NCBI GenBank assembly: GCA_041661005.1
Contig: JBAZVG010000001.1
Location: forward strand, 403,307 to 467,306
Source of the DNA: Minisyncoccota bacterium
Lineage (GTDB): Bacteria > Patescibacteriota > Minisyncoccia > Phycocordibacterales > UBA9973
DNA length: 64,000 nt
Direction: 5' to 3'
This document shows, one piece after another, positions 1-64,000 of this stretch. Positions within the stretch are counted from its first letter, which is position 1, and the number at the start of each line of letters is the position of its first letter. The notes below the pieces were generated by a model. The model was not told the DNA's origin, did not search any database, and was given only the letters and a program-made list of their open reading frames with translations. Position numbers and translations under genes: made by a program.

Positions 1-660
1 ATTGATTTATCTCTTGTTAAACAAGAATATGATATAAAAATAGGGCGACTATATTTAAAATTAGATGAAACTAATCTTGAGATTTTAAAATTCAAAAAGA
101 TTGAGGATTTAATGATTAAAGGTTTTTCTTTTGAAGAAGCACAAAAAGTTGTAGAAGAAACTCTTAAACATAGGCGTGAACAGATAGATGAAGAATACAA
201 AAAACTTAACGAGGAGGAAAAAGATATTGAGAAACGAAAAAATATTTCGCAAGAGGAACAAAAAGAACTAAAAAATCTATTCCATAAGCTTGCTCATAAA
301 TTTCATCCCGATATAACTGGAGGTGATGATTCAATGATGAAAAAAATCAATAAAGCTTATACTAACGGTGATTTAGAAACCTTACGTGCGATTAATCGAG
401 GTGTTGATATTGGAAATGTTAATATAAAAACTATTGAGGAACTCAAAAATAAATTAGCAAAATTAGAAGAATCTATTAAAAAAACTCTTTCCGAACAAGA
501 ACAACTTAAACATTCGGAATGGGCTATTTTGAGAGAAAGTATTGAAAAAGCAAAGAAGCAAAAGCGTGATATTTTAAGTGAGCTTGCAGAAAAAGTGGTA
601 GAAGATATTGCTAAAAAAGAAAATATGCTTGATGAGTTAAAGAAAAAATATGGACGATGA
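1..660 (+). CDS. J-domain (DnaJ-like) protein, 5'-partial
   Basis: The frame is open from base 1, so the gene starts upstream of the window. It has an HPD tripeptide in a J-domain context (LFHKLAHKFHPDITGG...KINKAYTNGDLETLR) and a charged coiled-coil C-terminus. Confidence 0.55.
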   Translation: MDLSLVKQEYDIKIGRLYLKLDETNLEILKFKKIEDLMIKGFSFEEAQKVVEETLKHRREQIDEEYKKLNEEEKDIEKRKNISQEEQKELKNLFHKLAHKFHPDITGGDDSMMKKINKAYTNGDLETLRAINRGVDIGNVNIKTIEELKNKLAKLEESIKKTLSEQEQLKHSEWAILRESIEKAKKQKRDILSELAEKVVEDIAKKENMLDELKKKYGR

Positions 661-1384
661 AAAAGATAAAAAAATAATAACATCCCCGTATTATTCTCTG
701 GAACAACTAAAAAAACATTCTAGTCTTGCAAAAAGAGGTTTGCGAGATCTTAATATATTGCCAGAGATACAAACACTTATCGTAAAAATGAAAGAAGAAT
801 GCTTTGCTGGTAATTTTCAAGAATGCATTAATCTTTGCGATGAAATATTAAAGTCTATTCCTGCTTATTCTGAACCACTTTATAAGAATGAGATTTTTTT
901 CTACAAATGTGCTTGTTTGTCATATTTAAATAAATATGAGGAGGCAATTATTTGGATAGATAAAGCTTTGGAATATTATCCTGATGATAAAGAATTTTTT
1001 CATTTAAAAGCCAACTGTTTTTATTCATTAAGTAATTATGAGGAAGCTTTAAAATGGTATAACAAGGATTCAGAAAATTATTATGAGAAAGCCACTTGTT
1101 TATATTCATTAGGCAATTACGAAGAATCCTTGAAGTGGTATGATAAAGTTATAGAAAATTGGTCTGGTAATATACCAACTCCTAATGGCTTTTTAGGGAG
1201 GGTTAATATGTTTTACAATAAAGCAAGTTGCTTATACCATTTAAATAGATATGAAGAAGCTTTGGTGTGGTTTGATAAAGCTTTAGAAAAAAATCCAGAA
1301 TATCAACTAACTGGATCTTTGCAAGAAGATTGTCTTGAAGATAAAGCAGTGTGTCTAAAAATGTTGGGTAGAAAACATGTTTGA
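650..1384 (+). CDS. TPR-repeat protein (paralog 1)
   Basis: Repeated 34-aa TPR-like units (YEEALKWY, YEESLKWYDKV, YEEALVWFDKAL). The start overlaps the J-protein stop by 11 nt. The N-terminal 35 aa are nearly identical to the next gene. Confidence 0.6.
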   Translation: MDDEKDKKIITSPYYSLEQLKKHSSLAKRGLRDLNILPEIQTLIVKMKEECFAGNFQECINLCDEILKSIPAYSEPLYKNEIFFYKCACLSYLNKYEEAIIWIDKALEYYPDDKEFFHLKANCFYSLSNYEEALKWYNKDSENYYEKATCLYSLGNYEESLKWYDKVIENWSGNIPTPNGFLGRVNMFYNKASCLYHLNRYEEALVWFDKALEKNPEYQLTGSLQEDCLEDKAVCLKMLGRKHV

Positions 1385-1401
1385 TGAGTTAAAGAAAAAA
1401 T

Positions 1402-2073
1402 ATGGACAATGGAAAAGATAAAAAAATAATAACATCTCCGTATTATTCACTGGACAAACTTAGTGAAGATTCCGGTCTTCTGAAGAGAGGTTTAAGAGAT
1501 TTGAGTTTATGGCCTCAGGTTCAAGATATTTTTAATAAGTTAAATGAAAAATTTTGTGCTGGTTTAACTGACGAATCTATAGAACTTTGTCTTGAGATTC
1601 TTGCGACAGACCCAAATCATTTCACTACACTTTGGTATTATGGCAGATGTCTACTTGAAAAAGGTGAGTACGAAAAATCTATTGAATATTTTACGCGATG
1701 TCTGAATGAAAATGAAGAAAGTAGTAACTTTTTTATCTTGATATTTCGAGGAGATGCATATTGGAAATTAGGTGATTACAAAAATGCTTTGAACGACTTT
1801 CTTAAGGCAATAGATTTAGATCCTTCTATTGGTGTATCGTATGTTAATGTAGCAATATGTTTTTCTTCTATGGGTGAACATGATAAAGCTCATGAGTATA
1901 TCGATCAAGCAATTTCAATGGACAATAAAAGTGATCTACCTATGGGTAAGAAAGCAGAAATTTTTGAAAATCAAGGGAAAATAGCTGAAGCTCTTGAACA
2001 ATATAAAAAGACATTGAAAATGTTTCCTGATGACGAATATGCAAAGAAAAAAGTGATAGAGCTATCAAAATAA
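1402..2073 (+). CDS. TPR-repeat protein (paralog 2)
   Basis: N-terminus MDNGKDKKIITSPYYSLDKL...KRGLRDL matches the N-terminus of the 650..1384 gene. TPR motifs (YKNALNDFLKAIDLDP, AEALEQYKKTLKMFP). Confidence 0.6.
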   Translation: MDNGKDKKIITSPYYSLDKLSEDSGLLKRGLRDLSLWPQVQDIFNKLNEKFCAGLTDESIELCLEILATDPNHFTTLWYYGRCLLEKGEYEKSIEYFTRCLNENEESSNFFILIFRGDAYWKLGDYKNALNDFLKAIDLDPSIGVSYVNVAICFSSMGEHDKAHEYIDQAISMDNKSDLPMGKKAEIFENQGKIAEALEQYKKTLKMFPDDEYAKKKVIELSK

Positions 2074-2085
2074 TTATATAAAGAA

Positions 2086-2340
2086 ATGATAACTGACAAT
2101 TGTAACCATACATGGAAAAAACATACCGACGCAAGTCTTAGTGAAGGCACAGGTGTCATACCAGCTTATTATCGTTGTGAAAAATGCCGAACTTTAATGA
2201 CAGCACCAGAAGTCTTTCAATTAGAAGCATTAGAAAATCAAAACAAAACCTTGAGCCATATTAAAGGTTTTCAAAAATATATTGCTCTGATGGCTGTAGT
2301 AATTTCTTTTATCGCTTTGTTGATATCTATCTTTAAATAA
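2086..2340 (+). CDS. Small tail-anchored protein with putative zinc ribbon
   Basis: CNH...YYRCEKCRT Cys/His pairs and a C-terminal hydrophobic helix (YIALMAVVISFIALLISIF). No recognisable family. Confidence 0.3.
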   Translation: MITDNCNHTWKKHTDASLSEGTGVIPAYYRCEKCRTLMTAPEVFQLEALENQNKTLSHIKGFQKYIALMAVVISFIALLISIFK

Positions 2341-2341
2341 T

Positions 2342-3034
2342 ATGCCCGACGACCAAAACACAACCCAAAATCCAATCCCCACAGAAAACTCTATTCCAGC
2401 AAGCCCCCAAGAGCCTACCGAGCCTGCCCCTGAAAACACAGCACATTCTGAACCTGCTGATGCACTTCCTGAGGCCCCAGAAAGCTCACCGAACGACTTT
2501 TCAGTGAAAAGTAATGATATACCACCCTCAAATTCTACCCTTTCAGAGCCTTTCAGTGAGCCAAAACCTGAAGAAAAATCAGCTCCAAATGAACCTAACC
2601 CAGAGTCAGTTTCTGAGCCTGTTGAAGCCCCCGAACCCAAAACGGCTCAAATACCAGTATCTGAGCCGTTGAACTCTACGAGCGAGCCGTTAGGCGAGCA
2701 AGTAGAATTCCCGGAAACTAAAACCGAGACAAAACCAACCCCCGAAGTAAAACCTGAACCAGTAGAAACTAACCCCGTTCTTGTTTCAACGAAACCCTCC
2801 CAAAAAAATTTATGGCAAAGATTTCTAAGTAAAATACAAATTGGAAAAAGAAAAAAGTTGGATCGTGTTATGACTTTATTTCTGAAAAAATCTAAAATCA
2901 CAAACGACGAAGTCGAGAAATTTCTTCACGTCTCTGACGCCACAGCAACTAGATATCTTTCAATTCTGGAAAAGGAAGGAAAAATAAAACAGAATGGAAA
3001 AACTGGAAAAGGAGTTTCGTATTCCAGAATTTAA
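2342..3034 (+). CDS. Pro/Glu/Ser-rich low-complexity protein with C-terminal winged-helix DNA-binding domain
   Basis: Repeated SEP/PEP low-complexity N-terminus. The C-terminus EVEKFLHVSDATATRYLSILEKEGKIKQNGKTGKGVSYS resembles an HTH_24/RecG-C-type winged helix. Confidence 0.45.
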   Translation: MPDDQNTTQNPIPTENSIPASPQEPTEPAPENTAHSEPADALPEAPESSPNDFSVKSNDIPPSNSTLSEPFSEPKPEEKSAPNEPNPESVSEPVEAPEPKTAQIPVSEPLNSTSEPLGEQVEFPETKTETKPTPEVKPEPVETNPVLVSTKPSQKNLWQRFLSKIQIGKRKKLDRVMTLFLKKSKITNDEVEKFLHVSDATATRYLSILEKEGKIKQNGKTGKGVSYSRI

Positions 3035-3039
3035 TTCTA

Positions 3040-3705
3040 ATCAGGGAGTGAGTTTGCGTGCACGCACGGGTGGGTGGAGTTTTTGTGTAATCACAAAAAC
3101 TCTGGGGCAAGCACGATGGCATTTGCGCCTTCGGGAATTTCCGCTAGGGTGTCTGGGCTAAAGACGAGCGCCTGAGCAATATGAAATACTAAAATCTCAT
3201 AGCGAAAGCGACATACTAAACATGGATATGAAAAACCTGAGAGGGGTTTGTGCGGTCGGGTGGGGTGAGCCCTGTTCCGCTTTGCGGAATGCGACCGCAG
3301 GGAGCACGAACCGAGACAACGCACTGGGGAGAGGAGAATCCTCTCCCCAACTAGAAGCGGGCTTTTTCTTGAACGGCTCATTTACCAGTATTTGAGCCGT
3401 TCGAAAAAGTCCCGCTACCTAGAACTGGCGCTCGTAGCCCTAGCGGAAATTCCCGAGGCGGATGCCGAGGGTGTATTCCTTTAGACTGGACACAATGATA
3501 TGATGGACGAAGGCACCGAGCATTTGTATTTGGATTTCTCCTGCGGGCAGAATTCAGAATCTCGTCAAAAGAACATTAGTCGAGGAAAAGCGGAATCCTA
3601 ATCCCTAAAATATTTGTTCCGCTTTTCCGAGTCCATTGAATTAGCACATTAGTAGAGCGTGGTAATTAGTTTAAAGTTAAGAGGCGCGCGTAGCGTGCAC
3701 ATTAG
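3040..3705. repeat. GC-rich (about 50% GC) noncoding island of nested inverted repeats and palindromes
   Basis: Outer GCGTGCACGC-containing inverted ends at 3048..3071 and 3680..3705. A 19+8-bp long-range inverted repeat at 3133..3170 and 3428..3460. A roughly 70-bp palindrome at 3352..3422. A GGGGAGAGG/CCTCTCCCC hairpin at 3311..3333. No credible ORF: 3091..3381(-) is Arg/Cys/Ser-rich junk. Confidence 0.5.
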
Positions 3706-3790
3706 GAATTTTTACTAAAATAGGTTCTAGCTGATTTTAAAAGATACTCCAGTTTTGTAGCAAAATATATTCTTCTTTTTTAAAAAAAAA

Positions 3791-4276
3791 TTATTTATTA
3801 AGTTCTATTTCTGCCCGTTCCGCTAAATCTATGAAAATAGCAACTTCTTTCAAGCTAAGTTTTCGAGGTCTTGTATCTTTAATACAAAAGACACCTATTG
3901 GCTGACGTGTTTTGTAATCAAAAAGAGCGATTCCAGCATAAAATCTTATAAATGGAGAACCCACAACCATTGGATTGTCCATGAAACGCGGGTCGTTTAA
4001 GGTATCCTCTACAATAAAAACATTTTTTGCTAATAGCGTATGCCCACAGAAAGAGACAGTCCTATCCCCTTCTTTATTTTCTACTCCGATGCATGACTTG
4101 AACCATTCACGATTAGAATCTAAGATCGCAACCATAGACATGGGAACACGTAATTTTTCCACCGCTTCACGAGTCAAAACATCAAACCGCTCTTCCGGTT
4201 TGGTATCTAAAATAGCCATTCGATGCACAGCTTCTAATCTTTTATTTTCATCATCTGGAACTGGGGCTTTTTGCAT
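3791..4276 (-). CDS. GAF domain protein (stand-alone)
   Basis: GAF-like conservation pattern (ERFDVLTR...VPMSMVAILD...RFMDNPMVVGSPFIRFYAGIAL). Confidence 0.55.
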   Translation of the reverse strand: MQKAPVPDDENKRLEAVHRMAILDTKPEERFDVLTREAVEKLRVPMSMVAILDSNREWFKSCIGVENKEGDRTVSFCGHTLLAKNVFIVEDTLNDPRFMDNPMVVGSPFIRFYAGIALFDYKTRQPIGVFCIKDTRPRKLSLKEVAIFIDLAERAEIELNK

Positions 4277-4319
4277 ACATAAATTATAAACTTACTGGTT
4301 AGAAATTTCAACAATTTTC

Positions 4320-5033
4320 CTACTGCCCTATCAATACACCAGCAAGAAGTCCGGCAAATAAAGCTATACCTCCCATAATGAGAACCCTCATGCCTGATTT
4401 TAGTATCGGCTGTTTGGTAAATTTGGTAGTGCTCATCCCCAATGCGAAAAGTCCGATTAGAGTTATCGCTATTGATAAAGGAACGGCATTCTTAATGGAT
4501 AAAACAAGATAAGCAAATAATGGAACAATACCTCCTAAGATATATGCAAAAAACATATAAAATCCCCCTTTAATGGAAACAGATTCCTGATCGCCTGAAA
4601 TCTTTAATTCATGCATTATCATTTCTTTCAGAATGAGCTCATGATTCCCTGAAACCTCCTCAGACATCCGAACTGCCAGATCCTTTGACCAGCCATCTTT
4701 CAAATATATTTGATAGAGTTCTTCTTTTTCTTCTTCTGGAAATTTTTCCAGTTCTTCTTTTTCTTCTTTTATTTTTCTTTGTTCTAATTCTTCTTGAGAG
4801 CGATTAGAAAGATAAGAACCTATGCCCATGGAGATAGATTCTACAGAAATAATAACCACCCCTGCCAAAATGACTGTAGCCTGATTGTTGCTACCTATGG
4901 CTATTCCAGTAATCGAACCCAAAGTCGAAACCATGCCATCTTCCATGCCAAAAACTACTTCTCTAAAAACGTTAGTCAGAGAAGATTTTTGATGATGTAT
5001 ATAATCTTTATTTATTTTTTTATGTATTTCCAT
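4320..5033 (-). CDS. VIT1/CCC1-family iron/manganese transporter
   Basis: VIT-family signature FGMEDGMVSTLGSITGIAIG, plus five predicted TM segments. Confidence 0.6.
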   Translation of the reverse strand: MEIHKKINKDYIHHQKSSLTNVFREVVFGMEDGMVSTLGSITGIAIGSNNQATVILAGVVIISVESISMGIGSYLSNRSQEELEQRKIKEEKEELEKFPEEEKEELYQIYLKDGWSKDLAVRMSEEVSGNHELILKEMIMHELKISGDQESVSIKGGFYMFFAYILGGIVPLFAYLVLSIKNAVPLSIAITLIGLFALGMSTTKFTKQPILKSGMRVLIMGGIALFAGLLAGVLIGQ

Positions 5034-5738
5034 TTATAATGCAGATTTCTCTGCTGATTTAGTATTTAATGCCTCTTTTTGTGTTTTTAAATAATCTTTT
5101 AATTGCGGGATAATCTTTTCAATCTCTTCTGTAGTTTTGAAACCGGGATAATTTTTTCCATCAATCACCATAACAGGCACATTTGCCGGTATCTTGTATA
5201 TAGAGATCAAAGCTTTTATGGCTGATAGATCCAAATTGTAATCAAAAGAATAAATGCGTAATTGCGGATACTTTTCACGCAATAGAGATAAGACATATTC
5301 TTGTTTTACACAATCAGTGCAAGTGGGGTCTGGAGAATACATATAGAGAATAAAAGAATTTTCAGAACCACAACGTTCATTTATCTTTTTCATTAAAAGA
5401 TAATCCTTAATCTCCAGCAAAGAATAATATTTCTTCAGATACTTGATGTCCGTATTGTCAGTAGCAAAATTTTTTTCACTATAATTTATCTTGTCGGCAA
5501 TATTATTTATTTCTTGAGACAGCACGGAATTATCAACGTTCTTGCAAGACAATTCCTGCAAAAGAGAAAACTGTGTTTCAGAAGAAAGAATGTCGATAGA
5601 AATATTGTCTTGAATGCTCTTTAATTGATTGATCTTATTATTATAAAAATAATTGGTAACATAAAAAGCGCTAGCAAACAAAGTAGCTGTTATGAAAAAA
5701 ACTATAATATATTTCCTCCAATCGTTTTGCGGTATCAT
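5034..5738 (-). CDS. Membrane-anchored thioredoxin-fold protein (CxxC)
   Basis: N-terminal TM helix. CTDC motif in a Trx-like context (LYMYSPDPTCTDCVKQEY...VPVMVIDGK). Confidence 0.4.
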   Translation of the reverse strand: MIPQNDWRKYIIVFFITATLFASAFYVTNYFYNNKINQLKSIQDNISIDILSSETQFSLLQELSCKNVDNSVLSQEINNIADKINYSEKNFATDNTDIKYLKKYYSLLEIKDYLLMKKINERCGSENSFILYMYSPDPTCTDCVKQEYVLSLLREKYPQLRIYSFDYNLDLSAIKALISIYKIPANVPVMVIDGKNYPGFKTTEEIEKIIPQLKDYLKTQKEALNTKSAEKSAL

Positions 5739-5747
5739 TTTTAAAAA

Positions 5748-6992
5748 TTAACGCCAGCTGGGCCTTTCTGAAACTATAACATTATACACAGCTTTCAAGA
5801 ACCAGATGGGTGCTATAACACTATAAGTCAACATATAAAAAACAATGTAAAAACTTGGCTGAAAACGATTTTCGGCTATTTTCCGACCGACCAAAATGGA
5901 AAAAAAGACCAGAGCGTAACACACTACAAGGATCAACGATATGCCTTTGATATTGAAATAAAACCAATCAAATTTTGGAAACTGTAGTATCTCGCTAAAA
6001 CCAACCACTTGAATTTCTATAACCTTTTCAATAATAAAATTTCCAAATTTAAACATTAAAACTACAAACAAAAAAATGATGCTAAAAATAGAAATTACTC
6101 CCGATGGCAGAGTGAGTAGAGACAAAGCTCCCAACTTCGGTTTTAACAATAAATGCCTGTAATCAATCAGATTTTTAATAAACCCATAATACCAGCGTAA
6201 TCGCTGTTTATATAATTTATACAGCGAATCCGGCGGAACAGTGTAAACATAGGCATCATGACAATAATCTATGCGTAAATTGTGTTGATGCATACGTAAT
6301 GCAATCTCTCCATCTTCTGTATTGTGTGCCTTCCTGAACCCCCCTAGCCTGTCAAAAACTTCCCGTCTGTAAATAGGCAAGGTGCCTGGTGTGACATTCA
6401 GTCCGTTTAAAAGACCCAGCACTTTCTTTACAAAAATAGATCCGAGATATTCAATCTTTTGGATCTTTTGAGCGAAGTTTTTTGGATTATGAATTATTGT
6501 CGCTGGGATAACCGCCATGACATCTTTATTGTCCAAAAAACATTGCATCATCCTACTCAACGCTTGTGGATGGACAAAAGAATCAGCGTCAAGACAAGCA
6601 ACAAATTCCGTTTTTACATGTTGGAGGCCTAGATTTATTGCAGTATGTTTCCCACCATTTTCTTTATGAAAAATTGAAATATTGGGATACTTCTCAAAAC
6701 GTTTCATTATACTCCATGTATTGTCAATTGACCCATCATCAACCAGAAAAATCTTCAGCTTTTCTTTTGGATAATCAATACCGAGTAAAGAACGTACAGT
6801 TTTATAAATTGTTTTATCTTCATTCCAACAAGACACAATGACGGTTACTGTAGGATAGTGACTCAACTTAATCTTCCCATTTCTGATAGTTATCTTTTTT
6901 CTATTTTCCAAAAAGGTCACGAAGAAAAACACCTGCACATACACGGACAGAAAAATTAATACATAAAATATTATGTTGGAAATTGAAACCAT
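5748..6992 (-). CDS. Processive family-2 glycosyltransferase (chitin/cellulose/hyaluronan-synthase-like)
   Basis: GT2 motifs: VTVIVSCWNE, LVDDGSIDNT, CLDADS, QRLRWYYG (QxxRW). Multiple C-terminal TM helices. Confidence 0.7.
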   Translation of the reverse strand: MVSISNIIFYVLIFLSVYVQVFFFVTFLENRKKITIRNGKIKLSHYPTVTVIVSCWNEDKTIYKTVRSLLGIDYPKEKLKIFLVDDGSIDNTWSIMKRFEKYPNISIFHKENGGKHTAINLGLQHVKTEFVACLDADSFVHPQALSRMMQCFLDNKDVMAVIPATIIHNPKNFAQKIQKIEYLGSIFVKKVLGLLNGLNVTPGTLPIYRREVFDRLGGFRKAHNTEDGEIALRMHQHNLRIDYCHDAYVYTVPPDSLYKLYKQRLRWYYGFIKNLIDYRHLLLKPKLGALSLLTLPSGVISIFSIIFLFVVLMFKFGNFIIEKVIEIQVVGFSEILQFPKFDWFYFNIKGISLILVVCYALVFFSILVGRKIAENRFQPSFYIVFYMLTYSVIAPIWFLKAVYNVIVSERPSWR

Positions 6993-7009
6993 ATTACTTC
7001 GACAAAGAA

Positions 7010-7300
7010 TTACATGCCAACTTCCGCCTTGTTGTCAGTATCGCAAGCACCACAAGCAGCCATGCATTTTTTGCACTTGCAACCAAAAATCTTCATAACA
7101 GCCGCAATACCGACTAATATGTAGACGATTGCTTCAATAGTTGGAACAGATCCGAGAACCATCTTCACAACATTCCAATCACCATTCATCAACATCCCCA
7201 CACCCACCAAACCCCAGTTGATGCCTCCTATGATCAATAGGATTTTGCCAATCAAGGCTGGAGTGCAACAACCCTTACAACAACTCATTCCATGACACAT
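7010..7300 (-). CDS. DUF378-family small membrane protein with Cys-rich termini
   Basis: GGINWGLVGVGML core of DUF378. N-terminal MCHGMSCCKGCC and C-terminal CKCKKCMAACGACD Cys clusters. Confidence 0.5.
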   Translation of the reverse strand: MCHGMSCCKGCCTPALIGKILLIIGGINWGLVGVGMLMNGDWNVVKMVLGSVPTIEAIVYILVGIAAVMKIFGCKCKKCMAACGACDTDNKAEVGM

Positions 7301-7464
7301 ATATTTTTTCGTCTCGCGTGAGACAATTAACTAATAAAGGACCTTTTAATAATAAGTCAATTATAGCACTATTCTTTTAAAATGCTACAATGAGAGGACA
7401 TTAATAGCCTCGACATAAAGTCGAAGTTTCGACTAAAGACGTCGGAATTAACATAAAAAAATAA

Positions 7465-8226
7465 ATGGAAGAAAACAACATTGAAAATAAAGGCAACAAC
7501 AAGAATGAAAGTCAAAAACAAATAGCTGGAGCAATAATCATAGCAGGTCTCATTATAGCTGGAGCAATTTTGTTGAAAGGAAACAGAACCTCTATTCCCA
7601 CAAGTAATGGAGTTCCCGTCACATCTTTAGCTCCAATTGAAAAAAACGATAGAACTCTCGGGAATGTAAAAGCAAAAGTCATCCTCGTTTCATATGAGGA
7701 CTTTCAATGTCCATTCTGCGGAGCAATTTCTGGTTTGGCGCCCGACTCAGACGCTGTAAAGTATTTAAAACAAATTAACCAAAGCTGGACACCTCTTATG
7801 ATCGGCATCGATGAATATATAAAAAACGGGGATGTGTTGTTTGTATATAGAGATTGGGCATTTTTAGGACCGGAATCAGTAAAATCAGCCGAAGCCGCAA
7901 GGTGCGCCGGTGATCAAGGAAAATTTTGGGAATATCACGATTATCTCTATGCCCATCAAAATGGAGAAAATAAGGGGAACTTTTCCGATACTAACCTAAA
8001 GACTTTTGCAAAAAGTTTGAAATTAGACACAAATACTTTTGATCAATGTCTTGATGGTAACAAATACGCGCAAGCGGTTGCAGACTCCAAAACACAAGGA
8101 ACAGAGGCTGGAGTGACAGGCACACCAAAAGGGTTCATTCTTAAAGACGGCAAAATCGTCGGCACTATTGACGGAGCTGAATCATGGACAACTGTCAAAC
8201 CAAAGATTGATAGCGCGCTCAAATAA
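7465..8226 (+). CDS. DsbA-family thiol:disulfide oxidoreductase (membrane-anchored)
   Basis: CPFC active site in a DsbA context (YEDFQCPFCG). N-terminal TM segment. Confidence 0.65.
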   Translation: MEENNIENKGNNKNESQKQIAGAIIIAGLIIAGAILLKGNRTSIPTSNGVPVTSLAPIEKNDRTLGNVKAKVILVSYEDFQCPFCGAISGLAPDSDAVKYLKQINQSWTPLMIGIDEYIKNGDVLFVYRDWAFLGPESVKSAEAARCAGDQGKFWEYHDYLYAHQNGENKGNFSDTNLKTFAKSLKLDTNTFDQCLDGNKYAQAVADSKTQGTEAGVTGTPKGFILKDGKIVGTIDGAESWTTVKPKIDSALK

Positions 8227-8237
8227 AACTAATCGAA

Positions 8238-8681
8238 ATGAAAAATATATTTACATTTCTAATATTTATCCTCCTCATTGTTAATTCCTATTTTACATTT
8301 GGAACATTTTTAAGTGGTGCTACTGGTGGTGGCTCTGCTGTATTTCGTTATCTTGTTCCGCTTGGAATAGCCATAATTGCTGGAATAATTGGATTATCTT
8401 CTAGAAATTCATACCAATTTGATAATGGACGTAAGATGATAATTATTGGTCTAGTCATACCTCTTATATTATTTATTTATGCATTTATTCTAAACCAGTC
8501 TGATGTTGCCAAATTCAAGCAACGTAAAGTAGATTACGAAAATTCAGCCACAATAGTTAATATTCCCCCCTATTCCTATAAGGTATACCCAAATGGAGGA
8601 TTTACTCCTTTAAATGTTTGTGATGCTGGAGCTGGAACTCTGGAATGTATTAATGCTATAAAGGTTTGGAATCAACATTAG
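8238..8681 (+). CDS. Hypothetical membrane protein
   Basis: Three hydrophobic helices. No family recognised. Confidence 0.3.
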   Translation: MKNIFTFLIFILLIVNSYFTFGTFLSGATGGGSAVFRYLVPLGIAIIAGIIGLSSRNSYQFDNGRKMIIIGLVIPLILFIYAFILNQSDVAKFKQRKVDYENSATIVNIPPYSYKVYPNGGFTPLNVCDAGAGTLECINAIKVWNQH

Positions 8682-8760
8682 TTGATACAAAACTAATGAA
8701 AGTAGTTTTTTTATCTTACATTAAGAACTACCTTTAAATTACCTTGACTGAAACAAAAAA

Positions 8761-8792
8761 ACCATAATAGACACGACCGTGTCTATTATGGT
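8761..8792. promoter_or_regulatory. 32-bp palindrome ACCATAATAGACACG-AC-CGTGTCTATTATGGT, 13 nt upstream of the PaaX-like gene start
   Basis: Perfect 15-bp arms. TATTAT inside the right arm is a possible -10. A near-identical copy lies 3' of the same gene at 9391..9422. Confidence 0.55.
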
Positions 8793-8804
8793 AACATATA
8801 AAAT

Positions 8805-9365
8805 ATGCGCTTAATTGATCAAGAGTCTAATTCAGGCAAAATAATCCGCGCGCTTGGTATCGGGATAGGGATATCCGTGGCACTAGGAAATAGGAGAACA
8901 AGCTATAAAATGACAAAAACATTAATTAAAGAAATTTTTGGTTTAAATAAACAACCCAAAAATTATTCTAGATATTTTTCTAAACTGAGAAAACAAAAGT
9001 TTGTATGTATTAAGAAAATTGACAGTGATCACATTGTGTCTCTCACAGAAAAAGGCAGAGAAGTTTTTTTAAGATTTAATTACGAAAACTTGGAAATAAA
9101 AAGAAGTAAAATATGGGATAGGAACTTTCGCATGGTTGTCTTTGATATTCCAGAAATAAAAAGAAATGCCAGAGATTCACTTCGAGATAAACTGAAAGAA
9201 ATGGGTTTGGTAAAATTCAACGATAGTGTTTGGATATATCCGTTCCCCTGCCAGCAAGAAATTGATTTTATTGCCAATTATTGGAATATAGGAAAATATG
9301 TGCATTTTGCTTTAGTTAAAAATATAACCAATAGAGATTACTTAGAAAGGTATTTTAATTTATAG
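8805..9365 (+). CDS. PaaX-like transcriptional regulator, short form (paralog 1)
   Basis: Winged-helix region (KQKFVCIKKIDSDHIVSLTEKGREVF) followed by a PaaX middle-domain-like block. IWDRNFRMVVFDIPE...LVKFNDSVWIYPFPC compares with E. coli PaaX AWDGKWLLLLSEGL...GFGALAPSLMASP. Confidence 0.5.
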   Translation: MRLIDQESNSGKIIRALGIGIGISVALGNRRTSYKMTKTLIKEIFGLNKQPKNYSRYFSKLRKQKFVCIKKIDSDHIVSLTEKGREVFLRFNYENLEIKRSKIWDRNFRMVVFDIPEIKRNARDSLRDKLKEMGLVKFNDSVWIYPFPCQQEIDFIANYWNIGKYVHFALVKNITNRDYLERYFNL

Positions 9366-9390
9366 ATATTTTTTCTTATATTTCATAAAT

Positions 9391-9422
9391 ACCACAATAA
9401 CCACGGCCGTGTCTATTGTGGT
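9391..9422. promoter_or_regulatory. Second copy of the paralog-1 palindrome, ACCACAATAACCACGG-CCGTGTCTATTGTGGT, 26 nt past the stop
   Basis: About 27/32 identical to the 8761..8792 site, itself an imperfect palindrome. It sits between convergent genes. Confidence 0.5.
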
Positions 9423-9452
9423 ATTAGTTTAACACCGCTAACATACTCCCTA

Positions 9453-10655
9453 TTAGTCAAAGTAATTTTTCAACCTTGAAATCTTCTCGTGCTGACGAAG
9501 TTTTTCGTGAACTTTTGCTTCGATCTGACGAATACGTTCACGGGTCACACCAAACTCCTCTCCTACCCGTTCCAAAGTATGCTGAATGCCATCGAGCAAT
9601 CCATAGCGCATCTCAAGAATTTTGCGTTCTTTTGGATTAAGTTCATTCAAGACTTCACGGATTTGGTCAGAAAGAATTCTGCGAGAAGATTCTTGATCCG
9701 GACGCAAGATTTTATCGTCCGGAATAAAATTTTCGAGTGTTGATTTATCATCATCATCTCCGACCGGCTGTTCCAAAGACACCGTCTCTTGGCTGATATT
9801 TTCAATCACGTGAATTTTCTCTACTGGAATACCCATCTCCGTAGCAATCTCTTCCGCCAACGGTTCTCGTCCTAAATCTTGAGAAAGCCGACGATGAGTC
9901 TGCTTGTATTTTGAAATTGTTTCCACCATGTGCACTGGAATGCGAATAGTGCGGGATTGATCGGCGAGCGCGCGAGTGATAGATTGACGAATCCACCATG
10001 TAGCATAGGTAGAGAATTTATATCCCTTAGTCCAATCAAATTTTTCAACTGCCTTGAATAAGCCCAGATTGCCTTCCTGAATAAGATCCAGAAGCGTCAA
10101 ATTCGCGGACCTTCCAACGTATTTTTTAGCAATAGAGACCACTAGACGCAGGTTCGCGCGAGCAAGCAAGTTCTTTGCCTCTTCGTCGCCATGTTCAATT
10201 CTCTTCGCAAGATCTTTTTCATCGCTGGCGTGGATAAGTGGATATTGACCTATTTCTTTTAAATACATCTGAATAGAGTCGTGCATAGTGGATTTATTCA
10301 AATCTTTATCAGTCAGATCCGTATTTAAATTTAGTAAGTTTCCGCCTTCTAAGACATCAATACCAGCAGTCGCAAACTTTTCATAAAGTTCATCCAAAAA
10401 TAGAATATTATTTTCAATGTCGGGAAAAATTTTTAATATTTCATCGTAAGTGATGAATCCTCTTTTGCGCCCTTTTTCTATAAGATCGTTTGATATGCGA
10501 TTCAGACCTTCCGCTTTTTTTTCTGAAGATGTTAATCTCACAACATTTTTTTTGCTTGGAGTTTTCTTTTTAATCTTCTTGACTTTTTTTATAATCTTCT
10601 TGACCTTTTTGACAACTTTCGTCTTTTTATTAAATTTTTTATTTTTTTTCTTCAT
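9453..10655 (-). CDS. rpoD: RNA polymerase sigma-70 factor RpoD
   Basis: Region 2/3/4 motifs ([39 protein letters not shown]). Lys-rich N-terminal extension. Directly downstream of dnaG. Confidence 0.9.
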
Positions 10656-10663
10656 ATTTTTTA

Positions 10664-12499
10664 TTAACGACTATTTTTAATTTCCTCTTTTCTTTTATTT
10701 ATTTCACTTATTTTTTTTAAAATCTCCACTTCTTCTTTTTTGTCTTTAAGATTTTTAAGTTCTATCATTTTTCTTACAAGTTCTTCATTTAAATATTCTT
10801 CCTCGATTGAAAGCAACATCTCATTCACATCCTTCTGTAAATTTTCACTATCCAAATAAAATGCTTCCGCTTCATAAATTAAATCTTCCTTTATATTTTT
10901 ATATTTTTCTCTCGCTTGGTCCTTCGGCCCAGAGCCTATAGGCGAGGCTAATTTTTCAAAAATGGTGTTCGGATCTATAGTCTTGTTTTTCACGCTCTCT
11001 TGCCAGAAAGCTATTCCAAACAACCTTCTCTCGATCGGATCTTTTCTAAAACTTTTCTCCACATTTTCGATAGCAGTCTTGATTTCTTTACTTTCAGTCT
11101 CCATCGCCGATATCACTTTCTTTAGATCTTCCACCAAAGCATCTTCTTTTATTCCAGATTTGTCACTAATGAGTGTTATGAAATGAGATTTTTCGATAGA
11201 ACTTTCTAGATCATTCACAAATGGCAACAAGCGCTCTTGTATCGCTCTACCGATTTTTCTTTGGTCGGGAGCGAACTCTTTCAAGATTCTCTCTAGTATA
11301 GACGGAATAAAGTGCTTGGAATTACGTATCGCTTCGTGCCAGGCATCTTTGCCTTCTTTGGAAATAATATCTGCTGGGTCCATGCCTTCTTTCATACTTG
11401 CCACTTTCACGTCCATACCCATAGACAACGCAATTTTTGCAAAACGGTTTGAAGCATTCGCCCCAGCCTTGTCTGCGTCATATGCCAAGACAATATTTTT
11501 TGACAGTCTAAAAACTAGCCCTAAATTATTTATCATATTTTCCTTGGAAACTATCACATCAGTCATCGCCGTGCCAGAAGAAGCCACCGTATTTTTAAAA
11601 CCTGCCTGATGAGACAAAACTAAATCCATTTGGCCCTCGACCAAGATAGAAAAGTTATTTTTGCGAATAGAATCCTTCGCCTTGTCTATGCCGAAAAGCA
11701 CGGAAGATTTGTTGAATATCGGAGTTTCTGGGCTGTTTAAATACTTGGCCTGACTTATCACCTGCCCTGAGCCTGCCTGCGGTGAGCTTGCCGAACCCGT
11801 CGAAGGGTCGTCCACCAGAATCCTACCTGAAAAAGCAATTATGCGACCACTAGAGTCACTGATGGGAAACATGATTCTTCCACGGAATCTGTCGTACATT
11901 GCCCTAGACCCGCTTTGCAGGTCGGGCGATCCGCCTATGGCGGATTTAGCCTCAGGTTTTTTAGCCAGCCCGGCTTTTTCTATTTCAGTGTCAGTAAAAT
12001 TCTTAGACTTTAAATAATCGTAAAGTTTTCGCCAATCCAAAATAGCAAAACCTATTCTAAAATCTTTAATAGTTTTTTCTTCAAGTCCGCGAGATTTCAA
12101 ATATTCTTGTGCTTCCTTATTGTTCTTGAGATTATTTTCAAAGAACTTCGTGGCCTCTTCCATCACTTCATAAAGTTTTTCCTTTTCGCTCTTTGTCTCT
12201 TTGGCCTCTTTGCTATAAGTTTCGAGTTGGATGCCAGCTCTATCCGCCAAAAGTTTTAGCGCGCCCTTAAAATCAAGCCCTTCGAATTCTTCCACAAAAG
12301 TAAAAATATCCCCCGAAGCTCCGCAACCGAAACAATAATAACTCCCTCGCTCCGGACTGACAAAAAAGCTGGGTGTCTTTTCATTATGAAACGGACACTT
12401 GCCTTTCCAGCTCTTCCCCGCCTTGTCCAGCTTTATGTATGATGTCACAAGCGAGAGAATATCTATTCGTGATTTTATTTGATCAACAGATGAGGACAT
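10664..12499 (-). CDS. dnaG: DNA primase DnaG
   Basis: CHC2 zinc finger [11 protein letters not shown]...[11 protein letters not shown] and a TOPRIM region. Classic dnaG-rpoD arrangement. Confidence 0.9.
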
Positions 12500-12534
12500 A
12501 AATTTTTGATCATTATTTTTACTTAACTTAAAAA

Positions 12535-13011
12535 CTATTTTGTGAATTTGAAAGTGGAAAGGATTGCATCATATTCCGTCTTGTATTCTTTTGGAATAAG
12601 ATATGGGGATGGTAAAAGGGCTACGAATACATCCGAATTATTAGCAATCAATTCTGTAAAAGCACGCCCATTTGGCTTTTGAAACTCATTTTTAATCTCT
12701 ACCCATTCATTTTTTGGATATAACACAATACTGAACAAAATAAGAGTATCAATCGGCTTTGGTGTTTGAAAAGAAAAAGACACTATTTTTTGATTCAGAA
12801 TTGGACTTTCTTCGGATTGCATGGACCATGCTGTTGGATATTTAAACTCAAACCCATATTTCTCATTCGTATATGTTTCCCAATCAGAAGTGTCAGGACC
12901 CCAGTTATGATTCTTATCATATGTGGGTTGTGAAAAATACATATATGTATAGCTTCCAGCACCTATAATCACAACTGCTATAATAATTCCCCAAATAATT
13001 TTTTTGTTCAT
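12535..13011 (-). CDS. Secreted/membrane-anchored hypothetical protein (paralog of 27656..28369)
   Basis: N-terminal TM segment. The shared motifs W(E/K)TYTN(E/V)KYGFEFKYP and an identical C-terminus ILSTFKFTK are both present in 27656..28369. Confidence 0.45.
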   Translation of the reverse strand: MNKKIIWGIIIAVVIIGAGSYTYMYFSQPTYDKNHNWGPDTSDWETYTNEKYGFEFKYPTAWSMQSEESPILNQKIVSFSFQTPKPIDTLILFSIVLYPKNEWVEIKNEFQKPNGRAFTELIANNSDVFVALLPSPYLIPKEYKTEYDAILSTFKFTK

Positions 13012-13117
13012 ATTATTTAAAATAAGCTTATGAATTATGGATAATTTCGACTTTATATAAATATTACTAATAACTGCTTGACATATTTTTTGTATTTGCT
13101 AATATAATGGGTATTAT

Positions 13118-13160
13118 GGCTTCGGCCTCCGAGAAACCCCGCGAAAGCGGGGTTTCGATT
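13118..13160. terminator. Bidirectional intrinsic terminator hairpins (GGCTTCGGCC and AAACCCCGC-GAAA-GCGGGGTTT plus T-run)
   Basis: GC stem with a GAAA tetraloop followed by TTTCGATTTT on the + strand. On the - strand it lies immediately after the MazF-like stop. Confidence 0.5.
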
Positions 13161-13574
13161 TTATATGCTATCCTTAAAAACCTTCATAATTTTTTCGAAA
13201 TCATCTATCGATACAAGATCAACTTTTCTTAAAAGTCTTTTGTTGCTGATAACGCGAGCTTGAGTTAGTTTGACCCATACAGGCCTTTCTTCACACTCAC
13301 CAGTTTTGATATTTTTTATTTTTACAAAAATCTTATAATGAAATTTGTCATTCTTTTCCCTGCTCGTAATTGGCAACACAAACATTGTTTCTTTGCTATA
13401 AACACTTAGCACTAAAACAGGTCTTTCAAAACTATCATTCTTGCCATCTATTTCTGCTCCCAAATTTAATCCTAAAGAACACCACCACACCTCTCTTGGA
13501 TGCGCAAAAATTTCCCTATTTTCTTTTTCAAAAGTTTTTTTAAGATTATTCCATTTGTCAAAATCTTTTTGCAT
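13161..13574 (-). CDS. PemK/MazF-family toxin-like protein (solitary)
   Basis: REVWWCSLGLNLGAEIDGKNDSFERPVLVLSV...VLPITS...KLTQARVISNKRL matches the MazF/PemK pattern. Start set at the internal MQKDFDKW. No antitoxin ORF is visible upstream. Confidence 0.5.
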   Translation of the reverse strand: MQKDFDKWNNLKKTFEKENREIFAHPREVWWCSLGLNLGAEIDGKNDSFERPVLVLSVYSKETMFVLPITSREKNDKFHYKIFVKIKNIKTGECEERPVWVKLTQARVISNKRLLRKVDLVSIDDFEKIMKVFKDSI

Positions 13575-13742
13575 AAATATTGGTATTTGCAAAAGGGGAA
13601 ACAGATAAAACTGCTTAGTCCTTAATGGGTCAGTCCTCACGCACACTTATTTTTGCTGTTACCCAGACTACAGAATGTTCGTAGTGCGATACACATTCCG
13701 CTCCCCCCTTTTGCAAACACCTTATAATTATACCCTAATAAT

Positions 13743-16700
13743 TTATTTCTCCGCCTCAGCCTTAATCTTGCTCTTGAACCCAGTCCCAGCTGGAATGAGT
13801 CGGCCGATGATGACGTTTTCTTTGAGTCCTCGCAGAGAATCCACACCACCCTTGATCGCGTTTTCAATAAGCACCCGGTTGGTGTTTTGGAACGATGCGG
13901 CCGAGAGCCAGCTCTTGGTGCGAAGCGATACTTCGGTAATACCGAGCACAACTGTTTCAGCTTTAGCTTTCGCTTCTTCTTTCCCAGTCAATTCCGAAAT
14001 TCTTGAATTTTCTTCCATAAATGCGGTGTTTTCAACGATGTCACCGATAGAAAAATTAGTTTCCCCGGCTTCTTTTATTTTTCGGCGCGAGAACATCTGG
14101 CGAACTATTATCTCTGTATGTTTTCTAGAAATCGAAGCACTCTGCAATTCATAAACTTTATTTATTTCACGAATTATGTATTTTTCAACTAACTCCTTTC
14201 CGCCAAATTTGAAAATCTCCGCAATATCCGCCGATCCATCGGTCAAGAGTTCGCCTTTTTTAACATGATCGCCAACTTTAACCATTGGTATTCTGTGAAA
14301 AGCCACAACGTATTCTATTTCATTCTTTCCACCTGCCTTGCTCGCCTCGCTCCCGCCATGGCGAAGCGGGCCACCATCCAAATCTGAAAGCACTTTGATG
14401 ATTTTCTCTTTTCCATCTTTTGCCGTAATAGAAGTAACTTCTCCATCTGTTTCAGACACGATTGCCGGATTTTTGGGAATTCTTCTTTCAAATATTTCTT
14501 CAACGCGAGGTAGTCCAGTGGTAATGTCAGTACCAGCAACACCTCCGGCATGAAATGTGCGGAGCGTAAGCTGAGTGCCCGGCTCTCCTATGGCTTGAGC
14601 TGCGATAATACCAACCGCTTCACCCAAATCCACCAAGTGATTGCGTCCCAAATCAAGACCGTAACACATCTGACAAAGACCATGCACAGTCCGACAAGTT
14701 AATGGAGAACGCACAAAGACTTCTGTAAAACCAGCTCCTTCAATATTATAGGCTTCCTCTTTGGTAATCAAAAATCCTTTCTTGTAAACTACGTTGCCAT
14801 TTTTATCTTTCAAGTCGCCAGCTAATACTCGTCCACGGATATTTTTTGAAAGTGGAATCTCCATGCCAGAAATATCTTCTCTAGTAACCATTCTTCCTTC
14901 TTTGGTTCCACAATCTGTTTCAGTGATAACCACGTCCTGTGCAACATCAACCAGTCTTCTGGTCAAATATCCGGCTTTAGCAGTATTGAGCGCTGTGTCC
15001 GAAGCGCCTTTTCGAGCACCGTGAGTAATAACGAAATATTCAATCGGAGAAAGCCCCTCTTGATAACAAGGAATGATAGGAAATTCCAAAGTCTTGCCTT
15101 GGTTGTTTTGAATAAGCCCAATCATTCCGGTCATTTGCATAAGACTGGACATCGTGCCTCTCGCCTTTGAAGTGAATAAATCGTAAGTAGAACCTCTCCT
15201 GTCGAGCGTTTTTGGCAGAACTTTTTCCAAATCTTTCTTTGTGCGTGTCCAAATCTCAATAACTTTCTGATATTTTTCTTCCTCAGATAAAAGCCCCTCG
15301 CGCCATTGTGATATTATCTCCTCCTCCAATTTTTTACCTTGAGCTATGATTTTAGGCTTTTCAGTAGATACAGAAACATTATCCAATCCCCACGTAGTTC
15401 CAGAAACTGTAGAATACTTAAAGCCGAATGCTTTAATCTTATCTAGAATCGCTGGCGTATTGTCGACGCCCGAGTGAACGATAAGTTCATCCAAAAGTTT
15501 TGACAACCTATCTTGAGTCATCTCATCATTCACATAAGAAAAATCAGCGGGTAATATGTTATTGAAAAGAAGCTTTCCTGCCGAAGTGTCAAAAATTCCT
15601 CCATCAAACTTGCGATACTTTGGCTTGTCTGTGGCTAGAACTTTTATTTTAGCTCGAAGAGAGATGACTCCATAGTCATACGCAGTAAGGGCGCTATTTG
15701 GACTTGAGAAATACTTACCTTCTCCGATTTCACCATCAACCGATTTGGTCATCCAATAACTTCCAAGCACCATGTCCATGCGAGGATGCACTATCGGATC
15801 GCCATTTTGTGGCTTTAACAGATTTTTGTTTGCAGCCATTAATTCTTTTGCCTCAGATTGCGCTTCTTCAAGAAGCGGAACATACACTGCCATTTGGTCT
15901 CCATCGAAATCAGCGTTGAAAGCCTGACAGACTAGCGGATGGACTTGGATAGCGTTGCCCTCTATCAAGATAGGATTGAAAGCCTGAATACCAAGACGGT
16001 GTAAAGTCGGCGCACGGTTCAAGAGAACATATTTCCCAGCAATAACTTCTTCAAGCATTGCCCAGACATCGGGAGTGCGTTCCTCTATGAGCTTGTTCGC
16101 TCCGCGGATATTGAATGCCAATTCTGCCTGTAAAATTTTAGAAATTACGAATGGTCTGAAAAGCTCGAGCGCCATATGTTTCGGTAATCCACATTGATTG
16201 AGCTTGAGTTCGGGACCTACAACAATAACTGAACGCCCTGAATAATCAACTCGTTTTCCGAGTAAATTTTGACGGAAAAGACCCTGTTTTGATTTCAAAT
16301 TATCCGAAAGAGATTTCAGAGGACGTTTTTGAGATTGACTCATTGCAGCAGAATCATTTTGTTTAGCAATTGAATTGTCAATAAGCGCATCAACCGCTTC
16401 CTGAATAATTCTTTTTTCATTTCGCAAGATTACATCGGGCGCGTTGATCTCTTTTAATTTTTTCAAACGATTATTTCTGTTTATAACTCGACGATAAAGA
16501 TCGTTCAAATCGCTGGTCGCATGTCTACCACCATCGAGCGCAACCATTGGACGCAAGACTGGCGGAATAACCGGAATCACAGTCAGAAACATCCATTCAG
16601 GACGAATTCCAGCATAAGTCATAGCGCGAATGAGAGAAAGCCTTTTCTGTAATTTCTCTTTTTCAGCCACGCTAGCTTCTGCAATCATTTTTTCAGTGTG

Positions 16701-17396
16701 AGCTTTCAACTTATTCAAGTCTAGATTTTTGAAAATAGAATAAATAGCTTCAGCGCCTATATTCGCTTCAAAACAAGTTCCATATTTCAAAGAAAAATGA
16801 TGGAAAGAAATTTCGTTTAAAACTTTTCCTTCATATATTTCTCCTATCTCCTTTTTGGTAACAGAAAGCAAGTTTTTCAATTTCTCTTTTGTGTCGACAT
16901 CTGCCGCATTCTTTAACTTAACTTTATATTCTTTATCTAAGTTTGCGACGATAGATTCTTTCTCTTCTTCATGAACTTTGGTAATGATATATCCAGCAAA
17001 ATATATAACTTTTTCGAGGTCAGAAACTGATATGTTTAGGAGAATACTCATTCGAGAAGGCACCCCACGCAAGAACCAAATATGCGATACAGGAGTAGAA
17101 AGCTCTATGTGCCCCATTCGCTCTCTTCGCACTATGGAACGAGTAACTTCAACTCCGCACTTTTCACAAATAATATCCTTATAACGAATTCGGCGATACT
17201 TTCCACAGTAACATTCATAATCTTTTTCCGGTCCAAATATTTTCTCATCAAAAAGACCTCCGCGCTCAGATCTACCGGTGCGGTAATTTATAGTCTCCGG
17301 CTTAGTGACTTCTCCAAAAGACCATTCTTTTATTTGCTCGGGCGAAGCGAGTCGTAGCGCGATCGAATCAAATTCAGTTGTGTTTAAAGTTTTCAT
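13743..17396 (-). CDS. rpoC: DNA-directed RNA polymerase subunit beta' RpoC
   Basis: 1217 aa with Zn-binding [23 protein letters not shown] and the catalytic NADFDGDQM motif. Confidence 0.95.
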
Positions 17397-17423
17397 ATGT
17401 TTTTAAATAAAAATTAAGAAGGA

Positions 17424-20400
17424 TTAAATTTCTTTACTAACGCCTTTTCTTAAATCCACGTCAAGCGCTAGACCTCTTAAATAATTTAAGAGCACATTGA
17501 ATGATGCCGGAGAGTTGGGCGGTCGGATTGTTTCATTCTTAATAATCGAATCGAAAGTAGCCGATCGGCCGAGAATGTCGTCAGACTTAATAGTGAGCAT
17601 TTCACGCAATGTATAAGCCGCGCCGTAACCTTCGAGCGCCCAGACTTCCATTTCTCCGAATCTCTGGCCTCCACCTTGAGCTTTTCCACCGAGAGGCTGT
17701 TGGGTAATAAGCGAATAAGGCCCAATCGAACGCATGTGAATTTTGTCTTCTACCATATGGTGAAGTTTCAACATATACATATAACCGACAGCGACATCCT
17801 GTTCAAAAGCTTCTCCAGTACGTCCGTCAAAAAGTTTTATTTTTCCGTTTTTTGGCAATCCTGCTTTTATTAATTCTCCTTCTATTTCTTCATGCTTAGC
17901 CCCCAAGAATGGCGGAACGATCGCCTGATAACCGAGACTATTGGCAGCCATACCAAGATGCATTTCCAAAATTTGCCCCAAGTTCATACGAGAAGGAACA
18001 CCAAGTGGAGAAAGCACAACATCAACTGGTGTGCCGTCTGCCATATAAGGCATATCTTCTTCTGGCAAAATTGTTGAAATAACTCCCTTGTTTCCATGAC
18101 GCCCTGAGAGCTTGTCACCAACCGAAATATTTCTAATCTGCGCAACTTCAATAACAATTTTTTTAATTATCCCCGCTTCTAGAGTGTGTCCCAAATCGCG
18201 AGAAAAAATCTTGACACCAATGATACGTCCACGCTTTCCATGCTCAACTCTAAGGGAAGTGTCTTTTACATCTCTAGCCTTTTCAGCAAAAATTGAACGC
18301 AATAGACGCTCTTCCGGAGTGAGCTCAGTCTCACCTTTCGGTGTAATTTTACCAACCAAAATATCATTTTCTCTAACTTCTGCTCCGATACGAACAATGC
18401 CGTCTTCATCCAAATCTTTAAGTTTTAGTTCTCCGACATTTGGAATGTCCCGGGTAGTTATCTCTGGACCCAGCTTCGTGTCACGCACGATAGCAGTAAA
18501 TTCCTCGACATAGACTGAGGTAAACTTGCTCTTTTTTACCAGACGCTCAGAAACAATTATGGCATCCTCATAAGTTGATCCAGACCAAGACAAGAAGGCT
18601 ACAAAAATATTCTGCCCCAATGATATTTGTCCACCCACAGTGCTACTAGTATCTGCCAACACATCGCCTTTTTTTATTTTATCACCCACATTGACTAATG
18701 GACGCTGATGAAATACCGCAAAGTTGTTATTCCTCATAAAATTAACAAGGTTGTAAGTTTTTTCAGAAACCCCCTTAACGGTTATCTTTTTTGCATCCAA
18801 ATAAGAAACAACACCGTCTTCTAGGGCTATGATCAATCTGCCCGAATCCCGCGCTGCCAACTCTTCAACACCTGTAGCGACGAGCGGCGCTTCTGGCAAG
18901 ACGCAAGGCACAGCCTGTTTTTGCATGTTGGATCCCATCAGTGCTCGGTTGGCATTATTATGTTCCAAAAACGGAATCATGGAAGTTGCTATGGAAAAAG
19001 CCTGGTTAGGAGACACATCTATGAAATCAACTTCATCACGAGAAATAGCGCCCGGTTCTGTCTTAATTCTGGCTTCTACTTTTTCTTCCGTTATATTTCC
19101 TTTAGAATCGTATGGAGTTCCGGCATGCGCAATGTTATATTTTTCTTCCTCAAGCGCATTAAGATAAACCACTTCGCCGGTAATGCGTCCCTTTGTAACT
19201 TTTACATATGGAGTTTCAATTATTCCAAAATCATTTATCTTTGCATAAGTGGAAAGATGTAATATAAGTCCAATGTTTGGACCCTCTGGAGTGTGAATAG
19301 GACAAACTCTTCCGTAGTGTGAAGGATGCACGTCTCGAACTTCCAATCCGGCGCGTTCGCGTGTAAGACCTCCGGGTCCTAAAGCCGACAAAGTGCGCAA
19401 ATGTTCTATCTCGTAAAGAACATTTTCTTGCGCCATGAATTGCGAAAGCTGGTTGGTAGTGAAAAATTCTTTTATGCGAGCCTGAAGTGGACGTTGGTTG
19501 ATGATGGCAATGGGCATAGCCGTATCAACATCCACAATAGACATTCTATCTTGGATATTCCTTTTTATTTGCATCATTCCAGTACGAACTTTTTGTTGAA
19601 GTATCTCGCCGACGAATCTCACACGCCTTTGACCCAAATGATCTATATCATCACCTTTTCCATCGGGAGTATTATTTAAAACAATGATATTCATTATCAC
19701 CGTCACTAAGTCCTCTTTAGAAATAGTCCTTTTAGATAGAGACACCTCATCCATGGGCTTGTCAAAACGCTTATTGAATCTGAAACGTCCGACAGGAGAA
19801 AGATCGTATCTTTCTCCTGTAAATAGAGAGTTGATGAATTCTCGAGCATTATCTGCGGTAGCCATATCGCCATCTCTTAGTCGCTTATATATCTCAATAT
19901 ATGAATCGTTTAAACTCTTGACTCCATCTTTTAAAAGACACGTCTTTATCGTTTCTTCGACTGATTTGGCTGTTAAATCGCCAAGCCAACTCGGCGCTTT
20001 GGTCGCCAAGCTATTGAAAACTTTTAATATTTCTTCATTGGTCTCATAACCCATAGCGCGGAGAAGCGCAGTTGCAGGGAATTTTCTCTTTTTATCTATC
20101 CTTATGTAAATACCTCCATCAGCTTCGGATTCTATTTCTATCCACACTCCGCGAGCTGGAATAATTTTAGCGCCAAAATATCTACTGCCTTTACTCTCAG
20201 ACTCTGTAAAAAAAACTCCGAAACTTCTCGCAAGTTGGGGCACGATGACACGCTCCACACCGTTTATAATGAAAGTTCCATGGGAGGTCATCAAAGGAAG
20301 CTCCGACATAAATATTTCTTGCTCCTTTACGGTACCCAAGATTTTGTTTGTCAGCTTTACCCGAGCCTTCAAAAGTCCTTGATATGAAAGTTTATTTATT

Positions 20401-20636
20401 TTAGAATTATTTTCATCTGTTTTGGATTCTCCAAGAGAAAAAGAAGTAAATTCAAGTTGAAACTTTTTTGTAGAATAGTCGCTGATGGGAGAAAATTCTT
20501 TGAAAACTTCCCCAATGCCTTTTTCAATTAACCATTTGAAACTTTTTACCTGTGCTTCAATTAAATTTGGAAATTCAACTAGAGGTTTTTTGTATCTTGA
20601 AAAATATTTCTTCGGACGCGAGGTTATCGTATGCAT
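17424..20636 (-). CDS. rpoB: DNA-directed RNA polymerase subunit beta RpoB
   Basis: Conserved beta-subunit blocks throughout. The start is taken at MHTITSRPKK. The upstream MFFFDFFF extension of the ORF is rejected. Confidence 0.95.
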   Translation of the reverse strand: MHTITSRPKKYFSRYKKPLVEFPNLIEAQVKSFKWLIEKGIGEVFKEFSPISDYSTKKFQLEFTSFSLGESKTDENNSKINKLSYQGLLKARVKLTNKILGTVKEQEIFMSELPLMTSHGTFIINGVERVIVPQLARSFGVFFTESESKGSRYFGAKIIPARGVWIEIESEADGGIYIRIDKKRKFPATALLRAMGYETNEEILKVFNSLATKAPSWLGDLTAKSVEETIKTCLLKDGVKSLNDSYIEIYKRLRDGDMATADNAREFINSLFTGERYDLSPVGRFRFNKRFDKPMDEVSLSKRTISKEDLVTVIMNIIVLNNTPDGKGDDIDHLGQRRVRFVGEILQQKVRTGMMQIKRNIQDRMSIVDVDTAMPIAIINQRPLQARIKEFFTTNQLSQFMAQENVLYEIEHLRTLSALGPGGLTRERAGLEVRDVHPSHYGRVCPIHTPEGPNIGLILHLSTYAKINDFGIIETPYVKVTKGRITGEVVYLNALEEEKYNIAHAGTPYDSKGNITEEKVEARIKTEPGAISRDEVDFIDVSPNQAFSIATSMIPFLEHNNANRALMGSNMQKQAVPCVLPEAPLVATGVEELAARDSGRLIIALEDGVVSYLDAKKITVKGVSEKTYNLVNFMRNNNFAVFHQRPLVNVGDKIKKGDVLADTSSTVGGQISLGQNIFVAFLSWSGSTYEDAIIVSERLVKKSKFTSVYVEEFTAIVRDTKLGPEITTRDIPNVGELKLKDLDEDGIVRIGAEVRENDILVGKITPKGETELTPEERLLRSIFAEKARDVKDTSLRVEHGKRGRIIGVKIFSRDLGHTLEAGIIKKIVIEVAQIRNISVGDKLSGRHGNKGVISTILPEEDMPYMADGTPVDVVLSPLGVPSRMNLGQILEMHLGMAANSLGYQAIVPPFLGAKHEEIEGELIKAGLPKNGKIKLFDGRTGEAFEQDVAVGYMYMLKLHHMVEDKIHMRSIGPYSLITQQPLGGKAQGGGQRFGEMEVWALEGYGAAYTLREMLTIKSDDILGRSATFDSIIKNETIRPPNSPASFNVLLNYLRGLALDVDLRKGVSKEI

Positions 20637-20868
20637 GTTTTTTTTACCTAAATAAACAAAAAAGAAATCAAAGAAAAACAAAGGGAAAAATGCTTTTCTT
20701 TAGCCTCTTAAAATATATTTAGAATGATTAAGTTAAAAACCTTGTAATATATACACAGGATTGCATCCGATACTCAATCAATGAATCAAATACACCCTAC
20801 TCTATTTGAACTTTTTTGTCAAATTTCCTTTGGGGATATTGCCTTATTGTAAATTACCCTTCTGATTA

Positions 20869-21483
20869 TTAGTTAGATTTAATGCGTAGAGAACTAACAA
20901 TTGTGTCAAATAATTCTTGATCAAATTCTTTTCCTGACCCATACGTACCTCCATTTATAGTGACTGAATATTCTTTTCCTCTAAAAATTTCTGGTAATTG
21001 GTCTCCTCTTAAATAGCCAACTAAAAAAGGATTGCCATCGGCATCAGAAGTGGTCTCTACAGCTTTGTTGCCAAAAAGATTTATAAGTTTTGGTTCTAAA
21101 TATCCTGAATTAGTACCAGTAAGAATAAAATCCACATATTCGCTAGGTTTTAAAACTTTTATATTTGTATTATTTTGAGGCACAAAATCTCGTATATAAA
21201 TTGTAGGTGCAACTTCAGAAAGATAGCCATCACGCAATATTTTCCCCACACTTACACGGAATTCATACCCACCTTCATATCCACCCGAGGCATAAACTCC
21301 ATATCCTTGTGGTAAATCAAATTCAATTGGACCATTGCCTATTGTAATTGTATTGAAATTTTTAACTTCGGAAGTATTTTTTATTTCCTCAACATCTACC
21401 TTTTTATCGCTAAAATACCATGCACCAGCCATCGCAAGAATAACAATAACAAGAAAACTAATCAAAATATTTTGTTTATTCAT
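20869..21483 (-). CDS. Secreted hypothetical protein
   Basis: N-terminal signal/TM segment. No family recognised. Confidence 0.3.
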   Translation of the reverse strand: MNKQNILISFLVIVILAMAGAWYFSDKKVDVEEIKNTSEVKNFNTITIGNGPIEFDLPQGYGVYASGGYEGGYEFRVSVGKILRDGYLSEVAPTIYIRDFVPQNNTNIKVLKPSEYVDFILTGTNSGYLEPKLINLFGNKAVETTSDADGNPFLVGYLRGDQLPEIFRGKEYSVTINGGTYGSGKEFDQELFDTIVSSLRIKSN

Positions 21484-21542
21484 ATAACTGTATTATATAC
21501 TATCAACCTTTCTCTTTCCACTCCTTTGTTTTTTTATTTTTG

Positions 21543-21580
21543 TTATCTAATTTTTACGCATATGCTAGAATTTCAGATAA
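21543..21580. promoter_or_regulatory. Imperfect palindrome TTATCTAA-N20-TTCAGATAA, 3' of PaaX-like paralog 2
   Basis: About 25/28 identical to the 5' site at 22205..22241 (shared GCATATGC...TTTCAGATAAGAA). Confidence 0.5.
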
Positions 21581-21588
21581 GAAATAGA

Positions 21589-22203
21589 TCAAGATAACCG
21601 AAATTGTTTCTTTAATTTCTCATCCCTTAAAATATTTTCTACCGTTAGAATTTCCACATACTTCCCTACTCCAAAGAAATCAGCAATATAAATTATTTCG
21701 TCTTCACAAGGATAGGGATATATCCAGGCAGATTTTTGAAACTGAAAAAAATCTAGTGCTTTCAAATTATAACGTAATGCTTCCCTGCCCTTGGTAAATC
21801 TCATGGGAATATCAAACATGACCAATCTCCATTTTCCATCCCATTTTTTTGGTTTACTAATCTTCATAAGCTCAATATCAAAAGCTCTTAATTTAGTTTC
21901 ACCTTTCTTGGTAATTTTAACTATCGTTTTTCCATCCTTGTCACAGACGTATTCTATTAGCTTTTGACGCTTCATGCTATCCATCACGCTACTGATTTGC
22001 TTATTGGAATATTTCTTAGAACCTTTGAACATTTTAAATACTTGCACTGCATTACCCATAACCGAAGCTCCTAGCACAAGTACAGGTATTGAAGCTAAAG
22101 CCAATACGCAAAGTGCTACCGTAGTGATCTTTGCTTCAGTGGTATCAGAATTTAAAAAATCTTTTAGTCTTTCCATGTACGAATCTTTTTTCATCTGATT
22201 CAT
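21589..22203 (-). CDS. PaaX-like transcriptional regulator, short form (paralog 2)
   Basis: KKWDGKWRLVMFDIPMRFTKGREALRYNLKALDFFQFQKSAWIYPYPCEDEI. This is the same WDGKW block as E. coli PaaX. A winged helix precedes it, and there is an N-terminal hydrophobic segment. Confidence 0.5.
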   Translation of the reverse strand: MNQMKKDSYMERLKDFLNSDTTEAKITTVALCVLALASIPVLVLGASVMGNAVQVFKMFKGSKKYSNKQISSVMDSMKRQKLIEYVCDKDGKTIVKITKKGETKLRAFDIELMKISKPKKWDGKWRLVMFDIPMRFTKGREALRYNLKALDFFQFQKSAWIYPYPCEDEIIYIADFFGVGKYVEILTVENILRDEKLKKQFRLS

Positions 22204-22204
22204 A

Positions 22205-22241
22205 TATCTGAAATTATAGCATATGCAGACTTTTCAGATAA
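22205..22241. promoter_or_regulatory. Palindrome TATCTGAAA-N18-TTTCAGATA abutting the start codon of paralog 2
   Basis: Perfect 9-bp arms. On the minus strand a TATAAT hexamer lies inside it about 14-19 nt upstream of the ATG. This is an operator-over-promoter layout. Confidence 0.55.
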
Positions 22242-22246
22242 GAATT

Positions 22247-22657
22247 CTATACTTTCATAATATATCCAAAACCATTTAATGCTGGAGTCAGATTAACATA
22301 ACTTCTGAAAAGGCGGAGGCGAGCTTGTTCTCTTTTTCTTTCATTTTCTGGTTTATCTTCTCCATTAGGGTATAACCAAAATTCATTTATGCCACTGTCT
22401 TTAGCAACTTCTTTAATGCAAGCTGAAATATATTTCATATCGACACCTTCCCTTCGGAGTTCGGGCTGGTTCTTGGAATCTTTATTGTATTCAGTGTTAA
22501 AAGTGCCAAATAGGATCTCTGGTAATTCTTTATAGTTTTTTCCAGAAGTATCTATCGCAATCACAACATGATTGAAAACATACAAAGCAACATCTTTTTT
22601 GTGCTGTTTTTTCTCAAACGAAAGATTGTGCTCTGCATTTATTTTATTTTCTTCCAT
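22247..22657 (-). CDS. Hypothetical protein
   Basis: 136-aa ORF immediately upstream of paralog 2. No family recognised. Confidence 0.3.
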   Translation of the reverse strand: MEENKINAEHNLSFEKKQHKKDVALYVFNHVVIAIDTSGKNYKELPEILFGTFNTEYNKDSKNQPELRREGVDMKYISACIKEVAKDSGINEFWLYPNGEDKPENERKREQARLRLFRSYVNLTPALNGFGYIMKV

Positions 22658-22737
22658 TCTTCTATTTTAGCATGATTCCCGGAAAGTAAAATTTTTGGGA
22701 CCCCAGTAGAACAGCAAAGCTGTCTACGGGGCATGCT

Positions 22738-23397
22738 TTATAATTTTTTTTTCCAAAGGTCAATATTCTTATGATTACCTGACAACAACACCTTTGGAAC
22801 TCTATAGCTTTTACCACGATATTTTAAAATTTCTGGGCGAGTGTAAACTTCACTACTTGAAACCCTTTCTTCTTCCAACGATTCATATTTCCCCAAAACT
22901 CCGGGAATCTGACGAGAAATTGAATCTATTAAAACCATGGCTGGAAGCTCTCCGCCAGTCAATACATAATCCCCGATCGAGATTTCTTCAGCCCGCAATA
23001 TTTTTTGAGCTCGCGCATCGATACCCTCATATCGTCCAGAAATTAAAATAATATCTGTATATTTTTTTGCTGAAATTTTTGCATAAGCTGTATCAAACTT
23101 TTTGCCAGATGGAGAAAATAAAACAACTTTTAACTTAACTGTCTTTTTAGCCTTTAGCTTTTTGAAAACAGCCTCAACCGCTTTCAAAATTGGTTCTGCT
23201 TTCATAACCATACCTGGACCACCTCCGTAAGGCCTATCATCGACAGGTTTATAATTATTTTTTGGCGCTCTGATAAAATCTCTGGGATTATAAAATTTTA
23301 CCGCCAAGAGCTTATTTTTTATTGCCCGTCCAATAATAGACTCATTTAGGTATGAATCGAAAATATTCGGAAAAATTGTTATTATATGAAAACGCAT
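22738..23397 (-). CDS. trmD: tRNA (guanine37-N1)-methyltransferase TrmD
   Basis: MRFHIITIFPNIF...GRYEGIDARA...LTGGELPAMVLIDS TrmD/SPOUT motifs. Start at the internal Met. Confidence 0.85.
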   Translation of the reverse strand: MRFHIITIFPNIFDSYLNESIIGRAIKNKLLAVKFYNPRDFIRAPKNNYKPVDDRPYGGGPGMVMKAEPILKAVEAVFKKLKAKKTVKLKVVLFSPSGKKFDTAYAKISAKKYTDIILISGRYEGIDARAQKILRAEEISIGDYVLTGGELPAMVLIDSISRQIPGVLGKYESLEEERVSSSEVYTRPEILKYRGKSYRVPKVLLSGNHKNIDLWKKKL

Positions 23398-23500
23398 ATA
23401 AACATAATACATAAAAAAGAGCGAATACAAAAGTTTTCGCCTGGAGCAACTGGATTCTTCTTTGCTCCCAGAAAATTTTTGTATTCGCTCTTTTTAAAAA

Positions 23501-23845
23501 CTAAATTCCTTTCAAATCCTCCATCGCTTGGTCAACAGTCTTCAGAGAAGATGGAGCGCTACTCATGTGTCCCACAGAACTTTGTGGTCGAGTGCTTCCC
23601 TCTGGCTCATTGATCTTTAGATTTACGCGGGCGTTATTCTTCATCCCGATGATTCGCAAAAGAGTGCGGATAGCTTTGGCAGTGTTCCCCATTCTTCCGA
23701 TAATCTTGCCCATGTCGGCAGGATTTACAGTAAGACTGATAAGCACCCCCATCTCGTCCACAGTACGATCGATTTTTATATCGTTCGGATTGTCGACAAG
23801 AGCTTTTACCACATACTCCAGAAATATCTGATCAGCGTCTTGCAT
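23501..23845 (-). CDS. KH-domain RNA-binding protein (UPF0109/KhpA-like)
   Basis: GKIIGRMGNTAKAIRTLL GxxG KH motif. Sits between rpsP and trmD as in the rpsP operon. Confidence 0.7.
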   Translation of the reverse strand: MQDADQIFLEYVVKALVDNPNDIKIDRTVDEMGVLISLTVNPADMGKIIGRMGNTAKAIRTLLRIIGMKNNARVNLKINEPEGSTRPQSSVGHMSSAPSSLKTVDQAMEDLKGI

Positions 23846-23958
23846 ATGTTTCAGTAAATTTTTATTTTTTAATCAAATGCAGTGTACGACCGATACTGCT
23901 TGCGGTAATTATACCCTGCAGTAAAATTTTTGCAAAATTTACTACGGGGCAAGTAAAA

Positions 23959-24285
23959 CTATTTTTTGGCTTTCAACTCCTTTTTCTTTTGGGTTGGTTT
24001 CTTCTTCGGCAGAACATTCACTTTTTTGCCTTCTATGATTTTTCCATGCACTAGAAAATTGTGCATCGTATCTGAAAGTTTTGCTCCTTTGGAAAGCCAA
24101 TACTTTATTCGGTCATCAACAAAACTCGTCCGCTGTTTCTTGTCTGCCACCTTTGGATTGTATGTTCCGAGTATTTCTAAAAATTTTCCACTCTTCGTGC
24201 TGTTCTTTGAGTCAGTCAAAACCACTCGAAAAGCTGGATCGTTCTTTCTGCCTATTCTTTGCAATCTTATTTTTAACATGGTCAT
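23959..24285 (-). CDS. rpsP: 30S ribosomal protein S16
   Basis: MLKIRLQRIGRKNDPAFRVVLTDSKNSTKSGKFLEILGTYNP, with a Lys-rich C-terminal tail. Confidence 0.85.
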   Translation of the reverse strand: MTMLKIRLQRIGRKNDPAFRVVLTDSKNSTKSGKFLEILGTYNPKVADKKQRTSFVDDRIKYWLSKGAKLSDTMHNFLVHGKIIEGKKVNVLPKKKPTQKKKELKAKK

Positions 24286-24342
24286 AGCTTAACATAAATT
24301 ACAAAAAAGGCAAACATTGCTACTTTATGTTATATTTACCGA

Positions 24343-26487
24343 GTGAAAAACCAAATGAATAAAAAAGAGGGCCTCGCCCGTAGGCCTATGGCCGAGGGCA
24401 TTATATCCATTACCTCCAAAGGCACTGGATATGTTGCCATTGGGGACGCAAAAAACAAACAAGACCCAGAAATTGATTCCAAGTATTTGAATACTGCCCT
24501 GCATGGAGATCTAGTCGAAATTACCCTGCATCCAAAAGGTAAAGCAAGACAGACAGCTGAAGTTTCAAAAATAATCACCCGCGCGAAAATGCGTTTTGCT
24601 GGAGTTTTAGAATTAGACCCCACCAAGAACGGGGCAAGAAACAATATATTTTTCTTGAAACCAGATGATACAAAAATGTACACGGATATTCTAATACCCG
24701 AGGGAGAATTAAACGGAGCAAAGGCGGGACAAAAAGTCTTTGTGGAAATAACTTCTTGGACAGATGCAAGCAAAGCTCCTGTCGGAAAAGTAATCAAAAT
24801 TTTAGGAAATCCGGGAGATAATGACACAGAAATGCATTCTATCGCAATGGAAAAAGGATTCGATTCAGAATTACCCCAAGAAGTAGAGAACGAGGCCAGA
24901 GAAATAAAAATACGCGGTATAAAAGAAAGTGATTACGCATCGCGTCGCGATTTCAGAAAAACTTTAACTTTCACCATTGACCCCTCAGATGCAAAAGATT
25001 TCGATGATGCAATTTCGTTTCGAGTTATTAATTCCCCTCTTGAGGGGTGGCCGAAGGACGGGGTGGAAAATGCATCCACCTCCCTCCGACAAAAGTCGGA
25101 GTACTCCTCAAGAGGAGAATTGTACGAAATAGGCATACATATAGCAGACGTATCGCATTATGTAAAAATAGGCAGTGCTTTGGATGTCGAAGCGCGAGAA
25201 CGAGGAACTTCGGTTTATTTAGTGGATAGGACAATACCGATGTTGCCCGAGACATTATCAAATGATCTATGTAGCCTGGTACCCAATAAAGACAGACTCA
25301 CCATGAGCGCAGTTTTTATTATGGACAAAAATGCCAAAGTAAAAAATGAATGGTATGGCGCTACCATTATACATTCTCAAAAAAGATTTACTTATGAAGA
25401 AGCCGAGGAATCCCTCGGCCATAGCCCTACGGGCGAGGCAATCAAAAAACTGAATGCTCCCCTGCATAAAGAATTGTCTATTTTAAATGATCTGGCAAAA
25501 AAATTAACAAAAGAAAGATTTGATAACGGCGCCATATCGCTTGATCAGGAAGAAGTAAAATTTGTATTAGATAAGAATGGAACACCGATAAAAGTAATCA
25601 CAAAAGAGCGCGGAGATTCTAATAGATTAATTGAGGAATTCATGCTTCTTGCCAACAAAAGAGTGGCGAAGATTTTATCTCCCCAATCTTCCCGCAGTCA
25701 CCTATCTGGGAAAGAAGAAAATAATAATATTTCTATATACCGCGTGCATGATCTACCAAGCAAGGAAAAGATGGCAGATCTGGCATTTTTTCTGCGAAGT
25801 TTGGGACATAAAATATCTTTAGTAAACGGAGTCATACCCAGTCATGAAATAAATAATCTTCTAAAAAAATTAGAAGGAAAGAATGAGGAAAACACAGTGA
25901 ATCGCGCGGTGATACGCTCCATGGCAAAAGCGATTTATTCAACCAAAAACATCGGGCACTACGGACTCGCTTTTGAGCATTACACGCACTTCACTTCCCC
26001 GATCAGACGATACCCGGATATCATAGTGCACAGATTACTTGCCAATTTTCTTGCCGGTAAAAAAGTCGGCAAAGAAAAATTGCTTGAATATGAAAAAATC
26101 GCCAGAATTTCATCTGAACAGGAAAAACGCGCTTCCGATGCTGAACGAGCTTCCATCAAATATAAACAAGTTGAGTATATGTCGAAGCGTCTAGGAGAAA
26201 ATTTCGAGGGAATCATAAGTGGAATTACAGAGTGGGGCATTTATGTAGAAGAAACAGAAACGAAATGCGAAGGACTAGTGCGAATACGTGACATGAGCGA
26301 TGATTTTTATGTTTTTAATGAAAAGAAAATAGAATTAGTTGGACAAGGGAAGAAGTCCCGACGCCCTTCGGGGTCGGGATCCCGATCGCAAGCATCGGGA
26401 AAAAAATATCGACTAGGCGATCGTGTTAAGATAAAAGTAAAAGGAACTGATCTGGAGAAAAAAACAATAGACTACGTTTTATTATAG
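24343..26487 (+). CDS. rnr: Ribonuclease R (RNB family, VacB)
   Basis: RNB catalytic motif IGIHIADVSHYV and a C-terminal S1 domain. Carries a roughly 92-bp in-frame repeat-element insertion at 25029..25120. Confidence 0.85.
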   Translation: MKNQMNKKEGLARRPMAEGIISITSKGTGYVAIGDAKNKQDPEIDSKYLNTALHGDLVEITLHPKGKARQTAEVSKIITRAKMRFAGVLELDPTKNGARNNIFFLKPDDTKMYTDILIPEGELNGAKAGQKVFVEITSWTDASKAPVGKVIKILGNPGDNDTEMHSIAMEKGFDSELPQEVENEAREIKIRGIKESDYASRRDFRKTLTFTIDPSDAKDFDDAISFRVINSPLEGWPKDGVENASTSLRQKSEYSSRGELYEIGIHIADVSHYVKIGSALDVEARERGTSVYLVDRTIPMLPETLSNDLCSLVPNKDRLTMSAVFIMDKNAKVKNEWYGATIIHSQKRFTYEEAEESLGHSPTGEAIKKLNAPLHKELSILNDLAKKLTKERFDNGAISLDQEEVKFVLDKNGTPIKVITKERGDSNRLIEEFMLLANKRVAKILSPQSSRSHLSGKEENNNISIYRVHDLPSKEKMADLAFFLRSLGHKISLVNGVIPSHEINNLLKKLEGKNEENTVNRAVIRSMAKAIYSTKNIGHYGLAFEHYTHFTSPIRRYPDIIVHRLLANFLAGKKVGKEKLLEYEKIARISSEQEKRASDAERASIKYKQVEYMSKRLGENFEGIISGITEWGIYVEETETKCEGLVRIRDMSDDFYVFNEKKIELVGQGKKSRRPSGSGSRSQASGKKYRLGDRVKIKVKGTDLEKKTIDYVLL
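25029..25120 (+). repeat. GC-rich multi-hairpin mosaic element, copy A (in-frame within rnr)
   Basis: ATTCCCCTCTTGAGGGGTGG...GACGGGGTGGAAAATGCATCCACCTCCCTCCGACAAAAGTCGGAGTACTCCTCAAGAGGAGAAT. Five successive hairpins. Homologous copies at 56870, 63309(-) and 63812. Confidence 0.75.
26357..26400 (+). repeat. Two adjacent GC-rich hairpins inside the rnr C-terminal tail
   Basis: CCCGACGCCC-TTCG-GGGTCGGG and TCCCGAT-N8-ATCGGGA. They encode SRRPSGSGSRSQASG. Confidence 0.35.
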
Positions 26488-26499
26488 ATTTTTTAAAAT

Positions 26500-27594
26500 A
26501 TGCCAGAAAAAATTAAACTAAGAATTGGATTAGTGTTTTGGATAATATGTCCGGTAATCATCGGCGTTTTTTTGACATCCTCTATATTGCCATTTTTCGA
26601 ACATATTGAATCAAAAACTGCGCCCCAGGTGGCATATGTGAATACGGCAACGGAAGAAATACCCGAAATAAAAGATCCTGATTTTTTAACACTTACTTTT
26701 GTCGGAGACATAATGCTTGATCGTGGAGTAAAAAAATCAGTAATAAAAAATTTAGATGGAGACTATAAAAAATTATTTGAAAGTGTGGAAATACTTAAAG
26801 ATTCCGACATAACTTTTGCAAATCTGGAAGGTCCTGTGTCAGATAAAGGTAAAGACAGACACAATCTATATTCTTTTCGCATGGAACCTATCGTTGTGGA
26901 ATCTTTGAAAGACGCAGGCATAGACATAGTATCAGTTGCCAATAATCATGTCGGAGACTGGGGACGAGATGCATATGTTGATAATTTAACACAATTAACG
27001 GACGGAGAAATACTTTACACTGGTGGAGGAATAGACAGCTTTGAGGCAGAACAACCGACGATTATTGAAAAATACGGAATCAAAATAGGTTTTCTCGGTT
27101 TTTCGGACGTCGGACCAAATGATATGAAGGCAGAAATAGACGAGGCAGGTCTGTTGCTTGCACACAATCCGTATTTTGATGAAATAATCCAAAATGCTTC
27201 AAAACAAGTGGATTATCTGATAGTCTCCTTCCACTTTGGTGACGAATACAAACCAAAACATAATGCAAGACAAGAATACCTAGCGCACAGAGCAGTAGAT
27301 GCTGGCGCAAAAATAGTGATAGGACATCATCCACATGTCATACAGGACACAGAAATTTACAAAAATAGTCATTGCCTCGCCGAAACTCACTGTGAGGGCG
27401 GGTTTATCGCCTACTCGCTCGGCAACTTTATTTTTGATCAATCTTGGAGCGAGCCGACCATGCAAGGTATGCTCTTAGAAATTAAATTAAATAAAGACGG
27501 CTCGATGACAGCTAAAAAAGACACCTTTAAGCTGAATAAATTTTTCCAACCAGGGGAAATAATCAGAGGTGAAGAAGAGGAAGTGAGATTTTAG
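26500..27594 (+). CDS. CapA/PGA_cap-family metallophosphatase-like protein
   Basis: LTFVGDIMLDRG, FANLEGP, VANNHVGDWG and GHHPHV motifs. N-terminal TM segment. Confidence 0.65.
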   Translation: MPEKIKLRIGLVFWIICPVIIGVFLTSSILPFFEHIESKTAPQVAYVNTATEEIPEIKDPDFLTLTFVGDIMLDRGVKKSVIKNLDGDYKKLFESVEILKDSDITFANLEGPVSDKGKDRHNLYSFRMEPIVVESLKDAGIDIVSVANNHVGDWGRDAYVDNLTQLTDGEILYTGGGIDSFEAEQPTIIEKYGIKIGFLGFSDVGPNDMKAEIDEAGLLLAHNPYFDEIIQNASKQVDYLIVSFHFGDEYKPKHNARQEYLAHRAVDAGAKIVIGHHPHVIQDTEIYKNSHCLAETHCEGGFIAYSLGNFIFDQSWSEPTMQGMLLEIKLNKDGSMTAKKDTFKLNKFFQPGEIIRGEEEEVRF

Positions 27595-27655
27595 GCTAAA
27601 TTCAGCGAAGTTGAATCGCCCGACGCTTCTGAAGAAGCGTTTAGGGAAGCAAAAA

Positions 27656-28369
27656 CTACTTTGTAAATTTGAAAGTGGAAAGAATTTTATTGAAAATAGG
27701 TTTATCGGTGACAAGTAAAGCAACTATATTTTTGTCATTTGAGAGATAAATTACTTTATGTTTTCCACCGAGGTCAAAAAAACCTTCTGATGGAATAACA
27801 GAACACATAGTTTCGCATTCAAATGATGATCCTTCATAATTACCAACTTTCGTTTCAGATAAATTTGTTACCTTACTAGGCATATATTGGTAATAATCAT
27901 GTTTGGTGGCATACTCGGAATTTTTTTTATCCGCTTTATTATTATAGTCGTACGCATACTGAGCATACTCCTTTGAAGTTTGATTGACTTGTATGTTAAA
28001 AACAGAAAATTGATCTCGCCACACAATATGAGACTGATGAGGAGGTCCGGGATTTCTTGAACTCAATGGATCAAATATAGTAACAAAATTTGATTTTTCA
28101 AGAGGATTTTTACTTTGTCCAGCGTCTGGATAATATCTGTCATTATTTTCTATCTCTAGGCTTACTGGGTACTTAAACTCAAACCCATATTTTACATTTG
28201 TATATGTTTTCCAATTAGAAGTATTTGTCTGTTGTGTTCCAATATCAACCACAGCCGGCGCTTCTGCTTTTTTACTTTTATAAATTAAATAACCACCGCC
28301 TCCGATAACTAATAAAGCAATAATTGATATTAATAACGGCACAACGGAACCCTTTTGTAAGTTTTTCAT
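27656..28369 (-). CDS. Secreted/membrane-anchored hypothetical protein (paralog of 12535..13011)
   Basis: Shared WKTYTNVKYGFEFKYP motif and the same C-terminal ILSTFKFTK as 12535..13011. Confidence 0.45.
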   Translation of the reverse strand: MKNLQKGSVVPLLISIIALLVIGGGGYLIYKSKKAEAPAVVDIGTQQTNTSNWKTYTNVKYGFEFKYPVSLEIENNDRYYPDAGQSKNPLEKSNFVTIFDPLSSRNPGPPHQSHIVWRDQFSVFNIQVNQTSKEYAQYAYDYNNKADKKNSEYATKHDYYQYMPSKVTNLSETKVGNYEGSSFECETMCSVIPSEGFFDLGGKHKVIYLSNDKNIVALLVTDKPIFNKILSTFKFTK

Positions 28370-28465
28370 ATGCTATTATTATATCATAAGTAGAAAAAAG
28401 TTATGGACATCACAAAAAATACTGTCATGAATTTGTCTGTCAAACACCCGATGTTTGACATAGTA

Positions 28466-29041
28466 TTATTGATATCCAGCTTCTGTAAGTAACTTTTTTA
28501 GTAGTTGAAGAGGTGTGCCAGTAACGCTTCCTTTATCCCCTTCAATTTTTTCCACGTATGGCTCCATAATCGGATGTTGAATTCCAAAACCTCCTGCCCG
28601 TGAAAGTGGTTCTCCATTTTTAATAAAATCTTCTATCATAAAAGGGGGGAATTTTTTAAAGAAAACTTTTGCTTTATCAACACCCTCATATCTTTTACCA
28701 GTTATTGTATTTATTACTACAATAGCAGACACTGTTTCTGGAACCAGATCTTCACTATATTTCTTTAGAAATTCTCGCGCTTCGATTTCTGTTTTTGGTT
28801 TTTCGTAAAGCTTACCATTTCCTATTACTACCGTGTCCAAAGCAATAATCAGGGCTGGCTCTTTTATTTTTTTCATAAGATCATCAGCTTTTGCTCTCGC
28901 TAAAATCAATGGTCTTTCGTATGAATTGTTTGTTTCAATCAATTTTTCATCAATATCAGGATTAAAAATGTCGAAAACATATCCAGCTTTTTCAAGAATT
29001 TCTTTTCGATGTTTAGAAGATGAACCAAGAATTAATTTCAT
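28466..29041 (-). CDS. maf: Maf-like nucleoside triphosphate pyrophosphatase
   Basis: LILGSSSKHRKEIL N-terminus and Maf family conservation. Confidence 0.75.
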   Translation of the reverse strand: MKLILGSSSKHRKEILEKAGYVFDIFNPDIDEKLIETNNSYERPLILARAKADDLMKKIKEPALIIALDTVVIGNGKLYEKPKTEIEAREFLKKYSEDLVPETVSAIVVINTITGKRYEGVDKAKVFFKKFPPFMIEDFIKNGEPLSRAGGFGIQHPIMEPYVEKIEGDKGSVTGTPLQLLKKLLTEAGYQ

Positions 29042-29044
29042 AAT

Positions 29045-31207
29045 CTACTTCGCAATAGCAGTTGCTTCGTCGAATTTGACGGAGAGAAGTTTAGAGGCGC
29101 CATTTGCGCCTATTGTTACGCCATAGAGCACACCAGCACGGGACATCGTCTCGCGGTTGTGAGTAACAACGATGAGCTGAGAATGTTTGGATAATTTTTC
29201 CAACATATCGCCATATTTACGGGAATTTGATTCATCGAGAGCGGCATCCGTCTCATCGAGAACTAAAAATGGAGGCGGATTGACTTGTGACATAGCAAAA
29301 AGGAGGGCGATAGATGTGAGCGACCTCTCTCCACCGGAGAGAGCATGAAGCTCTTTGACTTTTTTATGCGGAAGTGAAACATTTATCTCTATTCCCTGTT
29401 CGAAAACAATTTCTTCCTTTGCCTCGCCGTAGCCTTCGGCGTAGGCGGGATCATCTTCCAATTCTTCCGGAACATTCTTTCTCTTTTTATTTTCAACAAC
29501 TATGGCAAGAGAACCTGTGCCACCACCAAACATCAGCGAGAAAAATTCTTGAAACTCCACATTTATTTTTTTCACACCTTCTTTAAATTCTATATCAATC
29601 TTTTCTTTCAAATCTGCTATAAGTTTCTGCAAAGATTCTATACTTTTAGTCAAATCTTCCATCTCTTTAGTCAAAAATTGATCCCTTTCAGACACTTCTT
29701 TGAATTCTTTCATCACTTCCGCGCCATTACCCATGCCCGCATCTTCCAACTTTATTTTTATGCGCTCAATTTTTCTCTTCTGCTCTTCTTGAGAAATTCC
29801 TGAATCAATTTCCGCCTCTTCAGCGGATCGCTGAAAAGACGATTTGTAAGATAAAATCTCTGATCCGATAAGCGCGACACCCTCTTTGATTTCATTGTCA
29901 AAGGCTTCAATTCTACTCTTCAAGTTTACTTCTTTAATACGCACAAATTCCAAAGCTGAGGATAATTCCTGATGTTTTACTTTGAAACTAAACTTCTCAC
30001 GTTCCAAATCACGCAAAGCTTCCATCTCCTCATTCAAGGCTTCTTTTAATTGCCTGATCTGGCTAGCAAGCTCTTTTTCTTTATTTTCCATTTCTCTCAT
30101 CTGTGCCAAAATGCCGGTCTGAGAATTTTTTAATTCAGACAATTCTTTCTCACCACTTTCCCTGTTTTCTAATTGCTCTTTGCTTATTTCCCCCAGTTCT
30201 CTGCCACATGTCGGACATCTGCCTGAAACCTTGGCTCTATTCTCTTTTGCTTCTATCATTCCCTCGATTCTGCCGAGTTTTCGCTCCATTTCACTTTTCA
30301 ATCCACGAATTTCATTCATCTGCCTCTCGATAATCTCCAATTCTTCTATTTTTGGATTTTCTTTGGCAGTATCAGCCCCTTCTGTGCTAGAAATTTTTGC
30401 GCTGATATTTTTAAGCTCGCTTGAAATTTCCCGATGCTCGACTGATAAATCGTTTTTTTCTTTTTCCAGATAAATACTTTCTTTTTTGAGATATTCTCTA
30501 TATAAAGTTGCCAACTCCCTCTGCATTTCTTTGGCTTTCTCAAATTTCTCAACCTGTTTCTTTAAAAAATTTAAATGAGGAGCATTCTCCCTGCGCAACA
30601 TGACAACCTCTTTCATGTTATTTTCTGTTTTTTCTAATTTCCTGACGGATTCTTTTATTTTATATTGAAAAATTTTGAGCCCCAATGCGTCTTCCACCAT
30701 TTCTTTTCGATCTTTTGGACTTGCATTTAAAATCCTGTCAGCTTCACCTTGGGAAATAATATGGTGCCCGCTTGAACCAATATTCACTGACGCCAAAAGA
30801 TTATGAATATCTCTCAAACGCACTTCTGTGCCATTCAAGATATATTTATTCAACCCATCTGAAAAAACTTCGCGAGAAATACTGATTGTTTCATAATTTA
30901 AATTTATGTTTTCTCCCCCATCGTTTTCAAGCTTGAAAACTTTATCCGAATTGTTGAAATATATAGTGACAGTAGCGCGCGACCCCTTGGGAAGATTCTT
31001 TGACCCTTTGAAAATCAAATCAGAACCGGATTTCCCGCGCATTGATTTCATTGACTGTTCGCCTAAAACATAGCGAATAGCTTCTACCACATTTGACTTG
31101 CCAGAGCCATTCGGACCCACTACGCAAACAACGGGATTTTCAAATTCCAAAGTTGTTTTTTGGGAAAAAGACTTAAAGCCATTTAGTTCTAATGTTTTTA
31201 GTCGCAT
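29045..31207 (-). CDS. smc: SMC-family chromosome segregation ATPase, short form with CxxC zinc hook
   Basis: SMC head (LNGFKSF, GPNGSGKSN, LSGGERSL, LVLDETDAALDE). Roughly 400-aa coiled coil with CPTCGREL at its midpoint. Conserved rnc-smc neighbourhood. Confidence 0.7.
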   Translation of the reverse strand: MRLKTLELNGFKSFSQKTTLEFENPVVCVVGPNGSGKSNVVEAIRYVLGEQSMKSMRGKSGSDLIFKGSKNLPKGSRATVTIYFNNSDKVFKLENDGGENINLNYETISISREVFSDGLNKYILNGTEVRLRDIHNLLASVNIGSSGHHIISQGEADRILNASPKDRKEMVEDALGLKIFQYKIKESVRKLEKTENNMKEVVMLRRENAPHLNFLKKQVEKFEKAKEMQRELATLYREYLKKESIYLEKEKNDLSVEHREISSELKNISAKISSTEGADTAKENPKIEELEIIERQMNEIRGLKSEMERKLGRIEGMIEAKENRAKVSGRCPTCGRELGEISKEQLENRESGEKELSELKNSQTGILAQMREMENKEKELASQIRQLKEALNEEMEALRDLEREKFSFKVKHQELSSALEFVRIKEVNLKSRIEAFDNEIKEGVALIGSEILSYKSSFQRSAEEAEIDSGISQEEQKRKIERIKIKLEDAGMGNGAEVMKEFKEVSERDQFLTKEMEDLTKSIESLQKLIADLKEKIDIEFKEGVKKINVEFQEFFSLMFGGGTGSLAIVVENKKRKNVPEELEDDPAYAEGYGEAKEEIVFEQGIEINVSLPHKKVKELHALSGGERSLTSIALLFAMSQVNPPPFLVLDETDAALDESNSRKYGDMLEKLSKHSQLIVVTHNRETMSRAGVLYGVTIGANGASKLLSVKFDEATAIAK

Positions 31208-31226
31208 GATATGCCTTGTTTGTATT

Positions 31227-31937
31227 TTAATCCAACCAATTTTTTGCTTTTAATGCCGCTTCAGCCGCTTTTTGTTCCGCTTCCTGTTTGCTTTTACCTT
31301 TACCCTCGGCTATCAAATCATCTCTGAAAAAAATACCAACAGTAAAATGCTTGTCGTGGTCAGGACCTGATTCATGTAGCACTTTATATGCAGGCGTAAC
31401 ATTCACAAACTCCTGCGCTTTTTCCTGCACGAGAGATTTCGCATCGCGCCAAAGTTTTTTCGATACTATTTCTTCAGTCTTAGGCAGAAGATATTTTTGC
31501 AAAAACTTATCCACCACTTCTATCCCCTGATCCAAATACATGGCTCCAATATACGCCTCATAAGTATTGGCTAAAATATATTGCCTTGCCTTACCATTAT
31601 CTTTTGCTTCGCCTTTGGATAAAAGAAGATATTCGTTCATGCCGATACCTGTCGCAACTTCAGAAATAATAATAGCATTAACTAAAGCTGAACGCAGAGA
31701 AGTCAGTTCCCCTTCTGTATAATTAGGATATTTTTTATAAAGAAAATCAGTGACGATCAGCTCCAACACGGCATCACCTAAAAATTCCAGCCTCTCATTG
31801 TGCGACAGTTTTGTCCCCGGATTTTCATTTATATAAGAACGATGTATAAAAGCCTGCTGAAGCAAACCCTTATCTTTGAAAGTTACTTTGGTTTTTTTTT
31901 CGAAGTTTGAAAAGTTAATCATAGAATTATTTCCCAT
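31227..31937 (-). CDS. rnc: Ribonuclease III
   Basis: NERLEFLGDAVLELIV signature and a C-terminal dsRBD (KQEAEQKAAEAALKA). Confidence 0.85.
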   Translation of the reverse strand: MGNNSMINFSNFEKKTKVTFKDKGLLQQAFIHRSYINENPGTKLSHNERLEFLGDAVLELIVTDFLYKKYPNYTEGELTSLRSALVNAIIISEVATGIGMNEYLLLSKGEAKDNGKARQYILANTYEAYIGAMYLDQGIEVVDKFLQKYLLPKTEEIVSKKLWRDAKSLVQEKAQEFVNVTPAYKVLHESGPDHDKHFTVGIFFRDDLIAEGKGKSKQEAEQKAAEAALKAKNWLD

Positions 31938-32925
31938 CTACGCGGGTAGGTTTAGTTATAATCTCAACTGCCTTGGCGATAAGCGGAATGATGTCATTAT
32001 AAATACGAAGTCCTGGCACCTCGGACATTTCAAACCATCTAGCTCCATCGAGCCCGCCGGATTTCTCCAGAACAAGCTCTTTATATTCGCTAGATGCTAA
32101 AAAGTAAACAACTTTTTTGAGACTCTTACCCTTTTCCGGGTGTGTCGCAACATATTCATTGGTGCCAAGTTTTTCTTCTATCACAACATCAAGCCCTATT
32201 TCTTTCTTGATGGCTTTCAATGCGCCTTCTTGTATATCTCCACCTGCTTCAATTTTTCCTTTTGAAAGAGTCCAGTAGCCAAAAACATCATGCACGAAGG
32301 CAAACAAAATATTTTCATTTCCTTTGAGGTTGGCGGGCTTTTTTGTATACACCAATGCGCCCCCTAAATTTTCAACCGGCAATTCATTGATATCTTCTGG
32401 TCCTTTTGTATCTTTTGATGAAACATCATTTCTTTTTTTATCAAATTTTTTTTGATGTTCTTTTTCCGGCTCACCGATCTCCTTATAGACAGTTCCGAGC
32501 ACTCCATTTACAAACTTTCCAGAGTTTTCGCCACCAAAAGTTTTCGCCAATTCTATGGCTTCATTGATTGCCACTTTCGGTGGCACTTGCATTCTATTAC
32601 CAAATAAAAGTTCAGCCAATCCAATTCGAAGAATGTTTCTGTCAACAATAGAGATTTTGCTTATTGGCCAATCCGGCGCAGCTTTTTCTATGATTTCATC
32701 AACCACGATGCGCCTTTTTAACACTTCTTCTAAAAGTAAAAAAACAAAATCATTATCTTCAAGCCCGGGAGCAAATTCTTTTAAATTCCTGCTTAGAATA
32801 TTTCTTATTTCTTTTTCATCAATAGGTTTGTCTGTATCGCGTTGCATCGCTTTGCGAGCCGACAAGAAATCCCACTCGAAAAGCGTCTGGAGTACTATTG
32901 ATCTTGAAAGGTGCCTATTTGCCAT
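31927..32925 (-). CDS. nusB: NusB-like N-terminal domain fused to a NUDIX-like C-terminal domain
   Basis: N-terminus MANRHLSRSIVLQTLFEWDF...AINEAIELAKTFGGENSGKFVNGVLG (NusB). C-terminus contains a degenerate Nudix box GDIQEGALKAIKKEIGL. Overlaps rnc by 11 nt. Confidence 0.55.
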   Translation of the reverse strand: MANRHLSRSIVLQTLFEWDFLSARKAMQRDTDKPIDEKEIRNILSRNLKEFAPGLEDNDFVFLLLEEVLKRRIVVDEIIEKAAPDWPISKISIVDRNILRIGLAELLFGNRMQVPPKVAINEAIELAKTFGGENSGKFVNGVLGTVYKEIGEPEKEHQKKFDKKRNDVSSKDTKGPEDINELPVENLGGALVYTKKPANLKGNENILFAFVHDVFGYWTLSKGKIEAGGDIQEGALKAIKKEIGLDVVIEEKLGTNEYVATHPEKGKSLKKVVYFLASSEYKELVLEKSGGLDGARWFEMSEVPGLRIYNDIIPLIAKAVEIITKPTRVDGK

Positions 32926-33037
32926 ACATTAGTTCAAAGTTGTAAAGTTCATAAAGTTAAAAGAAAATTTCAAGAAAAATTCAGACTTCCCTACTTTACA
33001 AACTTTCAAATTTCTTTTTGCTTTCTACTTTAATAAA

Positions 33038-33268
33038 CTAACTCTTCACTTCTGCTTTCTTAGCTTTTTCTTTCTTTTGCTTTTTCTCTGTTTTTTTAAC
33101 TAAATCTAAAACCTTTTTCCCACGATAAAACCCGCACGCAGAACACACTGTGTGACGTCTTTTCAAAGCTTTGCAATTTTCGCACTTAGAAAAACTCGTG
33201 CTCGAAAGTGCGTGGTGAGAACGCCTATTTCCCGTATGTGATCTTGTGCTTCGCATTCGTACTACCAT
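33038..33268 (-). CDS. rpmF: 50S ribosomal protein L32
   Basis: MVVRMRSTRSHTGNRRSHHAL...CENCKALKRRHTVCSACGFY, with a Lys-rich C-terminal extension. Confidence 0.8.
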   Translation of the reverse strand: MVVRMRSTRSHTGNRRSHHALSSTSFSKCENCKALKRRHTVCSACGFYRGKKVLDLVKKTEKKQKKEKAKKAEVKS

Positions 33269-33352
33269 AATGGGCTTATACTAACATATTATGGATGAAA
33301 AGCAATTATTGCAGAATTTTAGAATAAAAAATAATGTGCTATGATATGAACT

Positions 33353-35110
33353 ATGGAGAAAATAGACAAATCGGACAACATGAGGCATACTCTGGCTCAC
33401 CTACTAGCCGCATCAGTGGGAGAAATCTACAAGTTCGATAAAATCAAACTAACTCTCGGACCAGCTATAGAAAATGGCTTTTATTATGATATTGATTTTG
33501 GCGATGAGAAGATCACTGACGCAAATCTAAAGAAAATAGAAGATGTGATGCGCAAGAAATTGCCAAAATGGACGGAATGGAAACATAAAGAACTAACAAA
33601 AGAAGAAGCTTTAAATTTCTTCAAAAATGAATACAAAGCGGAATTGATAAATGAAATTGCAGAACGCGGAGAAAAAATAACTACATATACTTGCGGAGGG
33701 TTTACGGATTTGTGTCGTGGTGGACATTTAAAAAATCCAGCAAAAGAAATCGACCCAGAATCTTTCAAACTCGACCGCATTGCCGGAGCTTATTGGCGCG
33801 GAGATGAAAAAAACAAAATGCTCACACGCATTTATGGATTAGCTTTTGAAACAAAAGAAGAACTGGGGACGTATATAGCACAACGAACAGAAGCAGAAAA
33901 AAGAGACCACAAGAAATTAGGCAAGGAGTTAGATTTATTTGTTATTGATGAAAAAGTCGGCAAAGGATTACCAATGTGGACACCAAAGGGTACTGCAATC
34001 AAATTTGAACTTCAAAAATTTACTCGTGAACTCGAACAAAAATATGGATATCAGCACGTAGAAACACCTTATTTAGGAGGAGAAGAACTTTATCGTACTT
34101 CTGGACACCTAGATCATTATTCAAAAAACATGTACGCACCTATCGATATGGATGGTAATAAATTTTATCTGAGACCCATGGCATGCCCTCATCATATTCG
34201 AATGTACCAACGTCGTCCTTGGAGTTACAAAGAATTACCTATACGCTATGCTGAAATAGCCGACTATAATAGATATGAAAAATCAGGTGAATTGATGGGT
34301 ATGATGCGCGTACGTAAATTTCAATTAACTGATGGTCATCTTTTTGTAACACCAGAAGGACTTAAAGAAGAATTTAAACTTGTGTGTAATATGATTGTGG
34401 AAGGAATGAAAGGATTGGGTTTTATAGATATCGTATCGTACAGATTTTCAAAACGTGATCCAAAAAACAAAGAAAAATATTATCCAGACGATAATTTATG
34501 GAATCAAGCCGAGAATCTTATGAAAGAAGCACTTGATGAACTGAAGTTAAACTATGTCGAGGCGGAAGATGAGGCAGCTTTTTATGGTCCCAAACTTGAT
34601 GTCCAAGCAAAAAATGTTAATGGAAAAGAAGATACATTATTCACTGCACAGATGGATTTTTTATTGCCTGAAAAATTTGAAATCGAGTATATTGACCGAG
34701 ACGGCAAAAAGAAACGCCCAGTTATGATTCATCGTTCAACCATAGGTAGTCTTGAGCGTGTTTTCGGATTTCTTATTGAACATTATGCCGGCGCGTTCCC
34801 TCTCTGGCTCGCACCTGTGCAAGTAAAAGTCATACCCGTGCGGGAAAATCATAACGAATACGCAAAAAAAATTGCTGAAATGCTAAAAGAAAATAATATC
34901 CGCGTAGAGTTTGATGATAAAGATGAAAATCTCGGCACAAAAGTTCGCGACGCTAAAAATAACAAAATCCCCTACTGGATAGTCATTGGCGATAAAGAGA
35001 TAGAAGCGAAAAAAGTGACCTTAGAATCCCGCGACAAAGGCCAGCTAGGTCAGATGTCAAAAGAAGAACTAGTCTCAAAGTTTTTGGAAGAAATACAAAA
35101 TAAGAAATAA
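33353..35110 (+). CDS. thrS: Threonyl-tRNA synthetase (lacks N-terminal TGS domain)
   Basis: Starts in the N2/editing domain (HTLAHLLAASV...IENGFYYD). DHKKLGKELDLF motif, class II core and a C-terminal anticodon-binding domain. Confidence 0.85.
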   Translation: MEKIDKSDNMRHTLAHLLAASVGEIYKFDKIKLTLGPAIENGFYYDIDFGDEKITDANLKKIEDVMRKKLPKWTEWKHKELTKEEALNFFKNEYKAELINEIAERGEKITTYTCGGFTDLCRGGHLKNPAKEIDPESFKLDRIAGAYWRGDEKNKMLTRIYGLAFETKEELGTYIAQRTEAEKRDHKKLGKELDLFVIDEKVGKGLPMWTPKGTAIKFELQKFTRELEQKYGYQHVETPYLGGEELYRTSGHLDHYSKNMYAPIDMDGNKFYLRPMACPHHIRMYQRRPWSYKELPIRYAEIADYNRYEKSGELMGMMRVRKFQLTDGHLFVTPEGLKEEFKLVCNMIVEGMKGLGFIDIVSYRFSKRDPKNKEKYYPDDNLWNQAENLMKEALDELKLNYVEAEDEAAFYGPKLDVQAKNVNGKEDTLFTAQMDFLLPEKFEIEYIDRDGKKKRPVMIHRSTIGSLERVFGFLIEHYAGAFPLWLAPVQVKVIPVRENHNEYAKKIAEMLKENNIRVEFDDKDENLGTKVRDAKNNKIPYWIVIGDKEIEAKKVTLESRDKGQLGQMSKEELVSKFLEEIQNKK

Positions 35111-35112
35111 AT

Positions 35113-36003
35113 ATGGGAATCGAATTTGAAAATCAAAAACAAGAAGCGAGTCAATTTGTCAATCAAAAAGTAATAGATAAAGCGTATGAGAAAGCTCTGA
35201 AGGTGCTTTCTCAACCGATTGATCCAGAAGACTTCAAGGATATTTATCGAGACGTTGAAAAAGACATTGCTTTTGTTGAAAGAATGGAAAGAAAATTTGC
35301 TGAAGAAGCTGCTGGGGGGTCACTCGAAAAGCAAAATCGTATGAAAATCGCAAAAATATTTGAGGCGATTATTTTTCAACATGCTGAACAGAGTAATTGG
35401 TTTGGTGACACTGCGACAACAATAGAAGCCTCTCGTTTTGACGACATAGTTAATAAAGTTGACACAATAGTCGAATTTGGGGAAAGTGAATCACGAGCTA
35501 CCCACCTGGCACTTGCTATGGACGTGACGACAGCTAGTCGCTTTAGTGAGAAGTTCGAGCATATCAAAAAAAGTATTGAGCGAGGTGAGCTTACTAAGGT
35601 AAAATATTTCATTTCAGAGATTTTAGATATTCGCGGGGAAAAATCAAACATTCCACACGTTGTAATTGGTGTCGACCGGAAGACTACATTTGATGTCATA
35701 GAAGCATGGAATCGTGGTGATAATAAAAAACTAGCGAACCATCCAGTTCAAATAAAAATTCTCGCTGAAATACAAATTCAACTCAAAGCATTCAAGCAAT
35801 ATGCTGAAAAACTTGGCAAAGATGACGTTGTACGGGTATACGAAAAAACTCTCCGTATAATAGAATCAATCATGTCTGTAAAAGAAATCGACGAAAAAGA
35901 TTTAGCTGAAGCTGAAAAAGATGAATATTTTTCTGCTATAAAACAAAACGCTGAAGATATTGCCATGGGCATAACACCTTCAGGTATGACCGCTATTGAT
36001 TAA
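35113..36003 (+). CDS. Hypothetical protein
   Basis: 296-aa ORF 3 nt after thrS. No family recognised. Confidence 0.35.
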   Translation: MGIEFENQKQEASQFVNQKVIDKAYEKALKVLSQPIDPEDFKDIYRDVEKDIAFVERMERKFAEEAAGGSLEKQNRMKIAKIFEAIIFQHAEQSNWFGDTATTIEASRFDDIVNKVDTIVEFGESESRATHLALAMDVTTASRFSEKFEHIKKSIERGELTKVKYFISEILDIRGEKSNIPHVVIGVDRKTTFDVIEAWNRGDNKKLANHPVQIKILAEIQIQLKAFKQYAEKLGKDDVVRVYEKTLRIIESIMSVKEIDEKDLAEAEKDEYFSAIKQNAEDIAMGITPSGMTAID

Positions 36004-36060
36004 AAAATCGATAAATAACTTACCCTTTATCTTTCTTTAATGTTTTAATAAAATTTTTTT

Positions 36061-36597
36061 ATGGATGAAAAAAAATTATTGGAAGCAACCTTGGGCTTTT
36101 TAGTAAGGGACGGGAAGGTATGGCTCGCAATAAAAACAAGAAATATTGGCAGAGACCATTGGAATGGTTACGGAGGTGGTGTAGAGCCAGAAGACAAAAA
36201 TCTAATAGAATGTCTAAAAAGAGAAACACAAGAAGAATGTAAAGTTGAAATTAAGGGAGAAACAGCAGAAAAGGTGGCTGTTATAGATTTTCACAACACA
36301 AAAAGTGATGGAGAAATTTTTGTATGCAAAGTTCACATCTTTTTAGTTAAAGATTGGGAGGGGGTTCCACAAGAAAGCGAAGAAATGGCAACTCCTACAA
36401 ATTTTAAAATAGATAATTTACCATTTGAGCAAATGATGCCGGCAGATAAAGAATGGTTGCCCTTGGTCCTTGAGGGTAAAAAACTAATTGCAGAATATTA
36501 TTACGGCCCCTTTCAAAAAGAACTTATTAAAGAAAGAAAAATAGAACAAATCGAAAAATTCCCAGAAGAACACTCAGGGGAATTCAGAATGCACTGA
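36061..36597 (+). CDS. NUDIX hydrolase
   Basis: Nudix box GGGVEPEDKNLIECLKRETQEECKV. Confidence 0.65.
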   Translation: MDEKKLLEATLGFLVRDGKVWLAIKTRNIGRDHWNGYGGGVEPEDKNLIECLKRETQEECKVEIKGETAEKVAVIDFHNTKSDGEIFVCKVHIFLVKDWEGVPQESEEMATPTNFKIDNLPFEQMMPADKEWLPLVLEGKKLIAEYYYGPFQKELIKERKIEQIEKFPEEHSGEFRMH

Positions 36598-36630
36598 AAA
36601 ATTAGTTATTCAAACTTAATAAACATTTAA

Positions 36631-36664
36631 TTTACTAGATTGACGACCGTTAGTTTGGTAAACA
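36631..36664. promoter_or_regulatory. Imperfect palindrome GTTTAC-N22-GTAAAC, 3' of PaaX-like paralog 3
   Basis: TTTACTAGATTGACGACCGTTAGTTTGGTAAACA is about 23/28 identical to the 5' site at 37259..37290. It lies between convergent genes. Confidence 0.5.
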
Positions 36665-36677
36665 ATCAGCTAATAAT

Positions 36678-37250
36678 CTAAGTTATTTTCTTTAAACTGC
36701 CCGTCTTGCTAATTTCAAAAATTTCCACAAATTCAAGAATTTTTAAGTTTTCCAAATCTTCAATAAAATCTTTCGGAACTTTCCCTTTCCCCATCCAAAC
36801 ACTTTGATGAATCATTCGAAATCCAAAATTTCTAATGACCTCTCTCAGCCAATTGCGCTTTCGACGCAATCTCTCGGGTATATCAAAACTTATTATTACA
36901 GAATTACCCTTATGATTCCGTTCATAAAACCTTCCGGGTAAATTATTTCTAAGTTTATTAAGTTTATCTATTCCCTTACCAGAAATCTTGAATTTATTAT
37001 TCTCTGTTTCAATAAGACCATCATGTTTCATTTTTGATATGAATATTGTCAATCTCCTTCTACTGTTCTGAAGAGCTTCTATTTTTTCTTTCCCGTCTTC
37101 AGAAATTCTTCTGCGCTTATTATACTCATAATTTATTCTACTAGAACTTGCTCCATAACCAGCAGCCAAAACTGCACCAAAGAAATAAACTTGATTCATT
37201 GCTCCTTGACATAGGAATTCTAAAGCTTTTAGTAAAATTTTTCCTCTCAT
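36678..37250 (-). CDS. PaaX-like transcriptional regulator, short form (paralog 3)
   Basis: GNSVIISFDIPERLRRKRNWLREVIRNFGFRMIHQSVWMGKG middle-domain block. A winged helix precedes it, and there is an N-terminal hydrophobic segment. Confidence 0.5.
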   Translation of the reverse strand: MRGKILLKALEFLCQGAMNQVYFFGAVLAAGYGASSSRINYEYNKRRRISEDGKEKIEALQNSRRRLTIFISKMKHDGLIETENNKFKISGKGIDKLNKLRNNLPGRFYERNHKGNSVIISFDIPERLRRKRNWLREVIRNFGFRMIHQSVWMGKGKVPKDFIEDLENLKILEFVEIFEISKTGSLKKIT

Positions 37251-37258
37251 AACTTTAA

Positions 37259-37290
37259 GTTTACTACATTGACAGTCGTTAGTATAGTAA
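37259..37290. promoter_or_regulatory. Imperfect palindrome TTTACTACATTGACAGTCGTTAGTATAGTAA, 5' of paralog 3
   Basis: Starts 9 nt upstream of the start codon. Cognate copy at 36631..36664. Confidence 0.5.
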
Positions 37291-37321
37291 GGAGTTTTTG
37301 GAAGAAATAAGAAATAAGAAA

Positions 37322-37636
37322 CTATTTTATTTTCGTATCGTAAAATTTATACATAACTAAAGCCCCGTAAGGAATTATTAGAAAAAACAAAAATTCTTCA
37401 ATCGGTAGACCTAAAATTCTTATACCAACAAGGCCATCGCCTGGAAAAATCCAATGTTGTCGATATACAGCAAAATAATCCCAAAACATTCCAAATAAAA
37501 AAATATTTAGTGTAACATATAATCTTTCCTTCCTGGAATGGTATAGATGGATGTGATACTTATATTCAATAAATATCGTTACTATAAGTACAACCACTAA
37601 AATTGTTAGATATTCTGGCATACTTTTAGATATCAA
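37322..37636 (-). CDS. Small hypothetical membrane protein
   Basis: Three hydrophobic helices. Overlaps the gyrB end by 11 nt. Confidence 0.3.
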   Translation of the reverse strand: MISKSMPEYLTILVVVLIVTIFIEYKYHIHLYHSRKERLYVTLNIFLFGMFWDYFAVYRQHWIFPGDGLVGIRILGLPIEEFLFFLIIPYGALVMYKFYDTKIK

Positions 37637-39731
37637 TTTCCGCTAGTTTTGCATTGGATTGAATAAAAGATTTGCGAGGAGGAACTTCGGAGCCCATGAG
37701 AATATCGAAAATTTTATTTGCTTCTTCAGCATCATCTATGTTTACCTTTTTGAGAACTCGATTCTTCGGATCCATCGTGGTTTCCCAAAGCTCTTCGGGA
37801 TTCATTTCTCCGAGACCTTTAAAGCGCTGAATATGTATTTTATTTGATTTAGTTTTAGCTTCTTCAGGATTTTCTTGCTCCACCGCCTCGTTGGAGTCAG
37901 GGGTGGAAGCAGGCTCTTCGACAGCCTCAATCTCACTCACATCTGTGTTCTTGCCGACAATTTTTAATTTTTCTTCGTCCGTATAAGCGTATGAAATTTC
38001 TTTACCCTTTTTTATTTTATAAAGCGGTGGCTGGGCAATATAAATATATCCAGCGTCGACAACTGCTCTAAAATATCTGTAGAAAAGCGTCAAAAGAAGT
38101 GTCCGAATGTGCGAACCGTCCACGTCTGCATCTGTCGCAATGATTATTTTATGATAACGCATCTTTGATAAATCAAAAGTGTCTCCAATCGAAGTACCCA
38201 TGGCAATGACGAGGGACTTTACTTCTTTGGAAGCAAGCATTTTGTCTATACGCGCGCGTTCAACATTTAAGATTTTTCCACGGAGTGGCAGTATGGCTTG
38301 AGTTCGGCGATCACGGCCCTGCTTTGCTGAGCCCCCAGCGGAGTCTCCCTCCACCAAGAATAATTCCGACTCTTCCGCATTCTTGCTTTGACAATCTGCC
38401 AATTTTCCCGGAAGTGTCATGCCCTCAAGAGCGCCTTTTCGTAAAATTGAATCTTTCGCAGCTTTAGCAGCCTTGCGAGCTTTCAAGGCGAGAATAGACT
38501 TGTTTATTATGGATTTGGCTTCATCGGGATTTTCTTCTAAGAAATTATTGAATGCCTCACCAAACACAGTAGCCACTGCCCCTTGAGCCTCCATACTTCC
38601 GAGTTTTGCCTTAGTTTGACCCTCAAATTGAATCTCACGCAATTTTACAGAGATAGCCACAGTCAAACCTTCCAGAACATCTTCACCAGTAAATCCCCCT
38701 TCGGACTCTTTCATCATTTCATTTTTCTTGCAGTAAGTATTCAAAGTTCTCGTGAGCGCAGTTTTGAAACCTGTCACGTGCGTACCGCCTTCAGGAGTGT
38801 TTATGTTGTTAGCAAAAGGAATAATGCGATCACTTATATCATCGACATATTGCAAAGCAATCTCTACTCCGACATTATCAAATTCTTTTTCAACATAAAA
38901 AATATTATTTTGAATTGGTTTTTGAAATTTATTATAGTATTTGATGAGAGAAACCAACCCGCCTTCAAAATAAAAAGAAACTGATGGAAGCTCTAAGCCA
39001 AGATCCCTGAAATAAAAGACGTCATTGTCGTCCATTCCTTTTTTATTATCCCATTCTCTGGCATCAATTATTAAAATTTTTAAACCCTTTACTAGATATG
39101 CCTGCTGGCGGATATGGTTAACCACTGTGTGCCAATCAAATTTAATATCTTTAAATATTTCTTGATCTGGTTCAAAAGTTATTATTGTGCCATGAAGTTT
39201 TGAACTGCCTATTTTTTTTACCGCCGATTTTTTCTTGCCTTGAGAATACTCCTGCACATAAACACCGCCATCTTTGTGAACTTCTGCCTTGCAAAAGATA
39301 GAAAGCGCATTCACAACTGACGCGCCAACCCCATGCAGACCACCAGAAACTTTGTATCCTTCTCCACCGAATTTTCCTCCGGCGTGGAGTGTGGTCATGA
39401 CTGTTTCCAAAGCTGATACTTTTGTTTTTTTATGAACATCAACCGGTATACCTCGGCCGTTATCCACCACTCGCACTCGATTGTTAGGAAGAAGCACCAC
39501 CTCAATATCATCGCAAAAACCTCCCATCGCTTCATCGCGCGAGTTGTCAAAAATCTCCCATATTAAGTGATGAAGTCCTTCCGGGCCAGTAGTCCCAATA
39601 TACATACCGGGACGGCGCCGTACGGGCTCTAAACCCTCTAAAACCGAGATATCCGAGGCATCATAATGATGAGCCCCACCAGAAGAGGCAGGGCTTTTCT
39701 TGCTATTTTCAGTGTCTTTTTCTTTGGCCAT
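37626..39731 (-). CDS. gyrB: DNA gyrase subunit B (type IIA topoisomerase ATPase subunit)
   Basis: GLHHLIWEIFDNSRDE, GGLHGVGASVVNALS and TOPRIM motifs EGDSAGGSAKQGRDR. Confidence 0.85.
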   Translation of the reverse strand: MAKEKDTENSKKSPASSGGAHHYDASDISVLEGLEPVRRRPGMYIGTTGPEGLHHLIWEIFDNSRDEAMGGFCDDIEVVLLPNNRVRVVDNGRGIPVDVHKKTKVSALETVMTTLHAGGKFGGEGYKVSGGLHGVGASVVNALSIFCKAEVHKDGGVYVQEYSQGKKKSAVKKIGSSKLHGTIITFEPDQEIFKDIKFDWHTVVNHIRQQAYLVKGLKILIIDAREWDNKKGMDDNDVFYFRDLGLELPSVSFYFEGGLVSLIKYYNKFQKPIQNNIFYVEKEFDNVGVEIALQYVDDISDRIIPFANNINTPEGGTHVTGFKTALTRTLNTYCKKNEMMKESEGGFTGEDVLEGLTVAISVKLREIQFEGQTKAKLGSMEAQGAVATVFGEAFNNFLEENPDEAKSIINKSILALKARKAAKAAKDSILRKGALEGMTLPGKLADCQSKNAEESELFLVEGDSAGGSAKQGRDRRTQAILPLRGKILNVERARIDKMLASKEVKSLVIAMGTSIGDTFDLSKMRYHKIIIATDADVDGSHIRTLLLTLFYRYFRAVVDAGYIYIAQPPLYKIKKGKEISYAYTDEEKLKIVGKNTDVSEIEAVEEPASTPDSNEAVEQENPEEAKTKSNKIHIQRFKGLGEMNPEELWETTMDPKNRVLKKVNIDDAEEANKIFDILMGSEVPPRKSFIQSNAKLAEIDI

Positions 39732-39874
39732 TTATGAGTATATTATAGCACTAAAATGTTCTGGTTGCCAGAACATTCGTGCGAACAATTTCATAAATTT
39801 ATGAAATTGTTTTAGCAAATTTTTATTGCATTTGCTAGTGATTTATTTGTGTAAAATACAAAAAAGTAGGCCGT

Positions 39875-39912
39875 TGTTGCTCGAAGCGACAACGGCCGAT
39901 ACTGGTCAACAA
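39875..39912 (-). terminator. Strong intrinsic terminator on the minus strand
   Basis: Minus strand reads GGCCGTTGTCGC-TTCGA-GCAACAACGGCC followed by TACTTTTTTGTATTTT. Confidence 0.5.
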
Positions 39913-40093
39913 TCCCATCAACCCTCGGGATAAAACATCAGTCGAGACCTCAACACAGTCAGTATCCCATTGACGTATCCAAGGTATTGGTAAAGGAAAG
40001 TTCTTTTCTTCCTTTTCATTTTAATCACCTCCCTTCTCAAAGAGAAGAGTAACATTTTATTTGAAAATGTAAAGGATAGATTTGTTGAATGAA

Positions 40094-40130
40094 AAAAGCC
40101 AGCAACATAAAGGAGTTCTGGCTTTTCAAA
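40094..40130 (-). terminator. Intrinsic terminator immediately after the small Cys-protein gene
   Basis: Minus strand reads AAGCCAG-N15-CTGGCTT followed by TTTTCATTC. Confidence 0.4.
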
Positions 40131-40144
40131 AGTTGATCAGGATT

Positions 40145-40411
40145 TCAGCCTGTGAAAATGTCCCCAACCGAAATTACCTCGGTTTTACCATCCACTTTAA
40201 TGAAAGCGAATATCAGCCTTTTGATTTGTACACATCTTGAGACTTCAAAACACATTCCGGGTTCAAGATGTTTGCCATTAGGCTTTCCATCTTTTTGGTA
40301 ACAAGGCGTTCTCCACTTTGTTATCGCACATGTACCTGAAGAGCGTGCTAGTCCCACACTTTTAGCACTGCCAGCAAAACACCGACTTGCTTTTTTTTTG
40401 CGTTTTTTCAT
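40145..40411 (-). CDS. Small basic Cys-containing hypothetical protein
   Basis: A perfect Shine-Dalgarno GAGGAGAAA directly precedes the ATG. 88 aa with five Cys. No family recognised. Confidence 0.4.
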   Translation of the reverse strand: MKKRKKKASRCFAGSAKSVGLARSSGTCAITKWRTPCYQKDGKPNGKHLEPGMCFEVSRCVQIKRLIFAFIKVDGKTEVISVGDIFTG

Positions 40412-40674
40412 TTTCTCCTCAATTCTGTTTTCAACGAACGTTTTTAGTTGTGCCCTCTTTAAACGAGAACACCAGCCTTTAGAGGGCTGGTGTTTGGGTT
40501 GTAAGTTAGTTTAGTTTGTTTTTACAGCGCAAATATCAGCCTTCTAAATTGAGGGCTGGTAAAGAAAACATTACCAAGTCGTAAATTTTTATTCACGCTT
40601 CTAGTATTACATACTGATAAATAATTGCAAGCTATGCACTTTACTTCTGGAAGATTTTTATCTAAACTAAAAAG

Positions 40675-41829
40675 ATGGCGAAATATGACATAACAAGTCC
40701 CGAAGAAGCAGCTTTAAGGAAAGATCTAGAACCAAAGACCGATGCACATTCTATGCGTTTGAAGCGTTATCTTTCTATGCCGGATCTTTCCCGTACTCCC
40801 GGAAGTCCTTTGGAAGAGATAGTAAGAAAAGCCAAGGAAGTGTCTTCGCTTAAAAATTTCGATGAAATAAAAATACCAGAAATCGTGCCAACAAAAATTC
40901 TTTTTGATTTATTTAATATGCCCGAGGGTCATCCAGCTCGCAGTCCTTCAGACACTTATTATGTTGATGAAAATAATGTTTTAAGAACACATGATACAGT
41001 ATTTTGGTATTACTATCTAAACCTCCCTGAAATAAAAAAAAGGATTGCCAACAAAGAAACTCTCGGGGCTATATGTTATGGCAAAGTGTATCGTAAAGAT
41101 GAAATTGATGCCCGTCACATGAATGTTTTCCATCAATTTGGTGGATGGCTAATAGCACCGGACGACCTGCCTCGACTAGGCAAGGCGGGCAAAGAAACAC
41201 TCACTCCTGAAGATTTAAAAAAAGCTTTAACAGAGATAGCAACAAGTATTTTCGGTAAAATAAACTTTCGTTTTTATGACCACAACTTTCCTTATACTGA
41301 TCCAAGCTTTGAGATGGAAGCAGAGATTAACGGCAAATGGATTGAAATGTTGGGCTCTGGAATGGTAAGAAAAACTGTTCTATCTAATCTAGGGCTCGAA
41401 GGCTACCATGGATGGGCTTTTGGATTCGGTCTAGAACGCCTCGCCATAGCGAGCATGCAACTCCCAGATATCCGACTTTTATGGTCAGAAGACGGAAGAG
41501 TTAAGAAACAACTCAAACTTGGACAAAAATTTGTTGAAGTTAGTAAATATCCTCCGATTGTGCGAGATATTTCTTTTATTGTAAAAAACGACTTCGTGCC
41601 AAATGATTATTTTGATTTCGTGAGAGAATTAGCCCCCGGTATAGTGGAACAAGTAGAACTTTTAGACAAATATGAAAATATAGAAAAATTCGGCGCTGGA
41701 AAAGTTAGTTATGCTTATAGAATCATTTATCGATCGATAGAGAGAACTCTAATTTCAGAAGAGATTGATAAAATTCATAAAAAATTAGAAACTGAGACTA
41801 CAAAAAACTTCAACGCAACAATACGTTAA
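40675..41829 (+). CDS. pheS: Phenylalanyl-tRNA synthetase alpha-type catalytic core with fused C-terminal FDX-ACB anticodon-binding domain (single-chain)
   Basis: Class II motifs (FRFYDHNFPYTDP, GWAFGFGLERLAIA). C-terminal KYPPIVRDISFIV...KVSYAYRIIYRS is an FDX-ACB-type domain. No pheT adjacent. Confidence 0.7.
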   Translation: MAKYDITSPEEAALRKDLEPKTDAHSMRLKRYLSMPDLSRTPGSPLEEIVRKAKEVSSLKNFDEIKIPEIVPTKILFDLFNMPEGHPARSPSDTYYVDENNVLRTHDTVFWYYYLNLPEIKKRIANKETLGAICYGKVYRKDEIDARHMNVFHQFGGWLIAPDDLPRLGKAGKETLTPEDLKKALTEIATSIFGKINFRFYDHNFPYTDPSFEMEAEINGKWIEMLGSGMVRKTVLSNLGLEGYHGWAFGFGLERLAIASMQLPDIRLLWSEDGRVKKQLKLGQKFVEVSKYPPIVRDISFIVKNDFVPNDYFDFVRELAPGIVEQVELLDKYENIEKFGAGKVSYAYRIIYRSIERTLISEEIDKIHKKLETETTKNFNATIR

Positions 41830-44800
41830 ACTTCAGAGGAACTAGTATAAATCTTTGCCATTTTGCAATACTCGCACCCGGTATTTTTACCATAAGAATT
41901 GTAGTTGCAAGGTCTATCTATCCATTTATGTGTCTTGATCAAGTCATCGTAATCTTTAATGTCTTGAATCAAGAGATCTATTTCCTTGGCAGTTATAACT
42001 CTATTATAAAAAAATTCTTTTTCATTTTTTGCTTCCAAAAACTCAAGCCGGCTTTCGCGCACATCTGCCTCCCATTTAGGACTTTTTTCAATTAAATATG
42101 AGTACATCGTTAACTGGCGTAAATAAGAACTCATCCTGCCTTCTTCATCTAATTTTTCAATATCCCCCGTTTTTCGCACACTTCCAGTTTTAAAATCCGT
42201 CACACGCACATTTTTAGCATCCCCGCCTTGCATCGAGGCAGGTAAATTTTCTATCAAGTCTATCTTGCCGTAAATATTTAAATGTGGAAACCTGTCATCA
42301 ATCACAGAAATACTTTGCTCATTCTGTCTCCTTTCGCTTATATCCCCCAGTCTTCTATCTATCCATCTAGAAACCATGTCGAGAGCCAGCTTGGATAGTT
42401 CTTTTTGTTTGTTTTCGTCGCCAAAACCTGACTTTCTAACCTGATGTAAAATTATATTCTGCAAATCTTTTGCACTTGGTTTTTTAACCGACTTTAAAAC
42501 CTGATCAATAGATCCATGTATAATATTTCCAAATTCCAAACTTTCAGATTTTGACTCTGGCAATTGAAGTAAATTTCTGAAATACCATTTCCATGGACAT
42601 TCAAAAAAATTATTCAAAAGAGACACAGAGATTTTCCTGTCTTTATAATCTCTAGCAACCAACTTCGCCAAATCCAATAACGTGATGTTTTTTGGATCAT
42701 TTGCAAGATCAGAAGAAGCGACATAAGCTTTTGGATTGTTTTTTAAAATAATATTTTCTGTTTCAGAAGCGTTTTGCTCTGTAAAATTACCCTTTAAATC
42801 CGCCACAATATGGGCCAATTCTTGATCTCCCCCACTGTATGATTTTAGCGCGTAGGAAATAGTGCAGAATCTCTTAGCGCGAGTTATCGCCACATACAAT
42901 TCACGCTTCAAAACTATCTCGCCTCGTTTTTCAATCTTTTCTTGGAGAGATACAGGCAAAGAAAAACCTCCGCGTCTTTCTCTACTAAAAGATTGCTCAT
43001 CCATATGCGCTATCCACACATAGTCAAACTCAAGCCCCTTTGAACCGTGCAAAGTTAAAACTTTCACACCTTCATTGGAATTAAATATGGCAAGCGGTAT
43101 ATTTTCTCCATAGCTCTCTATTCTTTCCAAGAAACTCAAAAAGCCCTGCAAATTTAATTTAGGGTTTTTTTCTATCTGCATTAACACCAAATGCAACATC
43201 GTGCGAACAACTTCGACTCGGATTATTAAATCTCCATGATTTTTTGCGGTATCAATCAAAAATTCGGTTCCAATCTTTTGAATAAAAGGGTAAAGAGGCT
43301 CGGTCCCTGACGCTAGCCAAAGTTTCAACTTTCGAATCCAAACATTTACTTCATTTTTACTATCAAACAAATTATTTTCATCTTCTACAACGTTCAGTAA
43401 AGAAAACTCGCGCATTTTATTATCTCTAATAAATTCATGTGCTCTCAGAGCAGGAACTCCGGATAATTTGTCGAAAAATGACAACCCAAGAGCCACCCCG
43501 TCATCGGGGTTGGCTATAATTTTCAGCACCCGCAATAAAGACACTGCCTCTTCTGTATCGAAAAAATTCACCATTTCTCCACCCGCAACCGGAATGTCCA
43601 TATCTTTTAATATGGCAATAGTGCTACGAACTTGCTGATTCTTGGGCACCAAAATAGCCATATCGTTTACATCATGCCCTTTTTTTATTTTTTCTTTTAT
43701 TTCTAAAGCGGAAAAAATAATTTCATCTCTCGGGTAATAGGACTCAATCAGACGAAGAGGATGATTTTCTTTATGATTGCTTTTAAGCTGGCCTTCAGAA
43801 AGAGAGCTTTGGAGTAGCTTGTGGGAAGAATCTAGGATCTGCTGGGTGGAGCGATAGTTCTCGACTAGGGTGATAAGTTTCGCTTTACCAAAAGCATTTT
43901 TGAAATTTTTAAAATATTCAAGCGAGGCTCCGCCAAATCCATAAATAAGTTGGCGATCATCTCCAACCACAAAAATATTCGGCTTTTCTTCACCTCCCCA
44001 AACCTTAGACAGAAATTCATTCTGCACTCCGCTAGAATCTTGATGTTCATCTATCAAAATATAGAGAAAATTTTCTTTAATATAACTGTTTGCTTCTTCT
44101 GATTCTTCCACAATAAAAACTAGGGATTCCAAAATATCATCATAATCAAACAAATTCTTTTCCTTTTTGGCTGTTTCATAGAGAGCATAAAACTTTACAG
44201 CCTCCAGGGTGCGAAAAAGACTTTCGATTTTTTTTTGTATTTCTTTTTTTATCTCACCTTTACTTTCCCCTCTCGTAGAAATGTTTTCGGGGTCATCTTT
44301 AATATTTTTTATTTCTTTATTTATTTCATTCTCAAAATCCTCGGGAGTTATCCGCTCTCTCTTTAGAAGAGAGATCATATTTTTAAGATCTTTGAAATAT
44401 CGAGAAGTTTCTGAACGTGGACGAATGTGTTTCCAATCGTTTTTTTGAAGAACTTCATCATAGAGATTGATAGTATCCTTTTCGTCCATCAATTTTGGTT
44501 TCTCATCAAGAGAAAGCACGTTAAAATATTTATCAAGTATTTCCATGCCAAAACTGTGAAAAGTGGAAATTTTAACCTTGGAGGCTTCAGAACCGATGTA
44601 TTTACGTAATCTATCCCGCATAGCAAGAACTGCTGAATTGGTAAAAGTAAGACACAAAACACCGTCTGCTTTTGTGTCAGTTTTTGATAAAATATTTCCT
44701 ATCCTAAGAGCTAAAATCTGTGTTTTGCCTGTTCCCGGCCCTGCTACCACCATCACCGGACCTTCAATTGAGTCCACCGCTTCCTTTTGGGTAGAATTTA

Positions 44801-44843
44801 GGTTTTTATATTCATTACTGTATTCTCCTTTAAAATTTTTCAT
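41826..44843 (-). CDS. UvrD/PcrA-type SF1 helicase fused to C-terminal PD-(D/E)xK nuclease with Cys cluster (AddAB/Cas4-like)
   Basis: N-terminus AGPGTGKTQILALRI. C-terminus ECPWKWYFRNL, GKIDLIE and VTDFKTG nuclease motifs, plus terminal CNYNSYGKNTGCEYC. Confidence 0.7.
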   Translation of the reverse strand: MKNFKGEYSNEYKNLNSTQKEAVDSIEGPVMVVAGPGTGKTQILALRIGNILSKTDTKADGVLCLTFTNSAVLAMRDRLRKYIGSEASKVKISTFHSFGMEILDKYFNVLSLDEKPKLMDEKDTINLYDEVLQKNDWKHIRPRSETSRYFKDLKNMISLLKRERITPEDFENEINKEIKNIKDDPENISTRGESKGEIKKEIQKKIESLFRTLEAVKFYALYETAKKEKNLFDYDDILESLVFIVEESEEANSYIKENFLYILIDEHQDSSGVQNEFLSKVWGGEEKPNIFVVGDDRQLIYGFGGASLEYFKNFKNAFGKAKLITLVENYRSTQQILDSSHKLLQSSLSEGQLKSNHKENHPLRLIESYYPRDEIIFSALEIKEKIKKGHDVNDMAILVPKNQQVRSTIAILKDMDIPVAGGEMVNFFDTEEAVSLLRVLKIIANPDDGVALGLSFFDKLSGVPALRAHEFIRDNKMREFSLLNVVEDENNLFDSKNEVNVWIRKLKLWLASGTEPLYPFIQKIGTEFLIDTAKNHGDLIIRVEVVRTMLHLVLMQIEKNPKLNLQGFLSFLERIESYGENIPLAIFNSNEGVKVLTLHGSKGLEFDYVWIAHMDEQSFSRERRGGFSLPVSLQEKIEKRGEIVLKRELYVAITRAKRFCTISYALKSYSGGDQELAHIVADLKGNFTEQNASETENIILKNNPKAYVASSDLANDPKNITLLDLAKLVARDYKDRKISVSLLNNFFECPWKWYFRNLLQLPESKSESLEFGNIIHGSIDQVLKSVKKPSAKDLQNIILHQVRKSGFGDENKQKELSKLALDMVSRWIDRRLGDISERRQNEQSISVIDDRFPHLNIYGKIDLIENLPASMQGGDAKNVRVTDFKTGSVRKTGDIEKLDEEGRMSSYLRQLTMYSYLIEKSPKWEADVRESRLEFLEAKNEKEFFYNRVITAKEIDLLIQDIKDYDDLIKTHKWIDRPCNYNSYGKNTGCEYCKMAKIYTSSSEV

Positions 44844-45750
44844 GCTTCAAAAATATTTTAGATTTCCAAAAGAAAAATCCAATTATAAGAAATGTCGCAA
44901 ATGGAGAGAAATATTCCGGAATATCAAAACCAAAACTATGCAAGATCATTATAACGCCGAGCACTAATATGGAATACATCGCTCCGTTCTTCAAATAAAT
45001 ATATCTTTTTATTCTTTCTATATTGCTTATCGTAATTTGTCGGACTAAAAGAGCGCCGAGACCATTACCGAATAAAATGAGGGGCACAGAAAGAGTGAAG
45101 GCAAAAGCGCCCAGAACACCGTCAATGGAAAAAGTTGTATCAATTATTTCCAGAAAGAAAAGTTTACTTAAATCAGAATGCGCGTTACCAAGCAATTTTT
45201 TCTCCTGCTCTTCCGCGTTTTGCTTGAAACCATGGGTTATAAAAAATAAACTTGAGCCCACCACAGCGCCAAAACCCATCAAATTACTTTCTTTTAATGC
45301 GAACCAAGCAATAACAGATAACAATATAGAGACTGTGGCATAAAACCAAACCCCCTTTGACATGAAAAATTTCTCTGTCTTGGGCAATCCTAAATGTTTA
45401 TCTTCCAGAAAAAGCCAGTGTAGAAACAAAAATAAAAGAAACACGCCTCCGGCGACGAGCAGTATGGGCGCTGACTTTTCTATAGATTCCAAAACCAAAG
45501 GATCAGAAGACCAAGCAGCTGACAAAATCTGCCCAGGGTTGAGAGAGGTATTGAATGCCCAAATTATAACAAATGGCAAAAGACCACGGACAAGAAAAAC
45601 CGCAATAAACATCCCCCAAGTCAAAAACCACCTCCGAGCCTTGGCACCCATCGTCGAGAGCACTTCGGCATTGATAATGGCATTATCAACAGAAGAAACT
45701 GCCTCAAAAAGCGAAAGACCAACTATCGTAATTAAAGCAGACAATATCAT
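44830..45750 (-). CDS. TerC/DUF475-like integral membrane protein
   Basis: SSVDNAIINAEVL N-terminal motif. Eight hydrophobic helices. Confidence 0.4.
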   Translation of the reverse strand: MILSALITIVGLSLFEAVSSVDNAIINAEVLSTMGAKARRWFLTWGMFIAVFLVRGLLPFVIIWAFNTSLNPGQILSAAWSSDPLVLESIEKSAPILLVAGGVFLLFLFLHWLFLEDKHLGLPKTEKFFMSKGVWFYATVSILLSVIAWFALKESNLMGFGAVVGSSLFFITHGFKQNAEEQEKKLLGNAHSDLSKLFFLEIIDTTFSIDGVLGAFAFTLSVPLILFGNGLGALLVRQITISNIERIKRYIYLKNGAMYSILVLGVIMILHSFGFDIPEYFSPFATFLIIGFFFWKSKIFLKHEKF

Positions 45751-45759
45751 TGTTATATT

Positions 45760-46590
45760 CTACCCCACTTGCTTCCAGTTGCCAATTTTTGTCCTTTTTA
45801 TAGAAAATGCTAAAGCCGGTATATTCATTTTCTGACCTAAGTCATTTGCTATGCTACGCACATACGTTCCACTGCCACATTTTATATGAAAAGAAACTAG
45901 AAAAAACTTGTTCCCCGTTTTTATGTGAATTTGAAGTTTTTTTCGCCAAATTTTTAGAATTTCCTCTTGCCTGAAATCCCCGCCTGCAAAAGCTATGCCT
46001 TTAGCATTGCGGGCAGGACCATGTACTTTTGCAATTCTCTTTTCGATATTTTCTAATAAATTTTTTGCGTTTATTTTTCTTAATTTTAGAAATTTCAAAC
46101 TTTCCACGTTTACTTCATGTCTCGGACTTTCCACAACTTTTCCCGCCCTAGCATAGACGAAAAGCGATTTACCAGCGACGGTTTTTGAAGAATACATCGG
46201 ATATTTCTGTATAAATTTACCGATAAAAAATTCTAAATTTTCTTTTATTTTTTCTTCTAAATCATCTCTATTTACTATTCTCCTATTCGTACGAATTAGA
46301 CCATGTGTAATTTTCCCTAAAATATCATAAGTGTCGGTAGAAAACCCAAAAAGAATTTCAAATTCATATTCCTTATCTAGCGCCAAATATTTTTCTTTAT
46401 TTCTTACTTCCTCCCCTACCAAAACAACCAGGAGTCCGCTCGCCATCGGGTCCAACCGACCAGCATAGGTCATTTTTATATTTTGATATTTTTTATTTTT
46501 AACGCGAAAACTATTGAGAACTTCTAATGGAGTTTCACCCTCTTTTTTGTTTAAAAGTAAAATATTTTTCATAATTAATTCTATTATCAA
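45760..46590 (-). CDS. truB: tRNA pseudouridine(55) synthase TruB
   Basis: YAGRLDPMASGLLVVLVGE catalytic-Asp motif. Confidence 0.85.
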   Translation of the reverse strand: MIIELIMKNILLLNKKEGETPLEVLNSFRVKNKKYQNIKMTYAGRLDPMASGLLVVLVGEEVRNKEKYLALDKEYEFEILFGFSTDTYDILGKITHGLIRTNRRIVNRDDLEEKIKENLEFFIGKFIQKYPMYSSKTVAGKSLFVYARAGKVVESPRHEVNVESLKFLKLRKINAKNLLENIEKRIAKVHGPARNAKGIAFAGGDFRQEEILKIWRKKLQIHIKTGNKFFLVSFHIKCGSGTYVRSIANDLGQKMNIPALAFSIKRTKIGNWKQVG

Positions 46591-46637
46591 ATCCTTCTTC
46601 TAGCTTTTTTTTGAAAATAATGTAAATTAGGTAGTAT

Positions 46638-46724
46638 TGGAGGCGTCGCATAGCGGTCTAGTGCACCACCTTGGAAAGGTGGCAGGCTCGAAAGGGTCTC
46701 GAGAGTTCAAATCTCTCCGCCTCC
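46638..46724 (+). tRNA. tRNA-Ser (anticodon GGA)
   Basis: 7-bp acceptor stem GGAGGCG/CGCCTCC, a 3-bp D stem, anticodon stem CCACC/GGTGG with loop TTGGAAA, a long variable arm and a T arm GAGAG-TTCAAAT-CTCTC. No encoded CCA. Confidence 0.8.
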
Positions 46725-46763
46725 GCAAAAATTTTACATTATCGAAAAAAATAATTCTTGTAG

Positions 46764-48086
46764 TTATTTCAGTACACTCCTGTCACCACCCCATTCCACG
46801 ACAGTAAAGCCAACACGTGCTGGTGCATGGAATACCTGTGGCGTGACAGATTGTAAAGTATCAAGAGGTTTGAATAACATATAGACGCGAATCACTGTAT
46901 CTGGCGAAGGTTTTATGATCATCGGCACCAACTTGTCATAGTCATTTTTCGGCATGAAGTATACGTATACGTAAGGTTTATCAGTGGTCATTCTGGGTGC
47001 CCAATAGTCTATAAATTCATCATACTCTATTGGTAAGAGTCCTTGTTTGGCAAGAGCTGAAGCCAAGAACATCCTAACGTCTTTGGTCGGTACGACAAAT
47101 CCCTGTGAACGATCTACGATGGGCTTACCAGACTTTCCTTCCCAGAATAAATATGGATATGTCAATCCATCAGTATGATTGATTATGGAGCCATCTGGAT
47201 GAGCTGTGACATTCCAGCCATCGCCATAAGGAGGTATAGACTCATCTATACTCTTCGTGGTGACCTTGACCGACACATCCGTAGTCTCCGTGGGATAAAG
47301 GTAGATGACGGGCTTGCCAGGCTCAAAGCCCGAGAAAGTTTCTCTCTTTGGACCGATACAATAGTACCCTTTTGTTGGCGCGCACAAGAGATGGGAATAA
47401 GAGTTTTCGTAATAATTAGGAGGCCCGACATCATCATCTATTGTTAAAAATTTTCCGGCGATGGCATTTTTCAGAACCGAACTATTTTCGTTTTCAAGGT
47501 GCGCCCTGATGCGGTAGTTTTGGTAAGGAGGATTGTCTTCGGATGACGGCATATAGGCGTATGACCTAGCTGGAAACAAAGGATCCTGTATTTGAGCGGT
47601 ATATGCTTCCGCCATGGAAGGAGGAGAAACAAATGACAATAATCGATCAGAGGTAGTGCGATTCGCAAGAGATTCGGCATGGATCGCGGTTTCTGCTCGC
47701 GCTATATACTTGCCCTGCTCTAGAACTGCGAGTAACCCATCCCAGTTTGTAGCTATGTTGTCAAATACTCCTTGCTCAGAACTCCAATCTGAAATACGAT
47801 GTGAACCGCTATTTATGGGTGTATAAACTCTTGGATACTCTCCATAATCGCTATAATATAATTCAAGCGCGGTTTGAACTGTATTTAGGGTAGAGATTCG
47901 TGAAGAGTCTCTAGCAGTCGACCGGACATTGTTGGTAGCTGAAAGCACTATGGAAGCCATCAACGAAAAAATACTGATCACAACCAAGAGTTCAATAAGT
48001 GTAAACCCGTCTCGCCTTCGGCAAGCCGAGGTGGAACCTTTTTTTTGTGGAATAAGTTTGTTTGTAAAAAAAATCATTTTTTTCAT
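46764..48086 (-). CDS. Large (440 aa) type IV pilin-like protein with prepilin N-terminus
   Basis: GFTLIELLVVISIFSLMASIV class III signal/N-methylation motif after a basic leader. Confidence 0.55.
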   Translation of the reverse strand: MKKMIFFTNKLIPQKKGSTSACRRRDGFTLIELLVVISIFSLMASIVLSATNNVRSTARDSSRISTLNTVQTALELYYSDYGEYPRVYTPINSGSHRISDWSSEQGVFDNIATNWDGLLAVLEQGKYIARAETAIHAESLANRTTSDRLLSFVSPPSMAEAYTAQIQDPLFPARSYAYMPSSEDNPPYQNYRIRAHLENENSSVLKNAIAGKFLTIDDDVGPPNYYENSYSHLLCAPTKGYYCIGPKRETFSGFEPGKPVIYLYPTETTDVSVKVTTKSIDESIPPYGDGWNVTAHPDGSIINHTDGLTYPYLFWEGKSGKPIVDRSQGFVVPTKDVRMFLASALAKQGLLPIEYDEFIDYWAPRMTTDKPYVYVYFMPKNDYDKLVPMIIKPSPDTVIRVYMLFKPLDTLQSVTPQVFHAPARVGFTVVEWGGDRSVLK

Positions 48087-48338
48087 ACTGAATAAATTAC
48101 GGTTATATTATATCTAAGCCGTAACAATTTGTAATTGCATTAATAAATATAAATTTAAACATACAAAAAAAGAAAAAACGGCATAATGCACCAAATCATG
48201 ATAACGATATTGGTGCCATCTCCTATACCATGCTATTTTTCTCATAAGTAAATCATGCATATATATCAAGAATTATACAACTTATATAAAAATACATAAA
48301 CAAAAGTTATCCACAAGCAAGAGAAACTGTATTCACTA

Positions 48339-50528
48339 TCACATAGAGAGCAATTCCAAAAATTCTCTTTCATTTACTATTTTTACTCCTAATTTTTCCG
48401 CAGTTTTAAGTTTAGAACCCGGCTCAACTCCAGCGACCACATAAGAAGTATTTTTTGAAACTGAACCCACGACCTTTCCACCCAGAGAAATTATTTTTTC
48501 TTTGGCTATCTCGCGCGACATAAGAGAAAGCGTCCCCGTCAAAACAAAATTAAGTCCTCTTAATTTACCTGTCTTCTTTGCAAGATTCTCTTGCATTTTT
48601 TCTACAACCACACCGTTTCTTTTTAATTTGTCTATAAAATTTATATTATTCTTGTCATGAAAAAAATCAGAAAAGCTCTTTGACACGGCTGGTCCTATAT
48701 TTTCTATGCTATCTACCTCGGATGTTTCAGTTTTCGTGGAGGAGATTAATTTATCTAAAGTTCCGAAATGTTCCGCCAAATCTCGAGCAGTCTCCTCCCC
48801 CACATGCAATATTCCAAGAGCCCAAAGAAATTTTGAAAAAAGAATTTTCTTTTTGTTATTTATTTCTTTTATAATATTCTCCGCTGATTTTTCTCCAAAG
48901 CGCTCTAGGGGCGCGATGTCTTCTTTTAGAAGTGTGAAAATATCCGCCGCGTCAGTGATCAATCCTTCGTCTTTAAAACGTCTTAAAATTTTTGGGCCTA
49001 GTTCGTATATTTCAAACACTGACACAAAATGTTCTAAATATCTTTCATTCTTGGCCGGACACTTAGAATTAGCACAATAATAGGCGACAGAAGGCGAAGC
49101 TGGAGAAAGGTTTTCGAGCTGGTCTGGCCGGGGTTTGGGGCCCCGGGGAACCGAGGACCCGAGAAAATCTTTCTCCAGCTTCGCCCCTATATCTCTCTTC
49201 TCCACTATTCCCCCACAAGCAGGACAACCCGTCGGCATTTTAAATTTTTTCTCTTTGCCGGTGCGCATACGAGTCAACACTTCCACGACTTTTGGAATCA
49301 CGTCGCCAGCTTTTTCTATCACTACAGTATCCCCGATTCGTAGATCAAGACGATCTATTTGATCCATATTGTGCAAGGTGGCTTTTGATACCGTAGAACC
49401 TGCGACGAGCGTCGGTTTAAAAATTGCCAGTGGCGTCAAAACTCCAGTCCTGCCTACATTGACCAAAATTTCTTTTATCACAGTCGTTGCTTTCTCAGCC
49501 GGATATTTGAATGCCACCATATAACGCGGAGCTTTACCGACAACGCCTAAAACCTCTTGCAATTTCAAATCATCCACCGATATTACTATGCCATCCGTGC
49601 CATATGAAAAATCAGATCTTATTTTTTCGAATTTTTTTATAAAATTCGCGACTTCATCCAAATTTTTACATAACGCCTCATTTTGTTCTACTTGAAAACC
49701 TAAATTTTTTAAAAAATTATGCTTGTCTGAATGAAGGCGCAAATTTGGTAAAGAATTCAAGGAGCCGTGGGTCCCCTGTCCTTTGTCTCCGAGGGCGAAG
49801 GCGGGAGAATTCTTTACCAAATTTGCGCCAACCAAATCAACCAAATCATAAGCAAAAAAATCCAGCTTCCTTTCAGCCGCCAATTTAGGATCCAACTGCC
49901 GTAGACTCCCAGCCGCCGCATTTCTGGTATTAGCAAAAAGAGGTTTGCCTTCTTTCTCATTTTTAAGATTCAATTTTGATAAAGTTTTTTTAGAAATCAA
50001 AGCTTCTCCACGAACTTCGAAATACTTTGGAAATGGTTTCTTTAATATTAACGGAATCGAATTTATAGTTTTAAGATTCTCAGTAATGTCTTCACCCACA
50101 AAACCATCTCCCCTTGTGGCGCCACGCACAAATTTTCCATCTTCATAAATTAACGAAACCGCCAGTCCATCGAATTTAACTTCGCAGAAATAACTCACCC
50201 CGTGTGCTTGCAGAGGTAAAAGTTTTTTGATTCTTTTCTCCCAATCCTGAAGCTCCTCGTAAGAAAAAACATCATTCAAAGAAAGCATCCTGCTGTTGTG
50301 CTTCACTTTCACAAATTTATCAAGCGGTTTTCCAGCTACTCTATTCTCCGGCGCATTGACATCGTCAAATTCAGGATGCTCTTCTAGAAGCATTTTAAGC
50401 TCGCGAGTGAGAGAATCATAAACGTCATCAGTAACGTTCGGAGCATTTTCTGTGTGATAGGCATTCCGCAATCGCGCGATTTCGCTTCGCAATTTTTCTA
50501 TTCTCTTTTTTGCTTCAAGCCTGTCCAT
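48339..50528 (-). CDS. ligA: NAD-dependent DNA ligase LigA
   Basis: Adenylation domain, Cys4 zinc finger, HhH and C-terminal BRCT. Carries a 93-bp in-frame palindromic insertion between the zinc-finger Cys pairs. Confidence 0.9.
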   Translation of the reverse strand: MDRLEAKKRIEKLRSEIARLRNAYHTENAPNVTDDVYDSLTRELKMLLEEHPEFDDVNAPENRVAGKPLDKFVKVKHNSRMLSLNDVFSYEELQDWEKRIKKLLPLQAHGVSYFCEVKFDGLAVSLIYEDGKFVRGATRGDGFVGEDITENLKTINSIPLILKKPFPKYFEVRGEALISKKTLSKLNLKNEKEGKPLFANTRNAAAGSLRQLDPKLAAERKLDFFAYDLVDLVGANLVKNSPAFALGDKGQGTHGSLNSLPNLRLHSDKHNFLKNLGFQVEQNEALCKNLDEVANFIKKFEKIRSDFSYGTDGIVISVDDLKLQEVLGVVGKAPRYMVAFKYPAEKATTVIKEILVNVGRTGVLTPLAIFKPTLVAGSTVSKATLHNMDQIDRLDLRIGDTVVIEKAGDVIPKVVEVLTRMRTGKEKKFKMPTGCPACGGIVEKRDIGAKLEKDFLGSSVPRGPKPRPDQLENLSPASPSVAYYCANSKCPAKNERYLEHFVSVFEIYELGPKILRRFKDEGLITDAADIFTLLKEDIAPLERFGEKSAENIIKEINNKKKILFSKFLWALGILHVGEETARDLAEHFGTLDKLISSTKTETSEVDSIENIGPAVSKSFSDFFHDKNNINFIDKLKRNGVVVEKMQENLAKKTGKLRGLNFVLTGTLSLMSREIAKEKIISLGGKVVGSVSKNTSYVVAGVEPGSKLKTAEKLGVKIVNEREFLELLSM
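49092..49184. repeat. 93-bp GC-rich palindromic element inserted in-frame in the ligA zinc-finger loop
   Basis: Perfect 17-bp terminal inverted repeats GGCGAAGCTGGAGAAAG / CTTTCTCCAGCTTCGCC flanking a GC-rich core. Encodes AKLEKDFLGSSVPRGPKPRPDQLENLSPASP. Confidence 0.75.
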
Positions 50529-50536
50529 ACTAGAAA

Positions 50537-50944
50537 TTAACGCGGTATTTTTACTTGGAGTTCGCGCTGAACACTTTTAGAATTACAATTGTTATATCCT
50601 TTTGAAATAATAACGTCATTGTCTGGATCGTTAGAAATTCTTTTATCCACTGTTACTATGGCGCAACTCTGTCCTAGGCTACCCAATCCAACTATATCAG
50701 GAATAGTAGTAAAAGAATCGGGTGACAGACTGTCATAATTATACAACGCATATTCAGCTCCCGTATCTGCCGCAAAGAAAGCATCATTTGTATCGCGAGC
50801 ATTGGTGCTGAATTTTACTTCTCTAAAAGCAATATTAGCAACACCTATTGCTATAGTTAAAAGAATAGCAGAAAGTGTAACAGCAAAAAGCATGACGAAT
50901 CCCCTATTGCTTTGTAAGTTTTTTATCATCATATTTCTATCCAA
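50537..50944 (-). CDS. Minor pilin/pseudopilin-like protein
   Basis: N-terminal GFVMLFAVTLSAILLTIAIG hydrophobic segment after a short basic leader. Lacks Glu+5. Confidence 0.35.
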   Translation of the reverse strand: MDRNMMIKNLQSNRGFVMLFAVTLSAILLTIAIGVANIAFREVKFSTNARDTNDAFFAADTGAEYALYNYDSLSPDSFTTIPDIVGLGSLGQSCAIVTVDKRISNDPDNDVIISKGYNNCNSKSVQRELQVKIPR

Positions 50945-51579
50945 TTAAATAAATTCTCCGAAAAGGTAACATTGTAACCTCCTGAACCCTGAGTCCATTC
51001 AACTCTTGAAAAAATTTTTACTTCATCGGTATTCCCTGCGCCTATAGGGACCATCCAGATTTTACGGATAAAACCGGAATCAACGACACTCACCGTTGTG
51101 CTATAATTTCCATTGTCTAGATATAGTCTGCAATCACTGGGATTGGTACATACAGTAACACCAAAAGGAGGCTCATCAAGACCACATGGATTATTGTCCT
51201 CATCTGGATCATTACACGATGACAATTGTGCCTTAAAACTACCCTCCCATGGATTGCCGTTTCCATACAACACAGCAGTGTCTCGCATATTTCTAATATA
51301 TTCTATGCCCTCTTGCGCCAGATACGTGGCTATCATTTTCTGTTTGGCGTAGTTGGTATTGGCAATACCAGATGCTAAGACAGACATTATCCCGATTAAA
51401 GATACAGTAAAAATCGAAATCGCCACAAGCACTTCCACTAGGGTAAACCCAGTAGTGAATTTTGGCGAAGCACTTTTAGTGCGCGATGAAATCGCATCGC
51501 CAAAATCTACTAACTGGGTGAACCCGCCCTGATTTAACTTATTGGATTTTCTAAAAAGAAATTTCAAAATTTTCTCCAT
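50929..51579 (-). CDS. Type IV minor pilin-like protein
   Basis: GFTLVEVLVAISIFTVSLIG prepilin motif. The true start is probably downstream of the annotated Met. Confidence 0.5.
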   Translation of the reverse strand: MEKILKFLFRKSNKLNQGGFTQLVDFGDAISSRTKSASPKFTTGFTLVEVLVAISIFTVSLIGIMSVLASGIANTNYAKQKMIATYLAQEGIEYIRNMRDTAVLYGNGNPWEGSFKAQLSSCNDPDEDNNPCGLDEPPFGVTVCTNPSDCRLYLDNGNYSTTVSVVDSGFIRKIWMVPIGAGNTDEVKIFSRVEWTQGSGGYNVTFSENLFNWIEI

Positions 51580-51580
51580 G

Positions 51581-52174
51581 TTAAATATCTATATTTCTCT
51601 GCGACACTGAAGTCTGTAAAGAGAAAGGCGTGACAACATTTTTAATATTTATCTCACCCACAAGCCGAATGGTAACAAAAGGTTGCTGTTCATTAGGTGG
51701 TGGTTCTGCGCCTATTACTGTAAAACTAGAAGCTGAAGAAATGGTAACTTCGCTCGGAACCAATTGAATAAGATCCGATCCATCGACTGATTTACATATT
51801 CCGTTCGTGTTATCACCACAATCTCCTATAAAATATATCCAACGACTTACAGGGTCACTAGTAGAGTCAAAAGAAATACCTCCTCCTCCATTCTCGCAAC
51901 TGTAAACACTGACATCTCCGAATAAATCATCATCATTCGTACTATCTATGCAATGATAATTATATCCCGTCCTCAGGCTCCTAGACATATCTTCCATAAT
52001 GAAACTTAGATTATCCAAGATAGAACGCATGTTGTTAGACTTTTGATGAAGCCGATGAGCATTCAAAAGCGCGCCCATGCCCACCATGATGATAATCAAA
52101 AAAATGGAAACAGAAATCATTGTTTCTATAATTGTAAACCCGGTAGTTGATTTTAGTTTTTTATTTTTCTTCAT
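51581..52174 (-). CDS. Type IV minor pilin-like protein
   Basis: KSTTGFTIIETMISVSIFLIII prepilin motif. Confidence 0.55.
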   Translation of the reverse strand: MKKNKKLKSTTGFTIIETMISVSIFLIIIMVGMGALLNAHRLHQKSNNMRSILDNLSFIMEDMSRSLRTGYNYHCIDSTNDDDLFGDVSVYSCENGGGGISFDSTSDPVSRWIYFIGDCGDNTNGICKSVDGSDLIQLVPSEVTISSASSFTVIGAEPPPNEQQPFVTIRLVGEINIKNVVTPFSLQTSVSQRNIDI

Positions 52175-52211
52175 AACCTGTCCCGTAGTGAGCTTTGCTC
52201 TACTACTGGGA

Positions 52212-52859
52212 TTAATTTACCTGTATCCTTCCTGAAGGATATATTTTTATTTTGGCACTTGCCTCTTTAGGCGACTTGATAGTTATTTGGACATAACTAA
52301 AATTATATGCCGTTGGGTCTGGGCCTCGTACTTCATTCTCTAAGTAGAAAACTGCACCAGAATTCGGCCTTTTGAAAGTGATGGAGTAATTGCCAAAAAG
52401 ATTAAAAGAATTAGTATCAATGCAATCGCCACGGCATTCCTCTATTTGATATATATAATTATTTTTTGTAATACTAAAAGGGTCGCCTAACATTTCACCG
52501 TCGTCGTAAATACCAGAGTTATTAAAATCAGCAAAATAAATAAAGTTTGTTGTATGAGTGGGATTTGCAAGATTAAAATAAACCCCATAAGAAGGTTTAC
52601 AGCCATCACAAAAAGTGCTTGTTGACGGTAAATTGCCCGACATAGCTGACTTCTGCGCTTCGACGATTTTTGAAGCGATATCACTGGCTAGATTCTTTAT
52701 GTCCACTTTTGCCTGAAACTCTCCGTAGCTAAACATGACAATGGCAGACATCACAGCAAAAATGCCCAGAACTACGATAAGCTCCACATAAGTCATACCA
52801 CGGCGAAAATCGCCAATTTTTAATTTACAATTTCTAATTTTTAATATATTATTTTTCAT
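52212..52859 (-). CDS. Type IV minor pilin-like protein (FimT/GspH-like)
   Basis: RRGMTYVELIVVLGIFAVMSAIV prepilin motif. Confidence 0.55.
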   Translation of the reverse strand: MKNNILKIRNCKLKIGDFRRGMTYVELIVVLGIFAVMSAIVMFSYGEFQAKVDIKNLASDIASKIVEAQKSAMSGNLPSTSTFCDGCKPSYGVYFNLANPTHTTNFIYFADFNNSGIYDDGEMLGDPFSITKNNYIYQIEECRGDCIDTNSFNLFGNYSITFKRPNSGAVFYLENEVRGPDPTAYNFSYVQITIKSPKEASAKIKIYPSGRIQVN

Positions 52860-52861
52860 CC

Positions 52862-53734
52862 CTAAAAATTAAAAAGATTTAATTCAAAAATAAATGCCAA
52901 AAATGTTCCTAGAACCAAAAATGGAGCAAATGGAATTTCGCTTTTCATCCCCATACTGTTTATTCTACCATTTTTTGCCAGCCTCGCCGAGTCTAGGCGG
53001 GCCAGCCTCGCCGAGTCTAGGCGGGAAAGAACTACAAGCGTCACCCCGACGACAGCTCCAGACCAGAAAGCCATCACCAAACCAGATAGAGCAACAGAAA
53101 TACCGAGCAACCATCCGATGCCTAGAGAGAGCTTTGCATCCCCCAGCCCCATCCACCTGCCACGAGATATAAACCAAAAGAAAGCAAACGGGAATGCTAT
53201 GAACACACCAGAAAGAAATTCCCAAACAGTCGGGATTTGAAAATATAAAACGATAGGATTGGAAGAATCTAAAAAATTATTATGGAAAAAAAATAAACCC
53301 AGAAATGCCAGAACGCCGAAAATAAGAGAAAGCATGTCCGGAATTATTTTATGTTTCAGATCATAAGTCGCTATGACCACAAGCAGTGAAAACGCAGTTG
53401 CATAGTAAACATAAATGATGCCGAAAGATTGAATGTCTGCCAGAAAAATATCCTGGAATTTCAAAAACAGCAAAGCGAAAACGAGGCCTGTTGTAAATTC
53501 AACCAAAGGATATTGCATGGAAATTTTGGTTTTACAATTCCGGCACCTCCCCCCGAGCCATAGAAAGCTAACGACAGGTATGAGATCATACCAATGGAGT
53601 TTATTTTGGCAAGACATGCAGGCGCTCCGCCCGCCGAGAGATCTTTTTGTGTTGAGTCGATAAATTACAACATTCAAAAAACTGCCAATAGTGAGACCGA
53701 GAACAAAGAAAAAAAACCCAAGTAATAAAATCAT
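52862..53734 (-). CDS. pilD: Prepilin peptidase (A24 family)
   Basis: N-terminal Cys4 (CMSCQNK...CRNCKTK) and conserved catalytic Asp regions (DLKHKIIPD, GLGDAKL). Contains a 24-bp x2 in-frame tandem repeat. Confidence 0.85.
   Translation of the reverse strand: MILLLGFFFFVLGLTIGSFLNVVIYRLNTKRSLGGRSACMSCQNKLHWYDLIPVVSFLWLGGRCRNCKTKISMQYPLVEFTTGLVFALLFLKFQDIFLADIQSFGIIYVYYATAFSLLVVIATYDLKHKIIPDMLSLIFGVLAFLGLFFFHNNFLDSSNPIVLYFQIPTVWEFLSGVFIAFPFAFFWFISRGRWMGLGDAKLSLGIGWLLGISVALSGLVMAFWSGAVVGVTLVVLSRLDSARLARLDSARLAKNGRINSMGMKSEIPFAPFLVLGTFLAFIFELNLFNF
52977..53024. repeat. Perfect 24-bp tandem duplication (GCCAGCCTCGCCGAGTCTAGGCGG x2) in-frame within pilD
   Basis: GC-rich. Encodes LARLDSAR twice near the PilD C-terminus. 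Confidence 0.7.
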
Positions 53735-53763
53735 ATGCTCTTACTATTATAGCATAAACAAAA

Positions 53764-54768
53764 TTACCTCACTATCTTAAACTCATCTTTTACGCCTGAA
53801 AGAGAATAAAACATACCCCTGAGACTTTTTTCTGTTACCTCTACCCTCAAAAACCCGTATATATCACCCTCAAGCGAAGCAAAATATGGAACTTCTGGAT
53901 CATTAAAATCAATTTTGCGGGATGGAGCGCCACCTGTACCCACTATCGTGATTATTCCTCCGTTCCCTTGCTTGTAATCCTCCGGAGATGTATCTTCTCC
54001 TAAACAAGCTGGGTCGAACATGTTTAATTTTACACAAACGAGCTGTTTCGTTCGCTGATAACTATGCTCATGACCTTGCATAATCAGATCGACATTGTGC
54101 GCTAAAAGATAATTTATAAGCTCTTCCCCTATTTCACAACCATGTATACCTCCCGCTGATATACAGATTTTGTGCATGCCAACAATCGTCCAAGGAATTT
54201 CTTTTTGATGACCTTCATCGATAACCTTTTTTAACCACTCCATGTGCTTACTTCCTGTACTATAAACAAAAGTCTGTCCGTCGCTAAAATGCAAGTTTGG
54301 AGAAATCAAAATGAAACGAATTAAAGGTTTTTCTTCCGGATAGTCAAAATAATATTCCTTTCCATATTCCCCTTTAATGCCCGCTGTCACATTTGGTAAA
54401 CAAGATATGAATTTTTCTATTGAGCCATTTTGCCCATCACTTTCATGGTTGCCAGCAAGAAGTTCAATAGGCACACTAGGCAAGTATTTTTTCATCATAT
54501 TACACCATTCTGTTTCTGGTTTCACTTCATCATAACTTAAATCTCCAAGTACAAAATGCAGATCAGGCATTTCTTTTGCAATATTTTTTAGATTTTTAAC
54601 AGTAAATGAGTTAACACCATAATCTCCGGCTGATGTAAAAATAAAACTTGGCCCAGTCTGTTTATCCACCCTCTCTGTCCTCGAAATAAAAATTGAGATA
54701 CCAAGAACAAGCAAAAGAATAATCAATACTATCAGCCGAATATATCTCTTATCGAATATCTTTGTCAT
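53764..54768 (-). CDS. Calcineurin-like metallophosphoesterase
   Basis: GDLSYDE, GNHE and GHEHSYQR metal-binding motifs. Start set at MTKIFDKRY because the upstream extension overlaps a divergent gene. Confidence 0.65.
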   Translation of the reverse strand: MTKIFDKRYIRLIVLIILLLVLGISIFISRTERVDKQTGPSFIFTSAGDYGVNSFTVKNLKNIAKEMPDLHFVLGDLSYDEVKPETEWCNMMKKYLPSVPIELLAGNHESDGQNGSIEKFISCLPNVTAGIKGEYGKEYYFDYPEEKPLIRFILISPNLHFSDGQTFVYSTGSKHMEWLKKVIDEGHQKEIPWTIVGMHKICISAGGIHGCEIGEELINYLLAHNVDLIMQGHEHSYQRTKQLVCVKLNMFDPACLGEDTSPEDYKQGNGGIITIVGTGGAPSRKIDFNDPEVPYFASLEGDIYGFLRVEVTEKSLRGMFYSLSGVKDEFKIVR

Positions 54769-54793
54769 GTATGTTATATTATAATCAAAATAA

Positions 54794-56194
54794 ATGGAAA
54801 AAACTAACGAAAAAATAACTACTGTGTGTATACCGACCTGCAACAGGCCAGAATTTTTGCATAGAGCCCTCATTGGTCTTGTAGAAAACCTGAAAAAATA
54901 TGGCCGTGCTCCGCGCATCTTGGTTATAGATGATTCCGAGGAACCACAAAATGCTCAAAAAACAAGAGAAATTTGTAGCTCACATGGGGCTAATTATCAG
55001 GGAAAAATTGAGTGCATGGATAGAAATGATCGCGCAGAGATGGCAAAAATACTCGCAAAAGAAAAAGGGGTGTCTCTCGAGGTTCTTAATTTTGCTTTAT
55101 GCGGGGATAAACTATCTACAACAACAGCAGGAGCAGTCCGAAACACCTTCCTATTAAAAACACGAGGTGAAAAAATACTTATAGTGGATGATGATGTGGT
55201 TTATAATTTTTTTTCTCCAATTTTTGAAGAACCGCCACTTTTTAGTATCGAAAATCCCCTTGAATATTGGTTCCTAGAGGGTGATGAAACACCACCAACT
55301 TCTTTATTTAAACCTGTTGAGGTTGATTTGCTAGATATCCATGAAAGTATGCTTGGTAAAAAAGCTGGTGAGATACTAGGTCAAAATATTCCAGATGATA
55401 TGAAAGGTATGGAAATAATGGACACATATATGGGAGCCTATGGGGATTCTCCCATGGAATCACATATCCCCCTACTCCTTTTACCTCAAGTCTATGAGAA
55501 ATTTAAAAACATTTCTCCAATCCAATATAAAGCAATTAAGGGAACTAGAAAAATCATTCAAGTTCCTTTTTCTACGACGGTTTATCAAGGACCTATCTGC
55601 ACTTCAATGGTTGTGGGAATAGATAATCGTCAACTTCCTCCACCATTCATACCGATAGGCAGAGCACAAGATCTCGTATTTGGAACTACACGATGGACTG
55701 CTTTTCCTTCAAAACTTTCTGTATATCTTCCCATTCTCATAGGACACGAGAGACCTGATAAAAAAATCCAGTCTGCAGTATACAACAGTGTACATGAGGT
55801 AACAAAAATAAACAGAATTATAGCTAACTTCATAGAAGAGGAAATAAACAATGTTAATATAAACTCAAGTGAGAATTTACAGATAATTGGAAATAAATTT
55901 ATCAACATCGCTCAAAAATCAGAGTCCGAGTTCTCGCTCTTTATGGAAACTCAATGTCAAAAAATCACCAAAATAGTAACAGATCATGTAAATAACATAC
56001 TTAAAAATAGTCCTGAGATGCCTGATTTTTGGATAAGCGATATGAATTCTATGATAAGCGAACTTGAATTTTCAGATCCTAAATTTTTTATGGACAATAT
56101 AACAAAAAGTCCTAATAAAAATAGACTGACAATCCTTCAAAAATGGATGGGGTTATATGGCCAATTGCTACAAGTCTGGTATAAGTTGTTATAG
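54794..56194 (+). CDS. Putative family-2 glycosyltransferase-like protein
   Basis: N-terminus TVCIPTCNRPEFL...ILVIDDSEE and later ILIVDDDVV (DxD-like). Weak assignment. Confidence 0.4.
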   Translation: MEKTNEKITTVCIPTCNRPEFLHRALIGLVENLKKYGRAPRILVIDDSEEPQNAQKTREICSSHGANYQGKIECMDRNDRAEMAKILAKEKGVSLEVLNFALCGDKLSTTTAGAVRNTFLLKTRGEKILIVDDDVVYNFFSPIFEEPPLFSIENPLEYWFLEGDETPPTSLFKPVEVDLLDIHESMLGKKAGEILGQNIPDDMKGMEIMDTYMGAYGDSPMESHIPLLLLPQVYEKFKNISPIQYKAIKGTRKIIQVPFSTTVYQGPICTSMVVGIDNRQLPPPFIPIGRAQDLVFGTTRWTAFPSKLSVYLPILIGHERPDKKIQSAVYNSVHEVTKINRIIANFIEEEINNVNINSSENLQIIGNKFINIAQKSESEFSLFMETQCQKITKIVTDHVNNILKNSPEMPDFWISDMNSMISELEFSDPKFFMDNITKSPNKNRLTILQKWMGLYGQLLQVWYKLL

Positions 56195-56272
56195 AGGTTT
56201 CTCAATGACAAAAAAACCATCGTCGAAGATGGTTTTTTTGTAGAAATTATTAATTTCACTAAACGAATTTTA

Positions 56273-56704
56273 TTAACTAGCAGCACAAACAGTTGCATCA
56301 GCACCCTTGCCGCCCGTCCTAACTCCAGAGAAACCAGCACTGTCAACACAGAATATTGTTCCATCATTCAAAGTTGCCTCTGCAGCCCAAGCACTGTATG
56401 GCGCAGCAGCTGGAACATCACAATTAACCGCACCAGCAGCAGGAATCTGAGCGTTTACAGCTACAATCAGTCTATTTAATTGACCAGCAGCACCACACAG
56501 TGTTGATGGATAATTTCCACTGGAATCAACAACCAATTCAGCCTCCGCTCTCATGGAAGTCATACTTGCCTTTGCACTTGCATCTTTACCCTTTGTTCTA
56601 GCCGTATTAAGCGACGCCAAAACGACCGAAGCCAAAATACCAATGATAGCCACGACCACCAAAAGCTCAATCAATGTAAAACCTTTCTTTAAATTCATTT
56701 TCAT
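56273..56704 (-). CDS. pilA: Type IV major pilin
   Basis: KKGFTLIELLVVVAIIGILASVVLASL prepilin motif. 143 aa with a C-terminal Cys pair. Confidence 0.8.
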   Translation of the reverse strand: MKMNLKKGFTLIELLVVVAIIGILASVVLASLNTARTKGKDASAKASMTSMRAEAELVVDSSGNYPSTLCGAAGQLNRLIVAVNAQIPAAGAVNCDVPAAAPYSAWAAEATLNDGTIFCVDSAGFSGVRTGGKGADATVCAAS

Positions 56705-56869
56705 AATTAAATTCTAAACTAAATTAATAATAATTAATAATGCAATTTCGACTCCCGCCTGCTCCCATAGGGCGGACAGGTATTTTTAATACAACTATTA
56801 TAACATTATGCAAAAACATTTATGCAACCAAGTTATCCACACCCCTTCGCCAAGGCTACGGAGGTGCAG

Positions 56870-57033
56870 GCAGGGTAGTGATTCCCCTCTTGAGGGGTGG
56901 CTCGCTTACGAGACGGGGTGGAAGAATTCCCTCACCCCTTGCTTTCCCCTCTCCATTCAAAAGAATGGAGAGGGGTTGGGGAGAGGGTATCCACCTCCCT
57001 CCGACCTAGGTCGGAATACTCCTCAAGAGGAGA
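56870..57033 (+). repeat. GC-rich multi-hairpin mosaic element, copy B (expanded, intergenic pilA/pilC)
   Basis: ATTCCCCTCTTGAGGGGTGG-CTCGCTTACGAG-ACGGGGTGGA, an extra CCCCTCTCC...GGAGAGGGG module, then TCCACCTCCCTCCGACCTAGGTCGGAATACTCCTCAAGAGGAGAAT. Confidence 0.75.
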
Positions 57034-57042
57034 ATTAAAATT

Positions 57043-58251
57043 CTAGCTAATACTTCCTGCTAGATTGTAAATTGGCATGAGGACAGACACGAGCAATATT
57101 CCAACGCCCAAGCCCAAAACCACGATCATCACCGGCTCGATGAGTCCTACCAGCGTATCCACCGCATCATCCACTTCACGCCGATAAAAATCAGTTAAAG
57201 TTTTCAAAATAGACACGAGAGAACCCGTCTCCTCGCCCACCTGAATCATCTGCACCAGAATGCCGGGTATTTCAACTTTATGTTTCGCAAATGCGACAGA
57301 GAGCGTCAATCCGGATTTCACCCCATCCGCGACTTCCGCTAAAATGCCTTTATACACACGACTGCCGACAACTTCAGCGGTAATGTCTATCGCTCGAACG
57401 ATAGGAACTCCGGAGCTCAACATGGTGCTCAGGTTGTCTGATATTCGAGAAAGATAAAGCTTTTTATACAAATTGCCAATAGCGGGCATGGAAAGTTTCA
57501 ATGAATCGAGATATTGTTTCCCCTTTTCGGTCATAGCCATTTTCCAAACCCAAATACCGAGCAAGACTAAAAAAATCAAAAAGAAAAAACCATAGTGGAC
57601 GAACAGATTTGAAATTGCTATGACTACCTTGGTGTAAAAAGGAATATCTTGACCGGAATCTAAAATAATCTCAGAAAGTTTTGGAATCACCACCACAAAC
57701 ATCAAAGTCATAACCACGAAAAAGGTAACAACGACGAAAACTGGATAGATAAGGGCATTTCTGGTCTTGGAGGTAAGAGAATATTGGCGATCTAAATATT
57801 CCGCCAAATATATAAACGTCTGATTGAGTTTTCCGGTTTCCTCTCCCACTTTGACCATGTTTATATAAAAATTCGAAAATACATCTGGATGTCTTGCGAG
57901 TGCTCCAGAAATGGAAATACCAGCTTGGAGATCGTCACTGACGGCAGTCAATTTGCGACCTAAAAGCTTGTTTTCTGTATTGGCCGCCAACATGGTAAAA
58001 GATTTCAAGGCAGAAACTTGCGCCTCAAACAACGTCGCGATCTGACGTGAGAGAATGACCACATCCTTATTCGAGACTCTCTCAAAAAAAGAGATCTGGA
58101 AAATTGATTTACTTTCCTTTTCGTCTTTGATGGAAATAATCACAAGCCCCCTTCTCTGAAGCCCAGAGACCGCCATGTCATGACTCGGCGCGTCGATTTG
58201 CCCTTCTTTTGTTGTCCCTTCAGAATCTATTGCTTTGTATTTAAAAAGCAT
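57043..58251 (-). CDS. pilC: Type IV pilus assembly platform protein PilC (GspF family)
   Basis: 402 aa with two GspF-type domains and three TM helices. Confidence 0.85.
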   Translation of the reverse strand: MLFKYKAIDSEGTTKEGQIDAPSHDMAVSGLQRRGLVIISIKDEKESKSIFQISFFERVSNKDVVILSRQIATLFEAQVSALKSFTMLAANTENKLLGRKLTAVSDDLQAGISISGALARHPDVFSNFYINMVKVGEETGKLNQTFIYLAEYLDRQYSLTSKTRNALIYPVFVVVTFFVVMTLMFVVVIPKLSEIILDSGQDIPFYTKVVIAISNLFVHYGFFFLIFLVLLGIWVWKMAMTEKGKQYLDSLKLSMPAIGNLYKKLYLSRISDNLSTMLSSGVPIVRAIDITAEVVGSRVYKGILAEVADGVKSGLTLSVAFAKHKVEIPGILVQMIQVGEETGSLVSILKTLTDFYRREVDDAVDTLVGLIEPVMIVVLGLGVGILLVSVLMPIYNLAGSIS

Positions 58252-58255
58252 ATAT

Positions 58256-59317
58256 TTATATCATTCGCTCAAGCCCCTTTGGATTGAGCGAATATTGATA
58301 AGCGTTTTCAATGGAAATCTCTCCAGAGCGCACTAGTTCCATAAGTGAATGGTTCAAGTCTATCATCCCAGACTCACTTCCTGTTTCTATAACCACATCT
58401 ATTTCATGCGTGCGTTTTTCACGAATTAGATTTGACACCGCGCTATTATTCAAAAGCAGTTCGTAGGCCGGAATGAGCCCGCCGGTGATTCTAGGGATCA
58501 ATCTTTGAGAAAAGATGCCGAGGAGTGATGACGCGAGCTGAGTGCGAATCTGGTCTTGTTGGTCACCTGGAAATGAATCGATTATTCTGTCTATCGTTTG
58601 AGAAGCATTATTGGTATGCAGTGTCGAAAGCACGAGGTGTCCGGTCTCGGCCGCGGTCACCGCAGTCGCCACAGTCTCCGGCGTGCGCATTTCTCCAATC
58701 ATTATCACATTTACGTCTTCGCGAAAAACCGACTTGAGCGCCACATGAAAATCATGGGTATCGATGCCCACTTCACGCTGGTTGATTATTGATTTATTTG
58801 GAGCATACACGTGTTCGATCGGATCTTCGATTGTTATGATATTGCGCGCTTGTTCATTGTTGATTAAATCAACCATTGCGGAAAGAGTGGTTGATTTACC
58901 TTGTCCGACAGGTCCAACTACCAGAAAAAAACCTTGTTTCTTGCGAGCCAAATCAGCAATGATAGGAGGCAAATGTAACTCCGCTATGGTTTTTACTTTT
59001 GGAACTAGACGAAACACTATATTGATCAAGCCTTTTTGAAAAAAAGCATTGCCACGCAATCGCGCTTCTCCGCGAAAATCATAAGAAAAATCCGCTTCCT
59101 GATTTTCCACAAATTTATCGATCTTCGCCTTAGGCAATATTTCACTCAAGATTCCCATCGTATCGTCATCAGTAAAAACTGTATGTTTTACGAGAAATAT
59201 CAGCTCTCCGGCCACGCGAATTACCGGCACACGTCCAGTGCCTATATGTAAATCCGATCCACCTTCGCGGATAACGTTCAAAATTAGCTCTTCAAGTATC
59301 TTTTTATGATCTGTCAT
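58256..59317 (-). CDS. pilT: Type IV pilus retraction ATPase PilT
   Basis: Walker A VVGPVGQGKSTT and GspE/PilT His box, about 350 aa. Confidence 0.85.
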   Translation of the reverse strand: MTDHKKILEELILNVIREGGSDLHIGTGRVPVIRVAGELIFLVKHTVFTDDDTMGILSEILPKAKIDKFVENQEADFSYDFRGEARLRGNAFFQKGLINIVFRLVPKVKTIAELHLPPIIADLARKKQGFFLVVGPVGQGKSTTLSAMVDLINNEQARNIITIEDPIEHVYAPNKSIINQREVGIDTHDFHVALKSVFREDVNVIMIGEMRTPETVATAVTAAETGHLVLSTLHTNNASQTIDRIIDSFPGDQQDQIRTQLASSLLGIFSQRLIPRITGGLIPAYELLLNNSAVSNLIREKRTHEIDVVIETGSESGMIDLNHSLMELVRSGEISIENAYQYSLNPKGLERMI

Positions 59318-59364
59318 AATGTTTTAATTTTCCGTTTCTTCGACGGAACGCCGTTGAGGGCGAT

Positions 59365-59766
59365 TTATTTTGGAACTACGACTTTTTTTTCTAAAATACT
59401 TACAACCTGACTGATAACTTCGAGCGGGGTGGAATTCGCTTTAATGATATAGCCCGCTACTCCCAGACTATTGCCTCGATCGATATCTGACTGTTGACTT
59501 TTGTTGGACAAAATTACTTTTACAGAATCCGGAGATAATTTATCGACATTTACTTTTTCCAACATTTCAAAACCGTCCATTTCTGGCATGATTATATCTA
59601 CCAGCACAAGATTAGGCTTGAGTCCGTCTTTGATTTTCTCTATAGCTTGCAGGCCACTTGTCGCCGTGTGAACTTCAAAGTTATTCTGGCTGAATTTGAG
59701 CGCATACATATCCAAAAGAAAACTATCGTCATCAACTATTAAAATTTTTCTTTTTTCTTTTTCCAT
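59365..59766 (-). CDS. Stand-alone response-regulator receiver domain (CheY/PilH-like)
   Basis: ILIVDDD, VLVDIIMPEMDG and K-containing REC motifs. Confidence 0.75.
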   Translation of the reverse strand: MEKEKRKILIVDDDSFLLDMYALKFSQNNFEVHTATSGLQAIEKIKDGLKPNLVLVDIIMPEMDGFEMLEKVNVDKLSPDSVKVILSNKSQQSDIDRGNSLGVAGYIIKANSTPLEVISQVVSILEKKVVVPK

Positions 59767-59820
59767 ATATTTTATAAAATGAGCTAAACCCCTGACTTAA
59801 TTATACTACACAATAATTCA

Positions 59821-61560
59821 TTATTCATTCTCGTTACTGAAATTATACACCTCTGTGAAAGGAATAACACCTTCCAAAGATTTGAGCATGGCATCTTCTT
59901 TCATCATAAGCATACCATGTCTGCGAGCCACTTTGTATATGTCTCCATTGGTGGGACTTTTTAATATTACACCCTGCATTTCCTTGTCGATTTTAAACAT
60001 TTCAAAAACAGCGATGCGACCTCTCGTGCCCGAAGGACATTCGCCAGAGGGAACTGTATCATACATCTCGTTTTTAGATTTGATATCTTTTTTAAATTCT
60101 TCCGGCAAATCTTTCATCTGTTGTTCAATTTGGATTTTAATGCTCTCATCTATAGGCACGAGCTTGCGTGAAGAAGGACAAGTCATACGAGCAAGACGTT
60201 GAGCAATAGATAAAATCAAGGTCGGCGCAATCAAATATGGATCGACACCCATATCGACCAAGCGGGGCACCGCGCCAATAGCATTGTTGGTGTGAAGCGT
60301 AGAAAGCACCAGGTGCCCGGTCAAAGCCGCTTGAATGGCAAGCTGAGCTGTTTCCTTGTCGCGTATCTCTCCAACCATTATTATATCCGGGTCTTGACGT
60401 AAGATAGAACGGAGTCCTGAAGCAAAAGTGTATCCTATCTCTGGCATCATCTGTGATTGATTTATGTCAGGCATGTGATATTCCACAGGATCCTCGAGCG
60501 ACACGACATTGCTTTCTTCTTTATCTAGTTCATTCATCATTGAATACAAAGTTGTGGACTTTCCCGAACCAGTCGGACCAGTAATCAAAATAAGTCCATA
60601 AGGCTGTTTCAGCGCTTCTCTGATCATGGAGAGATTTGTCTCGGATAAACCTAATTGATCCAAAGGCTTGACTCCTTTTTCGGAATCCAGTATACGCATT
60701 ACGACTTTCTCGCCATAATATGCCGGCATAGTAGAAACACGAAAATCAATCTTTCGTCCATCAATGTTGGCGGAAAACGACCCGTCTTGAGGTTTTCTCT
60801 TTTCATCCAACCTGAGTTTGGCCAGAATTTTTATACGCGCCACTACTCCGCTGTAAATATTTGGAGGCAATACTATCGTAGTGTGCAAACTTCCATCCAC
60901 TCGAAAACGGACTTTTACTTTTTCTCCGGTAAATTCTATGTGTATATCAGAAGCGCCCCCTTCCAAGGCATTGCGCAATATGACAGCGACAATCTTTATG
61001 ACCGGCGCGTCTTCCACTATCTTTGTCTCTTCGCCTTTTTTTATATTTTTTATCTCTTTGCTTAGATTTTCTTCGTTCAAACTTTTTGCATGATCTTCGC
61101 TCAATTCGTTGAGCGCTTCTTTTACTTGATTGCCTATACCTTTGTAGGTATGCATCAGATTTTCATAATCACTTTTAGAAATTAAATATATTTTGAATGG
61201 GATGCCAAGCTTGGCGGAAATAAACTGCAACGCATCAAGCGCCTGTATATCTTCTCCGTTTGTCACTCCTACTTCCAACACTCCTTCCCGCATCTCAATC
61301 GGGGCAAAATGATAGTGTATCGCCGAATCTTCCGAAATATATTTCAAAACATCAAAAGATGAATCTTCGATTTTTACTTTCTTTATCGGCATTTGCAAGT
61401 ATTTTCCTTTTATCTCTAGAATTTTTTCTTCTGTTATTCCAGATTCAATCAATGCTTCATCGATGTCTCCCCCGTGTTTCTCCTGCGCGCGACTTTTGAT
61501 CTCACCTATCTGGCTCTTCTCAATTATATTTTCTTTTACTAGCTCCTCTAAAAAACTCAT
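59821..61560 (-). CDS. pilB: Type IV pilus assembly ATPase PilB (GspE family)
   Basis: N-terminal T2SE_N domain, Walker A ITGPTGSGKSTT, Cys4 cluster (CPSSR...CPSG). Confidence 0.9.
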   Translation of the reverse strand: MSFLEELVKENIIEKSQIGEIKSRAQEKHGGDIDEALIESGITEEKILEIKGKYLQMPIKKVKIEDSSFDVLKYISEDSAIHYHFAPIEMREGVLEVGVTNGEDIQALDALQFISAKLGIPFKIYLISKSDYENLMHTYKGIGNQVKEALNELSEDHAKSLNEENLSKEIKNIKKGEETKIVEDAPVIKIVAVILRNALEGGASDIHIEFTGEKVKVRFRVDGSLHTTIVLPPNIYSGVVARIKILAKLRLDEKRKPQDGSFSANIDGRKIDFRVSTMPAYYGEKVVMRILDSEKGVKPLDQLGLSETNLSMIREALKQPYGLILITGPTGSGKSTTLYSMMNELDKEESNVVSLEDPVEYHMPDINQSQMMPEIGYTFASGLRSILRQDPDIIMVGEIRDKETAQLAIQAALTGHLVLSTLHTNNAIGAVPRLVDMGVDPYLIAPTLILSIAQRLARMTCPSSRKLVPIDESIKIQIEQQMKDLPEEFKKDIKSKNEMYDTVPSGECPSGTRGRIAVFEMFKIDKEMQGVILKSPTNGDIYKVARRHGMLMMKEDAMLKSLEGVIPFTEVYNFSNENE

Positions 61561-61641
61561 CCTATCAGAAATTTTATTAGTAATTTTGTTTGATGTTTTT
61601 TAAACATATGTTGAATTTCTAACGAAACACGCGTATTTGAA

Positions 61642-61983
61642 TTAAAATGCTACATCAGCGCCAAGCGGAGCGAATGGGTTTATTCGACCTTCATTGCCAT
61701 CTGGCACGAGCGTGATGCTCGAATCATGCAAGCTTAGAAACGCGCTATTGGAAAAAATAGCATCATTTAATTTTATATTTTTAACACTCAAGAGTAGATT
61801 TAAAAATTCTTGAGTAACTGCCGGATCATTTTTTTTTGTTATCGCGCCGGGTGTTGCTGGAACACTAGGAGAAGAAACCAAAGTTGCTTTATTATCGGGA
61901 GATGGTTTTATGAAAAAGATATAAATCAAAACAAAGGATATACCGATTGCAATAAATATTATTATGTTTTTTATTTTTGGCAT
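61642..61983 (-). CDS. PilP-like small membrane protein (putative)
   Basis: N-terminal TM helix. C-terminal GRINPFAPL resembles the PilP RxPF motif. The position after pilO fits. Confidence 0.35.
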   Translation of the reverse strand: MPKIKNIIIFIAIGISFVLIYIFFIKPSPDNKATLVSSPSVPATPGAITKKNDPAVTQEFLNLLLSVKNIKLNDAIFSNSAFLSLHDSSITLVPDGNEGRINPFAPLGADVAF

Positions 61984-61984
61984 T

Positions 61985-62599
61985 TTAGTTTTTCAACCAA
62001 TAAGTTTTAATTTTAAAATCGTATTTATAAGAATCTGGAGATGGAGAACCAGTGGCTGTCTTGGTTCCGCTACTTGTGTCGGACGAAAATTGAACCGAAG
62101 ATATGTCTACGATTCGGAGATTGCCTTCCAGGGCTCTCGTAAAGTTGAGAAAATTATCATAGGTGCCTGTCGTAGAAAACGACAGATCCCAGACTCCATA
62201 ATCTCTGTTTGGAGTTTGAACTGCTCCGCCTCCTTTTACAACTGCTCCACCAGAAGAAGTAGTGCTTTTTGCAGAATCAGTGGGACTGTATGTAACATCT
62301 TTTAACGCCATTCCAAAAGGCAAAGCTACTTGTTCCATCTCAAGAATCAAACGTATGTTGTCAATATTTTCTGGTAAAAGTTTTTGAATTTTTAACAGGT
62401 CATTCTTGTTGATAGCATTAAACTTAGCGGTCAATTTATCCCGCTCGTTTTCAAGCGCCTTGGAATTAGAAAGAGCTTGATCATAAGACTCCACCTGCCC
62501 ACGCAGTTCATTGACATCTTTATAAAACGGATTGGAAAATACAAAAAATACAGTAACGCTTATCCCTATTAAAATGATCGGCATAATAAATCTCATCAT
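61985..62599 (-). CDS. pilO: PilO-like pilus assembly protein
   Basis: N-terminal TM helix plus coiled coil. Position in the pilN-pilO-pilP order. Confidence 0.5.
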   Translation of the reverse strand: MMRFIMPIILIGISVTVFFVFSNPFYKDVNELRGQVESYDQALSNSKALENERDKLTAKFNAINKNDLLKIQKLLPENIDNIRLILEMEQVALPFGMALKDVTYSPTDSAKSTTSSGGAVVKGGGAVQTPNRDYGVWDLSFSTTGTYDNFLNFTRALEGNLRIVDISSVQFSSDTSSGTKTATGSPSPDSYKYDFKIKTYWLKN

Positions 62600-62604
62600 A
62601 AAAA

Positions 62605-63246
62605 TTAGCTTTCTTGCGTTAAGATCGTTTGCTTATAATCAACAAAAGATGGATCGACTGAAAATTCTAAATCAAAAAGGACATTACCCTTGTCATCCAG
62701 AGTAAGATTGGAAAAAACAGGATCGATAAAATTCTTACCTTCGTCCTTGGTGGTAAAAAGATCGGATTGTAGAGCCACCGAACGATAGCCGACTGCAGTG
62801 CCACTCATTTTAATAAGAACCTTGGAATTTTTTGTGTCTTTTTCATTCCCGCCTTGACTCGACGAGTCAGGTCCAAAACTATAACTAAATCTAGTGTAAC
62901 GAACAGTCTTCATAGTAATGGCAGAAAGCGCCTCAAAAATAGGAGTTATCGCAATATGTTTGGACAAGATTTCAGTTGACGCCCGCAAGCGCCTGTCTAA
63001 AACCTGAAGCTCGGTTATCTTGGAAGGCTCGAAACGATTTCTGGCTAAAGTTAAATCATTTTCCATTTTGACAATGTCTTTCGCTAAAATACCTTTATAG
63101 AAAAAAAGTCCACCGGTCGCGAGCAACACAGAAAACAAAATAAAAAAAGAAATAACCGTAAAAAAACCAATAGATCGCGTCGTAACGACACGCTCTACCA
63201 CCATCGGTTTTTTAGGGATAAATGATGTTTGGAAATTCGGCTCCAT
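62605..63246 (-). CDS. pilN: PilN-like pilus assembly protein
   Basis: N-terminal basic segment and TM helix (IGFFTVISFFILFSVLL) followed by a coiled coil. Confidence 0.5.
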   Translation of the reverse strand: MEPNFQTSFIPKKPMVVERVVTTRSIGFFTVISFFILFSVLLATGGLFFYKGILAKDIVKMENDLTLARNRFEPSKITELQVLDRRLRASTEILSKHIAITPIFEALSAITMKTVRYTRFSYSFGPDSSSQGGNEKDTKNSKVLIKMSGTAVGYRSVALQSDLFTTKDEGKNFIDPVFSNLTLDDKGNVLFDLEFSVDPSFVDYKQTILTQES

Positions 63247-63308
63247 ACTACACTACTATTATATTATAAAAACAAATTATAATGAAGTAAAATGTGTATA
63301 ACTCAACA

Positions 63309-63419
63309 TCCACCCCGCATTCATTCTCCTCTTGAGGAGTACTCCGACCTAGGTCGGAGGGAGGTGGAAATGCATCCACCCCGTCTCGGATTACCGAGCC
63401 ACCCCTCAAGAGGGGAATT
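63309..63419 (-). repeat. GC-rich multi-hairpin mosaic element, copy C (minus orientation)
   Basis: The reverse complement reads ATTCCCCTCTTGAGGGGTGG-CTCGGTAATCCGAG-ACGGGGTGGATGCATTTCCACCTCCCTCCGACCTAGGTCGGAGTACTCCTCAAGAGGAGAATGAATGCGGGGTGGATG. It supplies the last codons and the TGA stop of the DUF559 gene. Confidence 0.75.
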
Positions 63420-63876
63420 TTAAGACACCTTTCCTTTTGTATATTGTTTCTAATACAAATTGATAAACACTAGCCAAATTTTTCTTAACTTCTATATCAA
63501 GTATCCGAACTACTTCTAAATTTAGATCTTTCATGAAAGCATCTCTTTCTGCATCATACTCCATTTTATTATCGTGGCTTGAACCATCTATTTCAAATAC
63601 CAATCCCAGTTCGGGAACAAAAAAGTCCACTATATAATTACCTATTACAACTTGTCGATCTATATCAAAGCCTAATTTATTTTTATCCTTGAATGTTTGC
63701 CAAAACAAAACTTCTGACAAATTGCCCGATTTTCTTAAATCTCTTGCTCTGTCCGTTAAAAGTTTGTTTTTTGGAATTTCCCAATAGGGATACAAGGACT
63801 TTGGATCCCATAATTCCCCTCTTGAGGGGTGGACTTTGTAATCAAAGGACGGGGTGGATGAATTCTTCTTGGGCAT
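63406..63876 (-). CDS. DUF559 (Vsr-like endonuclease fold) protein
   Basis: LRKSGNLSEVLFWQ...DRQVVIGNYIVDFFVPELGLVFEIDGSSHD...AERDAFMKDLNLEVVRI DUF559 pattern. Both ends overlap repeat-element copies. Confidence 0.6.
   Translation of the reverse strand: MPKKNSSTPSFDYKVHPSRGELWDPKSLYPYWEIPKNKLLTDRARDLRKSGNLSEVLFWQTFKDKNKLGFDIDRQVVIGNYIVDFFVPELGLVFEIDGSSHDNKMEYDAERDAFMKDLNLEVVRILDIEVKKNLASVYQFVLETIYKRKGVLKFPS
63812..63866 (+). repeat. GC-rich multi-hairpin mosaic element, copy D (partial left half)
   Basis: ATTCCCCTCTTGAGGGGTGG-ACTTTGTAATCAAAG-GACGGGGTGGATGAATTC. Lies inside the annotated 5' end of the DUF559 ORF. Confidence 0.7.
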
Positions 63877-64000
63877 TTAGTTATTTTGGCTTAGTCAGTA
63901 ACTACACCAAATCTATTTGTGTGAAATTAATTAAAGTTAGAGAGAAAAACAAAAATATAATAGAAAAAAGGTTTTAGAAATGTAATCAATAGTAGTAGAG

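Follow-up and report, generated by a model that had tools for sequence, protein, structure and literature searches.

A candidate family of large structured RNAs fused to an inverted-repeat arm of recombinase-linked cassettes in ultra-small bacteria

Introduction

The large bacterial RNAs ROOL, GOLLD, OLE and HEARO/omega RNA extend over 450–700 nt, comprise many helices with optional expansion hairpins and occur as GC-rich islands of AT-rich genomes in accessory or mobile DNA, with functions that are not readable from sequence. The island described here, which occupies positions 3043–3754 of a 64-kb window (the whole stretch of DNA that was analysed), resembles them in each of these respects. 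It differs from them in matching none of their Rfam models, in lacking an adjoining TnpB/IscB-type nuclease and in not being free-standing, as it is fused to an inverted-repeat arm and directly trails a coding gene.

A second point of comparison is provided by serine-invertase switches, such as the G segment of Mu with Gin, the C segment of P1 with Cin (0.6-kb inverted repeats), e14 with Pin and Salmonella with Hin. In the phage switches, inverted repeats bound a segment that is found in both orientations, and the recombinase gene lies just outside one repeat. Homologues of the cassettes discussed below likewise show both orientations, a flanking recombinase gene and long repeats as in P1. However, the recombinase is large (Resolvase, Recombinase and Zn-ribbon domains, ~520 aa) whereas the invertases have ~190 aa, the cargo consists of defence and accessory operons rather than tail-fibre gene halves, and the enclosed segment includes a structured domain of 480 nt. 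Islands integrated at tRNA genes by large serine recombinases are also similar, in that the recombinase genes of homologous loci sit at tRNA genes and the cargo is accessory. In contrast to the short direct att cores of such islands, the repeats here are inverted and ~230 bp long, and the present window holds neither a recombinase gene nor an adjoining tRNA gene.

Two further systems offer partial parallels. In autogenous control, whether by an operator in the regulator’s own gene or by an RNA mimic as for ribosomal proteins, the likeness is to a palindrome of which one copy lies in the protein’s own coding sequence, where synonymous positions are frozen, and the other in the element next to it. 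The parallel is incomplete in that 30% of loci lack the protein gene and a second family has the site with no winged helix-turn-helix (wHTH) gene nearby. The bridge RNA (seekRNA) of IS110 is, as here, a structured noncoding domain that adjoins a recombinase-linked mobile unit, but the recombinase associated with the present element belongs to another superfamily, and we know of no serine recombinase that uses RNA. A guide-RNA role was considered and rejected: by inspection, the domain’s loops show no conserved complementarity to the repeat terminus, and the lone match is one of 7 nt in a variable, non-conserved stretch. No description of this element was found in a literature search.

A GC-rich island composed of two units

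The GC fraction is 0.46–0.54 over positions 3000–3600, against 0.38 for the whole window and roughly 0.30 in the flanks. No convincing open reading frame (ORF) is present in the island, which holds only short, overlapping ORFs of at most 96 aa on both strands, and indel lengths among its homologues are not multiples of three. Its minimum free energy lies below that of dinucleotide shuffles by 10.9 s.d. on the plus strand and 11.3 s.d. on the minus strand. An earlier note on this DNA had described a GC-rich noncoding island with inverted repeats, which is real, with coordinates that were off by 2–15 nt.

The island is a composite of two units, A (3043–3525) and B (3529–3754), and is kept across many ultra-small CPR/Paceibacteria bacteria. 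This division had been missed, as had two facts about the neighbouring genes. The wHTH gene on the 5′ side does partner the island, in only ~70% of loci, and the downstream GAF gene, previously named as the other border, is an unrelated neighbour: 17 relatives of this gene have no shared neighbours, and the element accompanies none of them. Each unit is present as a single copy in the 64-kb window. Indeed, neither the sub-palindromes nor any other part of the island recurs there, except for a site in coding sequence at 2641–2670. Searches of phage and plasmid collections gave no DNA match, and one palindrome-pattern match from IMG/VR (L036) proved to be an unrelated GC-rich hairpin. The only tRNA or tmRNA gene that ARAGORN reports in the window is a tRNA-Ser gene at 46639–46726.

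Conserved helices and covariation in unit A

Homologues of unit A were gathered from metagenomes. The palindrome pattern described below fetched 120 loci, 52 of which also carry the unit A domain, and homologues were also found 3′ of wHTH genes that were fetched independently via the protein. The covariation alignment holds 43 non-redundant metagenomic sequences, of 44 non-redundant full copies. The features of unit A in the window are as follows.

3043–3049, plus strand: AGGGAGU motif at the 5′ edge of the domain, 9 nt past the stop codon; nearly invariant in the 43 homologues
3057–3061 with 3111–3115, plus strand: 5-bp helix CGUGC/GCACG, enclosing a conserved G-rich strand and the optional hairpin at 3077–3102
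3129–3150 with 3437–3458, plus strand: long-range stem of 22 pairs; 98.3% of alignment cells paired
3168–3172 with 3427–3431, plus strand: inner stem; 99.5% of cells paired; CG changed to UA in 16 of 43
3202–3209, plus strand: GCGAAAGC hairpin capped by a GNRA-type loop; unchanged in 42 of 43 sequences, the lone variant GCGGAAGC retaining the GNRA pattern
3240–3322, plus strand: variable expansion segment, from ~10 to ~170 nt long among homologues
3326–3348, plus strand: hairpin GGGGAGAGGA-N3-UCCUCUCCCC of 10 pairs; 99.8% of cells paired, arms nearly invariant
3359–3412, plus strand: extended hairpin with palindrome site B at its tip (arms 3371–3380 and 3393–3402); the flanking stem covaries and varies in length
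3459–3525, plus strand: 3′ tail with highly conserved blocks, GGCGGAUGCC GAGGGUG ... AUGAUAUGAUGRACGAAGGCAC

The conserved blocks have the same order and spacing in the 43 homologues. In every context, unit A starts 0–36 nt past a same-strand stop codon, and the AGGGAGU motif trails the stop codon of whichever gene precedes it.

Across the alignment, 98.4% of 2,359 cells are paired. Double changes that preserve pairing occur in 16 pairs, as compared with 7.1 ± 1.4 after shuffling (none of 500 shuffles reaches 16) and 3–7 when pairing partners are slid, and the covariation score is 0.170 against 0.03–0.05 with slid partners. Compensatory changes therefore exceed both controls, and they are spread over at least seven separate helices of 5–22 bp with many compensatory variants. 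Comparative alignment, which the earlier note had proposed as a check, thus supports the suggestion of a large structured noncoding RNA for 3043–3525, where conservation and covariation extend to the long-range stem, and not for the whole island as one unit.

The long-range stem closes the domain in all 43 homologues. In the window its core is a fully complementary 19-nt inverted repeat, 3131–3149 with 3438–3456, with arms 288 nt apart. The pair reported previously as 19 + 8 bp is therefore real and covaries, at positions other than the 3133–3170 and 3428–3460 (~260 nt apart) first given. Double changes affect six of its pairs (CG to AU, 12 times; GC to AU, 5; AU to GC, 3; UA to AU, 3; GC to UA, 3). 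The inner stem extends in the window to nine fully complementary nucleotides (3164–3172 with 3427–3435), and one subgroup has two of its pairs swapped for tandem G·A/A·G plus a U·G. At least five compensatory variants were seen for the 5′ helix (CGUGC/GCACG, UGCGC/GCGCA, UACGC/GCGUA, UGUGC/GCACA and UGCAC/GUGCA). This local pairing displaces an earlier proposal that GCGTGCACGC-containing ends of the island pair with each other: the sequences concerned are a 12-nt self-palindrome at 3055–3066 and a separate GC hairpin near 3684–3699, and in homologues the 5′ copy pairs at 3057–3061 with 3111–3115, not with the 3′ end.

Other parts of the domain are optional or variable. The hairpin at 3077–3102 (3077–3087 with 3092–3102 in an inverted-repeat search of the window) covaries and has a conserved UAAU loop, and it is missing from about half of the homologues. 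Internal hairpins of the expansion segment covary as well, with UAAU, UUCG or GNRA-like loops at their tips. Overall, hairpin modules are optional and are inserted at positions that differ by lineage. The hairpin at 3326–3348 shows rare double changes in four pairs. In the window an inverted-repeat search places it at 3325–3335 with 3339–3349, which confirms the GGGGAGAGG hairpin of the earlier note, placed there at 3311–3333. Its supposed recurrence in a mosaic-element copy reduces to a 12-nt match at 56975–56986, within a different GC-rich hairpin cluster. The roughly 70-bp inner palindrome noted at 3352–3422 corresponds to the hairpin at 3359–3412 around the arms of site B.

Searches with Rfam 15 gave no match in the island at gathering thresholds, including for RNase P, tmRNA, SRP, 6S, group I and II introns, ROOL, GOLLD, OLE and HEARO. 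At E ≤ 10 the island matched only miRNA hairpins, by chance, and a 21-nt fragment of RNaseP_arch, and in 11 homologous loci the domain had no match at E ≤ 1. Apparent resemblances to domain V of group II introns, P4 of RNase P and pseudoknot 1 of tmRNA were set aside for want of Rfam or ARAGORN support. Together with the covariation, these searches suggest that unit A belongs to a family of large structured RNAs, ~450–580 nt long, that had not been catalogued before.

A palindrome shared with the wHTH gene

The gene that most often precedes unit A encodes a P/E-rich protein, and one copy of a conserved palindrome lies within it.

2342–3034, plus strand: gene for a P/E-rich protein with a C-terminal winged helix-turn-helix; frequent 5′ partner of unit A
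2641–2670, plus strand: site A, AACGGCTCA-N12-TGAGCCGTT, within the wHTH coding sequence

The protein family returned 1,839 matches with full-length coverage. Residues 177–221 match Pfam HTH_24 and HTH_11 weakly. An AlphaFold model of poor confidence (pLDDT 57.6) shows residues 1–150 as disordered and 154–229 as a helix plus wHTH, and the closest solved relatives are MarR-type repressors, weakly (E = 0.03). PADLOC and PHROGs gave only weak, generic matches for this protein and for the cargo in the window. Among 47 distinct loci, the gene lies directly 5′ of the domain in 25 and within 500 nt of it in 33 (~70%), and is missing from 14.

Loci with this gene have two copies of the palindrome ACGGCTCA-N12-TGAGCCGT, one within the wHTH coding sequence and the other in unit A (site B), with invariant arms and a variable spacer. 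In the window, the two sites (2641–2670 and 3372–3401) match at 27 of 30 positions (BLAST E = 6e-4), which bears out the earlier remark that the central hairpin is nearly copied in the upstream gene. In all wHTH genes examined, site A is located ~300 nt from the start codon, its arms are invariant even at synonymous positions, and it encodes T-A-Q-x4-E-P-L, a motif conserved amid an otherwise disordered region. The arms of site B are invariant in 43 of 43 homologues, in part by construction, as the metagenome scan used the palindrome pattern; they are invariant too in 11 lineages sampled via the protein. The spacer of site B is exactly 12 nt except in two copies of 13 nt. In a second family, the palindrome lies inside the inverted-repeat units, with no wHTH gene nearby.

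This pattern suggests that the palindrome is a putative binding site for a factor that acts as a dimer, the simplest candidate being the MarR-like wHTH protein. The latter idea is weakened because 14 of 47 loci have no wHTH gene and the second family has the palindrome without one. Two other interpretations of the paired sites were discarded. As a recombination pair, their central dinucleotides match, are inverted or are mismatched depending on the locus. As the template and variable repeats of a diversity-generating retroelement, their differences (A/T, A/T and C/T) are not adenine-specific, and no reverse transcriptase is found among the annotated flanking genes.

Unit B and the cassettes of related genomes

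Unit B follows the 3′ tail of unit A and has the following features in the window.

3529–3754, plus strand: inverted-repeat (IR) unit, an arm of the long cassette-bounding inverted repeat; profile match with E = 6e-63
3584–3595 with 3617–3628, plus strand: covarying hairpin of 10 pairs, 9 of which show at least two Watson–Crick types
3706–3751, plus strand: AT-rich terminus, ...UAGGUUCUAGC...ACUC(C), at the outer end of the IR unit

The IR unit occurs in 92 loci. In 25 of these there are two or more copies, which nearly always form divergent inverted pairs. For pairs contained wholly within the contig, the copies are 91–100% identical over ~207–243 nt (up to 275 nt in L032), and identity is 98–100% in three long contigs (L019, L030 and L129). 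The inner boundary is fixed near window position 3530 and the outer boundary falls exactly at ...ACTC, where the identity of the arms stops. Between the arms, the cargo includes type I and type II restriction–modification systems, GmrSD with SduA (Shedu-like), AAA_15/21, MazF and pilin genes.

Large serine recombinase genes (Resolvase, Recombinase and Zn_ribbon_recom domains, ~510–530 aa) lie ~170–500 nt from an IR unit in many loci. Among real genes, only wHTH is a commoner neighbour; the family one rank higher is a spurious antisense ORF inside the domain. In five of the seven loci in which both genes were mapped, the 3′ end of the recombinase gene overlaps a tRNA gene on the opposite strand, and in the other two a tRNA gene lies ~100–130 nt beyond.

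Junctions read X′-IR...IR-RF in L030, RF′-IR in L033 and IR-X in L032, all 100% identical across the repeat. Thus, both orientations relative to fixed flanks are present in one homologue population (L030, L031 and L034 against L033 and L032), with four junction types in all. This arrangement is consistent with inversion catalysed by the recombinase, as we infer from the gene neighbourhoods; RecA-dependent exchange between the 230-bp repeats would be expected to give identical products.

Only the right-hand arm is present in the 64-kb window, in which neither a left-hand arm nor a recombinase gene was found, and the cassette reading therefore rests on the homologues. The window starts 2.3 kb 5′ of the wHTH gene, and a left arm would fall beyond position 1.

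RNA or DNA, and which strand

Several observations point to the plus strand as the active and transcribed strand of unit A, a preference that relies on folding energy, loop types and gene context. The plus strand folds more stably than the minus strand in 38 of 43 homologues, by a mean of 11 kcal/mol. Wobble pairs, by contrast, are a poor guide to the strand: in helices common to the predictions for both strands, G·U pairs outnumber A·C pairs by 11 to 4, and each strand adds wobble-rich extensions of its own. A larger contrast, of 115 G·U against 6 A·C, was dropped as proof of the plus strand, as a symmetric test revealed that the minus-strand prediction gathers its own wobbles. Because d(GCGAAAGC) also forms a stable hairpin as DNA, a single-stranded DNA form is conceivable too.

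The alternative that survives best holds that the element functions only as DNA, which we consider doubtful but deserving of attention. The whole 700 bp would then bind proteins as the sub-terminal arm of a serine-recombinase element, mobile or invertible, with no functional RNA, and its inverted repeats would be paired binding sites or cruciform palindromes kept alike by concerted evolution, as in att accessory arms and transposon ends. Inverted DNA sites evolving in concert would also be expected to show apparent covariation. Unit B does behave as a DNA repeat, with wobbles in its covarying hairpin that have no strand bias, and the wobble asymmetry of unit A is weak in the helices that both strands share. 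The two best-conserved hairpins pair invariant arms with a spacer that is variable in sequence and stable in length, which is a signature of dimer operators; the wHTH protein resembles MarR-type DNA binders, and recombinase genes adjoin. In contrast, covariation with many compensatory variants in at least seven helices of 5–22 bp is unexpected for double-stranded protein sites, where every compensatory event would require a change in protein specificity. Also at odds with a DNA-only role are the expansion hairpins of variable length capped by UUCG, GNRA and UAAU, and the consistently greater stability of the plus strand.

A nested pile-up of MITE-like elements, in which small palindromic mobile elements have inserted into one another, was the other possibility raised previously, and we now consider it very unlikely as stated. 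It fits the lineage-specific placement of the optional hairpin modules, the differing location of the palindrome module, which one family has in unit A and another within the IR unit, and the interruption of the domain directly past the 3′ arm of the long-range stem (3437–3458) in two homologues, L046 and L024, the latter by an insert with an IS110-type transposase gene. However, the coding-sequence site is the only repeat of any sub-element in the 64-kb window, the conserved blocks keep their order and spacing in 43 homologues, and each of these has its domain closed by the long-range stem. What remains of this proposal, besides the inserted modules, is that the 3′ third of the island (3529–3754) is a repeat unit, found elsewhere around mobile or invertible cargo.

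It is very improbable that unit A is RNase P RNA, tmRNA or another housekeeping RNA in divergent form, into which recombinase-borne islands integrate on the chromosome. Stable RNA genes are frequent integration sites of islands, and a short AUGCCGAGGG string has what we take to be a resemblance to tmRNA pseudoknot 1. Nevertheless, ARAGORN finds no tmRNA, and models for RNase P, tmRNA, SRP and 6S have no match in the window (E ≤ 10) or in the homologues, as the earlier note had also reported for their signature motifs. Moreover, the partial copies are inverted, whereas integration would leave direct repeats; the domain lies within the flippable segment and moves with variable cargo; and it is tRNA genes that the recombinase genes abut. 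The idea that the island is a minus-strand protein-coding gene deserves almost no credence: an antisense ORF family of 90–171 aa lies within the domain in 20 loci, but the longest such ORF in the window has 96 aa and is interrupted, indels of 1–2 nt are common in conserved blocks, and stretches free of stop codons arise by chance where DNA of an AT-rich genome is GC-rich.

Discussion

The reading that we favour, and hold to be moderately probable, is that invertible cassettes linked to recombinases carry, fused at their right end, a large RNA of a new family. Unit A would be transcribed from the plus strand as a 3′ extension of the last gene of the cassette, and its core would form a multi-helix junction closed by the 22-bp stem plus a 5–9-bp long-range stem, with optional expansion hairpins. 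Unit B would be the right-hand arm of an inverted repeat of ~230 bp, the left-hand arm of which, to judge from related genomes, would lie 1.5–9 kb upstream, past a variable load of defence-type genes, with a large serine recombinase gene adjoining one arm. The enclosed segment may be flipped by this recombinase or by homologous recombination between the arms; because the arms are identical, the domain-plus-arm sequence would survive intact in either orientation. The wHTH protein may bind the palindrome and so exert feedback on its own gene. As to the role of the RNA, our guess is that it works together with the wHTH protein as a cis-linked module for regulating or maintaining the cassette, rather than serving as a housekeeping RNA.

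A bolder proposal, which we put forward tentatively and regard as improbable at present, is that unit A represents a new class of large structured RNA and takes an active part in the working of invertible CPR defence cassettes driven by serine recombinases. In such a role it might set which orientation is expressed, control expression of the recombinase or the cargo, or act with the winged-helix protein as an RNA cofactor or decoy. If this proposal is true, it would be the first link of a large RNA to serine-recombinase biology.

A conserved noncoding domain of 480 nt is expensive in the tiny genomes of CPR/Patescibacteria, and unit A therefore probably does something. If it is an RNA, it would add to the short list of large bacterial RNAs without an assigned function, from a phylum in which, to our knowledge, almost no RNA biology has been established. 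The frozen palindrome common to the coding sequence of a regulator and the adjoining element constitutes a regulatory link that is open to experiment. A large serine recombinase acting as an invertase would be unusual, and swappable defence operons bracketed by repeats point to a mode of defence-gene turnover and phase variation that is undescribed for these organisms.

A composite island downstream of a winged-helix gene

The window comes from the chromosome of a Candidatus Nomurabacteria / Paceibacteria (CPR) bacterium and carries rpoB, rpoC, dnaG, rpoD, ligA and similar genes; the nearest relatives of its GAF gene are found in Nomurabacteria MAGs. From the stop codon of the P/E-rich winged-helix (wHTH) gene to the GAF gene, about 750 bp lack a credible ORF and reach a GC content of 0.46–0.54 (0.377 for the window overall).

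Features of the interval
2342–3034, + strand: P/E-rich winged-helix gene, 230 aa
3043–3525: unit A, conserved structured domain
3529–3754: unit B, predicted inverted-repeat arm
3791–4276, − strand: GAF gene

Each strand of this island folds about 11 s.d. better than shuffled sequences, and neither Rfam 15 nor ARAGORN yields a match. The inverted repeats described in the earlier note are present at coordinates 2–15 nt off, except for its pair of 'outer ends', one of which is a local self-palindrome and the other a separate hairpin. The near copy of an island segment that it placed inside the upstream wHTH gene is real (30 nt, 27/30 positions, E = 6e-4).

The island is real and conserved, and it has two parts: a new structured domain that resembles RNA and, joined to it, the right arm of an inverted repeat that is linked to a recombinase and surrounds exchangeable cargo of defence type. 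Conservation and covariation support the earlier proposal of a structured noncoding RNA for the 5′ two-thirds of the island. The proposal of nested MITEs fails in detail, and survives in that the island is partly repeat DNA whose modules move. A second GC-rich noncoding hairpin cluster lies between two minus-strand genes at 56900–57040 (hairpins GGGGTGGAAGAATTCCCTCACCCC; CCCCTCTCCATTC-AAAA-GAATGGAGAGGGG; CCGACCTAGGTCGG; CTCCTCAAGAGGAG), and is not an island copy, as only a 12-nt string is in common.

Homologues were collected through the wHTH protein, which belongs to a large conserved family (1839 matches, full-length coverage); a noncoding island follows the gene in all eight family members whose surrounding DNA was examined. 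The GAF gene was rejected as a linked partner, as its relatives have no common neighbours and no such element. Scanning a metagenome collection with the palindrome pattern GAACGGCTCA-N12-TGAGCCGTTC, the most conserved feature of the first alignment, gave at least 120 loci; of the pattern loci listed, 52 contain the long element according to profile searches. Pooling these with the protein-derived loci left 44 non-redundant full copies.

Covariation in unit A

In a MAFFT alignment of 43 unit A sequences, near-invariant blocks alternate with variable, indel-bearing stretches. RNAalifold predicts 55 pairs, at which 98.4% of cells are paired. Sixteen of these pairs show compensatory double changes, compared with 7.1 ± 1.4 in column shuffles (0/500 reach the observed number) and 3–7 with slid partners; sliding also lowers the covariation score, from 0.170 to 0.03–0.05. 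Among the covarying helices is the long-range stem recognized in the earlier note.

Compensatory variants in unit A helices
3129–3150 with 3437–3458, long-range stem: CG to AU (12 times), GC to AU (5), AU to GC (3), UA to AU (3), GC to UA (3)
3168–3172 with 3427–3431, inner stem: CG to UA (16)
3057–3061 with 3111–3115, 5-bp helix: at least 5 compensatory variants, extracted by pattern because MAFFT aligned it badly

Expansion hairpins vary in length and carry UAAU, UUCG or GNRA-like loop caps, and GCGAAAGC at 3202–3209 is invariant except for one GCGGAAGC. Because the domain also lacks an Rfam match in 11 homologous loci, unit A is treated as a candidate family absent from Rfam 15; literature searches found no description of the element. 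Inserts of roughly 1.2–1.3 kb break up the domain immediately past the long-range stem's 3′ arm, at the equivalent of about window position 3457: the one in L024 (6090–7430) contains an IS110-family (DEDD) transposase gene, and the one in L046 (6477–7668) is unannotated.

An inverted repeat around exchangeable cargo

Homologous locus L019 carries a 234-nt inverted copy of unit B, 98% identical, about 5.3 kb upstream and past two DNA methyltransferase genes. Iterated profile searches found unit B in at least 92 loci, and among the matches listed 25 loci hold two or more copies, almost always as divergent inverted pairs 1.5–9 kb apart with 91–100% identity. Contigs often terminate within the repeat, as expected of a repeat that exceeds the k-mer of the assembler. 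On the inner side the repeat has a constant edge near window 3530, and on the outer side its boundary is ...ACTC; the main hairpin (3584–3595 with 3617–3628) covaries heavily, with no strand bias. These sequence comparisons identify unit B as one arm of a long inverted repeat.

Cargo between the arms varies by locus
Homologues: type I and type II restriction-modification genes; GmrSD/HNH plus SduA; AAA_15/21 ATPases; HATPase_c_3; peptidase S49; MazF toxin; pilin; C5 methylase plus HNH
Window (putative cargo): DnaJ-like protein, two TPR proteins, 84-aa protein

The adjacent TPR genes (650–1384 and 1402–2073), whose products are nearly alike over their first 40 or so residues (MDxxKDKKIITSPYYSLxxL...RGLRDL), share one tight operon upstream of the wHTH gene with those for the DnaJ-like protein and the 84-aa Cys-rich membrane protein, and this operon may be the cargo of the window's cassette. 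Cargo in homologues also contains known RNA motifs above Rfam gathering scores, namely one SAM riboswitch, one cobalamin riboswitch and one LOOT RNA (L019 5274–5380; L129 1682–1826; L145 4001–4125).

Inversion and a linked serine recombinase

One population yields three contig groups with identical cargo, in which RF denotes a release-factor gene and X the other flank.

Arrangements in one population
L030, L031, L034: X′-IR-cargo-wHTH-domain-IR-RF
L033: RF′-IR-cargo...
L032: ...domain-IR-X

Together they supply the four junctions expected of an IR-bounded segment in both orientations, each 100% identical. At its outer end (L030 6425–6445; L033 37–44) the IR unit terminates in AAGGACTC, six bases ahead of the RF gene ATG, so that in either orientation the repeat arm is the source of that gene's predicted ribosome-binding site.

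Clustering of neighbouring ORFs identified a large serine recombinase (about 510–530 aa; Resolvase, Recombinase and Zn_ribbon_recom domains) as the commonest real-gene neighbour after the wHTH gene; one family ranks immediately higher, but it consists of a spurious antisense ORF within the domain itself. Usually about 170–500 nt separate the recombinase gene from the outer end of an IR unit. Its 3′ end overlaps an opposite-strand tRNA gene in five of the seven loci with both mapped (tRNA genes at L085 11996–12067, L032 9705–9775, L147 12337–12407, L110 8220–8292 and L027 1837–1908), with the tRNA just beyond in the other two. This overlap suggests either an island, comprising the entire region, seated at a tRNA gene or a recombinase site in the recombinase gene's own 3′ end.

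A second, shorter inverted repeat (about 100–170 nt) copies part of that 3′ end and brackets the gene, with one arm in the coding sequence for the C terminus and its partner immediately outside the IR unit.

Arms of the second repeat
L085: 10295–10410 and 11883–11998
L032: 6429–6595 and 9549–9706
L147: 9387–9485 and 12179–12277

The recombinase gene may therefore flip as well, its reading frame kept. Either the recombinase or RecA may make the inversions, and the sequence fits both. The window extends just 2.3 kb beyond the wHTH gene on the upstream side, and no recombinase or left arm is present in it.

A duplicated palindrome

Every wHTH-bearing locus examined holds two copies of ACGGCTCA-N12-TGAGCCGT, one about 300 nt into the wHTH coding sequence (site A) and the other capping a covarying unit A helix. 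The arms are invariant, synonymous positions included, and the 12-nt spacer varies; this is not merely an effect of the search pattern because 11 lineages reached by way of the protein show it as well. Use as a recombination pair is ruled out by central dinucleotides that are not consistently matched. Because the arms are invariant and the spacer is variable but fixed in length, the palindrome would fit a dimer's DNA operator better than a protein-recognized RNA hairpin. The wHTH protein is weakly MarR-like, but its candidacy as the binder is weighed against by the lack of its gene in 14 of 47 loci, and by a second family (for example, L110) with the palindrome in both IR units, no unit A and no nearby wHTH gene. 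The N-terminal 150 residues of the protein are disordered yet unusually well conserved across the family. This part of the gene (window 2342–2800) is GC-rich (0.46–0.50) with a strong skew of C over G, and the nucleotide sequence may be constrained beyond site A.

Strand and function of unit A

An excess of G·U over A·C (115 versus 6) was set aside as proof of the + strand, as a symmetric test showed that the − strand prediction collects wobble-rich extensions of its own; the 46 pairs common to both predictions have wobbles of only 11 (G·U) versus 4 (A·C). Three other features favour the + strand: it is more stable in 38 of 43 homologues (mean difference 11 kcal/mol), GNRA and UUCG loops are correct only when read on it, and the domain always starts 0–36 nt past a same-strand stop codon, whichever gene precedes. 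Unit A probably acts as RNA, and the favoured role, as far as sequence indicates, would be cassette-linked regulation or maintenance together with the winged-helix protein.

Follow-up and report, generated by a model that had tools for sequence, protein, structure and literature searches.

Private paired palindromes flank genes for minimal PaaX-like proteins in Patescibacteria and suggest autoregulatory cassettes

Three paralogous genes and six palindromes

The window analyzed here, i.e., the whole 64-kb stretch of Patescibacteria DNA, contains three paralogous genes, each with a private 32- to 38-bp palindrome over its promoter and again just past its stop codon. These genes and sites are, in the order of their coordinates, as follows.

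8761..8792, no strand: 5′ palindrome of paralog 1, a putative operator, found by inverted-repeat search
8805..9365, plus strand: paralog 1 gene, 186 aa
9388..9425, no strand: 3′ palindrome of paralog 1, second putative operator copy, 25 nt past the stop codon
21543..21580, no strand: 3′ palindrome of paralog 2, 9 nt past the stop codon
21589..22203, minus strand: paralog 2 gene, encoding a minimal PaaX-like protein, 204 aa
22205..22241, no strand: 5′ palindrome of paralog 2, TTATCTGAAAAGTCTGCAT/ATGCTATAATTTCAGATA in gene orientation, ending 1 nt before the ATG
36631..36664, no strand: 3′ palindrome of paralog 3, 14 nt past the stop codon, between convergent genes
36678..37250, minus strand: paralog 3 gene, the most divergent paralog, 190 aa
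37259..37292, no strand: 5′ palindrome of paralog 3, imperfect, with core ACGACTGT

All six sites lie where the original prediction had placed them, and they do form cognate pairs, the sites being alike within each pair and different between paralogs. An identity of 80 to 85% had been claimed for the copies; this holds for paralog 1 (83% over 40 nt, 630 bp apart) but not for paralogs 2 and 3 (70 to 78%). The paralog 2 copies (21544-21583 and 22205-22244) share 73% identity over 40 nt at a distance of 661 bp, and a 40-nt match covering 36631-36664 and 37259-37292 at paralog 3 is ~75% identical. At paralog 1, the 5′ copy (8761-8792) is a perfect palindrome with 15-nt arms that are 100% complementary around a 2-nt spacer, and the 19-nt arms of the 3′ copy (9388-9425) are 89% complementary. 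The core GCATATGC is common to both paralog 2 sites and is found nowhere else in the window. Further copies or half-site clusters of the six sites are likewise missing elsewhere in the 64 kb, and the sites therefore do not represent a generic terminator motif. A tblastn search of the window returned the three family copies and no others, and none of the sites gave an Rfam match. In a repeat comparison between the upstream and downstream flanks of each of 59 crude gene calls, the paralogs scored 22.5, 17.5, and 13.5, and the background did not exceed 11. Chance repeats are ruled out as the origin of the flanking pairs, given that the paralogs top this ranking of window genes; the sole higher score, that of a tandem-paralog pair at 650-1384, has a trivial reason.

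A family of minimal PaaX-like proteins

All three proteins match the PaaX_M model PF20803 (70.1, 69.4, and 38.7 bits for paralogs 1, 2, and 3; cut-off of 24), as do all 66 of 66 aligned relatives. The PF07848 model is unmatched in all 66 members, for which other winged-helix models match weakly. The PaaX equivalog model TIGR02277 gave 24.7 and 16.4 bits, far from its cut-off of 264.55, and left paralog 3 unmatched. Family proteins end ~70 to 80 residues past the start of the middle domain and show no match to PF08223, the PaaX_C effector domain. Lacking an effector domain and falling below the PaaX equivalog cut-off, they are therefore minimal PaaX-like proteins. The PaaX-like character that had been proposed is thus supported, as PF20803 is found in all three and the best fold match of paralog 1 is PaaX structure 8a39, but with no PaaX_C domain, no PF07848 match, and TIGR02277 scores far below the cut-off, these are not PaaX proper. 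A W-D-x-x-W motif had been described as common to the three paralogs but is missing from paralog 3. The evidence supports PaaX-like proteins with a predicted winged helix followed by the PaaX middle, a Cas2-like domain.

Paralog 1 comprises a divergent winged helix (residues ~30 to 80), a linker helix, and the Cas2-like PaaX_M domain (residues 103 to 183), with no effector domain. Its AlphaFold2 model consists of a winged helix and a beta-alpha-beta-beta-alpha-beta domain; pLDDT exceeds 83 at residues 108 to 183, and residues 30 to 80 are modeled as helix-helix-beta-hairpin with pLDDT of 58 to 72. The best fold match of this model in the PDB is E. coli PaaX (8a39; E = 7e-4; 152 columns aligned by Foldseek), with Cas2 structures next. 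An N-terminal hydrophobic stretch was considered as a membrane anchor, but this was not adopted; the model is of low confidence at residues 1 to 36, and, as in PaaX, the stretch more likely corresponds to the first helix of the winged-helix domain.

With respect to Cas2 itself, paralog 3 alone approached model PF09827 (21.6 bits; cut-off of 23.8), TIGR01573 stayed below its cut-off for all three paralogs, and a repeat search found no CRISPR-like array in the window. These results do not support a CRISPR-associated Cas2 identity. Some databases nevertheless name relatives “Cas2” (e.g., P0223). A link to defense systems was also considered and set aside, as PADLOC gave weak Cas2-domain matches only. 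The family is large (1,827 clusters when grouped at 50% identity, for E values up to 1e-10), and single genomes carry several paralogs, each with private sites. No paa catabolic genes were seen nearby in the window or at orthologous loci, where the neighbors are rpoD/dnaG, rpoB, and gyrB. Our literature searches found no published description of this family, no paper joining PaaX and Cas2, and no mention of PaaX in the Patescibacteria papers listed.

The 5′ palindrome overlaps the promoter

The window is nearly devoid of Shine-Dalgarno motifs, and many of its genes have a TGnTAnnnT motif 6 to 10 nt before the ATG; a literature search on leaderless or Shine-Dalgarno usage in Patescibacteria found nothing. 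Promoter rules in Patescibacteria were assumed to be sigma-70-like. Under this assumption, a −10 box is located within the 5′ palindrome or at its edge, 6 to 9 nt before the ATG. At paralog 1, the promoter-like sequence TAGACA-18-TGgTAACAT (8768-8797, plus strand) overlaps the palindrome and ends 7 nt before the ATG, and a promoter scan gave a match inside the site. Orthologs of this paralog (L001-L014) keep the 5′ site as ccATAATAGACACGGCCGTg...TGGTAATAT-N6-7-ATG. The TATAAT reported inside the 5′ site of paralog 2 is present on the minus strand at 22218-22213 with TGC just before it, forming the extended −10 TGCTATAAT (minus strand, 22221-22213). At paralog 3, TAAACT occupies the right end of the palindrome, 7 nt before the ATG, and the orthologs L161-L164 have the same 5′ site with a clean ACGGCCGT core. 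Across the GCATATGC clade, TAnnnT stands at a fixed offset in 25/29 of the 5′ copies.

The proposed location of the 5′ site at the promoter is thus upheld at the level of sequence, and the leaderless pattern seen across the genome favors it. We read the 5′ copy as the putative operator of a leaderless promoter, an arrangement that would give autorepression.

Paired palindromes follow the gene across relatives

A scan of related genomes for further modules, suggested with the original prediction, proved productive: the gene-between-two-palindromes layout was found in 56/78 fetched Patescibacteria loci, or 59/81 with the three window genes, and also in 4/4 paralog 3 orthologs, in which the 3′ copy lies 2 to 24 nt past the stop codon. 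Long palindromes adjoin a family gene in 42 of 49 cases in 524 kb, and no family-type palindrome without the gene was found in a further 509 kb. The core type of the palindrome (ACGGCCGT, GCATATGC, CACGATCGTG, or GCGATCGC/GCTATAGC) agrees with the protein phylogeny, and covariation links the outer arms to the predicted recognition-helix residues.

In 6/59 loci, a third cognate copy brackets an unrelated neighbor gene, so the sites can serve or flank other genes. These third sites stand ~100 to 120 nt upstream of adjacent cargo encoding HD-domain, nucleoside-phosphorylase-like, membrane, or RHH-like proteins, and palindrome-gene-palindrome-gene-palindrome arrays occur occasionally (L046, L062, and L075). 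Such loci favor the view that each protein is an ordinary local regulator of its neighbors or of genes outside the window, with the 3′ copy as the operator of the adjacent unit. The position of the paralog 2 3′ copy upstream of a co-directional gene agrees with this view, as does its position upstream of rpoB in many genomes (at least 10 genomes have a paralog 2 ortholog before rpoB; paralog 3 orthologs are located after gyrB). Against it, the gene downstream of paralog 2 has a separate promoter of its own, TGGAAA-17-TATAAT at 21520-21492, and of the three 3′ copies in the window, two are situated between convergent genes, as had been predicted, and so are many others elsewhere; the paralog 1 copy, for instance, separates paralog 1 from rpoD. 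Moreover, an outward (sense) −10 is rare in 3′ copies of the GCATATGC clade (2/29), and neither the 64 kb nor ~1 Mb of related loci contains orphan sites other than the third copies. We therefore consider local regulation of this kind quite unlikely.

The 3′ palindrome is probably not a terminator or an RNA hairpin

We then considered the possibility that the palindromes act as nucleic-acid hairpins, the 3′ copy as a terminator or stabilizing stem-loop and the 5′ copy as a leader hairpin for translation or as a stop for read-through. Strong RNA folding is predicted for both paralog 1 sites (−20.7 and −17.5 kcal/mol, the latter being the 3′ hairpin; z-scores of −9.8 and −4.8), and on the minus strand, the 5′ hairpin of this paralog is followed by TTTTTTGTTT, which makes the site also terminator-like, i.e., a hairpin with a T-run. 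For the sites of paralogs 2 and 3, folding is weak (−5 to −10 kcal/mol; z of ~−2), and the outer arms alone pair. No T-run follows the 3′ palindrome of paralog 1, and across the 3′ copies the T content of the following sequence averages 0.35, versus a background of 0.29, with at least 6 T in the next 10 nt in 8/59. The 3′ copies are AT-rich, and a terminator scan called none at the three window sites. Canonical terminators are present in these genomes, and empty rpoD slots have the type with a GC hairpin and a T-run. An intrinsic (Rho-independent) terminator identity of the 3′ copies was accordingly rejected on account of their AT-richness and missing T-run. A generic terminator or REP-like motif is ruled out as well, in agreement with what had been predicted: the window has no extra copies, T-runs are missing, and in ~1 Mb of related loci the family-type palindromes stand only beside family genes.

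On the sense strand, G-T versus A-C mismatches numbered 56 versus 48 in 5′ copies and 48 versus 33 in 3′ copies, i.e., the two types are equally common with no bias toward G-T, and with the weak folding at paralogs 2 and 3, a sense-strand RNA hairpin is unsupported. The −10 box lies within the 5′ copy, which the sense transcript would therefore not contain, and a hairpin would leave unexplained why the sequence tracks the recognition helix. There is one further observation in its favor, namely, that mirrored changes keep both copies self-complementary in some loci: in L020, L035, L059, L073, and L017, each copy is a perfect palindrome, but the two copies of a locus differ at 2 to 5 mirrored positions. 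This hints that recognition by one dimer alone is insufficient and that an extra constraint or process keeps the arms symmetrical, with a hairpin or cruciform and arm-to-arm conversion as candidates. Taken together, we judge a hairpin function very unlikely, and the 3′ copy is most likely an auxiliary operator that would act as a loop anchor or roadblock.

Within the paralog 2 3′ palindrome, the −10-like box TGCTAGAAT (plus strand, 21563-21571) points back into the gene and is therefore a candidate antisense promoter. Inward-facing −10 boxes occur in 10/29 3′ copies of the GCATATGC clade. The centre-to-centre spacing of the paired sites gave no helical-phasing signal; at ~600 bp, this measure is uninformative and lends no support to looping.

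The whole module is gained or lost as a unit

The module behaves as an accessory unit in related Paceibacteria genomes. Paralog 1 is present in 7/68 syntenic rpoD loci, and the empty rpoD slots hold no solo palindromes; both copies are therefore gained or lost with the gene. Elsewhere, the same slot is occupied by a RAYT/IS200-like transposase, HicAB, a DUF559-like (PF04480-type) endonuclease-domain gene, or a fragment of an integrase-type transposase (rve). The suggestion of exchangeable cassettes thus gained support from presence and absence across related genomes, but neither a target-site duplication nor a recombinase was found.

These observations raise the question of a mobile element driven by the PaaX-like protein, whose winged helix would bind the terminal palindromes while the Cas2-like domain or a host enzyme cuts or recombines. 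Besides the joint coming and going of paralog 1 with both copies and the transposase-type and other accessory genes sharing its slot, several findings point in this direction. Cassettes like paralogs 1, 2, and 3 occur in unrelated contexts (L006, L009-L014, L064, L163, and L164), sequence conservation begins and ends at the palindromes, and in L005/L094, a perfect duplication of 53 to 56 nt of the rpoD 3′ end surrounds the whole cassette, which is the mark of a recent insertion. Long perfect palindromes also stay symmetrical although the copies differ. In addition, the Asp of F-D-I-P, which is D114 in paralog 1, is invariant in the 66-member alignment and aligns with the Asp of VVYDV in the Sulfolobus Cas2 structure 3exc. 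On the other side, E. coli PaaX, a plain repressor, has an acidic residue at the same position in the alignment given with the original prediction, so the conserved Asp need not signal a nuclease. Except for the L005/L094 duplication, there are no short target-site duplications or direct repeats outside the palindromes. Near-identical copies within one genome are missing; the highest pairwise identity in the family (87%) is between orthologs in different assemblies. Many genomes keep paralogs 2 and 3 in a syntenic position, the promoter and the 5′ copy are fused, and ordinary recombination on any small accessory gene could give such indels. The paralogs have no transposase-type Pfam match, and a transposable element or insertion sequence was rejected for want of a transposase domain, short target-site duplications, and near-identical copies. 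A phage link was dropped in the same way, with PHROGs giving no match and no relatives in viral contigs. We thus regard mobility driven by the protein as unlikely. The more specific proposal that the units are minimal selfish or mobile cassettes is rather improbable; here, the winged-helix and Cas2-like protein would promote excision, insertion, or copying, perhaps through a hairpin or cruciform, and autorepression would be its housekeeping side. If true, it would place the Cas2 fold in DNA mobility outside CRISPR and would account for why the slots are polymorphic, why gene and sites strictly co-occur, and why the arms stay symmetrical.

Discussion

We consider it fairly probable that the modules are self-contained cassettes for autoregulation, each encoding a minimal PaaX-type repressor without a ligand-binding domain. 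The protein, presumably a homodimer held together by the Cas2-like domain, would recognize the 32- to 40-bp palindrome, its two winged helices reading the locus-specific outer arms and a clade-specific core of 6 to 10 bp lying under the dimer axis. The 5′ palindrome would be the gene's own promoter, with −35-like and −10 boxes inside or at its edge and a leaderless mRNA as the product. Since the promoter boxes lie within the palindrome, a bound protein would exclude RNA polymerase, i.e., negative autoregulation. The 3′ palindrome, 2 to 50 bp past the stop codon, usually without a −10 and the more symmetrical copy, may be an auxiliary operator that raises the local repressor concentration, closes a loop over ~630 to 660 bp, or blocks entering or leaving transcription. 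In about one-third of the GCATATGC clade 3′ copies, the inward −10 might form a repressible antisense promoter. Since the gene takes its promoter, operator, and boundary along, the module would be portable. Several points weigh against this autoregulation model: no targets beyond the gene's own flanks were found, and a repressor that acts only on itself has no obvious use; the third copies at 6/59 loci and the mirrored differences between perfect palindromes call for more than one dimer acting on its own gene; the spacing lends no support to looping; and the promoter rules are assumed.

The closest known relative is PaaX of E. coli and Pseudomonas (8a39 and 3l09), a phenylacetyl-CoA-responsive repressor of paa genes that shares the Cas2-like middle domain and, as far as the model shows, the N-terminal winged helix. 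PaaX is a dimeric winged-helix-turn-helix repressor that binds the operator TGATTC-N27-GAATCA and hinders RNA polymerase at its own (Px) promoter (PMC9493321). The resemblance noted originally between half-site spacings holds, as the ~36- to 40-bp layout of widely spaced half-sites in the family matches the ~39-bp operator of inverted half-sites through which PaaX represses its own promoter (PMC9493321). Unlike PaaX, with its ~300 to 316 residues, family proteins have ~190 to 205 aa and lack the C-terminal effector-binding domain, so there is no evident ligand input. They also differ in having many orthogonal paralogs per genome, a Patescibacteria host, and a second operator-like copy past the stop codon.

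Other systems share the bracketed layout. In phage lambda, OR and OL bracket cI-rexAB, cooperative long-range looping by CI sharpens autoregulation, and the immunity regions of temperate phages can be exchanged as modules, each with its private specificity. The likeness lies in a repressor gene bracketed by cognate sites at its own promoter and past its far end; the modules described here have a different protein fold, no phage context or Cro-like partner, and a single palindrome per end instead of operator triplets, and their candidate loop of ~0.63 to 0.66 kb would enclose the repressor gene only. RAYT genes are flanked by cognate REP palindromes, and IS200/IS605 elements are comparable. Here too, a small gene of ~0.6 to 0.7 kb stands between two similar lineage-specific palindromic hairpins, and in sister genomes (L143) a RAYT-like insert is even found in that same variable slot behind rpoD. 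Family proteins, in contrast, lack HUH/Y1 transposase motifs, their palindromes are not dispersed through the genome, and the 5′ palindrome is a promoter. Integron attC cassettes and Acinetobacter pdif modules are small gene units bounded by imperfect palindromes as well, with presence or absence between genomes and occasional arrays as in this family. They differ in their integrase or Xer-type conserved arms, for which the family has no counterpart; each of its cassettes has sites of its own, which co-vary with the encoded protein, and the cassettes are scattered singly and not arrayed beside an integrase as those of attC are.

Patescibacteria have tiny genomes with few recognizable regulators, and yet this family, which looks like a winged-helix and Cas2-like PaaX core without the ligand-binding domain, is large. 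If the model holds, it would provide a first concrete regulatory circuit for the phylum, predicting leaderless promoters inside operators and a gene whose own product insulates it on either side. The family would also offer a parts library of hundreds of orthogonal repressor-operator pairs, each self-contained within ~600 bp. The presence/absence pattern, for its part, raises the less likely but more interesting option of a new class of mobile cassette.

The three genes and their flanking palindromes

The window, part of a Patescibacteria genome, has a G+C content of 37.7% and contains three small PaaX-like genes (paralogs 1 to 3); a tblastn search of its 64 kb found no further copies of this gene type. 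Each gene is flanked by a palindrome just before the ATG (5′ copy) and a second one just past the stop codon (3′ copy). The ORFs come from gene calls, and the site pairs of paralogs 1 and 2 from a repeat search.

8805-9365, plus strand: paralog 1 ORF; sites at 8754-8793 and 9384-9423, 83% identical over 40 nt, spacing 630 bp
21589-22203, minus strand: paralog 2 ORF; sites at 21544-21583 and 22205-22244, 73% identical over 40 nt, spacing 661 bp
36678-37250, minus strand: paralog 3 ORF; sites around 36631-36664 and 37259-37292, about 75% identical over 40 nt, spacing about 628 bp

The palindromes at paralogs 1 and 2 were also recovered by an inverted-repeat search. For 59 crude gene calls, we compared two 105-nt flanks, one running up to just within the start codon and the other starting just ahead of the stop codon. 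Paralogs 1 to 3 scored 22.5, 17.5, and 13.5 and other genes at most 11, the sole score above the paralogs being that of a tandem-paralog pair, which is trivial. None of the six sites or their half-sites recurred elsewhere in the 64 kb, and the core GCATATGC was confined to the two paralog 2 sites. The repeat search and flank ranking thus establish the three genes with paired palindromes of the original prediction as real, while the 80 to 85% identity it gave for the copies holds for paralog 1 and is too high for paralogs 2 and 3.

Domain content and fold of the proteins

The proposed PaaX-like membership was borne out by profile search, as all three paralogs matched the PaaX central Cas2-like domain (PF20803; 70.1, 69.4, and 38.7 bits, cut-off 24). 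PaaX proper was rejected, since the best paralog reached only 24.7 bits against the PaaX equivalog TIGR02277, far below its cut-off of 264.55, and the effector domain is lacking: none of the 66 aligned relatives matched the C-terminal effector domain of PaaX, nor did any match its N-terminal domain (PF07848). The AlphaFold2 model of paralog 1 (mean pLDDT of 69, above 83 for residues 108 to 183) comprises two helices and a beta-hairpin wing (residues 30 to 80), which a linker helix connects to a beta-alpha-beta-beta-alpha-beta domain. Its closest solved structure is E. coli PaaX (8a39; E = 7e-4, 152 columns), with PaaX-like Rv0674 and a number of Cas2 proteins ranking next. Taken together, the domain matches, the absent effector domain, and the fold matches indicate that the paralogs are minimal PaaX-like proteins, predicted to consist of DNA-binding and dimerisation domains only. 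Membership tests also led us to reject Cas2, insertion sequence, and integron cassette identities for the module, i.e., the palindrome-gene-palindrome unit.

The family of related minimal proteins comprised 1,013 members at E ≤ 1e-5 in one search; an exhaustive search at E ≤ 1e-10, clustered at 50% identity, gave 1,827 clusters. Nearly all are 180 to 220 residues long and are named “hypothetical,” “PaaX family,” or, now and then, “Cas2” in databases.

Paired sites across the family and their match to the protein

Beyond the window, 80 loci with relatives were fetched from species-representative genomes, all Patescibacteria and mainly Nomurabacteria and other Parcubacteria. A script comparing gene flanks found a 30- to 45-nt palindrome common to both flanks in most of them, usually about 40 nt upstream of the ATG and 0 to 50 nt downstream of the stop codon. 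Under stricter criteria, a site pair was present at 59 of 81 genes (56 among the 78 fetched loci whose flanks were long enough, plus the 3 window genes), which makes the gene-plus-paired-palindrome layout family-wide, and it was also found in 4/4 paralog 3 orthologs fetched separately. Across 524 kb of loci and window, 42 of the 49 long palindromes adjoined a family gene. Family-type palindromes in another 509 kb, from rpoD loci, occurred solely beside resident family genes, the remaining palindromes being mostly classical terminators.

The palindrome core is specific to the clade and the outer arms to the locus, both matching the protein tree, and the arms co-vary with the residues that vary in the predicted recognition helix.

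Core ACGGCCGT: clades of paralog 1 and paralog 3
Core GCATATGC: large clade of paralog 2
Core CACGATCGTG: other clade(s)
Core GCGATCGC or GCTATAGC: other clade(s)
Helix residues KQISSVMDSMKRQ: pair with arm TTATCTNAAA
Helix residues RQI(S/N)TTLTNL: pair with arm TGATACACA
Helix residues LRRYKF(V/I)R: pair with arm TGTTGTGAA

Such co-variation would be expected of proteins that each recognise their own sites. In five loci (L020, L035, L059, L073, and L017), each copy is a perfect palindrome, yet the two are not identical, their differences falling at mirrored positions; a single dimer reading both sites would not predict this. Some force, such as a hairpin/cruciform function or arm-to-arm conversion, would maintain the symmetry of each copy.

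The 5′ copy as a predicted promoter

Shine-Dalgarno motifs are nearly absent from the window (present between −16 and −5 in about 5 of 63 gene calls), and many first genes carry TGnTAnnnT 6 to 10 nt ahead of the ATG. Many genes have it as TGnTAnAAT, examples being the regions upstream of 20869-21483, 22247-22657, 27656-28369, 37626-39731, and 52862-53734 (all minus strand). The mRNAs of the source genome thus seem to be leaderless as a rule.

Palindromes of the GCATATGC clade are centred 19 to 20 nt upstream of the ATG, and their right arm contains ATGC-TAnAAT, an extended −10. At a fixed offset on the 5′ copy, TAnnnT was found in the sense orientation in 25 of 29 loci and outward in 2; on the 3′ copy it faced outward in 2/29 and inward (antisense) in 10/29. 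The centre is 27 nt upstream of the ATG in the paralog 1 clade, where TGGTAATAT-N6-7-ATG is kept at the right edge of the palindrome; at paralog 1 itself, a promoter scan returned TAGACA-18-TAACAT, preceded by TG, at 8768-8797. In the clade of paralog 3, the hexamer 6 to 7 nt upstream of the ATG reads TAAACT, TAAGAT, or TATACT. By these motifs, the 5′ copy is the predicted promoter of its own gene, and a palindrome-bound protein would mask the −35 to −10 region. PaaX represses its own promoter by covering this region, and its operator, TGATTC-N27-GAATCA, equals the family palindrome in overall length (PMC9493321).

The 3′ copy

A canonical terminator was rejected for the 3′ copy: base composition downstream revealed no T-run, and terminator scans gave no call at the three window sites. 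Predicted RNA folding was strong for the paralog 1 sites alone (−20.7 and −17.5 kcal/mol, compared to −5 to −10 kcal/mol for the sites of paralogs 2 and 3), and site arms had no sense-strand excess of G-T over A-C mismatches. The 3′ copy is usually the more symmetrical, with 80.7% of arm positions paired versus 75.8% in 5′ copies; the lower symmetry of the latter would be the price of fitting a −10 box. The simplest reading is that the 3′ copy is an auxiliary, probably stronger, operator, which may anchor a loop or act as a roadblock closing the far end of the cassette. Spacings between the two copies gave no signal of helical phasing. About one-third of the GCATATGC clade carries an inward-facing −10 on the 3′ copy, among them paralog 2 in the window (TGCTAGAAT, 21563-21571, plus strand), and such copies may be repressible antisense promoters. 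Because TTTTTTGTTT follows the paralog 1 5′ palindrome on the minus strand, this palindrome could be a stop for antisense or rpoD read-through transcripts.

Presence, relocation, and duplication of the cassette

We fetched 80 metagenomic loci around rpoD homologs (77 to 97% identical), with the conserved order rpoC-dnaG-rpoD-(slot)-DsbA-like. The slot, where paralog 1 lies in the window, was readable in 68 and held the paralog 1 cassette in only 7. Genomes with filled and empty slots interleave by rpoD similarity. In most empty slots, the convergent stop codons are 6 to 130 nt apart, with a gap that is bare or holds a classical terminator; a solo palindrome was never found in the readable empty slots.

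This interval between convergent rpoD and DsbA-like genes (window 8227-9452) is an accessory-gene hotspot in Nomurabacteria-like genomes (L081-L160), with the following contents.

L096, L116, L143, L150: RAYT/IS200-like Y1 transposases, that of L143 with its own flanking hairpins tgagcgagggGAGccctcgctca
L113: HicAB
L092, L130: DUF559-like endonuclease-domain gene, homolog of window 63406-63876
L085: rve (integrase-type transposase) fragment

Paralog 1-like cassettes (67 to 78% identical) occur in unrelated contexts (L006, L009-L014), paralog 3-like cassettes in other contexts (L163, L164), and a paralog 2-like cassette in L064 fills a slot whose window counterpart, at 33.3 kb, is empty. Judging from these comparisons, the module is an accessory unit that can be relocated. 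At least 10 genomes have paralog 2 upstream of rpoB, and L161 and L162 have paralog 3 downstream of gyrB; many copies are therefore old and vertically inherited.

In L005, a perfect 53- to 56-nt direct repeat of the rpoD 3′ end (2869-2925 and 3626-3681) surrounds a whole paralog 1-type cassette, its left copy being non-coding and abutting the stop codon of the DsbA-like gene. L094, with the same arrangement, is from the same population and may stem from one sample, so that it gives no independent confirmation. The repeat has the look of a scar left when a recent insertion (or recombination) into the rpoD end restored the reading frame. A transposon-like mechanism of movement is unsupported, because no short target duplications around cassettes, near-identical intragenomic copies, or viral copies of the family were found. 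A mobile cassette driven by its own PaaX-like protein is, in our estimation, improbable.

A third cognate palindrome occurs at a neighbouring unrelated gene in 6 of 59 loci (L046 2093, L062 4125, L044 1653, L075 2050, L069 2369, and L071 2502), bracketing membrane protein, RHH-like, HD-domain, or nucleoside-phosphorylase-like genes; L071 is an exception in that the promoter copy itself is duplicated. The duplicated segment runs 25 to 80 nt past the palindrome in L062 and L069. Given the third copies and duplicated flanks, the palindromes may also be recombination/duplication points, or else operators for neighbouring genes.

Other features of the window

Several further features were observed.

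650-1384 and 1402-2073: tandem paralogous genes whose first parts share 72% identity over 229 nt; a 26-nt stretch around the start codon is the same in both
2641-2670 and 3372-3401: 30-nt palindrome AACGGCTCAnnTACCAGTATnTGAGCCGTT, the first copy within ORF 2342-3034, in its Pro/Glu-rich part (this ORF has a small winged helix at its end), and the second within the GC-rich stretch 3040-3700
3040-3700: non-coding, with 52 to 54% G+C (genome, 37.7%); an Rfam search of it returned nothing beyond chance hairpin matches, which makes a structured RNA that is still unannotated probable
52977-53024: GC-rich 24-nt unit, GCCAGCCTCGCCGAGTCTAGGCGG, present as two perfect tandem copies within ORF 52862-53734

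Discussion

The only detectable targets of the repressor are the palindromes flanking its own gene, and the module would work like an autorepressor with an auxiliary operator. Its nearest analogy is the OR/OL arrangement of lambda CI, and the protein is a pared-down PaaX relative. We found no literature linking PaaX with Cas2 and no mention of PaaX in the Patescibacteria papers listed by the search. The architecture is robust, holds across the family, and appears undescribed to date. Its core mechanism would be conventional; what the 3′ copy does, the arm symmetry, and the turnover of cassettes would form a second layer beyond it.

Follow-up and report, generated by a model that had tools for sequence, protein, structure and literature searches.

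The window, meaning the whole 64-kb stretch of DNA that was analysed, contains an RNase R gene (rnr), four copies (A-D) of a GC-rich hairpin element, one of them within rnr, and a DUF559 endonuclease gene between copies C and D. The features are as follows:

24343-26487, + strand: rnr (RNase R), host gene of copy A; 714-aa ORF with RNB, CSD2, OB and S1 domains
25031-25120, + strand: copy A; 90 nt, 30 codons, two-armed, in frame in rnr
25034-39/25042-47: hairpin H1 of copy A
25051-57: hairpin H2 of copy A, CC-GAA-GG
25062-67 (GGTGGA)/25075-80 (TCCACC): hairpin H3 of copy A
25085-90 (TCCGAC)/25095-100 (GTCGGA): hairpin H4 of copy A
25104-09 (CTCCTC)/25112-17 (GAGGAG): hairpin H5 of copy A
56881-57035, + strand: copy B; intergenic, directly following the T2SSF stop codon and preceding a pilin gene
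56924-56989, + strand: nested hairpin of a second GC-rich family, inside the H3 loop of copy B
63307-63317, - strand: duplicated CGGGGTGGATG, repeating 63373-63383, just past the 3' end of copy C
63323-63418, - strand: copy C; complete two-armed element, its first hairpin including the TGA at which the DUF559 ORF stops
63406-63876, - strand: DUF559 (Vsr-like PD-(D/E)XK) endonuclease ORF, 156 aa (Pfam PF04480, E = 1.8e-22)
63813-63868, + strand: copy D; solo left module of 45-55 nt, opposite in orientation to the DUF559 gene and bordering the DUF559 unit on its upstream side

The exact 17-mer CCCCTCTTGAGGGGTGG occurs four times in the window (25034, 56884, 63399 on the minus strand and 63816), against 0.07 occurrences expected from shuffles, and the 3' arm TACTCCTCAAGAGGAGAAT has three exact occurrences. 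Profile search of the 64 kb with nhmmer recovered the same four copies and no diverged further ones. All four dispersed copies of the first-pass annotation thus exist, with two of their limits revised. Copy B had correctly been called expanded, being enlarged by the nested second-family insert, but its start at 56870 included 11 nt of flank. Copy C had been drawn at 63309-63419, of which 63309-63322 proved to be a separate duplicated CATCCACCCCG fragment. The DUF559 unit probably once ended on the right at the duplicated CGGGGTGGATG. The copy count for the source genome covers this window only.

The element of about 90 nt is an inverted doublet of a module of about 45 nt, consisting of ATTCCCCTCTTGAGGGGTGG, a covarying hairpin and ACGGGGTGGA; the module can be resolved further into the terminal hairpin ATTCCCCTCTTGAGGGG, TGG, the variable hairpin and ACGGGGTGGA. 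Element size ranges from 80 to 155 nt and no transposase ORF is included. Terminal inverted repeats are present (ATTCCCCTCTTGAGGGGT... vs ...ACTCCTCAAGAGGAGAAT), the arms being related across about 45 nt, and in the right arm a C-G pair of the terminal hairpin has become T-A by a compensated change. The five hairpins listed in the first-pass annotation are all found in copy A, the second one shrunk, but five beads on a string are not the minimum-energy fold. In that fold the termini pair as a long closing stem with three internal hairpins, for DNA or RNA and for either strand, while the two terminal hairpins form an alternative local fold. Fold z-scores were -6 to -7 on both strands, and RNA folding energies about -50 to -60 kcal/mol.

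The variable hairpin H2 had a stem of at least 4 bp in 62% of the copies compared with 11% of shuffles, with 34 distinct stems of this length and frequent GNA triloops. These values come from a per-copy stem count, which was more informative than RNAalifold; the latter, run on 25 copies, misaligned the variable hairpins and flagged one compensated pair. Covariation of hairpins in DNA palindromes can also originate from template-switch correction without selection. No Rfam covariance model matched the window or 12 loci at gathering thresholds, nor copies C and D at E <= 1.

Copy A encodes NSPLEGWPKDGVENASTSLRQKSEYSSRGE, followed directly by LYEIGIHIADVSHYV. The insert comprises residues ~230-259 of RNase R, between the DFDDAISF motif and IGIHIADVSHYV; ORF and translation agree with the original reading that about 30 residues are added just before the RNB motif without a break of frame. 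The short loop that had been assumed for the orthologs is seen in the solved structures, where the gap spans 6 residues in B. subtilis RNase R (8cdu) and 4 in E. coli (5xgu), compared with 33 here. The site was empty in five of the 26 aligned RNase R orthologs (74-84% identical), and the DNA of the closest rnr ortholog lacks the element. Together with the 8cdu and 5xgu turns, these empty sites identify the 30-aa segment as inserted and not ancestral: copy A is DNA inserted at the turn between two RNB motifs with the frame kept. The same element fills the site in P0003, L098 and L124, and between the copies of the window and L098 two loops differ in length, by +2 and +1 nt, which restores the frame. 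Over 27 orthologs, the same loop contains at least five unrelated GC-rich inserts. Since the rnr copy is common to a diverged lineage, it may be old and immobile. AlphaFold2 placed the insert between two predicted strands; because the model, made from the 27-sequence alignment, was poor (mean pLDDT 49.5), surface exposure of the insert is not established.

The search for copies beyond the four recovered the exact 20-mer of the module start in at least 119 genome stretches of many phyla, cultured isolates included, and a scan with the lineage-specific 3' arm added 12 metagenome loci from relatives. The 20-mer is identical across Patescibacteria, Bacteroidota, Bacillota, Thermotogota and Chlamydiota, and such exact identity is a sign of either strong recognition by a protein or recent spread by horizontal transfer. 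The module is not confined to reduced low-GC genomes.

Among the 36 two-armed copies in related genomes, 13 were read through in frame by long ORFs and none split a gene out of frame. In-frame hosts among these copies and the metagenome loci, the latter contributing three further genes, included rnr, rsmA, purD, pheT, tgt, an FAD-linked oxidase, a uvrD-like helicase and a DUF192-like gene (checked against Pfam for RrnaAD, GARS, PheT, TGT and FAD oxidase). In-gene copies were all 3n in effect and stop-free; copies outside ORFs lay between a stop and a start codon, i.e. were intergenic, had arbitrary lengths and contained stops. The element is found in either orientation with respect to transcription, and intergenic copies right behind stop codons include B, C and those of L014, L073 and L103. 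Copy B is missing from the orthologous spacer in L134.

Target-site duplication was not detected, as no flank bases were common to about 40 copies and none were duplicated at the filled versus the empty rnr site; the genomes compared are diverged, and a duplication of 1-2 nt is not strictly excluded. Neither could a conserved insertion target be defined. In a Thermotogaceae genome the repeat similarity reached only ~100-300 nt around the module, and no transposase or long autonomous IS was present at these repeats.

The DUF559 endonuclease between copies C and D, the consistent partner of the element, had been overlooked in the first-pass annotation. The N-terminal part of its ORF runs through module D, which is in inverted orientation, and the ORF ends at a stop codon inside module C. 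The only solved structure matched by the protein was 3hrl, deposited as 'endonuclease-like protein', and PADLOC yielded no more than weak resemblance, below threshold, to restriction-type nucleases. Residues D84, E95, D97 and H101 (catalytic-type D, ExD, H) were invariant among DUF559 sequences 30-81% identical. To our knowledge, no DUF559 protein has been demonstrated to act as a nuclease or in transposition.

The linkage between modules and DUF559 is tight and recurs. The gene adjoins modules in nine loci from several phyla, and unbiased clustering of the ORFs near modules gave DUF559 as the top and only recurrent neighbour; no transposase family recurred within 250 nt of the modules in 119 loci. 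CPR homologs of DUF559 carried the module signature C-terminally in 111 and N-terminally in 97 of 120 cases, and 91 of the 120 ended in F(P/S)S, i.e. with the stop codon inside the module. Independently sampled homologs (36-99% identity) were flanked by modules of this architecture in five cases out of five, the two most distant having flanking modules of different sequence. Since distant DUF559 genes each have matching modules of a different sequence, enzyme and module seem to travel and evolve together.

Both the short element and the DUF559 unit vary by presence and absence at orthologous sites. In related genomes the unit occupies at least four different loci, the site being empty in the window; in L134, a complete module-gene-module unit is present where the window has no module. 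Four loci (L027, L102, L116 and L145) have the DUF559 gene inside the H3 loop of a two-armed element, and in L089 the entire unit is in frame within a methyltransferase ORF. CPR units are circular permutations of the short element, with outer ends TCCACC.../...GGTGGA and not ATTC.../...GAAT, which is left unexplained by a simple model of an autonomous parent with internal deletion. Several non-CPR units adjoin restriction-modification genes, which leaves room for a different role of the nuclease.

The explanation that we favour, with moderate confidence, is that copy A derives, as a non-autonomous, MITE-like form, from a DUF559-associated mobile element and is tolerated as a translated loop; its translation is an inference, and so is mobility driven by DUF559. 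Two inverted modules would make up the short element, and the DUF559 gene flanked by the same modules would be the element's own enzyme. The nuclease would cut its cognate module, host repair or replication would complete the spread, and short doublets would be mobilised in trans. Within genes only frame-preserving, stop-free copies would survive, and the rnr copy, once transcribed and translated, may form a surface loop of about 30 residues that is tolerated rather than useful.

The reading that survives best beside this one, though we consider it unlikely, takes DUF559 as a homing endonuclease in its own right, a parasite of the repeat that targets the module and inserts beside or inside it without moving the repeat, the short elements spreading otherwise. 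The genes in H3 loops and the in-frame unit of L089, placed as a homing-endonuclease gene might be, are consistent with it. Homing endonucleases with Vsr-like (EDxHD) folds are also known, e.g. I-Bth0305I, a small Vsr-fold nuclease in a selfish element (PMC3239194, PMC2677866). DUF559 resembles these in size, fold and conserved catalytic core, its Vsr-like nuclease residues being invariant. They reside, however, in introns or inteins with one conserved target, whereas the DUF559 gene is module-flanked and its unit occupies at least four loci. The L134 site, filled by a whole unit, and the matching but different modules of distant DUF559 genes also speak against homing, which is nevertheless compatible with the favoured explanation and does not exclude it. 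Membership among self-splicing introns or inteins was not met, given the lack of an Rfam match, the length of only 90 nt and the constant frame preservation of in-gene copies.

It is quite improbable that the element is a classical MITE moved by an IS transposase encoded elsewhere, with DUF559 as incidental cargo. Generic criteria of MITEs are met by its size (below ~600 bp), lack of a transposase ORF, dispersed and partly nested or mosaic copies, and terminal inverted repeats; not met are target-site duplication and a parent IS with the same ends and a transposase. The absence of a recurrent transposase family near the modules and the short extent of the Thermotogaceae repeat likewise oppose it, and the DUF559 linkage is too consistent for chance. 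Bacterial MITEs such as Neisseria Correia, ERIC and BOX are small, non-coding, dispersed elements with terminal inverted repeats, sometimes intragenic with open frames (PMC10969869). The present element shares their small size, dispersal, terminal repeats and occasional open-frame position in genes, and differs in having multi-hairpin ends, no TA or other target duplication and no matching IS transposase. Correia/NEMIS elements are characterised by 26-nt terminal inverted repeats, TA duplication, an IHF site and occurrence in Neisseria. Membership in this group was rejected, as the ends differ and the TA duplication is absent.

A functional RNA or DNA structure kept by the host, such as a REP-like terminator, an mRNA stabiliser or a regulator of rnr mRNA, would account for the very stable fold and for the copies right behind stop codons, but has even less to commend it: copies occur in both orientations and also inside ORFs, they are present or absent at orthologous sites, the two strands fold equally well, and Rfam searches stayed empty at a cutoff as lax as E <= 1. 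Individual copies could nevertheless have been co-opted later. Removal of the rnr copy before a functional protein is made, by an intron-like, intein-like or DNA excision, is hardly credible, its sole and indirect support being that CPR rRNA genes carry insertions, while in-gene copies are without exception 3n in effect and stop-free, unlike the intergenic ones, compensating indels preserve the frame between the window and L098, 90 nt is below the size of known self-splicing introns or inteins, and no Rfam intron family matched. The excised reading was also rejected by in-silico deletion of the non-ORF copies (offsets <=2 nt either way), where the few apparent restorations turned out to be adjacent genes with a stop and a start codon between them.

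The favoured, DUF559-associated mobile element can be compared with several known systems. Rickettsia palindromic elements (RPEs) are palindromic repeats of ~100-150 nt in a small genome, belonging to several families and in many cases lying in frame in unrelated housekeeping genes (review PMC10969869, citing Ogata et al. 2000). Recurrent in-frame residence in housekeeping genes, in 13 of the 36 two-armed copies and in metagenome loci, means that the element behaves like RPEs, and the RPE-like reading of the first-pass annotation was thereby borne out. Palindromic structure, the added peptide segment and the coexistence of several families are also shared. The element differs from RPEs in occurring in CPR (host Ca. 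Paceibacterota) and many other phyla instead of Rickettsia, in being GC-rich within an AT-rich genome, in its clear structured terminal inverted repeats of ~45 nt, and in its associated DUF559 nuclease gene; we know of no enzyme for RPEs. The likeness is a working analogy and not membership, as the lineage is different and no target-site duplication was found.

With REP/REPIN-RAYT systems the element shares a short structured module found singly or as inverted pairs, a cognate enzyme gene lying between inverted modules, module sequences that differ from one enzyme lineage to another, and usually a single enzyme gene for many modules. The enzyme here is, however, a DUF559/Vsr-like PD-(D/E)XK nuclease (PF04480) and not an HUH Y1 (TnpA_REP) transposase, and the modules lack the GTAG/CGTC tag and are not limited to extragenic positions. 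Yeast mitochondrial GC clusters and fungal double-hairpin elements are mobile, mosaic GC-rich hairpins for which mobilisation by endonucleases has been proposed (PMC4478555). They are likewise GC-rich hairpin repeats in an AT-rich genome, but the clusters are organellar, unrelated in sequence and without a dedicated flanked nuclease gene. Both also occur inside coding regions.

The repeat module flanking DUF559 in many phyla points to a family of selfish DNA. Tentatively, and with less confidence than for copy A itself, DUF559 and its cognate multi-hairpin modules may be proposed as an unrecognised cross-phylum class of bacterial mobile elements that parallels REP/RAYT with another enzyme, its non-autonomous doublets having spread into CPR coding sequences to an RPE-like extent and reshaped loops of essential proteins. 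Nothing was found in the literature on the sequence, on DUF559 with repeats or on CPR with MITEs or palindromic elements. No Rfam family or paper describing the element was found. The first-pass annotation had supposed in-frame palindromic insertions to be undescribed for a low-GC reduced genome; the element is not limited to such genomes. Three points are new: the inverted-doublet module, its 20-mer in at least 119 stretches of many phyla, and the flanking of DUF559.

In-frame selfish palindromes have so far been regarded largely as a Rickettsia curiosity, and the CPR/Patescibacteria case represents their recurrence in small AT-rich genomes. Palindrome inserts account for part of the odd extra segments of CPR proteins, with consequences for their annotation and alignment and for structure prediction. 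DUF559, a very widespread domain whose function is unknown, gains a concrete role that can be tested, that of a nuclease partnering a structured repeat, and the predicted DNA substrate of each DUF559 protein would be readable from the flanks of its own gene.

The window, ~37% G+C, belongs to a Candidatus Paceibacterota (CPR) genome, and its RNase R is 100% identical to a protein annotated under that name. The window contains exactly four instances of the 17-mer CCCCTCTTGAGGGGTGG, where 0.07 would be expected, one at each of the four places where the first-pass annotation had reported a GC-rich palindromic element, and all five of the hairpins listed for it are present. The 3' arm occurs three times. 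The limits of the copies were set by an alignment of the four together with a profile search of the window, which found no additional diverged copies in the 64 kb.

25031-25120, + strand: copy A, inside the RNase R gene (rnr)
56881-57035, + strand: copy B
63323-63418, - strand: copy C
63813-63868, + strand: copy D, left half only

The underlying unit is a module of ~45 nt consisting of ATTCCCCTCTTGAGGGGTGG, a variable hairpin and (A)CGGGGTGGA. The variable hairpin takes 34 different stems of at least 4 bp, and such a stem is present in 62% of the copies versus 11% of shuffles; GAA, GTA and GCA, closed by C-G, are frequent triloops. In the CPR genomes the element is an inverted doublet of the module. 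The right arm (TCCACCTCCC, hairpin, GTACTCCTCAAGAGGAGAAT) is the left arm inverted and diverged, and its terminal hairpin shows a compensated change from C-G to T-A. Extra DNA is placed in the loop of the GGTGGA/TCCACC hairpin, in copy B a hairpin of a second family (56924-56989). Thermodynamic prediction favours, on either strand and as DNA or RNA (z = -6 to -7), a fold in which the paired termini form a closing stem of ~17 bp around three hairpins; the terminal hairpins are a local alternative fold, and the sole option for solo modules.

Copy A had been interpreted as an insertion in RNase R, and the comparison with orthologs bears this out. The ORF (24343-26487) contains RNB, CSD2, OB and S1 domains. 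In an alignment of the window protein with 26 orthologs (74–84% identity), the segment NSPLEGW...SSRGE occupies a hypervariable position that separates DFDDAISF from YEIGIHIADVSHYV. The site is empty in five orthologs, one (P0003) has the same element, and the rest have at least four further unrelated GC-rich-looking inserts. At the DNA level the 81–93 nt are missing from the closest ortholog (L132), and the gap is bridged by 6 residues in Bacillus subtilis RNase R (8cdu) and 4 in that of Escherichia coli (5xgu), versus 33 in the window. The AF2 model is poor (pLDDT 49.5) and shows only that the insert is unstructured between two predicted strands.

Among the 27 orthologs, the same loop (alignment columns ~330–370; window 25020-25125) is occupied by GC-rich inserts of at least five unrelated types, such as LSPTPLH..NGEGRRGE, PSLNKEGVGGGN.. 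and KPAFFHGLAGVGAPENRGPE; either the site is a hotspot for insertions or it is very permissive. Altogether the rnr of the window has five separate inserts. Two are inverse copies of a second GC-rich hairpin family (GCCTCGCC...GGCGAGGC), encoding EGLARRPMAE and LGHSPTGEA, and two are short hairpin inserts, encoding DPTKNGAR and, from twin hairpins, SRRPSGSGSRSQASG. Each of these four is found in some orthologs only, and B. subtilis RNase R has neither of the second-family inserts.

24371-24398 and 25412-25439: second hairpin family, two inverse copies in frame in rnr
24616-24639 and 26356-26400: short GC-rich hairpin inserts in rnr
~10907-10950, 27374, 29412-29456, 41438 and 52972-53073 (the last a tandem pair): second hairpin family, other sites

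Two further features of the window were noted. The ~450 nt at 3037-3490, 3' of the ORF 2342-3034, are GC-rich, strongly structured and non-coding in appearance, with an inverted repeat (2641-2673 / 3369-3401); the region gave no Rfam match above noise and no tmRNA with ARAGORN, and could represent a structured RNA that is divergent or has not been described. Diverged direct repeats (618-846 and 1370-1598; 12530-12891 and 27651-28222; 72–92% identical) overlap neighbouring or distant ORFs and are probably paralogous genes.

The element was also claimed to be dispersed, and at least 119 stretches of species-representative genomes contain an exact match to the 20-mer ATTCCCCTCTTGAGGGGTGG. Part of the cross-phylum matches come from metagenome bins; the module is also present in the complete chromosomes of Kapabacteria (OY761611.1) and Flavobacterium (CP096136.1) and in the isolates Pedobacter cryotolerans and Parasediminibacterium JCM 36343. 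Among the matches listed, long ORFs run through 13 of the 36 distinct two-armed elements. Pfam confirmed as hosts the genes for rRNA adenine dimethylase (the same site in three genomes), PheT (the same site in two), PurD, TGT and FAD-linked oxidase; a UvrD-like helicase and a DUF192-like gene came from a second scan. L098 and L124 again have a filled rnr. Of the 13 copies, ten are antisense, encoding (N/D)SPLEEYP.GGGG...ATPQEGN, and sense copies encode NSPLEGW...EYSSRGE. In the RsmA/KsgA ORF of L015 a solo inverted module (ISTPLPQAGAPLKRGM) lies in frame in addition to the two-armed element, in the N-terminal third. Copies outside ORFs are located between a stop and a start codon, and their deletion in silico never restored a split gene. 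Between the window and L098 the rnr copy differs in two loops, by +2 and +1 nt, changes that keep the frame. Taken together, these observations speak for translation of the in-gene copies, with selection filtering them, and against splicing; that they are translated is an inference.

Between copies D and C lies a gene of the DUF559 family of small Vsr-like endonucleases, forming a module–gene–module unit.

63406-63876, - strand: DUF559 ORF (Pfam E = 1.8e-22; also NCBIfam; nearest solved chain 3hrl)

An 11-nt direct duplication (CATCCACCCCG, + strand; 63307-63317 and 63373-63383) on either side of the copy C right arm looks as if a 3' arm had inserted into the right-hand module of this unit. 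Among the matches listed, DUF559 genes lie 30–250 nt from modules in nine loci, in Patescibacteria, Cloacimonadota, Limisphaerales, Nitrospirota and Kapaibacteria. When all ORFs up to 250 nt from a module in the loci listed were put through unbiased clustering, DUF559 recurred most often of all families and no transposase was among them. The association was also seen among 120 CPR homologs collected on protein similarity only. Of these, 91 end in F(P/S)S, the stop codon being the TGA inside ATTCCCCTCTTGA; a C-terminal module signature of some kind is found in 111, and in 97 the N-terminus comes from a translated inverted module (...HPSRGE). All five independently chosen homologs of a Kapaibacterium DUF559 (36–99% identity) are module-flanked. 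D84, E95, D97 and H101 are invariant across the DUF559 sequences compared. In the two most distant of the five homologs, L142 and L144 (36–42% identical to the query), the flanking modules have the same architecture, a GC-rich hairpin followed by one with a GAA or GCA triloop, and a different sequence, which suggests that enzyme and module co-evolve. In L089 (Cloacimonadota; 6532-7932) a whole unit lies in frame within a DNA methyltransferase ORF, and units in L085, L093 and L142 adjoin restriction-modification genes (HsdS- or HsdR-like).

The position of the unit varies. In the window and L136 pilus genes lie on both sides of it; in L134 and L135 it separates T2SSE from a response regulator, a spacer empty in the window; its neighbours are sigma-70 and DsbA in L133, and in L114 unrelated genes flank it. 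Copy B is missing from the orthologous T2SSF–pilin spacer of L134. No target duplication was found. In the CPR unit the ATTC/GAAT ends point towards the gene and the outer ends are TCCACCCCG.../...CGGGGTGGA; relative to the short element, and to the LE–DUF559–RE units in L027, L102, L116 and L145, it is circularly permuted. This layout could derive from a circular or tandem intermediate, or from modules acting independently as with REPs; the two remain undecided.

Classical MITEs have a target duplication and a parent IS, neither of which was found here. REP/REPIN-RAYT systems are similarly organised, but their HUH transposase and sequence tag are lacking. Rickettsia RPEs (PMC10969869) share the mode of action but not the lineage or homology, and the GC clusters of yeast mitochondria (PMC4478555) are an organellar analogue. 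No Rfam family matched, and the literature search found no mention of the element sequence, of DUF559 tied to repeats, or of such elements in CPR. The Vsr-like fold serves selfish elements as homing endonucleases (PMC3239194, PMC2677866). The first-pass observation is confirmed and its interpretation supported. The element is a new form of in-frame palindromic selfish repeat, and it is credible, though less likely than not, that it represents a class of mobile elements, not recognised before, that is defined by its enzyme.
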